From a virus (lineage: Duplodnaviria > Heunggongvirae > Uroviricota > Caudoviricetes): a stretch of 15,612 bases of DNA. The stretch lies in the IMG/VR virus record IMGVR_UViG_2778261247_000017; one strand, written 5' to 3'. The position numbers and the translations under genes are program-made. Every line of letters starts with the position of its first letter. Within the stretch, counting starts at the first letter, position 1. The notes beneath the pieces were generated by a model that worked only from the letters and a program-made list of their open reading frames with translations, did not search any database and was not told the DNA's origin. Shown one piece after another: positions 1 through 15,612 of this stretch.

Positions 1-7429: not shown

Positions 7430-7660
7430 ACCTGTTCACCTTTTTCCTTTTCTCCTTTTAATTCATTGTGTTAATGGGTGAACAGTTTCACAAAAACTAT
7501 TCACCAACTGTTCACCACTGTTCACCCTTAAAGCTCAACAAATAATCAAAAAGGTGAACAGTGAATAGTTTGATGAACAGTTCATGAATAACTGTTCACC
7601 CTATAACCAACTGATATAGAACACATTTATTACAGGGTGAACAGTGATGAACAGTTATTC
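7430..7660. repeat. replication origin-like iteron cluster of TGTTCACC octamers (P4 ori/crr type)
   Basis: Perfect TGTTCACC at 7433, 7509, 7519 and 7593; perfect reverse copies GGTGAACA at 7477, 7553 and 7636; degenerate copies at 7498, 7561, 7574 and 7647. AT-rich flanks. Lies immediately 3' of the primase/helicase gene. Confidence 0.6.
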
Positions 7661-7667
7661 CATAAGT

Positions 7668-9482
7668 TTAATTTTTGCCATCGTCATTTGTGACCGATGC
7701 ACATGAGGGCATCCAGTCTTCTGAATCCTCTGTCAGTATCACGTTTGAACGCAAGCCATGCTTCGTTTTCCGTTTCATATACTCCCTGCCGTATTCCGCC
7801 ATTGCCCCTGGCATATCCTTACCGAAGCGTGTCAGTGTTACGGGCTTACCGAATCCGTGTGCCCTCATATACGCCAGATAGGCGTGATAGAGATACCTGC
7901 GCGGGCTGAACGGAATAATTTCAGCATTACCCACTAACAGGCCATCGCACATTACCGACGACATGAGATAGCCGCAGAAGTCCACCAGCGAATCGCCCTC
8001 GCGTTTTATCACTAGGGCTTCTTCTGATTTCTGCTGCTCATATAGCAGGCGTTTAGCTTCGTCCTGGTCAGAAAAGCGTGTAAGCAGGTGGCGAATCACT
8101 ACCGCCAGCTCTCCTTCTATTTTTTCAGCCAGCATAGGGTCACGTTCGTTCTCCGGTACAACTTCCGAAAAATTGAATATTACCCGACGACGTGATATCC
8201 CACCGCTGCGGTCACTGAATGACATGGCGTTATTGTTCACCGCCAGCACGACCGCCTGAATGCGTGTTGAGTAGGGGGCTTTATGTTTCGGGTCGATTGC
8301 CACCTTATCACCGCCTGTAATGGCCTTAATTCCTGCACCATCACCAGCGTAACGGGTCATATCCGGCATAATAATCAGCGAAAAGCCAACCACTAACGCG
8401 CGTTCCCTGGCATCTTCCAGCGCCTTCATGCTTGCCGATACCGTGTTGGCCTTACCCGCCAGCATAGTGCAAATCTCCGCCATTACGCTTTTACCGCTTC
8501 CACCCGGCCCCGTTACCTCAAGAAATAACTGCCAGTCGTACCGATTCGCCAGCACCATGAATAACGCCGCCAGTACGCGATCCGCTTTGCGTTCATTCTC
8601 TGCCACCGAACGGCGCAACCATTTCCAGAAATTCGGCGCATGCGTTGCCAGCGTTTCCCCCTCTGCTGGCGGGTTGAACGGTAATTCACTGGCAATTAAC
8701 AACCAGTCGTTTTTGTCGTGCTCCCGAAAATCGCCTGTCCGGGTATCAAAAACACCGTTACTGAATCCAATCAGGTTACGGGCGGTATTCCCCATTACGG
8801 GCAAACTTAACTTCATGGTATCGACCGCCGATTTGATGGCGTTCTGCGAATAGCTGATTTCCGCATCAATAAAAATCTGCGCCATAGCCCGCTGTAACTC
8901 TTTATCCTGTACCGGCTCCCATACAACACCGTTGTAGTGGTGAACGGTGTCAGAATCCGCATTGATTGCCAGTTCACCGCCATAATGTGCCAGGAGAACT
9001 TCGCCGCGCTGGCTTGCTCCCATCTGGTTAAGTGCCAGTGGTGTCGCGCTGTCTTCTGTTTTTTTCTTTGCCGGAAACCGGATAATCAGTCCGTCATCAA
9101 TGTTTTTACGCTCACGGGCAAGGTATTCACGCCAGTTTTCACACTTCTGGCTGTGCATGCCATCAGGGTAATAATTCGCATTCTGTATACTTGCCGCCGC
9201 CAGCTTCTGACCAATTGCCTTAACCATTACAGGATCTAACTGTCCGGCTCTGAATATGCGCGCGGATGTGCGCCCATCAGGCACTATTTGCAGATTTCCG
9301 ATCTCTTTCAGTTGTTCATCAGCCAGCACAACAGGTGGCTCATTATCTCCAGCCATACGCGCATCGTGCTCCTGCCATTGTTTCGCGTGTGCCCAGGCAT
9401 CACTACCCGCGAAAATAATTACCTCTGTGTCTTTGTGTTTTATTCCGCGTGGCTGTTTTTTTACGTTCGGTGCCAGTTTCAT
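7668..9482 (-). CDS. replication initiator: P4-alpha-like primase / SF3 helicase with C-terminal DNA-binding region
   Basis: 604 aa; ATG at 9480-9482 preceded by GGGGGG. Walker A GPGGSGKS in mid-protein. Overall layout matches phage/plasmid P4-family primase C-terminal proteins. Followed by cognate-looking iterons. Confidence 0.85.
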   Translation of the reverse strand: MKLAPNVKKQPRGIKHKDTEVIIFAGSDAWAHAKQWQEHDARMAGDNEPPVVLADEQLKEIGNLQIVPDGRTSARIFRAGQLDPVMVKAIGQKLAAASIQNANYYPDGMHSQKCENWREYLARERKNIDDGLIIRFPAKKKTEDSATPLALNQMGASQRGEVLLAHYGGELAINADSDTVHHYNGVVWEPVQDKELQRAMAQIFIDAEISYSQNAIKSAVDTMKLSLPVMGNTARNLIGFSNGVFDTRTGDFREHDKNDWLLIASELPFNPPAEGETLATHAPNFWKWLRRSVAENERKADRVLAALFMVLANRYDWQLFLEVTGPGGSGKSVMAEICTMLAGKANTVSASMKALEDARERALVVGFSLIIMPDMTRYAGDGAGIKAITGGDKVAIDPKHKAPYSTRIQAVVLAVNNNAMSFSDRSGGISRRRVIFNFSEVVPENERDPMLAEKIEGELAVVIRHLLTRFSDQDEAKRLLYEQQKSEEALVIKREGDSLVDFCGYLMSSVMCDGLLVGNAEIIPFSPRRYLYHAYLAYMRAHGFGKPVTLTRFGKDMPGAMAEYGREYMKRKTKHGLRSNVILTEDSEDWMPSCASVTNDDGKN

Positions 9483-9721
9483 TTTTTCCCCCCTGCAACC
9501 AGCATTTCACGGATTTTGCGGATATAGCTTGCTGCACGTTTTTGATTTACGGCTTTATAATGGTCCACCAGCGTAAAATCACGGCGGTAGGTGATATTGC
9601 CTGGCGTAACGTGACGAATAACCACTCGTCCCCCACGTCTGGTGTCGCGGTAAATATCTCCGAGTCTGATTTCAGGCCGAGAGAGACCGCTGGCAGTAAA
9701 GCCAGAATTTTTCTTTTTCAT
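9479..9721 (-). CDS. small basic hypothetical protein (80 aa)
   Basis: ATG at 9719-9721; its stop overlaps the primase start (ATGA), so it is translationally coupled. Confidence 0.5.
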   Translation of the reverse strand: MKKKNSGFTASGLSRPEIRLGDIYRDTRRGGRVVIRHVTPGNITYRRDFTLVDHYKAVNQKRAASYIRKIREMLVAGGKK

Positions 9722-9725
9722 GGTT

Positions 9726-9926
9726 TTATTTTCCTGTCAGCAGTTCCGGTTTTATTTCCGCACGAATATAAAGTTCAGAAAAAAATTCAGGAGAACCAAC
9801 AATCTCATTACTTTTCAGTCGGCATTGTGATTTCACTTTCCCTTTATCCAGGTAAACCAGTACGCGTCCGGTGAAATCATCTGGCACATTAAGCACTACG
9901 GGTACATGCGCTTCATGATTATGCAT
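9726..9926 (-). CDS. small hypothetical protein (66 aa) carrying one copy of an FTG(R/Q)xLV...G.V motif
   Basis: ATG at 9924-9926 preceded by GGAGGA with an 8-nt spacer; 8-nt overlap ATGCATAA with the upstream gene. Paralogous to the N-terminus of the 121-aa protein at 10145-10510. Confidence 0.5.
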   Translation of the reverse strand: MHNHEAHVPVVLNVPDDFTGRVLVYLDKGKVKSQCRLKSNEIVGSPEFFSELYIRAEIKPELLTGK

Positions 9927-10152
9927 GGCTTACATCCTCCGTGAATTTTCTTCTGTAACGCGTCTCTGCCACATATTCCGCATAGTCCGACGCAATACTA
10001 AGAATCATTTCACCCTCTGACTTGTAGCCACTGGTATTGATAAGAAAATATGCAGCTTTCATCATGTCAGCAACGCTCAACAATGCGCCCGCTGCATCTT
10101 CCGGTGCGCCATCAAATTCCCGTTTCAGGGAATTAAAACGATCATCACGCAT
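9919..10152 (-). CDS. small acidic hypothetical protein (77 aa)
   Basis: ATG at 10150-10152 preceded by GGGGGG; 8-nt overlap ATGCGTGA with the upstream gene. Confidence 0.5.
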   Translation of the reverse strand: MRDDRFNSLKREFDGAPEDAAGALLSVADMMKAAYFLINTSGYKSEGEMILSIASDYAEYVAETRYRRKFTEDVSHA

Positions 10153-10510
10153 GTTTCCCCCCCTGAATGACCTGATAACCGCAACTGGTCAGCAACTCGA
10201 TAAATTCCGGCAGTGTACCGAAACAGCAATCATCACGCAGCCGTTCGCAGGATACCTCGACGCCGTTTTCGTAGTGACTCACCATACGTCCGGTAAAATG
10301 CAGATCATCATCGTGATGGCTCGTTGACGGCTTAATCAGTCGCACACGTTCCGCCAGTTCCAGCAATGCTTCAACGCTTCCGGCAATTGCACCATCCGGC
10401 AGGTGATAATTACGCACTATGCGCCCGTTCTCCACATTGACCAGCAACTGCCCGGTAAATTTCTCGTCAAACTGAATGCTGTTAAGGTCAGAAATTGACA
10501 GGTTATGCAT
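10145..10510 (-). CDS. hypothetical protein (121 aa) with two internal copies of the FTG(R/Q)xLV...G.V motif
   Basis: Preferred ATG at 10508-10510 (MHNLSISD), preceded by AGGAGGTG; the ORF-track start at 10528 lacks an SD. 8-nt overlap ATGCATAA with the upstream gene. Confidence 0.55.
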   Translation of the reverse strand: MHNLSISDLNSIQFDEKFTGQLLVNVENGRIVRNYHLPDGAIAGSVEALLELAERVRLIKPSTSHHDDDLHFTGRMVSHYENGVEVSCERLRDDCCFGTLPEFIELLTSCGYQVIQGGKHA

Positions 10511-10727
10511 GGTGCACCTCCTGCACATCAGCCATGATAATTTTTCCGGCCTTATCCAGTGCCTGATCGGCTTTTAGCTGCACAAATGCTAAATAATGGA
10601 AGATGCATTCTGATTCTCTGGCTGCGTGTTTATGCGCCACACCAGCGATAGCAGAAATCTCAATAAGTGAATCCATCAGCGTTTTGATAGCGTCTACCGC
10701 TGCATCAGGCCATGTTGCATTACACAT
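10503..10727 (-). CDS. small hypothetical protein (74 aa)
   Basis: ATG at 10725-10727 preceded by AGGAGGTG; 8-nt overlap ATGTGTAA with the upstream gene. Confidence 0.5.
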   Translation of the reverse strand: MCNATWPDAAVDAIKTLMDSLIEISAIAGVAHKHAARESECIFHYLAFVQLKADQALDKAGKIIMADVQEVHHA

Positions 10728-11085
10728 GCTCCACCTCCTGGCGAATACGGGCGGCGAATACCATCACGCAGCCATCAGGAGATTGCTGGCGTGCTTCCTG
10801 TTCGCTGGTGGCCTCGATGTGAATTACACGCGGTTGTGCTGTGCTCAGGGCGATAAAACGCCATATAAAATTGTTTTCGCATTTCTGAATAAACAGCGTG
10901 TTTTCTTCGCGCCCTTTCCATGTTGCCGAGATATAGCCCATGTCATTGAGCATCTCGCAGGCATCAACCAGCGTATCGGCGGCTATGTGTACAGTGTTTT
11001 TACCGTCAGCGATGCAATCACGGTGCACCGCCAGGAAGGTGTATATAAATTTAGGGTGAGTTTGGGTATGCTGTGTTCCAGCCAT
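10720..11085 (-). CDS. hypothetical protein (121 aa), first gene of the leftward replication operon
   Basis: ATG at 11083-11085 (MAGTQHTQTH) preceded by GAGGTAACG. Protein-like translation. This is the C-terminal, believable part of the 512-codon stop-free frame. Confidence 0.6.
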   Translation of the reverse strand: MAGTQHTQTHPKFIYTFLAVHRDCIADGKNTVHIAADTLVDACEMLNDMGYISATWKGREENTLFIQKCENNFIWRFIALSTAQPRVIHIEATSEQEARQQSPDGCVMVFAARIRQEVEHV

Positions 11086-11174
11086 AATCGTTACCTCGTT
11101 TAACGGTTTGGTTAGACGCCCCGCTACTGCCGCAAACAGTTCGGGGCGTTGTCGTTTACATCCTCTTACCGAGG

Positions 11175-11250
11175 TGTGATTTAAATTAAATTTAACTGAA
11201 TCACAGGTCAAGTATTTTTTGTGATTCTTTTTTGTGTATACTGAATCACA
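11175..11250. promoter_or_regulatory. divergent control region with two TGTGATT-N17-AATCACA inverted-repeat operators and a TATACT -10 candidate
   Basis: IR1 is TGTGATT (11175-11181) paired with AATCACA (11199-11205). IR2 is TGTGATT (11220-11226) paired with AATCACA (11244-11250), identical 17-bp spacing. TATACT at 11237-11242 overlaps IR2, 31 bp before the ATG at 11273. Confidence 0.5.
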
Positions 11251-11272
11251 TCTTTTGTTTAGGAGAATGCAC

Positions 11273-11578
11273 ATGGCAAAAAACACTATCAACGACAAAT
11301 CAAAACAGATTTCAATTCGTATCCCACATGATGCTTTTGAAGGCATGGAATCCGTAAAACTGGACGGCGAAAGCAACGCCGGATTCATCGTAACCGCTAT
11401 GCGCGGTGAGATCGCCCGCCGCCAGGCAGAAGGAAGAGGAGAAAATCCCTTGGTTTCTTCGCTCGATGCACTGGCGCAGGTGGAAAAAATCGGAGTCAAA
11501 GCTGCCGAGGAGATCGGGCAACTCATCACCGTCGCGCGTGAAGAACTCCAGCGCCGCAAGGCCAAAGAACAGGAGTAA
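11273..11578 (+). CDS. small regulator-like protein (101 aa), possibly the element's repressor
   Basis: ATG at 11273 preceded by AGGAGA with a 6-nt spacer. Helical, charged translation with an N-terminal KQISIRIPHDAFEGM segment that could be a ribbon-helix-helix strand. Divergent from the replication operon and flanked by the operators. Confidence 0.6.
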   Translation: MAKNTINDKSKQISIRIPHDAFEGMESVKLDGESNAGFIVTAMRGEIARRQAEGRGENPLVSSLDALAQVEKIGVKAAEEIGQLITVAREELQRRKAKEQE

Positions 11579-11635
11579 CCATCACCAGCGCCGTGGTGTG
11601 AGGAACTACGGTGCATCGTTTTACAGGGCAGCGCC

Positions 11636-11836
11636 ATGACCAACAAAGAATCAACCAATACACCATCACCGGCACGGAAAAGACAGCGCAGAAAGATAGC
11701 GTACGAGTATGAGTCAGACAGATTCGCGCCCTGTGCGTTTATCCTTGAGAAATTCCTTAAAGAGTACAGGCGCACAAAAATGGGGTCGCATACCTGGAAA
11801 ACATCGCGGCATGGCAATGTTAAAGAGCAGGAATAG
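11636..11836 (+). CDS. possible small basic protein (66 aa)
   Basis: In the same frame as 11273-11578, separated by a single TAA and 19 sense codons. Weak SD. Translation is plausible but the call is uncertain. Confidence 0.3.
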   Translation: MTNKESTNTPSPARKRQRRKIAYEYESDRFAPCAFILEKFLKEYRRTKMGSHTWKTSRHGNVKEQE

Positions 11837-11865
11837 CCCACCAGCAAGCCAGCACACTGATCACA

Positions 11866-12258
11866 TTGCCCACCAGCCGCAAATCTGGCATTGTTGGTGA
11901 TGCGTTCAAGTGTGTAGCTTTCCCACTGGTGGCCCTCTGCGGTCGCCTTTGTTTTATCCAGAACGAAATCAGACATCAGATTGGTCAGCACCTGGCGACC
12001 TGACAAAATCGCATCAGTCGCGCCACCAGCAAAATTTTTTGCTCTCCGGACAGCGTGACCAACGGCATTTTGCAGCAAAATATTCTGCATTTCTGGTGTG
12101 CTGTAGTAACGGTGATCAGCGCCTTCACTCTGTGCGACCACAACGCTATAATCTGCCTCGTAGACAGTAAGCAATATGGCGCAGTAGGCTATTCGTTCAC
12201 AAAGGCGCTCCGGCAACGGGGCGCTTTCTCTTTTTGTAACGGTCAGAACGTTACACAT
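11866..12258 (-). CDS. hypothetical protein; N-terminal about 130 codons are convincing, C-terminus unresolved
   Basis: ATG at 12256-12258 preceded by GGAGGA with an 8-nt spacer; 8-nt overlap ATGTGTAA with the antirepressor stop. The frame has no stop before 10720, so the 11866 end is my estimate of where the protein-like sequence ends. A Cys cluster C-x2-C-x8-C-x5-C follows. Confidence 0.4.
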
Positions 12259-13051
12259 GGCTGTTTTCCTCCATGCGACGGGCTAACCAACGCTGCGAAA
12301 GACGAATTAATTCAGCTTTCCGCTGGTGGTAGTCCTGGCCTAACTCAATCAGCGTGATATTGCTCTGCTCAAGGTAAGAAAGGTGCTCAAGCTGCAACGT
12401 GCTCATGTGGTCGCGTGGTTCGCCTGTGATGCCGTTCGCCTGCGCCCACTGTTTTGCAGTCATGCCACCCAGCACGATACGCGCCAGCATATTGGCTTCC
12501 GTGGTGTAGTGGTGCTGTAGAGTGTTTTTACCCAGTTCAGCCCGGTACGCCTCCAGCGCGGCACACATTGGCTTAAAGTAGCTGGCAACTGTGATACGGG
12601 CTTTCAGTTCCCGGCGTAACGCTGCGGAACGAACAGGCGCAACCTTGTGTAGCTCCTCCTCGCATTTGATAAAGTACTGGCGAACGGCGCGGCCCTGTTC
12701 GGTACGTTCGACCATCGCCAGTTCTTTCGCCATGTTCACGGTGGTGATGTACTCAAGAGCTGTTTGCTGGCGAGATTTTGCGCTCACCGGATCGGGTCGG
12801 CTCAAATATTCAACAACCTCATAATCCACGCCTTCCGTGAAGCCGTATTCTTCAATGCGCCCCTTGATCCACGAACGGAAAACGCGCCCTACACCTAACG
12901 CCTTATGCAACGCTCTGGCGCTAACAATATTGGTTTCACGCCCGCCAATAACGCCGGAAATAACCGGGATAATTTCGCCGAAATTTTGCAGATTCTGGTT
13001 TTCAGGCCGAACGAAGCCCTGCCCCTGTACGGGCGTTTTTCGCAGTTTCAT
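12251..13051 (-). CDS. phage antirepressor (AntA N-terminal / KilA-C-type)
   Basis: ATG at 13049-13051 preceded by AGGAG; 266 aa. N-terminal ARALHKALGVGRVFRSWIKGRIEEYGFTEGVDYEV is typical of the AntA/AntB antirepressor N-domain. Confidence 0.75.
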   Translation of the reverse strand: MKLRKTPVQGQGFVRPENQNLQNFGEIIPVISGVIGGRETNIVSARALHKALGVGRVFRSWIKGRIEEYGFTEGVDYEVVEYLSRPDPVSAKSRQQTALEYITTVNMAKELAMVERTEQGRAVRQYFIKCEEELHKVAPVRSAALRRELKARITVASYFKPMCAALEAYRAELGKNTLQHHYTTEANMLARIVLGGMTAKQWAQANGITGEPRDHMSTLQLEHLSYLEQSNITLIELGQDYHQRKAELIRLSQRWLARRMEENSHV

Positions 13052-13128
13052 AAAAACTCCTGCTATCGAATTAAGTTACTTTTATTTGCTGGTGGATAGC
13101 TGGGGTTTCTGGCCCCGTAGCCATTTAA

Positions 13129-13326
13129 TCAGGTAGCTGTTCCACGTGATTCCGCAATACGCTGATTAATCCACTCGTCAATTTCACTCTCAACGAAAGC
13201 AATAGCTCGCGAGCCAATTTTAACTGATGCAGGAAATTTGCCTTGCCCCATAAGGCGATAAATCCATGCCTTGCTATATCCAGTTCTACGCTGAACTTCC
13301 GTTAAACGAATAAGAGAGTTTGCCAT
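13129..13326 (-). CDS. alpA: AlpA-family phage transcriptional regulator / excisionase-like (Vis-like)
   Basis: 65 aa; ATG at 13324-13326 preceded by AAGGTGA. Motif LIRLTEVQRRTGYSKAWIYRLMGQGKFP is the AlpA/Vis HTH signature. Confidence 0.9.
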   Translation of the reverse strand: MANSLIRLTEVQRRTGYSKAWIYRLMGQGKFPASVKIGSRAIAFVESEIDEWINQRIAESRGTAT

Positions 13327-13529
13327 ATATTCACCTTGTAACGTCTATAAAGGTGTACATAGCTTGCATTAAGAAAAGTGATATTTATAGATGCTTACCA
13401 TTATGAATGGCGAATACCATTTCAGTGAAATAGCTCCACCTTTTTTTAATAATGGCGTTTACTATTTTAAGTATCATGCTGACGTGAAACACGAAGAAAA
13501 ATTACTGTTCTTACGATTTAATCTGCATT

Positions 13530-13568
13530 GGTGGTTACTTTTTTTTGAAAGGAAACCACCATTTTTCT
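13530..13568 (+). terminator. terminator-like hairpin with plus-strand polarity, in the AT-rich spacer between the 237-aa gene and alpA
   Basis: GGTGGTT-a-CTTT, loop TTTTTG, AAAG-g-AACCACC (13530-13560), followed by ATTTTTCT on the plus strand only. No annotated plus-strand gene reaches it. Confidence 0.3.
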
Positions 13569-13585
13569 GGAATAGCGACCACTAT

Positions 13586-14299
13586 TTAACTTTTTGTTTT
13601 TTTTGGTCTTCTACCAATACGCTTCAGATGTTCAGGCCTTAAAATCAGATTCACAGCCCTAGCAACATTAGAACCCGCCCCCCTTTTTTTCAAATATTCA
13701 AGTACCTCATGCTCTGTCGGAGCCGTCTGTGGGTCATCTGGGTCATACGTCGACCATAGTTCCCTTATAGCATCCTGCACATACTCCAACCCATCACTCT
13801 TATGCCCATAAGTACACAAATACTCGTCAGGATTAATTACCTGATGAGATGATTCAATGATTGCTGGCGGATTAACTTCCTTAACAGGTATAGGGCGAGG
13901 GCATCTCGCAAAATCAACGCTCTCATTTTTTATCCACTCATATAAAGAATGGCGACTAATTAAAGTTTTATCCTTGCTTATCTCATATGCACGATCGGTC
14001 AGTTGTGCTGATGTCAGACGTTTGTACTCAATATCACAAACATTTCCCCAATTATCGTACTCAACTATTTCAGAGGTACATTCAACAGGAGTTAAGACAC
14101 CACGACGGATGGCTGTTACCATTCCATTAGCCAACCCCCATGCCATTTTCCAACGTTCATGTTTATTATCTCTGACATGTTCAAGAGTAGGGTAATCATA
14201 AGGATCAATTCCGGCCAACAATAAAGCGGCCTGGGTGATAGAAAACTCCTGTACTGTTCGCCAGTGGGATAAGTCAGGAATGTTTTCCACAATTGGCAT
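13586..14299 (-). CDS. hypothetical protein (237 aa), unknown family, between integrase and alpA
   Basis: The ORF-track start is TTG at 14314; ATG at 14297-14299 follows GGGGGAG. Protein-like acidic translation. Confidence 0.7.
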   Translation of the reverse strand: MPIVENIPDLSHWRTVQEFSITQAALLLAGIDPYDYPTLEHVRDNKHERWKMAWGLANGMVTAIRRGVLTPVECTSEIVEYDNWGNVCDIEYKRLTSAQLTDRAYEISKDKTLISRHSLYEWIKNESVDFARCPRPIPVKEVNPPAIIESSHQVINPDEYLCTYGHKSDGLEYVQDAIRELWSTYDPDDPQTAPTEHEVLEYLKKRGAGSNVARAVNLILRPEHLKRIGRRPKKTKS

Positions 14300-14397
14300 A
14301 TTCTCCCCCTTCAAGCGGTCTAATGTTAAGGCCGAGCCAGCTCTGTTTGCATCAGCCTTTTTAGGTGCTCAAAGTCTACTACTGTATACTCAACCAG

Positions 14398-15612
14398 TCA
14401 CCCGCATTTTCCGAACTCACCATGCACCACATTTCCGCCATGCTCGAGCGAATCCATATAGTCGGCATACCACTGGAGCATCTCTCGGCGACCATCCAGA
14501 TATTGCGCATGGTTGTATGTGCCACGAATTGAGTTTTTATCGACGTGTGCGAGCTGTGTCTCTATCCACGCGGTGTTATAGCCCTGCTCATGCAAAATGG
14601 TGCTCATGGTGTGCCGGAATCCATGACCAGTAACCTTTCCGTTATAGCCGATGCGTTTAAATACTTGGTTTATGCTAGCCTCGCTCATTGTTTTCCTTGG
14701 ATCATTACGGCCGGGAAACATAAGCGGATAATTGCCAGTTAATTCTTTAATCTGCCCAATAAGCGAAAGAGCCTGCTTAGACAAAGGCACCACATGAGGG
14801 CGACGCATTTTCATCCGTGAAGCAGGTATCTCCCAGATAGCCTTGTTGAGATCGATTTCATCCCATAATGCACCGCGCAGTTCGCCAGTCCGCAAACCGG
14901 TGATAATCAGTAGACGAGCCGCCATAACAACCAATGCACTTCCTGAGTAACTGGACAATGCCTTGAAAAAATCAGGTAATTCTTTGGCTGTGAGGAAAGG
15001 ATAATGATTAGATTCATGACCTTGCATCGCGCTGGTGAGATCCGGTGCAGGGTTATACTCAGCACGTCCAGTGACAATTGCATAGCGGAAAACTTCCCCG
15101 CATCGCTGCCTCACTTTTTTGGCTTTTTCGGTAGCACCGCGCCCCTCGATGCGCCGCAGCACATTCAGCAGTTCAAGTGGTTTGATTTCGGTGATTGGTT
15201 TTTTGCCAATGTAAGGGAACACATCTTTATTGAAGGCTTCGAGGATGTCTGAAGCATAACCAGCAGACCATTTTTTTAATTTGCTGCAGTGCCACTCAAG
15301 GGCAATATCTTTGAAGGTGTTGTTTAACTGCGTTTTCCGGGCAATCTTTTCCTCTCGTTTCGCTTCCATCGGATCGATACCCCCAGCGATACCCCTTTTA
15401 GCTTCTTCACGTTTTGCACGAGCATCAGCCAAGGTAACTTCAGGATACACACCTAGTGCTAACAGCTTCTCTTTACCAGCTACACGATACTTGAAGCGCC
15501 AATATTTTCCTCCACTAGGTTTTACCAAGAGATACAGACCACCACCATCAGCCAGCTTGTAAGCCTTCTCTTTTGGCTTGGCAGTGTCTATTTGACGGGC
15601 ATTGAGTTTCAC
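14398..15612 (-). CDS. int: P4-family tyrosine integrase (site-specific recombinase)
   Basis: 404 codons from a GTG at the window edge (the true start may lie just outside). N-terminal arm-binding-type region (LYLLVKPSGGKYWRFKYR) and a C-terminal catalytic region with conserved residues of this family (GLRTGELRGALWDEID, HGFRHT, LAHVD, GTYNHAQY). Confidence 0.9.
   Translation of the reverse strand: MKLNARQIDTAKPKEKAYKLADGGGLYLLVKPSGGKYWRFKYRVAGKEKLLALGVYPEVTLADARAKREEAKRGIAGGIDPMEAKREEKIARKTQLNNTFKDIALEWHCSKLKKWSAGYASDILEAFNKDVFPYIGKKPITEIKPLELLNVLRRIEGRGATEKAKKVRQRCGEVFRYAIVTGRAEYNPAPDLTSAMQGHESNHYPFLTAKELPDFFKALSSYSGSALVVMAARLLIITGLRTGELRGALWDEIDLNKAIWEIPASRMKMRRPHVVPLSKQALSLIGQIKELTGNYPLMFPGRNDPRKTMSEASINQVFKRIGYNGKVTGHGFRHTMSTILHEQGYNTAWIETQLAHVDKNSIRGTYNHAQYLDGRREMLQWYADYMDSLEHGGNVVHGEFGKCG

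What the first reader, a model, noticed from the sequence alone, without database searches (positions are those of the whole stretch)
7430..7660. P4-type iteron origin immediately 3' of the primase/helicase
Seven perfect and several degenerate TGTTCACC octamers in both orientations lie within 230 bp. This is the octamer I recall as the type I iteron bound by P4 alpha protein at ori and crr. Here the origin sits directly downstream of the initiator gene, a PICI/SaPI-like arrangement, rather than kilobases away as in P4.
Basis: partly seen in the sequence, partly recalled or inferred. Interest (0 to 1): 0.5.

Follow-up and report, generated by a model that had tools for sequence, protein, structure and literature searches.

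The report
PICI replication origin using P4 iterons
The 230-bp repeat cluster is almost certainly the replication origin of a phage-satellite-type island (PICI) in the E. coli chromosome; this kind of origin is already published, and the new detail is that it uses the binding sites of satellite phage P4 and joins P4's two separate origin parts into one.

Summary
There are seven perfect TGTTCACC octamers at 7433-7643, against 0.5 expected in the whole window. Five degenerate copies sit at conserved positions, giving 12 sites. They start 14 bp after the stop codon of a 604-aa SF3 helicase/origin-binding protein.

The sites form two mirror-image six-site modules around a 77% A+T centre. Each module has the layout of the phage P4 ori. 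By spacer sequence, the gene-proximal module resembles P4 ori and the gene-distal module resembles P4 crr.

The protein's C-terminal domain matches the solved P4 alpha origin-binding domain (E 1.6e-23). The island (int, alpA, pri-rep, perC, all on one strand, at tRNA-Thr/proA of E. coli DE17) is a Gram-negative PICI-type element.

Origins placed 3' of pri-rep in such islands were described in 2018 and tested in EcCICFT073. That origin has the same 12-site layout but uses TGTCTACC. The same layout lies 3' of homologous genes in at least 10 genera.

P4's crr also lies directly 3' of alpha. The protein lacks P4's zinc-ribbon primase and has only a Toprim-like remnant.

Verdict: a real origin, a new member of a known kind, of modest interest.

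The parts
7425..7653 (.). Composite iteron origin: 12 octamer sites in two mirror-image modules
7553..7653 (-). Gene-proximal module (P4 ori-like). Read on the minus strand: 2 direct sites, a 35-bp A+T-rich spacer, 1 inverted site, 13 bp, then 3 direct sites
   Evidence: Same layout and spacing as P4 ori 9310-9413. Spacer 7601-7635 is 69% identical to the P4 ori spacer; 0/500 shuffles reach that score
7425..7526 (+). Gene-distal module (P4 crr-like). Read on the plus strand: 2 direct sites, a 36-bp spacer, 1 inverted site, 13 bp, then 3 direct sites
   Evidence: Spacer 7441-7476 is 72-78% identical to the two P4 crr spacers; 0/500 shuffles reach that score. Alignment
7527..7552 (.). 26-bp centre, 77% A+T, between the two facing triplets of sites; candidate melting region
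   Evidence: Published PICI origins have two iteron sets flanking an AT-rich region
7425..7432 (+). iteron CCTTCACC (2 mismatches)
   Evidence: site position conserved
7433..7440 (+). iteron TGTTCACC
7477..7484 (-). iteron TGTTCACC
7498..7505 (+). iteron TATTCACC (1 mismatch)
7509..7516 (+). iteron TGTTCACC
7519..7526 (+). iteron TGTTCACC
7553..7560 (-). iteron TGTTCACC
7560..7567 (-). iteron TATTCACT (2 mismatches; abuts the previous site)
   Evidence: site position conserved
7572..7579 (-). iteron TGTTCATC (1 mismatch)
7593..7600 (+). iteron TGTTCACC
7636..7643 (-). iteron TGTTCACC
7646..7653 (-). iteron TGTTCATC (1 mismatch); 14 bp from the stop codon
7668..9482 (-). Pri-Rep initiator, 604 aa (D5_N, DUF5906, Pox_D5)
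7707..7997 (-). C-terminal winged-helix origin-binding domain (aa 496-592)
   Evidence: 1KA8 (P4 alpha domain) E=1.6e-23. 47% identical to P4 alpha, 34% to the EcCICFT073 protein, which uses a different iteron
8043..9005 (-). D5_N plus SF3 helicase core (aa 160-480; Walker A GPGGSGKS)
9093..9482 (-). N-terminal domain (aa 1-130): Toprim-like fold, no zinc ribbon, no primase family hit
13129..13326 (-). alpA (PICI activator homologue)
   Evidence: Phage_AlpA E=2.4e-19
14398..15612 (-). tyrosine integrase next to tRNA-Thr/proA

Best explanation
7425-7653 is the replication origin of a PICI-type chromosomal island, recognised by the island's own 604-aa Pri-Rep protein.

Inferred mechanism. Once the island's operon is switched on, the C-terminal winged-helix domains of Pri-Rep bind the TGTTCACC octamers. 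In Gram-negative PICIs the switch is AlpA, triggered by a helper phage. The 12 sites form two mirror-image six-site modules, so two hexamers of the SF3 helicase load facing each other. They melt the A+T-rich DNA between or within the modules and start bidirectional theta replication. This is the model proposed for SaPI Rep proteins and is analogous to P4 alpha acting at ori plus crr.

In evolutionary terms the locus is P4's ori and crr placed side by side. In P4 the same two module types keep the same relative orientation but are separated by the 4.7-kb alpha operon.

Shown here: the sites and their statistics; the architecture and its conservation; the homology of the DNA-binding domain; the island context. 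Taken from the literature: a homologously placed, identically built origin is required for Pri-Rep-driven plasmid replication in EcCICFT073. Inferred: binding, double-hexamer loading, the melting site, and the source of primers, which is unknown.
For: Enrichment: 7 perfect sites in 211 bp against 0.5 expected per window.

P4 annotation: the P4 record marks these octamers as ori/crr type 1 repeats.

Initiator homology: 50% identical to P4 alpha over the helicase and DNA-binding domain. The C-terminus matches 1KA8 at E=1.6e-23.

Architecture: the layout 2 sites / 35-36 bp / 1 inverted site / 13-14 bp / 3 sites is shared by both window modules, P4 ori, cf-PICI vB_KppS-Ant and EcCICFT073.

Conservation: 16 loci from at least 10 genera have this locus about 15-80 bp 3' of the homologous gene, and as the only cluster present. 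Iteron columns are 0.91 conserved against 0.66 for spacers (Mann-Whitney p=4e-19).

Specificity tracks the binding domain: proteins with TGTTCACC origins share 47-81% identity in that domain, while EcCICFT073 (TGTCTACC) shares 34%.

Experimental precedent: deleting ori or pri abolishes EcCICFT073 pri-rep-ori plasmid maintenance (PMC6092414). SaPI origins are 6-12 iterons immediately 3' of rep, arranged around an AT-rich centre and bound by a C-terminal winged helix (PMC9371898).

Spacer orthology: distal module to crr, proximal module to ori.

Island context: int, alpA, pri-rep and perC are all on one strand at tRNA-Thr.
Against: Nothing was tested experimentally on this sequence.

The island shows decay. 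The ssb-like and ProQ/FinO genes are annotated as frameshifted and the icd-like gene as partial. There are no capsid genes and no lambda-type cosN, whereas EcCICFT073 has two. The origin may therefore no longer be used.

Five of the 12 sites are degenerate, although sites at the equivalent positions are often degenerate in related origins too.

The protein lacks P4's primase region, so priming is unexplained.

The ori/crr assignment of the two modules rests on 35-bp spacers only.
Confidence: 0.85

Rival explanations
1. The cluster is only a crr-like cis-acting auxiliary element, as downstream of P4 alpha, and the true origin lies elsewhere in the island.
For: In P4 the cluster directly 3' of alpha is crr, not ori. 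The gene-distal module has a crr-like spacer.
Against: There is no other TGTTCACC cluster in the island or in 3 kb of flanks. The gene-proximal module has the complete six-site P4 ori layout and an ori-like spacer. In EcCICFT073 the equivalent locus is sufficient, together with pri-rep, for plasmid replication.
Confidence: 0.03
2. The sites act mainly as an operator, copy-number control (handcuffing) or incompatibility locus for Pri-Rep, regulating the downstream genes rather than starting replication.
For: The cluster lies inside a one-directional operon, between pri-rep and the next genes, with no terminator-like site between them. Iteron arrays in plasmids often also control copy number (general knowledge).
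Against: The mirror-image double module around an A+T-rich centre is origin architecture. The homologous locus was shown to be required for replication. Only weak promoter-like matches occur, and they lie outside the array. A regulatory role could exist alongside origin function.
Confidence: 0.05
3. It is a fossil origin in a decaying, immobile island and no longer fires.
For: Neighbouring genes are frameshifted or partial. There is no cosN and there are no capsid or packaging genes. Only int, alpA and pri-rep remain of the usual satellite core genes, which SatelliteFinder's scheme would call a low-confidence 'Type C' PICI (PMC10085698).
Against: The 604-aa ORF is intact, with its helicase motifs. 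All 12 site positions are occupied as in related origins. The same 301 bp is at least 99% identical in 11 genomes and at least 80% identical in 594 of 5,426 E. coli genomes.
Confidence: 0.2

Closest known systems
E. coli PICI origins, type example EcCICFT073 pri-rep-ori (Fillol-Salom et al. 2018, PMC6092414)
   Same: The position, immediately 3' of pri-rep. The 12-site mirror-image layout around an A+T-rich centre. The island organisation (int, alpA, small genes, DUF4222, pri-rep, ori, ssb-like, perC). The Pri-Rep N-terminal domain is 81% identical.
   Different: The octamer is TGTTCACC here and TGTCTACC there, and the DNA-binding domains are only 34% identical. The attachment site differs (tRNA-Thr/proA) and is not among the paper's listed E. 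coli sites. This island has no capsid genes and no lambda cosN.
Satellite phage P4 ori and crr with alpha protein
   Same: An identical octamer (the type I iteron). The same six-site module and spacing as P4 ori. Spacer similarity to both ori and crr. A homologous helicase and winged-helix origin-binding domain.
   Different: In P4 the two elements are 4.7 kb apart, with the alpha operon between them, and crr is a 120-bp direct duplication. Here they abut as an inverted pair. There is no array of P4 type II repeats. The protein lacks alpha's N-terminal zinc-ribbon/Toprim primase. No sid, delta or psu genes are annotated.
cf-PICI vB_KppS-Ant (LR881103) and related Klebsiella, Raoultella, Citrobacter and Pectobacterium islands
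   Same: The initiator is 74% identical overall and 81-93% in the helicase and DNA-binding regions. The origin has the same octamer and the same layout and starts about 30 bp 3' of the gene.
   Different: Those elements carry capsid, portal and terminase genes. Their N-terminal domain is only about 30% identical.
SaPI origins with Rep / Pri-Rep (Staphylococcus aureus)
   Same: 6-12 iterons immediately 3' of rep, in opposite orientations around an AT-rich centre, read by a C-terminal winged helix of a self-loading hexameric helicase (PMC9371898).
   Different: SaPI iterons are unrelated 5-6-mers. No sequence similarity of the proteins to this one was detected or looked for here.

Membership tests
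Gram-negative PICI replication origin | Lies immediately 3' of the pri-rep gene | tested here: met
   First site is 14 bp after the stop codon
Gram-negative PICI replication origin | [quoted passage not shown] | tested here: met
   Two six-site modules; centre 77% A+T; region 28-35% G+C
Gram-negative PICI replication origin | Same architecture as the experimentally tested EcCICFT073 origin | tested here: met
   Module alignment and site map
Gram-negative PICI replication origin | Supports Pri-Rep-dependent replication | not testable with these tools
   Shown only for EcCICFT073
Gram-negative PICI (the island) | int, alpA and pri-rep transcribed in one direction, at a specific attachment site, with no phage tail or lysis genes | tested here: met
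Gram-negative PICI (the island) | Packaging or hijacking functions (cos site, capsid-redirection or terS-type genes) and helper-phage induction | tested here: inconclusive
   No lambda cosN within 2 mismatches, against two in EcCICFT073. No capsid genes are annotated. Other packaging signals and induction were not tested.
P4 ori/crr system | Type I iteron TGTTCACC in clustered, two-orientation arrays | tested here: met
P4 ori/crr system | Initiator with an alpha-type C-terminal origin-binding domain and SF3 helicase | tested here: met
   1KA8 E=1.6e-23; 65% identity in the helicase core and 47% in the binding domain
P4 ori/crr system | Origin split into two elements, ori and crr, several kb apart | tested here: not met
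   A single locus with both module types adjacent
P4 ori/crr system | Type II decamer repeats beside the type I sites | tested here: not met
   One 1-mismatch copy at 7525-7534, not above chance
P4 ori/crr system | Initiator carries an N-terminal zinc-ribbon/Toprim primase | tested here: not met
   hhalign aligns only aa 114-174 to alpha 288-350. No primase family hit. The fold is weakly Toprim-like.
P4-like satellite (the island) | psu, delta, sid and epsilon genes | tested here: not met
   None are annotated in the source genome, and no such family appears in the Pfam or PHROG scans of the larger ORFs. Not every small ORF was scanned.

The most novel reading that the evidence does not exclude
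P4's puzzling two-part origin (ori plus a distant, cis-required crr) may be a split version of an older one-piece mirror-image origin that PICIs, cf-PICIs and some full-length alpha genes (Gilliamella, Xenorhabdus) still carry directly 3' of the initiator. The TGTTCACC origin cassette may also be far older and more mobile than either satellite family. Clusters of 8-9 perfect copies with the same sub-architecture lie directly 3' of VapE-like, DUF5906 and AAA_25 helicase genes in Firmicutes, Bacteroidota, Chloroflexota and Alphaproteobacteria.
Probability: 0.45. Interest if true: 0.55.

Novelty: new member of a known kind. Interest (0 to 1): 0.33.

Why it matters
This gives a concrete, testable origin for a very common class of E. 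coli islands: about 11% of complete genomes carry this origin type.

It ties the PICI and P4 replication modules together more closely than the literature does. Published work describes the Pri-Rep/alpha relationship as distant, or as analogy rather than homology, and calls the PICI origin layout unique to PICIs.

It also offers a simple explanation of why P4 needs crr: the initiator needs two iteron modules, which are adjacent here and looped together in P4.

Practically, matching pairs of iteron and DNA-binding domain (TGTTCACC against TGTCTACC) predict which islands can cross-activate each other's replication or be incompatible.

Tried and rejected
Second iteron cluster, P4-style: none in the window or in 3 kb of flanks.

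Inverted pair of one-mismatch sites at 13328-13359, just upstream of alpA: not above chance.

P4 type II repeats: one degenerate copy only.

Promoter and terminator scan of 7000-7800: nothing above shuffled expectation, and no terminator between the gene and the array.

Literature search for the octamer string returned only unrelated primer hits. Searches linking P4 iterons to PICI origins, or VapE proteins to iterons, found nothing specific. The original P4 alpha paper (PMC413647) is not held, so alpha-iteron binding rests on the GenBank annotation, the 1KA8 match and general knowledge.

Direct blastn of the origin against phage records finds only vB_KppS-Ant. The similarity to P4 lies in architecture and short spacers, not in a long alignment.

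hhalign of the VapE-type C-termini against the alpha binding domain was weak (E=0.035, probability 1.5%), so homology of those domains is not established.

PADLOC found no defence-system match for the DUF4747 gene pair.

Full report
**Observation**

TGTTCACC occurs eight times in the window. Seven copies lie within 211 bp (7433-7643), in both orientations. Shuffles that preserve dinucleotide content give 0.5 copies per window and never more than 3.

Allowing mismatches adds TATTCACC at 7498 and TGTTCATC at 7572 and 7646. It also adds CCTTCACC at 7425 and TATTCACT at 7560. Outside the cluster, one-mismatch hits are at background level.

The region is 28-35% G+C against about 50% on both sides. 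The 604-aa ORF runs 7668-9482 on the minus strand, so the nearest site ends 14 bp beyond its stop codon.

**Anatomy**

The 12 sites are not a loose scatter.

- On the plus strand, 7425-7526 reads: two direct sites, a 36-bp spacer, one inverted site, 13 bp, three direct sites.
- On the minus strand, 7553-7653 reads the same way: two sites, 35 bp, one inverted site, 13 bp, three sites.

The locus is therefore an inverted duplication of a six-site module. The two triplets face each other across a 26-bp centre that is 77% A+T.

**The protein**

Pfam finds D5_N, DUF5906 and Pox_D5. Residues 125-594 are 50% identical to P4 alpha. Residues 496-592 match the solved P4 alpha origin-binding winged-helix domain, 1KA8, at E=1.6e-23.

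The first 113 or so residues do not align with alpha. A profile comparison aligns only aa 114-174 to alpha 288-350. Neither Pfam nor NCBIfam finds a primase domain there.

'Helicase plus origin binder' is therefore well supported, and 'primase' is not.

**Comparison with P4**

The P4 GenBank record annotates TGTTCACC octamers as 'ori type 1 repeat' in two places. One is ori (9310-9413). The other is crr (4291-4590), which begins 46 bp after the alpha stop codon.

P4 ori has the same six-site module, with spacings of 10, 11, 22, 43 and 10 bp against 10, 11, 21, 44 and 8 bp here.

The long spacers tell the two window modules apart.

- The gene-distal spacer (7441-7476) is 72-78% identical to the two crr spacers.
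- The gene-proximal spacer (7601-7635) is 69% identical to the ori spacer.
- In each case 0 of 500 shuffles reach the observed score, while the cross comparisons are not significant.

Read along the same strand, P4 has a crr-type module, then the alpha operon, then an ori-type module. The window has a crr-type module, then an ori-type module, then the alpha homologue. The relative orientation of the modules is the same in both.

P4 also has an iteron array directly 3' of alpha. What differs is that P4's ori-type module sits 4.7 kb away. These spacers are short, so I treat the ori/crr assignment as probable, not proven.

**Context**

The window is E. coli DE17 chromosome 3,722,307-3,737,918 (100% match). 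The island sits at tRNA-Thr next to proA, beside the vat toxin island.

All on the minus strand, it carries an integrase, an unnamed gene, alpA (E=2.4e-19), antA, small genes including DUF4222, pri-rep, the origin, an ssb-like gene, ProQ/FinO and perC. This is the Gram-negative PICI layout.

No sid, delta or psu genes are annotated, so it is not a P4-like satellite.

The island looks partly decayed. The ssb-like and ProQ genes are annotated as frameshifted. There are no capsid genes. There is no lambda-type cosN within two mismatches, whereas EcCICFT073 has two perfect copies.

**What is already known**

Fillol-Salom et al. 2018 (PMC6092414) state that in Gram-negative PICIs the region immediately 3' of the replication initiator is the origin. 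[quoted passage not shown] They showed that EcCICFT073 pri-rep-ori plasmids replicate, while ori and pri deletion mutants do not.

I fetched EcCICFT073. Its origin starts right after pri-rep and has the same 12-site mirror-image layout, but the octamer is TGTCTACC and no TGTTCACC is present.

The two proteins are 51% identical overall. By region the identities are:

| Region of the window protein | vs EcCICFT073 | vs P4 alpha |
|---|---|---|
| N-terminal domain | 81% | not aligned by profile comparison |
| Helicase core | 55% | 65% |
| DNA-binding domain | 34% | 47% |

Against the TGTTCACC-type cf-PICI vB_KppS-Ant, the helicase and DNA-binding regions are 81-93% identical. The protein is thus a mosaic, and iteron sequence follows the DNA-binding domain. 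This is what one expects if that domain reads the sites.

This island's attachment site is not among the E. coli sites listed in that paper. A near-identical copy of the origin in strain ABU 83972 falls inside a region the paper's supplement flags as 'PICI?'.

**Conservation**

The 301-bp region is at least 80% identical in 594 of 5,426 complete E. coli genomes.

A pattern scan of one genome per species returned 72 loci. In 16 of them the same composite array lies about 15-80 bp 3' of a homologous gene, and it is the only cluster present. The genera are Klebsiella, Raoultella, Citrobacter, Pectobacterium, Pluralibacter, Tatumella, Erwinia, Xenorhabdus, Gilliamella and Oceanisphaera, plus the phage-record entry vB_KppS-Ant.

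Across these loci, iteron columns are 0.91 conserved against 0.66 for spacer columns (p=4e-19).

Loci with a 777-aa P4-type alpha have two clusters, one 3' of the gene and one about 1.7-2.6 kb upstream. Gilliamella and Xenorhabdus combine a full-length alpha that has the zinc ribbon with the one-piece origin. The origin layout is therefore independent of the N-terminal domain type.

**Mechanism**

- Shown: site statistics, architecture, conservation and binding-domain homology.
- From the literature: the homologous locus is needed for replication. [quoted passage not shown]
- Inferred for this locus: Pri-Rep winged helices occupy the 12 sites, two SF3 hexamers assemble on the mirror-image modules, the A+T-rich DNA melts, and theta replication proceeds in both directions.

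The source of primers is unknown because the P4 primase region is missing.

**Rivals**

- A crr-like auxiliary element with the origin elsewhere. This is unlikely, since there is no other cluster.
- An operator or copy-control array. This is possible as an additional role, but the architecture and the EcCICFT073 result point to an origin.
- A fossil origin in a decaying island. This remains open, since the ORF and all site positions are intact but packaging functions are missing.

**Novelty**

PICI origins 3' of pri-rep and the P4 iteron are each known, so this is a new member of a known kind.

Some points I did not find in the searchable literature.

- A PICI/cf-PICI Pri-Rep allele uses P4's exact iteron and P4's ori module.
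- The one-piece PICI origin corresponds to P4 ori plus crr.

Published statements call the relationship distant or analogous, and call the origin layout unique to PICIs. The library is incomplete, so prior description elsewhere cannot be excluded.

**A wider lead, not followed to the end**

TGTTCACC clusters with 8-9 perfect copies and the same sub-pattern of pair, single inverted site and triplet lie directly 3' of helicase genes from other families in distant phyla.

- VapE-like genes in Acetatifactor, Dehalococcoidia, Oscillospiraceae and Alistipes.
- A DUF5906 gene in Mogibacterium.
- An AAA_25 plus winged-helix gene in Beijerinckia.

The scan pattern itself required three sites with these spacings, so only the extra copies and the gene adjacency count as independent evidence. 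Homology of the C-terminal domains to the alpha domain is not established.

Noticed in passing
L018:2344-2823, L022:1560-1810, L048:1245-1486, L053:1052-1323, L017:850-1053, L016:695-880: Dense TGTTCACC clusters (5-14 perfect copies) lie directly 3' of helicase genes from other families in distant phyla. Four are VapE-like (Acetatifactor, Dehalococcoidia, Oscillospiraceae, Alistipes), one is DUF5906 (Mogibacterium) and one is AAA_25 plus a winged helix (Beijerinckia). The same octamer may serve as origin iteron well beyond P4 and PICIs.
   Followed up: partly
[not shown]
   Followed up: partly
window 7668-9482 compared with L004:5242-6996: The Pri-Rep protein is a mosaic. Its N-terminal 125 aa are 81% identical to EcCICFT073 Pri-Rep, but its helicase and DNA-binding regions are closer to the Klebsiella cf-PICI protein (81-93%) and to P4 alpha. 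This suggests recombination between initiator alleles.
   Followed up: yes
L063 (Gilliamella) 4313-6900 and L075 (Xenorhabdus) 161-2853: Full-length P4-type alpha genes (783 and 810 aa; the Gilliamella protein shows the P4-type N-terminal CxxC zinc-ribbon motif) carry the one-piece mirror-image origin directly 3' of the gene instead of P4's split ori/crr.
   Followed up: partly
window 6519-7140 and 5909-6439: The genes just beyond the origin look decayed. An ssb-like gene is split into two ORFs and annotated as frameshifted, and ProQ/FinO is annotated as frameshifted in the source genome. The icd-like gene at about 10720 is annotated as partial.
   Followed up: partly
whole window compared with L004: There is no lambda-type cosN (GGGCGGCGACCT, up to 2 mismatches) and there are no capsid genes in this island. 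EcCICFT073 has two perfect cosN copies plus capsid and decoration genes. The island may not be packageable by lambdoid cos phages.
   Followed up: partly
window 13328-13359: TATTCACC and GGTGTACA form an inverted pair of one-mismatch iteron-like sites 16 bp apart, right upstream of the alpA start codon. In P4 the ori lies just upstream of the alpA/vis homologue. The pair is not above chance on the counts.
   Followed up: partly
window 2153-3645: A DUF4747 gene (E=9.5e-98) and an overlapping 199-aa gene sit in the island's accessory region, where satellites often carry defence systems. PADLOC finds no match.
   Followed up: partly
window 960-1298, and L077 1-4298: A remnant of a second integrase (Arm DNA-binding domain only) lies between this island and a MarR-family gene and the vat autotransporter toxin gene. 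Two islands therefore appear to sit in tandem at tRNA-Thr.
   Followed up: no
window 10720-12258: A 512-aa ORF with no family hit overlaps several small genes annotated in the source genome, including a partial icd-like gene and two plus-strand genes. It is probably not a real gene.
   Followed up: no
hits H57-H60: Other E. coli strains have the same island backbone at about 96% identity, but with a DUF927-domain protein in place of this Pri-Rep. The replication module appears to be swapped as a cassette.
   Followed up: no
L002 4281-4289 (P4): The P4 crr region is preceded by TTATCCACA, a perfect DnaA-box consensus. No equivalent was looked for in the window.
   Followed up: no

What the first reader, a model, noticed from the sequence alone, without database searches (positions are those of the whole stretch)
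9726..10510. Paralogous small proteins sharing a triplicated motif
The 66-aa and 121-aa proteins both start MHN and share FTG(R/Q)xLV...(N/K)G.V...L. The motif occurs once in the short protein (FTGRVLVYLDKGKVK) and twice in the long one (FTGQLLVNVENGRIV and FTGRMVSHYENGVEV), with similar tails (PEFFSEL versus PEFIELL). Their start contexts are also identical (CCATGCATAA), indicating tandem duplication within the operon.
Basis: seen in the sequence. Interest (0 to 1): 0.4.

Follow-up and report, generated by a model that had tools for sequence, protein, structure and literature searches.

The report
Satellite-encoded FsoA/Rem-type antirepressor cassettes
The two small proteins are real, old paralogues carrying three copies of one ~55-residue domain whose relatives (Salmonella FsoA, E. 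coli Rem) switch prophages on by inactivating their repressors, so this phage satellite probably carries tools to wake its helper prophage.

Summary
The 66-aa protein (9726-9926, minus strand) and the 121-aa protein (10145-10510, minus strand) share one domain, present once and twice. Support comes from BLASTP (E 1e-6, 4e-4, 5e-6) and an independent profile, phrog_340 (1.7e-20; 2e-29 with two stretches).

The domain belongs to the small-antirepressor family of prophages. Fels-1 FsoA, which I identified from published primer sequences, matches my family profile at E 5.8e-27. It matches each of the three units by BLASTP at 4e-8 to 5e-6. E. coli Rem, the antirepressor of DicA, matches at 95% hhalign probability.

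The window is a PICI-type satellite at tRNA-Thr in E. coli APEC IMT5155. The genes sit in its early operon between an Icd-like gene and DUF4222 plus primase.

The "tandem duplication within the operon" reading is only partly right:
- The units are 28-33% identical, no closer to each other than to family members elsewhere.
- The two-unit architecture is conserved in proteins below 50% identity.
- The shared CCATGCATAA start is an operon-wide 8-nt stop/start overlap, also used by unrelated neighbouring genes.

Unit number varies from 0 to 3 among related islands, through cassette loss and in-frame recombination.

Antirepressor function and its target are inferred, not shown. I rate this a new variant of a known kind, of moderate interest.

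The parts
9726..9926 (-). 66-aa protein: one FsoA/Rem-type antirepressor-like unit
   Evidence: Translation. phrog_340 at E 1.7e-20. BLASTP to FsoA at E 4e-8. AF2 model with a 66-sequence MSA has pLDDT 87.5: beta-hairpin at residues 21-37, helix at 46-56, short helix at 60-64.
10145..10510 (-). 121-aa protein: two tandem units of the same domain
   Evidence: Translation. phrog_340 at E 2e-29 with two stretches. My family HMM finds two domains, aa 1-59 and aa 67-118. BLASTP to FsoA at E 2e-6 (unit 2) and 5e-6 (unit 1).
10334..10510 (-). Unit 1 of the 121-aa protein (aa 1-59; motif FTGQLLVNVENGRIV at nt 10415-10459)
   Evidence: HMM domain 1. Closest to unit 1 of the divergent two-unit proteins P0117, P0118 and P0119.
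10157..10312 (-). Unit 2 of the 121-aa protein (aa 67-118; motif FTGRMVSHYENGVEV at nt 10253-10297)
   Evidence: HMM domain 2. Closest to unit 2 of P0118 and P0117. 44% identical to FsoA over the 50-column BLASTP alignment.
10503..10727 (-). 74-aa cassette gene upstream of the 121-aa gene, predicted helical from its sequence only
   Evidence: phrog_5146 and phrog_2512. No Pfam family. By eye, homologous segments appear fused to FsoA-like domains in P0187, P0199, P0154 and P0067.
9919..10152 (-). 77-aa cassette gene between the two paralogues, predicted helical from its sequence only
   Evidence: phrog_24341 and phrog_2512. No BLASTP similarity to the 74-aa protein. Found fused to a 74-aa-like protein in L017.
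10720..10941 (-). Icd-like gene, first gene of the operon
   Evidence: NCBIfam phage_ICD_like at E 8e-23. RefSeq CDS.
9479..9721 (-). DUF4222 gene, the conserved downstream neighbour of the units
   Evidence: Pfam DUF4222 at E 3.9e-8. The same adjacency is seen.
7668..9482 (-). D5_N/P4-type primase-helicase, the satellite replicase and last gene of the module
   Evidence: Pfam D5_N, Pox_D5 and DUF5906. TIGR01613.
9919..9926 (-). 8-nt stop/start overlap ATGCATAA. The same junction type is at 10145-10152, 10503-10510 and 10720-10727.
   Evidence: four consecutive overlaps ATGNNTRA, each after a GGAGG-like or G-rich purine stretch.

Best explanation
The 66-aa and 121-aa proteins carry one and two copies of the ~55-residue domain of the small prophage antirepressors: FsoA of Fels-1, Rem of Qin, and more distantly GftA/GfoA of the Gifsy phages. 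Those proteins bind short, non-cleavable CI/DicA-type repressors and take them off the DNA.

Here the genes lie in the early operon of a PICI-type phage satellite: int, AlpA, AntA, then Icd-like, small cassettes, DUF4222 and primase. The satellite is integrated at tRNA-Thr.

The most likely mechanism is as follows. When the operon is switched on, the proteins bind and inactivate repressors of resident lambdoid (helper) prophages or cryptic prophages. This derepresses them and supplies helper functions, as P4 epsilon does to the P2 repressor.

The three diverged units would then give several repressor specificities. The two-unit protein may act as a covalently linked dimer or as a dual-specificity binder.

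Shown: homology, domain count, operon position, and cassette variability. Inferred: repressor binding, the identity of the targets, and the dimer mimicry.
For: Homology to experimentally characterised antirepressors:
- Fels-1 STM0898.2n (78 aa) is FsoA. Primers le154 (ATGAACTCACAGCAAATGATGA = MNSQQMM) and le162 (...EAGIRFEEISNVG fused to FLAG) in Table S1 of PMC3121763 match its two ends.
- It hits my family HMM at E 5.8e-27 over the full length. It hits the three window units by BLASTP at 4e-8, 2e-6 and 5e-6.
- E. coli K-12 Rem hits at E 1.9e-8 by hmmsearch and at 95% probability, E 2.2e-8, by hhalign.
- Pfam PF27490 'Rem' is precomputed on family members P0022, P0023, P0152 and P0202.

Published function of those relatives:
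- Rem derepresses the DicA-controlled promoter dicBp 165-fold (PMC10448788).
- FsoA inactivates the Gifsy-2 repressor GtgR of a different prophage and sits in an early-left operon under phage repressor control, not LexA control (PMC3121763).
- GfoR-GfoA elutes as an apparent A2B2 complex.

Context in the window and elsewhere:
- The window is E. coli APEC IMT5155, an island at tRNA-Thr next to proA with int, AlpA, AntA and primase.
- Divergent family members occupy the same slot in other satellites.
- The two-unit architecture is conserved in other lineages.
- Unit number varies from 0 to 3, and in-frame recombinants exist (P0046, P0070, P0034, P0041). This is the pattern expected of interchangeable specificity cassettes.
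Against: No binding or induction data exist for these proteins, so function rests on sequence homology of about 30-44% identity.

The link to GftA is weak: hhalign E 6e-4 and probability 28%, and no hmmsearch hit at E below 1e-2.

The local Pfam-A copy gives no hit, and the precomputed Rem hits are flagged weak or faint.

No LexA box lies near the operon, unlike gfoA and gftA.

In Gram-negative PICIs, island expression is reported to follow helper induction, through AlpA (PMC11773190). An antirepressor would then be useful mainly after transfer into a new lysogen.

No candidate target repressor was identified.

The predicted fold has no solved or viral-model counterpart, so structure adds no functional support.

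The C-terminus of the 66-aa protein departs from the family consensus AGY-V-PP.
Confidence: 0.6

Rival explanations
1. The units are accessory factors of satellite replication. They would work with the DUF4222 protein and the replicase, for example in origin or helicase loading, and not on repressors.
For: The units always lie immediately upstream of DUF4222 plus a replicase. This adjacency persists although the replicase type changes: D5_N/P4 primase in the window, AAA_25 RepA-type helicase in L002, L010 and L011, and DUF927 in L019. One library protein, P0169, joins a DnaG-type zinc finger to the domain.
Against: Island L017 has no unit but an intact DUF4222 and RepA helicase. EcCIMP1, a verified mobile PICI, has none. 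The characterised homologues FsoA and Rem act on repressors and lie in prophages; no Pfam family, DUF4222 included, was found for the gene just downstream of fsoA in Fels-1, and no DUF4222 is annotated next to rem in Qin. P0169 may be a gene-calling artefact.
Confidence: 0.12
2. The proteins act on other host or phage targets, such as cell division, anti-defence or interference with the helper. They would use the FsoA-like fold only as a generic small binding module.
For: They are co-transcribed with an Icd-like cell-division inhibitor. The hairpin part resembles MORN-variant (YwqK-like) repeats, a generic beta-hairpin binding motif; the long repeat proteins P0189, P0191, P0196 and P0200 hit the profile through it. 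The units are strongly diversified.
Against: The repeat-protein hits cover only about 20 residues of hairpin. Full-length homology is to FsoA and Rem. There is no PADLOC hit. No member of the family has a documented non-repressor target in the papers found.
Confidence: 0.2
3. The shared motif is chance similarity or a compositional artefact between unrelated small ORFs.
For: The proteins are short, pairwise identity is only about 30%, and the local Pfam-A and NCBIfam copies have no hit.
Against: There are three independent significant pairwise alignments. An independent PHROG profile hits with two stretches. 102 library proteins fall at E below 1e-3. The AF2 model built on the family MSA is confident.
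Confidence: 0.01

Closest known systems
FsoA, the Fels-1 prophage antirepressor (Lemire, Figueroa-Bossi and Bossi 2011, PMC3121763)
   Same: Same domain over its full length: HMM E 5.8e-27 and BLASTP 4e-8 to 5e-6 against each unit. It is a small protein encoded in an early operon outside the immunity region. It is not LexA-controlled. It acts in trans on the repressor of a different element (Gifsy-2 GtgR).
   Different: FsoA is a single 78-aa unit in a complete lambdoid prophage. Here there are three units in two genes, one of them a tandem fusion, in a satellite with no virion genes. The targets are unknown.
Rem of the cryptic prophage Qin, antirepressor of DicA (Ragunathan et al. 2023, PMC10448788); Pfam PF27490 'Rem'
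   Same: The homologous C-terminal unit (hhalign 95%, E 2.2e-8) has the same hairpin-helix pattern: ...VxxG.v....L...EFVTSL.AL.E...KAGF.
   Different: Rem has an extra N-terminal hairpin, making about 1.5 units. It lies near the late-gene regulator of a cryptic prophage. Identity to the window units is low.
GftA, GfoA and GfhA, the LexA-controlled Gifsy antirepressors
   Same: They are the same functional class, and the authors aligned them with FsoA. GfoA ends ...RRLGYRVTPPSDI, inferred from primer le163, which fits the family C-terminal consensus AGY-V-PP.
   Different: Only weak profile similarity to GftA could be shown here. Those genes follow a dinI homologue and have LexA boxes. No LexA box was found here.
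Epsilon of satellite phage P4, antirepressor of the P2 C repressor (from my own knowledge)
   Same: It is the functional analogy: a satellite-encoded small protein, in the operon upstream of the primase gene, that derepresses the helper prophage.
   Different: No sequence relationship was tested or is claimed. The island lacks genes annotated as P4 sid, delta or psu and has the gene set of a PICI, not a P4-like element.
AntA/BRO-type antirepressors (Pfam AntA)
   Same: One is also encoded in the same island (12251-13051). Chimeras or fusions of ANT or BRO-N domains with the FsoA-like unit exist (P0053, P0144).
   Different: It is an unrelated, much larger domain.

Membership tests
FsoA/Rem small-antirepressor family (PF27490 'Rem'; phrog_340) | Significant sequence homology to an experimentally characterised member | tested here: met
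   FsoA against the family HMM gives E 5.8e-27. BLASTP of FsoA against the 66-aa protein gives 4e-8, and against the two units of the 121-aa protein 2e-6 and 5e-6. Rem gives hhalign 95%, E 2.2e-8.
FsoA/Rem small-antirepressor family (PF27490 'Rem'; phrog_340) | Match to the curated Pfam model above threshold | tested here: inconclusive
   The local Pfam-A copy lacks the model or gives no hit. Precomputed PF27490 hits exist on close homologues (P0022, P0023) but are flagged 'faint', and on P0152 'weak'.
FsoA/Rem small-antirepressor family (PF27490 'Rem'; phrog_340) | Small single-domain protein of about 60-90 aa | tested here: met
   The 66-aa protein meets it. The 121-aa protein does not: it is a tandem of two units, an architecture also seen in P0117-P0119.
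FsoA/Rem small-antirepressor family (PF27490 'Rem'; phrog_340) | Binds a cognate CI/DicA-type repressor and releases it from its operator | not testable with these tools
   This needs pull-down, EMSA or reporter assays. No target repressor was identified.
Gifsy-type LexA-controlled antirepressors (GfoA/GftA) | LexA box upstream and a dinI-linked location | tested here: not met
   No CTGT-N8-ACAG site with up to one mismatch lies near the operon start (10941-11234). The six matches in the window are at chance level. There is no DinI hit.
Gifsy-type LexA-controlled antirepressors (GfoA/GftA) | Sequence homology to GftA | tested here: inconclusive
   hhalign gives E 6e-4 and probability 28%, in the expected register. 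There is no hmmsearch hit at E below 1e-2.
PICI-type phage satellite (context of the genes) | Integrase, AlpA and primase/replicase in one orientation, no virion genes, and a tRNA-adjacent att site | tested here: met
   The integrase is at 14398-15612 (RefSeq tyrosine recombinase). The island lies at tRNA-Thr next to proA. It shares the integrase (92% nt identity) and the site with the verified PICI EcCIMP1.
PICI-type phage satellite (context of the genes) | Induction and packaging by a helper phage | not testable with these tools
   This is shown only for EcCIMP1 (PMC11773190), whose internal modules differ.

The most novel reading that the evidence does not exclude
PICI-type satellites of Enterobacteriaceae carry a hot-swappable array of diversified FsoA/Rem-type antirepressor cassettes, joined by a standard 8-nt stop/start junction. 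The array includes a conserved tandem 'single-chain dimer'. With it, an incoming or activated satellite would actively induce heterologous resident prophages to obtain helpers. The range of cassettes would define the satellite's helper range.
Probability: 0.3. Interest if true: 0.7.

Novelty: new variant of a known kind. Interest (0 to 1): 0.45.

Why it matters
In the papers I read, Gram-negative PICIs are described as responding to helper induction through AlpA. If these genes are active antirepressors, satellites of this type could also trigger induction of helper or bystander prophages, as P4 does with epsilon. That would affect prophage stability, toxin-phage induction and gene transfer in pathogenic E. 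coli.

Part of the Icd-like to DUF4222 stretch is present in 1,532 of 5,426 complete genomes. The match need not include the units.

The variable 0-3 unit array gives a concrete, testable candidate for what sets helper range. The conserved two-unit protein is a natural test of whether these antirepressors work as dimers.

The finding also gives a functional label to genes that RefSeq and phage records list as 'hypothetical protein'.

Tried and rejected
- Pfam-A and NCBIfam scans of the two proteins gave no family.
- PDB sequence searches with single proteins and with the profile gave only spurious hits: designed armadillo repeats, and a 20-residue RNF4 hairpin.
- AF2 on the 121-aa protein without an alignment gave pLDDT 40 and was unusable.
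- tblastn of the 121-aa protein against 50,697 phage records gave no match at E below 0.01. FsoA itself found only 15 records, all annotated as hypothetical.
No systematic taxonomic census was therefore made.
- I tested whether the 74-aa and 77-aa proteins are a second pair of paralogues, which would imply a duplicated two-gene cassette. BLASTP found no similarity, so I rejected the idea. Both match phrog_2512 only because that family contains 74+77 fusions such as the one in L017.
- I tested whether the island is EcCIMP1-like throughout. Only the integrase and the flanks match, so I rejected this.
- The LexA-box search found nothing at the operon start.
- PADLOC gave no defence-system hit for the units.

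Full report
**1. The observation**

Both are annotated CDSs, 'hypothetical protein', in the source genome.

| Gene | Coordinates (minus strand) | Sequence |
|---|---|---|
| 66 aa | 9726-9926 | MHNHEAHVPVVLNVPDDFTGRVLVYLDKGKVKSQCRLKSNEIVGSPEFFSELYIRAEIKPELLTGK |
| 121 aa | 10145-10510 | MHNLSISDLNSIQFDEKFTGQLLVNVENGRIV...HFTGRMVSHYENGVEV...LPEFIELLTSCGYQVIQGGKHA |

The similarity is well beyond chance.
- BLASTP aligns the 66-aa protein separately to the first half (E 1e-6, 33% identity over 61 residues) and to the second half (E 4e-4) of the 121-aa protein.
- The two halves align to each other at E 5e-6.
- An independent profile, phrog_340, hits the short protein at 1.7e-20 and the long one at 2e-29 with two stretches.

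There are therefore three copies of one domain of about 55 residues in two genes.

**2. Where this is**

The window is 100% identical to the E. coli APEC IMT5155 chromosome. The region is an island integrated at tRNA-Thr next to proA.

All of the following genes are on the minus strand, in this order:

| Gene | Coordinates |
|---|---|
| integrase | 14398-15612 |
| 242-aa ORF | 13586-14314 |
| AlpA | 13129-13326 |
| AntA-domain protein | 12251-13051 |
| Icd-like | 10720-10941 |
| 74 aa | 10503-10727 |
| 121 aa | 10145-10510 |
| 77 aa | 9919-10152 |
| 66 aa | 9726-9926 |
| DUF4222 | 9479-9721 |
| D5_N/P4-type primase | 7668-9482 |
| ProQ/FinO, PerC and cargo | downstream |

A short plus-strand pair (YlcI/YnfO-like and a 66-aa ORF, 11273-11836) lies between AntA and the Icd-like gene.

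This is the gene set of a PICI-type satellite. The experimentally verified PICI EcCIMP1 sits at the same tRNA-Thr site (PMC11773190). It shares the integrase at 92% nucleotide identity, but its internal modules differ and it has no copy of the domain.

**3. What the domain is**

A profile search of 1.84 billion cluster representatives found 102 proteins at E below 1e-3.
- Most are 60-90 residues long.
- The consensus is h-x-h-x-V-P-x-x-FTGRvlvyvENGkv-S...L...E-v-tl..F-ELA..AGy-V-pP.

With a 66-sequence alignment, AlphaFold2 gives a confident model of the 66-aa protein (pLDDT 87.5). It has a beta-hairpin at residues 21-37, a helix at 46-56 and a short helix at 60-64. No solved or predicted viral structure resembles it.

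The key lead was the precomputed Pfam label PF27490 'Rem' on some homologues.
- Rem of the cryptic prophage Qin is an experimentally shown antirepressor of DicA. Its ectopic expression raises dicBp 165-fold. It was found by PSI-BLAST starting from the Salmonella antirepressors GfoA and FsoA (PMC10448788).
- K-12 Rem matches my family profile at hhalign probability 95%, E 2.2e-8, and at hmmsearch E 1.9e-8.

The link to FsoA is stronger.
- In Fels-1, one ORF of the early-left operon, STM0898.2n (78 aa), hits the family HMM at E 5.8e-27 over its full length.
- The primers used by Lemire et al. to clone and to FLAG-tag fsoA encode its N-terminus (MNSQQMM) and its C-terminus (EAGIRFEEISNVG). This ORF is therefore FsoA.
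- FsoA aligns by BLASTP to the 66-aa protein (E 4e-8) and to both units of the 121-aa protein (2e-6 and 5e-6; 44% identity to unit 2 over the 50-column alignment).

What is published about FsoA and its relatives (PMC3121763):
- FsoA inactivates GtgR, the repressor of a different prophage, Gifsy-2.
- It is controlled by the Fels-1 repressor and not by LexA.
- The related GfoA and GftA bind their repressors tightly, apparently as A2B2 complexes, and remove them from DNA.

GftA itself shows only weak profile similarity here: E 6e-4, probability 28%, in the expected register.

**4. How old is the triplication, and what does the start context mean?**

In the 43-column core the three units are 28-33% identical to one another. 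That is no more than their median identity to 63 other family members, 30-37%.

Unit 1 scores best against unit 1 of the two-unit proteins P0117, P0118 and P0119, which come from separate 50%-identity clusters. Unit 2 scores best against their unit 2. The internal duplication is therefore old and has been kept as a two-domain architecture. It was not made in this operon.

The shared CCATGCATAA is real but is an operon-wide device. Four consecutive junctions overlap by 8 nt (ATGNNTRA) after a GGAGG-like or G-rich purine stretch:

| Junction | Overlap at |
|---|---|
| Icd-like to 74 aa | 10720-10727 |
| 74 aa to 121 aa | 10503-10510 |
| 121 aa to 77 aa | 10145-10152 |
| 77 aa to 66 aa | 9919-9926 |

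The 74-aa and 77-aa proteins show no BLASTP similarity to each other. Neither gave a hit to the family HMM.

The upstream proteins end in His-Ala-stop or His-Val-stop, and the downstream ones begin MHN, MRD or MCN. Many distant family members also end in HA or HV.

**5. Copy number does vary**

Between the Icd-like gene and DUF4222, related islands carry the following:

| Locus | Genes in order | Units |
|---|---|---|
| window | 74, 121, 77, 66 | 3 |
| L013 | 76, 74, 121, 77, 77' | 2 |
| L014 | 121, 66 | 3 |
| L015 | 121 | 2 |
| L016 | 66 | 1 |
| L011, L012 | 67, 66 | 2 |
| L010 | one chimeric 66 | 1 |
| L017 | 154 (a 74+77 fusion), 77' | 0 |

77' denotes a second, different 77-aa protein.

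Database proteins document in-frame recombination between units.
- P0046 has the head of unit 1 joined to the body of unit 2.
- P0070 has the head of the 121-aa gene joined at the FTGR motif to the body of the 66-aa gene, which deletes everything in between.
- P0034, P0036, P0041 and P0047 carry deletions with other junctions.

153 of 5,426 complete E. coli genomes carry at least 80% of the Icd-like to DUF4222 stretch, and 1,532 carry some part of it.

Divergent members occupy the same slot in a Salmonella satellite and a metagenomic satellite, whichever replicase type follows DUF4222.

**6. Mechanism**

The best-supported reading is that these are satellite-encoded antirepressors of the FsoA/Rem type. 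Once the early operon is expressed, they would bind and inactivate non-cleavable CI/DicA-type repressors of resident prophages. This is functionally analogous to P4 epsilon acting on the P2 repressor (the P4 comparison is from my own knowledge).

- FsoA is a direct precedent for a member of this family acting on a foreign element's repressor.
- The diverged units and their cassette-like turnover fit a set of alternative specificities.
- The tandem protein could mimic the dimer seen in A2B2 complexes.

All of this is inference from homology and context. No target was identified and no LexA box is present. In the PICIs described in PMC11773190, expression follows helper induction, so the benefit would lie mainly in a newly entered lysogen or in co-inducing other prophages.

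Rivals:
- A replication-accessory role, suggested by the constant adjacency to DUF4222 and the replicase. It is weakened by L017 and EcCIMP1, which lack units.
- A different binding target that uses the same small fold.
- Chance similarity, which is excluded.

**7. Verdict**

Interest is moderate, 0.45.

Noticed in passing
window 9919-9926, 10145-10152, 10503-10510, 10720-10727 (minus strand): Four consecutive gene junctions use the same unusual 8-nt stop/start overlap (ATGNNTRA; the upstream protein ends His-Ala/Val-stop) behind a GGAGG-like or G-rich purine stretch. Genes between these junctions come and go among related islands. The junction may therefore serve both as a translational-coupling device and as a recombination point for cassette exchange.
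   Followed up: partly
window 10503-10727 and 9919-10152 (minus strand); L017:1640-2104; proteins P0187, P0199, P0154, P0067: The 74-aa and 77-aa proteins interleaved with the units have no known family. They occur fused to each other (154 aa in L017, phrog_2512). By eye, segments resembling the 74-aa protein are fused to FsoA-like domains in other bacteria. This hints that they work together with the units.
   Followed up: partly
window 12251-13051 (minus strand); proteins P0053, P0144: The same island also encodes a 266-aa AntA/AntB-domain antirepressor-like protein. Database proteins join an AntA or BRO-N-like N-terminus to an FsoA-like unit.
   Followed up: no
window 11273-11578 and 11636-11836 (plus strand): A YlcI/YnfO-family gene and a 66-aa ORF are transcribed divergently from the Icd-like operon, in the position of an immunity or switch region. 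Pfam gives no hit. They may control the operon that holds the units.
   Followed up: partly
window 960-1298 (minus strand) versus 14398-15612 (minus strand): A 112-aa remnant of an integrase N-terminus (Arm DNA-binding domain) near the left end duplicates the start of the island's integrase. This marks a second, decayed island in tandem at tRNA-Thr, next to the MarR and vat genes. EcCIMP1 in strain MP1 has the same arrangement.
   Followed up: partly
window 2153-3645 (minus strand): The cargo at the far end of the island is a DUF4747 protein (297 aa) followed by an overlapping 199-aa ORF that looks hydrophobic by eye. This is the usual location of satellite accessory or defence genes, but PADLOC has no hit.
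   Followed up: partly
window 5625-6439 (minus strand): A ProQ/FinO-domain gene (a 176-aa ORF, but flagged frameshifted in RefSeq) and a PerC-family regulator lie downstream of the primase. The same pair recurs in related Salmonella and E. coli islands (L002, L010).
   Followed up: no
window 10720-12258 (minus strand): A mechanical 512-aa ORF runs through the Icd-like gene and the divergent intergenic region. It is probably not a gene. The RefSeq Icd-like CDS starts at 10941, and only the last ~50 residues match the Icd-like model.
   Followed up: partly
proteins P0189, P0191, P0196, P0200; P0120, P0143: The hairpin half of the domain (FTGxvvxYYENGxvxSxxxY.DG) resembles MORN-variant/YwqK-type repeats. 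Long repeat proteins therefore hit the profile through many short stretches. This is probably motif-level resemblance and not homology of the whole domain.
   Followed up: no
L005:4652-4903 (E. coli K-12 rem): Rem appears to contain an extra N-terminal hairpin (GLYAVCVENGNLVSHYRI) in front of the complete unit, making about 1.5 units. GftA and the second halves of P0129 and P0201 look similar. Partial duplication of the hairpin may be a recurrent theme in the family.
   Followed up: partly

What the first reader, a model, noticed from the sequence alone, without database searches (positions are those of the whole stretch)
10720..12258. 1.5-kb stop-free frame; the gene starting at 12258 has no identifiable end
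The minus-strand frame from the ATG at 12256-12258 runs 512 codons without a stop, through the antisense of two plus-strand ORFs and the control region, and in frame into the 121-aa gene. I checked every triplet of 11581-12255 in this frame and found no stop. The first 130 or so codons are protein-like, followed by a Cys cluster (C-x2-C-x8-C-x5-C) and then Cys/Ser-rich sequence. Either the C-terminus genuinely overlaps convergent genes, the stop has been lost, or there is a sequence error.
Basis: seen in the sequence. Interest (0 to 1): 0.4.

Follow-up and report, generated by a model that had tools for sequence, protein, structure and literature searches.

The report
Conserved read-through ORF across an immunity cassette
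The 1.5-kb stop-free frame is real and conserved: it resembles the "eta/kil" nested gene pair of satellite phage P4, a long frame kept open through an oppositely oriented repressor cassette and ending in a small cell-division-inhibitor-like (Icd-like) gene, probably so that ribosomes can carry induced transcripts past the repressor-controlled switch.

Summary
Window 10720-12258 (minus strand) is one 512-codon ORF, while the other two same-strand frames carry 23 and 29 stops over the upstream 1341 nt.

It is not an accident, a lost stop or a sequencing error. I recovered 82 related loci using only the 73-aa Icd-like C-terminus. In 33 of 37 distinct upstream architectures, including one from Klebsiella, the same frame stays open for 266-606 codons.

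- **Spacer length:** the non-coding divergent control region comes in nine or more lengths, all equal to 1 mod 3.
- **Antisense genes:** every antisense repressor allele sits wobble-on-wobble with the long frame and has zero antisense stops. Control genes have 1.9-7.4 per 100 codons.
- **Start:** the ATG overlaps the antA stop (ATGTGTAA) behind a GGAGG.
- **End:** the ORF ends at the stop of the Icd-like gene. That C-terminus matches NF033153 as strongly as P4 Kil does.

This is the architecture of the P4 eta/kil nested genes. What differs is the content of the ORF. P4 eta holds the CI RNA and seqA; this ORF holds a plus-strand protein immunity cassette (an RHH-like YlcI/YnfO repressor, a 66-aa gene, terminators and operators).

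The first about 130 codons show no protein-level constraint.

The exact 512-aa product is already deposited (WP_224478068.1). I rate it a new variant of a known kind, of moderate interest.

The parts
10720..12258 (-). Eta-like long read-through ORF of 512 codons, with the nested Icd/Kil-like gene as its in-frame C-terminal part.
   Evidence: Searches show the ORF. The open frame is conserved in 33 of 37 upstream architectures. NF033153 matches residues 464-507 at 75.6 bits, the same layout as P4 Eta residues 144-191. The exact product is deposited as WP_224478068.1.
12251..12272 (-). Translational-coupling junction: GGAGG (12272-12268), the long-ORF ATG (12258-12256) and the antA stop TAA (12253-12251), forming an 8-nt ATGTGTAA overlap.
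   Evidence: The junction is identical in all antA-type relatives. Klebsiella locus L003 has a different sequence but the same layout: GGAGG followed by an ATGA overlap.
10720..11085 (-). Nested Kil/Icd-like gene of 121 aa with its own GAGG and ATG. RefSeq annotates only 10720-10941 (73 aa).
   Evidence: Its N-terminus aligns with the N-terminus of P4 Kil (9 of 20 identical, E = 1e-5). P4 Kil itself scores 76.1 bits on NF033153. Annotation.
11086..11272 (.). Divergent control region lying inside the ORF. It holds TGTGATTC/GAATCACA operator-like repeats (11195-11205, 11220-11227, 11240-11250), a conserved minus-strand TTGACC -35 box (11211-11206) and a 5'-UTR hairpin (11116-11149).
   Evidence: Each repressor allele has its own repeat sequence around a conserved TTGAC. 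The region has nine or more lengths, all equal to 1 mod 3.
11273..11578 (+). YlcI/YnfO-family, RHH-like candidate immunity repressor, encoded antisense within the long ORF.
   Evidence: NF041551 at 64.9 bits. phrog_6522 matched over its full length at 2.8e-57. It sits wobble-on-wobble with the long ORF and has 0 antisense stops.
11636..11836 (+). Conserved 66-aa gene of unknown function, also encoded antisense within the long ORF.
   Evidence: phrog_21027 at 6.3e-31. Its three Tyr codons each follow a G-ending codon, so no antisense stop arises (sequence; P0 = 0.154).
11928..11957 (+). Plus-strand intrinsic terminator T1 (GGTGGCC-CTCTGC-GGTCGCC then TTTGTTTTAT). It probably ends the repressor operon. 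Translated on the minus strand it gives the conserved 'KTKAT' motif.
   Evidence: The group-B relatives carry a perfect GGCCACC/GGTGGCC stem followed by TTTGTTTTG.
12124..12237 (+). Candidate antisense small-RNA unit: promoter-like TTCACT-17-TATAAT (12124-12152), then a strong terminator T2 (12202-12227 plus a T-run).
   Evidence: The -10 box is TATAAT or TAAAAT at a near-constant distance (about 49-52 nt) from the terminator in 20 distinct alleles, although the body between them varies. Only the terminator hairpin is a consensus structure. No Rfam family matches.
12251..13051 (-). antA/AntB-family gene whose stop overlaps the start of the long ORF.
   Evidence: Pfam AntA at 4.1e-22. RefSeq annotation.

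Best explanation
The window is a phage-satellite island (PICI or P4-like) integrated at tRNA-Thr next to proA in avian pathogenic E. coli. Its minus-strand operon is a chain of translationally coupled genes from antA to the primase, preceded by an AlpA-like HTH gene.

The 512-codon frame is the link in that chain. It starts on the antA stop codon and reads antisense through the island's plus-strand immunity cassette. That cassette holds two terminators, a 66-aa gene, an RHH-type repressor, and the divergent promoter/operator region, which includes the repressor-controlled promoter of the replication operon. The frame then merges with the small Kil/Icd-like gene, which can also be translated alone from the internal promoter.

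This is the logic of the nested eta/kil genes of phage P4. By analogy, I infer that transcripts from the upstream induced promoter stay covered by ribosomes across about 1.2 kb that would otherwise be untranslated. That would let them escape Rho-dependent (and hairpin-dependent) termination, bypass the repressed internal promoter, and reach the replication genes.

Shown here: the ORF, its conservation, its frame maintenance, its coupling signals, and its relationship to P4 Kil. Inferred: that translation itself, rather than the polypeptide upstream of the Icd-like domain, is what selection preserves, and that its role is anti-termination.
For: - **Conserved open frame.** 33 of 37 upstream architectures keep the Icd frame open for 266-606 codons. 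The other same-strand frames carry 7-34 stops. The set was recovered with the 73-aa C-terminus only, so it is not selected for the upstream frame. It includes a Klebsiella locus with 44% Icd identity.
- **Frame kept across non-coding DNA.** The control regions have lengths 136, 178, 181, 187, 190, 193, 196, 199 and 208 nt, all equal to 1 mod 3.
- **Antisense genes tuned to the frame.** All repressor and second-gene alleles share wobble positions with the long ORF. All have 0 antisense stops, although synonymous resampling gives P0 of 0.07-0.5 per repressor allele and up to 0.84 for the second small gene. Other genes in the window have 1.9-7.4 stops per 100 codons.
- **Translation signals.** GGAGG and an ATG overlapping the upstream stop are present here and, with a different sequence, in Klebsiella. 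Most downstream junctions as far as the primase are coupled the same way.
- **Link to P4.** P4 Kil and the C-terminus here hit NF033153 at 76 and 75.6 bits. P4 Eta has the same C-terminal placement. The N-terminus of the nested gene aligns with that of Kil.
- **Published P4 mechanism.** PMC10111431, section 20, citing Forti et al. 1999, states that eta starts upstream of the constitutive promoter, is translationally coupled to the alpA homologue, and that its translation prevents termination.
- **No protein-level constraint upstream of the Icd domain**.
- **Clear path for minus-strand transcription.** No minus-strand intrinsic-terminator-like site lies between 12258 and 10720.
Against: - There are no expression, ribosome-profiling or Rho data for this element. 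Anti-termination is inferred by analogy only.
- The P4 hallmarks inside eta (CI RNA and seqA) are absent here, so the control circuit differs and the function could differ too.
- The substitution sample for the N-terminal part is small (43 changes).
- Many loci share recombining modules, so the 33 architectures are not fully independent.
- A subgroup of relatives (L035, L039, L044 and L047 types) does without the long frame. They also lack the antA/Bro gene.
- RefSeq for this genome annotates only the 73-aa C-terminus.
Confidence: 0.7

Rival explanations
1. The 512-aa product is a genuine multi-domain protein. On this view its N-terminal and middle parts have their own biochemical function, for example as a regulator of the 'Bro network', and the antisense overlap with the repressor genes is a true dual-coding region.
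For: The frame is conserved and has good initiation signals. PGAP names full-length versions 'Icd-like protein'. PMC10111431 groups P4 eta with Bro-network genes.
Against: - No Pfam or PHROG family matches residues 1-153, and none matches the full length apart from the Icd domain.
- The middle is simply the antisense of whichever repressor allele is present, and it differs completely between loci.
- The N-terminal part shows no codon-position bias, and an allelic block keeps only about 5 of 22 residues.
- Total length ranges from 266 to 606 codons.
- The Cys pattern is not conserved.
- There are no relatives outside these ORFs.
Confidence: 0.15
2. The open frame is a passive by-product. Either it is a chance or composition-driven antisense ORF, or constraints on the plus-strand features (genes, terminators, operators) happen to exclude TTA, CTA and TCA in that register.
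For: Antisense frames that share wobble positions can be stop-poor. For single genes P0 is not tiny, at 0.07-0.8.
Against: - The joint probability across more than 10 distinct repressor alleles is about 1e-8, by my own multiplication of the values.
- The non-coding control region keeps both its openness and its length mod 3 through nine length variants.
- In this window alone, chance gives 0.0008 x 0.012 x 0.037 before the 1/3 probability of being in frame with icd.
- Control genes show 1.9-7.4 stops per 100 codons.
- Related loci that lack antA/Bro do have stops just upstream of the nested gene.
Confidence: 0.05
3. One reading: a separate gene of about 130 codons starts at 12258, and its stop has been lost by mutation, or the sequence contains an error around 11800-11900.
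For: RefSeq leaves 11837-12250 unannotated, which could suggest a damaged gene.
Against: - The identical sequence occurs in two complete genomes, and the frame is identical in dozens of independent assemblies.
- No relative shows a stop near codon 130-170.
- One relative (P0002, 234 aa) joins the N-terminal 153 residues directly, in frame, to the Icd-like part.
Confidence: 0.03

Closest known systems
Nested eta/kil genes of satellite phage P4 (Forti et al. 1999, J Bacteriol 181:5225; summarised in PMC10111431)
   Same: - A long ORF starts by translational coupling at the end of the gene upstream.
- It spans the immunity region and the internal early promoter.
- It ends in frame with a small Kil/Icd-like gene (NF033153), which also has its own start.
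- It lies between the integration/alpA module and the primase operon of an integrase-bearing satellite.
- The sequence upstream of Kil does not look like a protein in either case.
   Different: - P4 eta is 197 codons and contains same-strand RNA elements. In the P4 positive control, Rfam C4 (the CI RNA), isrK and c4-a1b1 (seqA) all fall inside it.
- This ORF is 512 codons and has none of those RNAs.
- Instead it runs antisense through two protein-coding genes, two plus-strand terminators and a divergent operator region.
- The upstream partner is antA, not the AlpA/Vis homologue.
Phage P1 immI operon (c4 RNA - icd - ant)
   Same: An Icd-family small protein sits next to an antirepressor-family gene within an immunity region, and neighbouring genes are translationally coupled. 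The P1 details are from my own knowledge.
   Different: The gene order is reversed: antA precedes icd here. There is no C4 RNA. P1 has no long read-through ORF of this kind, as far as I know.
Bro zone of Gram-negative phage-inducible chromosomal islands (PICIs; PMC10111431, PMC13612085)
   Same: The gene content and order match: int, an AlpA-like HTH gene, an AntA/Bro gene, an Icd-like gene, a primase, PerC, ProQ/FinO. PMC13612085 reports an Icd-like protein in most of the elements it examined.
   Different: In the sections I read, neither paper describes a long frame crossing an antisense protein-repressor cassette, and neither describes stop avoidance in the repressor genes.

Membership tests
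P4 eta/kil-type nested read-through ORF | The C-terminal part is a Kil/Icd-family domain (NCBIfam NF033153). | tested here: met
   Residues 464-507 score 75.6 bits against a cut-off of 25. P4 Kil scores 76.1 bits and P4 Eta residues 144-191 score 73.3 bits.
P4 eta/kil-type nested read-through ORF | A short gene with its own ribosome-binding site and ATG is nested in the same frame. | tested here: met
   ATG 11085 is preceded by GAGG. Its N-terminus aligns with that of P4 Kil (9/20 identical, E = 1e-5). The nested start is conserved in relatives.
P4 eta/kil-type nested read-through ORF | The long ORF starts upstream of the internal promoter and is translationally coupled to the preceding gene. 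| tested here: met
   GGAGG, then 9 nt, then an ATG overlapping the antA stop (ATGTGTAA). Klebsiella L003 has GGAGG and an ATGA overlap. The partner gene is antA rather than the alpA homologue.
P4 eta/kil-type nested read-through ORF | A promoter for the early/replication operon lies inside the ORF. | tested here: inconclusive
   A TTGAC -35 box facing icd is conserved and flanked by allele-specific operator repeats in most of the 12 alleles shown (L020 has TTGCA; none is evident in L074). The strict consensus scan did not call a promoter there. No transcript data exist.
P4 eta/kil-type nested read-through ORF | The immunity RNA (CI, Rfam C4) and its target seqA (isrK, c4-a1b1) lie inside the ORF. 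| tested here: not met
   No hits in the window at E <= 1, or at E <= 10 over 11050-12300. No hits at gathering score in 18 related loci. The positive control in P4 gave 74.9, 60.8 and 44.1 bits.
P4 eta/kil-type nested read-through ORF | Translation of the long ORF suppresses Rho-dependent termination (at timm), allowing read-through from the late promoter. | not testable with these tools
   This needs transcript mapping, Rho inhibition and stop-codon mutants.
Gram-negative PICI / P4-like satellite island | An integrase at a tRNA site, an AlpA-like HTH gene, a Bro/Ant-zone gene and a primase, in one orientation. | tested here: met
   RefSeq annotation of the identical locus shows tRNA-Thr, int, HTH, antA, Icd-like, DUF4222, primase, PerC and ProQ/FinO. 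No sid, delta or psu genes were seen, so it is not a canonical P4. The ProQ-like gene is frameshifted, so the island may be partly decayed.
Antisense overlapping protein-coding gene pair | Both strands show evidence of selection on the integrity of their own reading frame. | tested here: met
   Plus strand: full-length PHROG and NCBIfam matches. Minus strand: the frame stays open and in phase across all alleles. Selection on the minus-strand amino-acid sequence was not found.

The most novel reading that the evidence does not exclude
In this family of satellites selection preserves an act of translation, not a protein. A ribosome 'bridge' of up to 600 codons is kept open through an oppositely oriented repressor cassette. 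To allow this, the repressor genes avoid Tyr, His and Gln contexts that would create antisense stops, and the promoter/operator spacer is held to one length class mod 3. The bridge would let induced upstream transcription override the repressor-controlled promoter while colliding with repressor transcription. It may itself be gated by a cis-antisense small RNA at 12159-12237.
Probability: 0.45. Interest if true: 0.65.

Novelty: new variant of a known kind. Interest (0 to 1): 0.5.

Why it matters
- **Annotation.** The finding explains why annotation of these islands is inconsistent. The same ORF is called 73, 121, 214-264 or 512 aa.
- **Overlapping genes.** It is an unusually well-supported bacterial case of a long ORF kept open antisense to real genes, with measurable codon-level accommodation on the other strand.
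- **Satellite biology.** If the anti-termination reading is right, the P4 eta principle (translation used as an anti-terminator across the immunity region) extends to satellites with protein repressors. The switch between repression and induction becomes directly testable with stop-codon mutants that are silent on the opposite strand.
- **Immunity types.** The region holds at least ten immunity specificities of the same cassette.

Tried and rejected
- **RNA families.** I searched Rfam over the whole window (E <= 1) and over 11050-12300 (E <= 10) for a C4/CI, isrK or c4-a1b1 RNA. Nothing relevant appeared, only chance miRNA, ctRNA and R1162-like hits. The same search at gathering score on 18 related loci gave only the int-alpA RNA far upstream.
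- **Protein families.** Pfam and PHROGs gave nothing for the N-terminal 153 aa or for the other plus-strand ORFs, 11709-11900 and 11910-12170.
- **Phage collection.** tblastn of the 121-aa protein against phage genomes gave one weak hit and did not find P4. The P4 link came from the NCBIfam profile instead.
- **Genome collection.** Scanning one genome per species returned only two loci.
- **Indel census.** A BLAST-based count of indels between alleles was uninformative, because alignments in the divergent mosaic parts split frame-neutral differences into 1- and 2-nt gaps. I replaced it with the control-region length test.
- **Small-RNA structure.** The consensus fold of the candidate plus-strand small RNA showed only the terminator hairpin and no covariation.
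- **Literature.** Forti et al. 1999 (PMC94026) is not held, so the P4 mechanism is cited second-hand from PMC10111431. Searches found no description of this variant.
- **Not attempted.** I did not run structure prediction. The alignment would have been shallow, and a low-confidence model would not separate the hypotheses.
Full report
**1. The observation**

The ORF listing reports a single ORF at 10720..12258 on the minus strand, 512 aa with an ATG start. Its translation has no internal stop.
- The ATG at 12258-12256 overlaps the TAA of the upstream gene at 12253-12251.
- The frame runs antisense through plus-strand ORFs at 11273-11578 and 11636-11836, then through the intergenic region 11086-11272.
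- It enters the 121-aa ORF that starts at ATG 11085 in phase.
- The C-x2-C-x8-C-x5-C string is present.

Over the 1341 nt upstream of the Icd-like domain, the other two same-strand frames carry 23 and 29 stops. Composition shuffles leave 11837-12258 open with P = 0.0008 and 11086-11272 open with P = 0.012. Synonymous resampling of the two antisense genes leaves the frame open with P = 0.037. So the frame is real and is not what chance would give.

**2. Where the window comes from**

The region is 100% identical to the chromosome of E. coli APEC IMT5155. RefSeq places it in an island next to tRNA-Thr and proA. Reading along the minus strand, the annotated genes are:
- integrase
- a hypothetical protein
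- a small HTH gene (13129-13326)
- an antA/AntB-family gene (12251-13051)
- an unannotated gap (11837-12250)
- on the opposite strand, a 66-aa hypothetical gene (11636-11836) and a YlcI/YnfO-family gene (11273-11578)
- an 'Icd-like' gene, annotated only as 10720-10941 (73 aa)
- five small genes (four hypothetical, one DUF4222), a primase, PerC and a frameshifted ProQ/FinO-like gene

This is the gene set described for Gram-negative PICI-type satellites.

Both plus-strand genes are full-length members of PHROG families: phrog_6522 at 2.8e-57 and phrog_21027 at 6.3e-31. The first also matches NCBIfam YlcI_YnfO_N at 64.9 bits. So the antisense genes are real.

**3. Relatives show that the open frame is a conserved property**

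A protein search with the first 153 residues returned many Escherichia proteins of 214-264 aa named 'Icd-like'. They carry the same N-terminal motif, then unrelated middles, then the Icd-like C-terminus.

To avoid ascertainment bias, I fetched loci using only the 73-aa Icd-like C-terminus. This gave 80 IMG/VR contigs, one E. ruysiae locus and one Klebsiella locus. For each I measured how far the Icd frame stays open upstream.

The upstream regions fall into 37 clusters. In 33 of them the frame is open for 266-606 codons, while the other frames carry 7-34 stops. Five of the 33 are cut short by the contig end. The translations show a mosaic of different modules.

The conserved 121-nt piece (window 11837-11957) is always in the same phase with icd when present, at spacings from 361 to 1215 nt.

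The four short-frame clusters (L035, L039, L044 and L047 types) lack the antA/Bro gene. In the two I inspected (L035, L039) a cargo gene sits in its place.

The exact 512-aa product is already deposited as AJB38081.1 and WP_224478068.1. Its 90%-identity cluster has 65 members, most of the listed ones 512 aa long.

**4. Evidence that the frame, not the protein, is under selection**

*(a) Phase.* Every plausible repressor allele and every allele of the second small gene lies in the one antisense phase where the wobble positions of both strands coincide.

*(b) Stop avoidance.* All these genes have zero antisense stops. An exact calculation over synonymous codons gives P0 of only 0.07-0.5 per repressor allele. 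The other genes of the window carry 1.9-7.4 stops per 100 codons in the same relative frame. In the window's own genes:
- the YlcI-like protein has no Tyr, and none of its seven His/Gln codons follows a T-ending codon;
- the three Tyr codons of the 66-aa gene all follow G-ending codons (read from the sequence).

*(c) Spacer length.* The non-coding control region between the repressor ATG and the nested icd ATG occurs in lengths of 136, 178, 181, 187, 190, 193, 196, 199 and 208 nt. Every one equals 1 mod 3.

*(d) No constraint on the N-terminal sequence.* Among relatives, substitutions in the N-terminal about 130 codons fall evenly on codon positions (13/14/16). 14 of 43 are synonymous, no different from the two control frames. 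One block is replaced by an allele about 45% divergent, with a 3-nt length change, keeping about 5 of 22 residues.

*(e) No outside relatives.* A search of 1.84 billion representative proteins found none for the N-terminal 130 residues outside this set of ORFs.

*(f) No conserved Cys pattern.* The Cys pattern varies freely between relatives.

**5. Translation signals**

The long ORF has GGAGG nine nucleotides upstream of an ATG that overlaps the antA stop (ATGTGTAA). The Klebsiella locus has a different sequence but the same design: GGAGG and an ATGA overlap.

Most downstream junctions are built the same way, as far as the primase (ATGTGTAA, ATGCGTGA, ATGCATAA, ATGA). The long ORF is therefore the link that keeps translational coupling unbroken from antA to the replication genes.

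**6. What lies inside the ORF**

*Control region.* It holds a conserved TTGAC box facing icd. Operator-like repeats flank it and differ with each repressor allele: TGTGATTC here, and GGTATTCAC, GTGTAAGAC, GTGTTCAACAC, GTGTCCGACA, GTGGGCCACACC, GGTAATTACC and others elsewhere. The region therefore behaves as an immunity region with many specificities. The RHH-like YlcI-family protein is the likely repressor.

*Plus strand of the unannotated gap.* It holds:
- an intrinsic terminator, T1 (11928-11957);
- a promoter-like site (12124-12152);
- a strong terminator, T2 (12202-12237).

The last two outline a candidate antisense small RNA of about 78 nt. Its -10 box and terminator are conserved in 20 alleles while its body varies. 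Only the terminator hairpin is a consensus structure.

The 'SAPLPER' and 'KTKAT' motifs are the terminators read backwards.

**7. The closest known system**

PMC10111431 (section 20, citing Forti et al. 1999) describes P4 eta as follows:
- A constitutive promoter lies inside eta.
- Kil is the truncated, in-frame C-terminal product.
- Full-length Eta is translated only from an upstream late promoter.
- Eta translation prevents termination, so the late transcript reads through.

In the P4 sequence, eta is 8168-8761 (197 codons) and kil is its last 65 codons. Rfam places C4 (the CI RNA), isrK and c4-a1b1 (seqA) inside it.

P4 Kil, P4 Eta and the ORF here all match NF033153 at about 75 bits at their C-termini. 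The N-terminus of the nested gene aligns with that of Kil.

The architecture is therefore the same. The difference is the immunity determinant. There is no C4, isrK or c4-a1b1 RNA here or in 18 related loci. Instead the ORF contains an oppositely oriented protein-coding cassette, which makes it 2.6 times longer and forces a true antisense overlap with two genes.

**8. Mechanism and confidence**

Shown:
- a conserved, phase-maintained ORF with translational-coupling signals, ending in a Kil/Icd-family gene;
- an embedded immunity cassette;
- no minus-strand terminator-like site within it.

Inferred by analogy with P4: translation of this frame on transcripts from the upstream promoter prevents Rho-dependent or hairpin-dependent termination. 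That would let induced transcription bypass the repressed internal promoter.

I give about 0.85 to 'conserved eta/kil-type read-through ORF' and about 0.55 to the specific anti-termination role. My overall confidence is 0.7.

The rivals are less likely, for the reasons in sections 3 and 4:
- a functional long protein (0.15);
- a passive by-product of plus-strand constraints (0.05);
- a lost stop or sequencing error (0.03).

**9. Novelty**

The ORF itself is already in the databases, and the principle is known from P4. The literature I could search did not describe two things: the long frame crossing an antisense protein-repressor cassette, and the codon-level and length-level accommodation that keeps it open. 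I rate it a new variant of a known kind, with interest 0.5.

Noticed in passing
window 12124-12237 (+): Candidate antisense small RNA of about 78 nt. A TTCACT-17-TATAAT promoter-like site is followed by a strong terminator (12202-12227 plus a T-run), overlapping codons of about 8-33 of the long ORF. The -10 box and the terminator are conserved in 20 alleles, while the body is allelic. No Rfam family matches.
   Followed up: partly
window 11928-11957 (+): Conserved plus-strand intrinsic terminator just downstream of the 66-aa gene. It accounts for the widely conserved 121-nt piece (11837-11957), which is found in about 900 E. coli genomes at 75-87% identity.
   Followed up: partly
window 11086-11272, and the same region in L019, L021, L031, L069, L074, L077, L082, L020 and L003: At least ten immunity types. 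Each repressor N-terminal allele comes with its own operator-like repeat sequence around a conserved TTGAC box. A GC-rich 5'-UTR hairpin (11116-11149 here) changes sequence but is kept in all alleles.
   Followed up: partly
window 7668-13051 (-): Most gene junctions from antA to the primase pair a GGAGG-type site with a start codon that overlaps the previous stop (8-nt ATGnnTAA/TGA overlaps, or ATGA). The operon is thus nearly one continuous translational-coupling chain.
   Followed up: yes
window 7473-7604: An AT-rich stretch just downstream of the primase gene, with repeated and inverted GTTCAC/GTGAAC units. It gave spurious plant-miRNA Rfam hits. It could be the island's replication origin, with iterons.
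   Followed up: no
window 10720-11085, and RefSeq NZ_CP005930.1: Annotation is inconsistent. Current RefSeq calls only a 73-aa Icd-like gene here, the alignment with P4 Kil supports the 121-aa start, and NCBI also holds the full 512-aa product (WP_224478068.1). Related genomes carry 214-264-aa versions that start at arbitrary internal ATGs.
   Followed up: yes
L035 and L039 (L044 and L047 not inspected): A subgroup of related islands lacks the antA/Bro gene and the long frame. In L035 and L039 a cargo gene (291 aa forward, or 227 aa reverse) sits between alpA and a small RHH repressor. This is a natural comparison set for the function of the long ORF.
   Followed up: partly
L002, L019, L020, L025, L059, L068, L074 and L078, about 450-1330: The Rfam int-alpA RNA (RF02996) is present upstream in eight of the 18 related loci scanned, but was not detected in this window.
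   Followed up: no
window 2153-3645 (-): A DUF4747-family gene and an adjacent 199-aa hypothetical gene lie at the far end of the island in a low-GC stretch. They may be defence cargo.
   Followed up: no

What the first reader, a model, noticed from the sequence alone, without database searches (positions are those of the whole stretch)
11110..11272. Divergent control region with twin operators and a GC-rich leader hairpin
Two TGTGATT-N17-AATCACA inverted repeats, 45 bp apart, lie between a rightward small regulator gene and the leftward replication operon; one overlaps a TATACT -10 candidate. A 7-bp GC stem (CGCCCCG 11117-11123 with CGGGGCG 11142-11148) sits in the leader of the leftward operon. 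This is the likely immunity switch of the satellite.
Basis: partly seen in the sequence, partly recalled or inferred. Interest (0 to 1): 0.45.

Follow-up and report, generated by a model that had tools for sequence, protein, structure and literature searches.

The report
Satellite switch: repressor operators plus antisense RNA
The repeats look like genuine binding sites for a small repressor that guards the replication genes of an E. coli phage satellite. The GC hairpin most likely ends a small antisense RNA that silences the first of those genes, a control layer not yet described for such satellites.

Summary
In detail: TGTGATT-N17-AATCACA occurs at 11175-11205 and 11220-11250 (2 found, 0.12 expected), and a GC stem lies at 11116-11123/11142-11149.

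The window is an EcCIMP1/EcCICFT073-type phage-inducible chromosomal island (PICI) at thrW.

**Operators.** In about 90 related loci, four sites keep their positions around a conserved leftward promoter and a rightward -10. Their sequence falls into at least seven classes. Each class matches a different predicted DNA-reading strand of the divergently encoded 101-aa ribbon-helix-helix (RHH) protein. No other part of that protein, nor the downstream gene, tracks the classes. The operator and repressor reading is therefore well supported.

**Hairpin.** It is better explained on the opposite strand. It is stem-loop 2, the terminator, of a predicted ~78-nt rightward antisense RNA (11080-11157). Stem-loop 1 carries the anti-Shine-Dalgarno sequence of the Icd-like first gene.
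- G·U pairs: 70 on the + strand, 2 on the - strand.
- Consensus fold: -26.7 versus -12.7 kcal/mol.
- A TAnnnT box sits exactly 7 nt upstream in 44 of 44 variants.
- A model built from these loci finds the IncQ plasmid RepX antisense RNA.

Nothing here shows transcription or binding directly. Novelty: a new variant of known kinds, undescribed in Gram-negative PICIs.

The parts
11175..11181 (.). Operator site 1 (TGTGATT). It covers the predicted start site of the leftward promoter P_L.
   Evidence: The position is conserved and the sequence is class-specific in related loci.
11199..11205 (.). Operator site 2 (AATCACA; extended form ACTGAATCACA). It abuts the -35 of P_L and fills its spacer.
11220..11226 (.). 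Operator site 3 (TGTGATT), upstream part of the rightward promoter P_R.
   Evidence: In other classes this site is the most degenerate of the four.
11244..11250 (.). Operator site 4 (AATCACA), immediately after the P_R -10 and over its predicted start site.
11206..11211 (-). P_L -35, TTGACC on the - strand.
   Evidence: Read by eye and placed. TTGAC, or TTGCA in two classes, is kept at this position in nearly all 38 distinct intergenic variants. The consensus scan did not list this promoter because its -10 scores 3 of 6.
11183..11188 (-). P_L -10, TAATTT on the - strand, after a 17-nt spacer. Predicted start is about 11176.
   Evidence: Relatives have TAAAGT, TAACAT, TAATAT or TATTGT at the same 17-18 nt spacing, read.
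11215..11220 (-). A-tract on the - strand (AAAAAATAC before TTGACC), resembling a proximal UP element for P_L.
   Evidence: The sequence shows it and it is conserved as a T-run. Assigning it as an UP element is inference.
11237..11242 (+). P_R -10, TATACT, inside the spacer between sites 3 and 4. There is no recognisable -35.
   Evidence: Relatives have TATAAT, TATATT or TATAGT in the same place.
11273..11578 (+). Gene for the 101-aa ribbon-helix-helix protein (YlcI/YnfO family), the proposed repressor. Its Shine-Dalgarno AGGAG is at 11261-11265.
11636..11836 (+). 66-aa basic protein encoded downstream of the repressor gene; function unknown.
   Evidence: phrog_21027. It is 65% identical to the gene in the same place in EcCICFT073. 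Its alleles do not track operator class.
11067..11072 (+). -10-like box TATGCT of the predicted antisense RNA promoter, inside codons 5-7 of the Icd-like gene.
   Evidence: TAnnnT lies exactly 7 nt before the first base of stem-loop 1 in 44 of 44 distinct variants, against 11% in shuffles. It is kept even where the encoded peptide differs.
11080..11113 (+). Antisense RNA stem-loop 1. It has 13 pairs, and the loop CCUCGUU holds the complement of the Icd-like Shine-Dalgarno (11094-11097). The 5' arm covers the start codon (11083-11085).
11115..11150 (+). Antisense RNA stem-loop 2. This is the GC hairpin of the finding: 9 pairs plus a 4-pair inner helix.
11151..11157 (+). U-rich tail GUCGUUU after stem-loop 2, the predicted 3' end of the antisense RNA.
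   Evidence: The TTT columns are invariant in alignment A2. No such run follows the stem on the - strand.
10720..11085 (-). Icd-like first gene of the leftward operon (121 aa from the ATG at 11085), the proposed target of the antisense RNA.
   Evidence: NF033153 scores 80.4 bits over residues 73-116. The Shine-Dalgarno and ATG are conserved in relatives. PGAP annotates only 73 aa from 10941.
7668..9482 (-). P4-family primase, the last gene of the operon under P_L.
12251..13326 (-). alpA (13129-13326) and an AntA-type antirepressor gene (12251-13051). Both are transcribed towards the switch and are candidate inducers.
   Evidence: Pfam Phage_AlpA 2.4e-19 and AntA 4.1e-22. Their role in induction is inference based on PMC6092414 and PMC11773190.
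5909..6439 (-). ProQ/FinO-domain ORF, a possible chaperone of the antisense RNA. This link is speculative.
   Evidence: PF04352 1.2e-24. PGAP marks the gene as frameshifted. FinO binds the IncQ antisense RNA RepX (PMC8136791).

Best explanation
The region is a two-layer control point for the replication operon of a Gram-negative phage-inducible chromosomal island (PICI).

**Layer 1, inferred from comparative data.** The 101-aa ribbon-helix-helix (RHH) protein binds four sites spaced 22-24 bp apart, one dimer per site.
- Sites 1 and 2 bracket the spacer, the -10 and the start site of a strong leftward promoter P_L (-35 TTGACC, 17 nt, -10 TAATTT, A-tract upstream). Occupancy should therefore block transcription of the Icd-like to primase operon.
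- Sites 3 and 4 bracket the -10 of the protein's own promoter P_R, giving autoregulation.
- Specificity lies in the N-terminal beta-strand. It has diversified into at least seven protein/site classes, which would give type-specific immunity.

**Layer 2, inferred from structure conservation and similarity to RepX.** A promoter inside the first codons of the Icd-like gene (TATGCT 11067-11072) drives a rightward RNA of about 78 nt (11080-11157).
- Stem-loop 1 presents the anti-Shine-Dalgarno sequence.
- The RNA is fully complementary to the 5' leader, Shine-Dalgarno and AUG of the P_L transcript. It should block translation of the Icd-like gene on any leaky transcript, as RepX does for repA in IncQ plasmids.

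**Induction, the least supported step.** The helper phage raises AlpA. Transcription from the alpA-antA operon runs towards the switch. It may read through the switch, or supply the AntA antirepressor.
For: **The element.** It sits at thrW next to proA and a vat/MarR islet, and carries int, alpA, antA, Icd-like, DUF4222, primase and PerC genes. This is the layout and locus of EcCIMP1 (PMC11773190).

**Operators.**
- The pattern is non-random.
- In 38 distinct intergenic variants from 90 loci, the four site positions, the -35 between sites 2 and 3, the T-run and the P_R -10 are kept, while all four sites change together.
- Protein segment and site pair as follows: KSKQISIRIPHD with TGTGATT; KSQLTTVRVPHD with GTGTGTTTCA; KSQSLTARIPHD with GTGTAAG; KSQ(V/L)KN(V/I)RIPHD with GTGTGTATTT; KSQMTTIRVPHD with GTGAKATAYAC; KSQQINARFPHD with GGGATTCA; and in EcCICFT073, KSQALKARVPHE with GTGTGGCCCAC.
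- Residues 23-101 of the protein and the alleles of the downstream gene do not follow the classes.

**The protein.**
- The fold is strand, two helices, then a long helix, with mean pLDDT 83.
- It belongs to NCBIfam YlcI_YnfO_N.
- An RHH dimer binding one non-palindromic heptad WATCACW in either orientation over promoters is established for the omega repressor (PMC9499535). The window heptad AATCACA fits that consensus.

**Antisense RNA.**
- The + strand folds at -31.6 kcal/mol with z -4.2. The leader on the - strand gives z -2.0.
- The + strand is more stable in 35 of 35 variants.
- The consensus fold is -26.7 against -12.7 kcal/mol.
- 97.9% of cells pair, 8 pairs change on both sides, and 0 of 500 shuffles reach the observed covariation.
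- G·U cells number 70 on the + strand and 2 on the - strand.
- TAnnnT lies 7 nt upstream in 44 of 44 variants. One leader type has TGGTATGAT, an extended -10.
- 90 of 92 loci carry the motif on the same strand as the repressor gene.
- The covariance model built from these loci finds the IncQ RepX position, antisense to the repA ribosome-binding site, full length, at 26.9 bits and E 4e-4. IncQ shows the same TAGGCT-N7-AGCCAT geometry.
- RepX is a proven 75-nt, two-stem-loop antisense regulator of repA (PMC8136791).
Against: - No transcript, start site, footprint or phenotype is available. Every step is inferred from sequence.
- The consensus scan did not call P_L (its -10 is 3 of 6). P_R and the antisense promoter lack a -35 in this window (and sequence).
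- The U-tract after stem-loop 2 is interrupted (UUGUCGUUU).
- The operators adjoin the 5' end of the repressor gene. Part of the protein/site covariation could therefore reflect inheritance as one recombination block.
- Rfam RF00043 hits reach only 18.6 and 21.7 bits against a gathering score of 55.
- E-values from the home-built model are rough.
- In EcCICFT073, AlpA overexpression alone induces the island (PMC6092414). The repressor therefore cannot be an absolute block.
- The EcCICFT073 homologue lacks the C-terminal helix yet keeps the same site spacing. Bridging of sites by a tetramer is therefore not required.
Confidence: 0.7

Rival explanations
1. The GC hairpin works in the leftward mRNA. 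It would be a leader structure that attenuates, stabilises or processes the replication-operon transcript, with no antisense RNA involved.
For: The hairpin lies within the predicted P_L leader (about 11176 to 11086). The - strand can form the core stem, with a leader fold of -30.9 kcal/mol and z -2.0. Watson-Crick pairs are strand-neutral, so much of the covariation fits either strand.
Against: - 70 G·U cells exist only on the + strand against 2 on the - strand. On the - strand they become A·C mismatches.
- Even a structure predicted from the - strand alignment shows 12 against 2 the wrong way, and reaches only -12.7 kcal/mol.
- No U-run follows the stem on the - strand.
- A -10 box in fixed register and the match to RepX on the antisense strand have no role in this reading.
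Confidence: 0.1
2. The + strand hairpin is only an insulating terminator. It would stop stray rightward transcription from entering the switch, and there would be no dedicated promoter or regulatory small RNA.
For: The strand asymmetry and the U-rich tail fit any + strand terminator. The proposed promoter has only a -10 in this window.
Against: - Stem-loop 1, with the anti-Shine-Dalgarno sequence in its loop, covaries too (helix 2).
- The TAnnnT box is exactly 7 nt from the base of stem-loop 1 in 44 of 44 variants despite different coding contexts.
- The whole two-hairpin unit matches RepX.
- The unit persists in phage mEp460 beside a truncated icd remnant.
Confidence: 0.1
3. The repeats are bound by a different factor, not by the 101-aa protein. 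Candidates are AlpA, the 66-aa basic protein, or host CRP (TGTGA/TCACA).
For: TGTGA and TCACA are CRP half-site words. AlpA is the published master regulator of such islands (PMC6092414). No binding experiment exists.
Against: - CRP needs a 6-bp spacer, and here the spacer is 21 bp. Other classes replace TGTGATT with unrelated words.
- Alleles of the 66-aa gene assort independently of site class, and the gene is absent from many loci.
- Only the first 22 or so residues of the RHH protein track the sites.
Confidence: 0.07
4. The RHH protein binds the sites but is not an immunity repressor. It could act as an activator of P_L, or as an omega/ParG-like centromere-binding protein.
For: RHH proteins such as omega double as partition proteins (PMC9499535). 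P_R lacks a -35, so some activation is plausible.
Against: Sites 1 and 2 occupy the spacer, the -10 and the +1 of P_L, which are positions typical of repression. No ParA-type gene is present in the window. There are only four spaced sites, not a contiguous array.
Confidence: 0.05

Closest known systems
RepX, the R1162/RSF1010 (IncQ) 75-nt antisense RNA (Rfam RF00043)
   Same: - Two stem-loops plus a short 3' tail.
- Transcribed antisense to the Shine-Dalgarno and start codon of the first gene of a replication operon, with the anti-Shine-Dalgarno sequence in loop 1.
- Both share ...UUGGUGGUUAG... between the hairpins and a TAnnnT-N7-AGCCAU start geometry.
- A model built from the PICI loci finds RepX at full length on the correct strand.
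- RF00043 is the top Rfam hit in two divergent PICI variants.
- RepX function and its FinO binding are experimental (PMC8136791).
   Different: - Rfam scores are far below the gathering threshold (18.6 and 21.7 against 55 bits).
- The target is an Icd-like gene at the head of a primase operon in an integrated satellite, not repA of a plasmid.
- The neighbouring repressor is unrelated: the IncQ F protein shows no similarity to the RHH protein.
Omega repressor of pSM19035 (RHH protein binding WATCACW heptads)
   Same: - One dimer per non-palindromic heptad, in direct or inverted orientation, overlapping promoters (PMC9499535).
- The window heptad AATCACA fits WATCACW.
   Different: - Omega heptads are contiguous (7-10 in a row), whereas here four sites lie 22-24 bp apart.
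- The 101-aa protein has a long C-terminal helix, where omega has an N-terminal tail.
- No partition ATPase is present.
Phage immunity-I type regions: P22 (Arc and Mnt RHH repressors with sar antisense RNA), P1 (c4 RNA, icd, ant) and P4 (CI RNA with kil/eta). These comparisons come from my own knowledge.
   Same: Each combines a small RHH repressor or an immunity RNA with translational silencing of a toxic Icd/Kil-type or Ant gene at the head of an operon. The beta-strand aligns with Arc in the register R-x-P-x-[DE]-V (weak).
   Different: - No C4/CI family match was found, even with lenient settings.
- c4 and CI lie on the same strand as their target and are processed from its leader. Here the RNA is a true cis-antisense transcript.
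- There is no significant sequence similarity to Arc or Mnt.
Stl/Rpr master-repressor region of Gram-positive PICIs (SaPIs)
   Same: A repressor gene is transcribed divergently from the excision and replication operon of a phage satellite, with operators in the intergenic region (PMC6092414 introduction).
   Different: - The proteins are unrelated.
- In Gram-positive PICIs the repressor gene is co-oriented with int. Here it points towards int and lies between two leftward gene blocks.
- For Gram-negative PICIs the paper states that a global repressor is unclear and that AlpA is an activator.
EcCICFT073 and EcCIMP1 (characterised E. coli PICIs)
   Same: - The gene order is the same.
- EcCICFT073 carries the whole module: a 59-aa YlcI/YnfO protein (51% identical over the RHH domain), a 57-aa gene (65% identical), an Icd-like gene, the antisense RNA motif at 67.7 bits, and its own repeated sites.
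- EcCIMP1 occupies the same chromosomal locus (PMC11773190).
   Different: In the papers read here the module is not described as a regulator. The EcCICFT073 protein lacks the C-terminal helix.
FinP/FinO of F-like plasmids
   Same: A two-stem-loop cis-antisense RNA acts over the ribosome-binding site of a regulator gene. FinO also binds RepX (PMC8136791). The window encodes a FinO-domain protein.
   Different: No evidence links the island's FinO-domain gene to this RNA. The gene is annotated as frameshifted in this strain and is absent from EcCICFT073.

Membership tests
Ribbon-helix-helix (Arc/MetJ/CopG) DNA-binding proteins | N-terminal beta-strand followed by two helices | tested here: met
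   [not shown]
Ribbon-helix-helix (Arc/MetJ/CopG) DNA-binding proteins | Dimer forms a two-stranded antiparallel sheet that reads the major groove | not testable with these tools
   Only a monomer could be modelled. Indirect support: the only protein segment that varies with the DNA sites is the predicted strand.
Ribbon-helix-helix (Arc/MetJ/CopG) DNA-binding proteins | Significant sequence match to a curated RHH family | tested here: inconclusive
   There is no Pfam hit. NCBIfam YlcI_YnfO_N is met at 64.9 bits against 30, but that family has no assigned function. hhalign against Arc gives E 0.005 at probability 6.7%. Some database entries name relatives CopG-family or Arc-like.
R1162-like plasmid antisense RNA (Rfam RF00043, RepX) | Score at or above the Rfam gathering threshold (55 bits) | tested here: not met
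   18.6 bits in the window and 21.7 bits in EcCICFT073. These are the top hits but are sub-threshold.
R1162-like plasmid antisense RNA (Rfam RF00043, RepX) | Two stem-loops plus a 3' tail, antisense to the Shine-Dalgarno and AUG of the first replication-operon gene | tested here: met
   The structure has covariation support. Its position relative to the Shine-Dalgarno (11094-11097) and the ATG (11083-11085) is given. The reciprocal model hit on IncQ RepX scores 26.9 bits, E 4e-4.
R1162-like plasmid antisense RNA (Rfam RF00043, RepX) | The RNA is made and represses its target | not testable with these tools
   No expression data are available here.
P1 C4 / P4 CI immunity RNAs (Rfam C4 family) | Match to the C4 covariance model, and location on the same strand upstream of icd/kil | tested here: not met
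   There is no C4 hit at E up to 1 on the whole window or up to 10 on 11030-11280. The conserved structure is on the opposite strand.
Intrinsic (Rho-independent) terminator | GC-rich stem directly followed by a U-run on the transcribed strand | tested here: inconclusive
   The stem has 9+4 pairs and 6 of the next 9 bases are U, but the run is interrupted. TTT is invariant across variants. The simple scan missed it because the scan allows loops of only 3-8 nt.
Gram-negative PICI | Integrase at a tRNA/att site, alpA next to int, a primase-replicase operon followed by an iteron origin, and no phage structural set | tested here: met
   int is at 14398-15612 next to tRNA-Thr. alpA, the primase, the iterons at 7431-7665 and PerC are all present. 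The locus is the same as EcCIMP1 (PMC11773190). Mobilisation by a helper phage was not tested.
Stl/Rpr-type PICI master repressor | The repressor keeps the island silent and is lifted by a helper-phage protein | not testable with these tools
   Only operator placement over P_L supports repression. The inducer is unknown.

The most novel reading that the evidence does not exclude
Gram-negative PICIs, including the reference island EcCICFT073, would possess a so-far overlooked master-repressor system. Three parts make it up:
- A ribbon-helix-helix repressor whose beta-strand and operators have diversified into many hetero-immune classes.
- A RepX/FinP-like cis-antisense RNA over the Icd-like gene.
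- In some islands, a FinO-domain chaperone encoded by the island itself.

AlpA-driven convergent transcription, or the AntA antirepressor, would be the way the helper phage overrides this system.
Probability: 0.3. Interest if true: 0.7.

Novelty: new variant of a known kind. Interest (0 to 1): 0.55.

Why it matters
For Gram-negative PICIs the literature names only an activator, AlpA. [quoted passage not shown]

A repressor/operator module with swappable specificity sits in front of the replication operon, and it is present in EcCICFT073 itself. That gives a concrete, testable candidate for three things:
- the missing 'off' state;
- immunity between co-resident islands;
- the point where AlpA or an antirepressor acts.

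The predicted antisense RNA would extend the IncQ RepX type of replication control from plasmids to phage satellites. It would also give the FinO-domain genes found in some islands a plausible RNA partner. Finally, it would explain how a toxic Icd-like gene can sit first in the operon.

Tried and rejected
- **C4/CI-type immunity RNA.** I expected one upstream of an icd-like gene. Rfam gave no hit on the whole window or on the small region, and the strand is wrong.
- **CRP sites.** Rejected on spacing and on the class variation of the sites.
- **Foldseek against PDB.** The full model returned only noise, because the long helix dominates.
- **PDB profile search.** It suggested a helix-hairpin-helix in residues 45-86 (Hef, E 0.006). 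The model shows one continuous helix there, so I do not rely on this.
- **Mnt comparison.** Nothing found.
- **IncQ repressor F against the RHH protein.** No similarity, so only the RNA is shared with IncQ.
- **The gap 11837-12250 and its ORFs.** No family hit.
- **PADLOC on the accessory proteins.** Nothing found.
- **Locating the stem-loop 1 arm automatically.** Two first scripts were mis-indexed. One search is the valid count.
- **Fetching RSF1010 by accession.** This failed. I used an IncQ1 plasmid found by BLAST instead.
- **Literature searches.** I found no description of this module.
Full report
**1. What is in the sequence**

- TGTGATT-N17-AATCACA occurs at 11175-11205 and again at 11220-11250.
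- With up to two mismatches allowed, these are the only two matches in the window. Shuffles expect 0.12, and none of 200 shuffles gave two.
- The right arms share 11 nt.
- TATACT lies at 11237-11242, inside the second spacer.
- The GC stem is 8 bp, ACGCCCCG 11116-11123 with CGGGGCGT 11142-11149.

**2. Context**

The window is identical to a stretch of E. coli APEC IMT5155, and 1374 of 5426 complete E. coli genomes hold related DNA.

Annotation and family searches give this layout:
- integrase 14398-15612 (-), next to tRNA-Thr and proA;
- a 242-aa ORF;
- alpA 13129-13326 (-);
- an AntA-type antirepressor 12251-13051 (-);
- two rightward genes, the 101-aa YlcI/YnfO-family protein (11273-11578) and a 66-aa basic protein (11636-11836);
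- a leftward, tightly packed operon from an Icd-like gene (ATG at 11085) through DUF4222 to a P4-family primase (7668-9482);
- an iteron field (7431-7665);
- a ProQ/FinO-domain ORF and PerC.

This is the gene order and the chromosomal locus of the PICI EcCIMP1, which lies between proA and a vat/MarR islet (PMC11773190). The reference island EcCICFT073 has the same module: a 59-aa YlcI/YnfO protein and a 57-aa gene, divergent from Icd-like through to primase.

**3. The repeats are operators of the 101-aa protein**

I fetched 12 loci from other genera and 80 viral-contig loci. I aligned their intergenic regions on the conserved GTCAA, which is TTGAC on the leftward strand.

Across 38 distinct variants, four kinds of feature are constant:
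- four site positions, 22-24 bp apart;
- the -35 TTGAC between sites 2 and 3, with a -10 17-18 nt further on inside operator 1 (TAATTT here; TAAAGT, TAACAT or TAATAT elsewhere);
- a T-run that reads as an A-rich upstream element for that promoter;
- a rightward -10 (TATACT, TATAAT or TATATT) between sites 3 and 4.

What changes is the site sequence. All four sites change together, in step with residues of about 9-20 of the protein:

| Protein segment | Site |
|---|---|
| KSKQISIRIPHD | TGTGATT |
| KSQLTTVRVPHD | GTGTGTTTCA |
| KSQSLTARIPHD | GTGTAAG |
| KSQ(V/L)KN(V/I)RIPHD | GTGTGTATTT |
| KSQMTTIRVPHD | GTGAKATAYAC |
| KSQQINARFPHD | GGGATTCA |
| KSQALKARVPHE (EcCICFT073) | GTGTGGCCCAC |

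Residues 23-101 are nearly identical among several classes. Alleles of the downstream small gene assort independently of the classes.

Site orientation is not conserved. It is → ← → ← here, → → ← ← in the Erwinia class, and two direct copies in EcCICFT073. That pattern is expected if each site is bound by a two-fold symmetric dimer.

**4. The protein**

- AlphaFold with a 51-sequence alignment gives an extended N-terminal segment, helices at 19-28 and 35-52, a short linker, and one long helix at 59-100 (mean pLDDT 83).
- Foldseek found nothing, and Pfam has no model for the protein.
- A weak profile alignment to Arc puts the variable residues on Arc's DNA-reading strand.
- The omega repressor gives a precedent: one RHH dimer per non-palindromic heptad WATCACW, in either orientation, over promoters (PMC9499535). 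The window heptad AATCACA fits that consensus.

**5. Placement argues for repression**

Sites 1 and 2 cover the spacer, the -10 and the predicted +1 (about 11176) of P_L. Sites 3 and 4 flank the -10 and the +1 of the protein's own promoter. These are inferences from position. The promoter scan did not list either promoter.

**6. The hairpin belongs to the other strand**

Aligning the leader of all loci showed two conserved hairpins, not one.
- On the + strand, the 82 nt from 11079 fold into stem-loop 1 (11080-11113, loop CCUCGUU) and stem-loop 2 (11115-11150). The energy is -31.6 kcal/mol with z -4.2. The leftward leader gives z -2.0.
- In 35 of 35 sequence variants the + strand is more stable, at -30 to -39 against -18 to -27 kcal/mol.
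- RNAalifold gives -26.7 kcal/mol on the + strand and -12.7 on the - strand.
- For the + strand structure, 97.9% of cells pair, 8 pairs change on both sides, and no shuffle of 500 reaches the observed covariation. Slid controls collapse to 36-51% paired.
- The decisive asymmetry is in G·U pairs: 70 cells are G·U on the + strand, and only 2 would be G·U on the - strand. The bias persists when the structure is predicted from the - strand alignment.
- A U-rich tail (GUCGUUU, with invariant TTT) follows stem-loop 2 on the + strand only.

**7. A promoter in register**

A TAnnnT hexamer (TATGCT, 11067-11072) lies exactly 7 nt before the first base of stem-loop 1 in all 44 distinct variants, against 11% in shuffles.
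- This holds where the overlapping Icd-like N-terminus encodes different peptides: MAGTQHT, MRNHTTH, MAFKKST and MANANSN.
- One leader type has TGGTATGAT, an extended -10.
- The predicted RNA, 11080 to about 11157, is complementary to the Shine-Dalgarno (11094-11097) and the AUG (11083-11085) of the Icd-like gene.

**8. Relation to a known RNA**

- Rfam has no family above threshold. However, the best sub-threshold hit in both the window and EcCICFT073 is RF00043, the R1162-like plasmid antisense RNA (18.6 and 21.7 bits).
- The Rfam consensus maps in the sense orientation between gene F and repA of an IncQ1 plasmid.
- A covariance model built only from the PICI alignment finds that IncQ position on the antisense strand, full length, at 26.9 bits and E about 4e-4. 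The next unrelated hit scores 15 bits.
- IncQ shows the same TAGGCT-N7-AGCCAT geometry.
- That IncQ RNA is RepX: 75 nt, two stem-loops, antisense to the repA ribosome-binding site, a copy-number repressor and a FinO ligand (PMC8136791).
- The motif is present on the repressor strand in 90 of 92 loci. It also survives in the lambdoid phage mEp460 next to an icd remnant.

**9. Model and its limits**

- In the quiet state, the RHH protein holds P_L shut and limits its own synthesis.
- In the quiet state, the antisense RNA silences translation of the Icd-like gene on leaky transcripts.
- On induction, the published facts are that the helper phage raises AlpA, and that AlpA is needed, and in EcCICFT073 sufficient, for induction (PMC6092414, PMC11773190).
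- Here alpA and antA point towards the switch. Read-through transcription or the antirepressor could override it. This step is speculation.
- No step has expression or binding data.
- The operator/protein covariation could be inflated by physical linkage.
- The promoters are weak by consensus.
- The EcCICFT073 protein lacks the long helix, so site bridging is not required.

**10. Novelty**

RHH repressors, heptad operators and RepX-type antisense RNAs are all known kinds. Their presence as a conserved module in Gram-negative PICIs, with at least seven specificity classes, is not described in the papers I could search. Those papers treat YlcI/YnfO and Icd as accessory genes (PMC13612085) and state that a global repressor is unclear (PMC6092414).

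Noticed in passing
window 7431-7665: An iteron field just downstream of the primase gene holds at least ten copies of GGTGAACAG(T)/ACTGTTCACC in both orientations. It is probably the island's replication origin. It also produced spurious microRNA hits in Rfam.
   Followed up: partly
window 10720-11085 (-): RefSeq annotates the Icd-like gene as 73 aa from the ATG at 10941. A conserved Shine-Dalgarno and ATG at 11085 give 121 aa. Relatives with short Icd-like genes start directly at this leader, so the annotated start is probably wrong. The 512-aa ORF at 10720..12258 is a spurious read-through.
   Followed up: partly
window 5909-6439 (-) and 5625-5912 (-): A ProQ/FinO-domain ORF (PF04352, 1.2e-24; marked frameshifted by PGAP) lies next to a PerC-family gene. 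FinO binds the IncQ RepX RNA (PMC8136791), so this protein could partner the predicted antisense RNA.
   Followed up: no
L033 1500-2230 (also L037, L046, L036): Some islands carry two switch modules in tandem. L033 has a second antisense-RNA motif (1564-1644) and a second 59-aa RHH gene with yet another reading strand, KSQKLQARAPHE, at 1760-1939.
   Followed up: partly
L094 2520-2640 (phage mEp460_ev081): A lambdoid phage carries the -10 box, stem-loop 1 and stem-loop 2 intact, with a new compensated stem. The icd gene beside them is cut to 14 codons, and a mokW/hok-like gene lies nearby. Either the RNA has a life of its own or the deletion is recent.
   Followed up: partly
window 11162-11174: A small inverted repeat, CCTC-TTACC-GAGG, lies right at the predicted 5' end of the P_L transcript. 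Other classes have CACCTTG...CAAGGTG in the same place. It may be a 5' stabilising hairpin.
   Followed up: no
window 11060-11068 and 11106-11114: There is a direct repeat GTTTGGGTA / GTTTGGTTA 46 nt apart. One copy lies in the Icd-like codons just before the -10 box, and the other forms the 3' arm of stem-loop 1 (D2). Its meaning is unknown.
   Followed up: no
window 11588-11614, 11928-11947, 12202-12227 (+) and the gap 11837-12250: Three + strand terminator-like hairpins follow the repressor and 66-aa genes. The 414-bp gap before antA has no ORF with a family match.
   Followed up: partly
window 11273-11578, residues 45-86 of the protein: There is a weak profile match to the helix-hairpin-helix of Hef/XPF (E 0.006). 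It is not borne out by the model, which shows one continuous helix.
   Followed up: partly
window 2153-3645 (-): A DUF4747 protein (297 aa) and an overlapping 199-aa ORF sit in the accessory end of the island. Neither has a PADLOC match, and the 199-aa ORF has no Pfam match. They are a possible cargo or defence pair.
   Followed up: no
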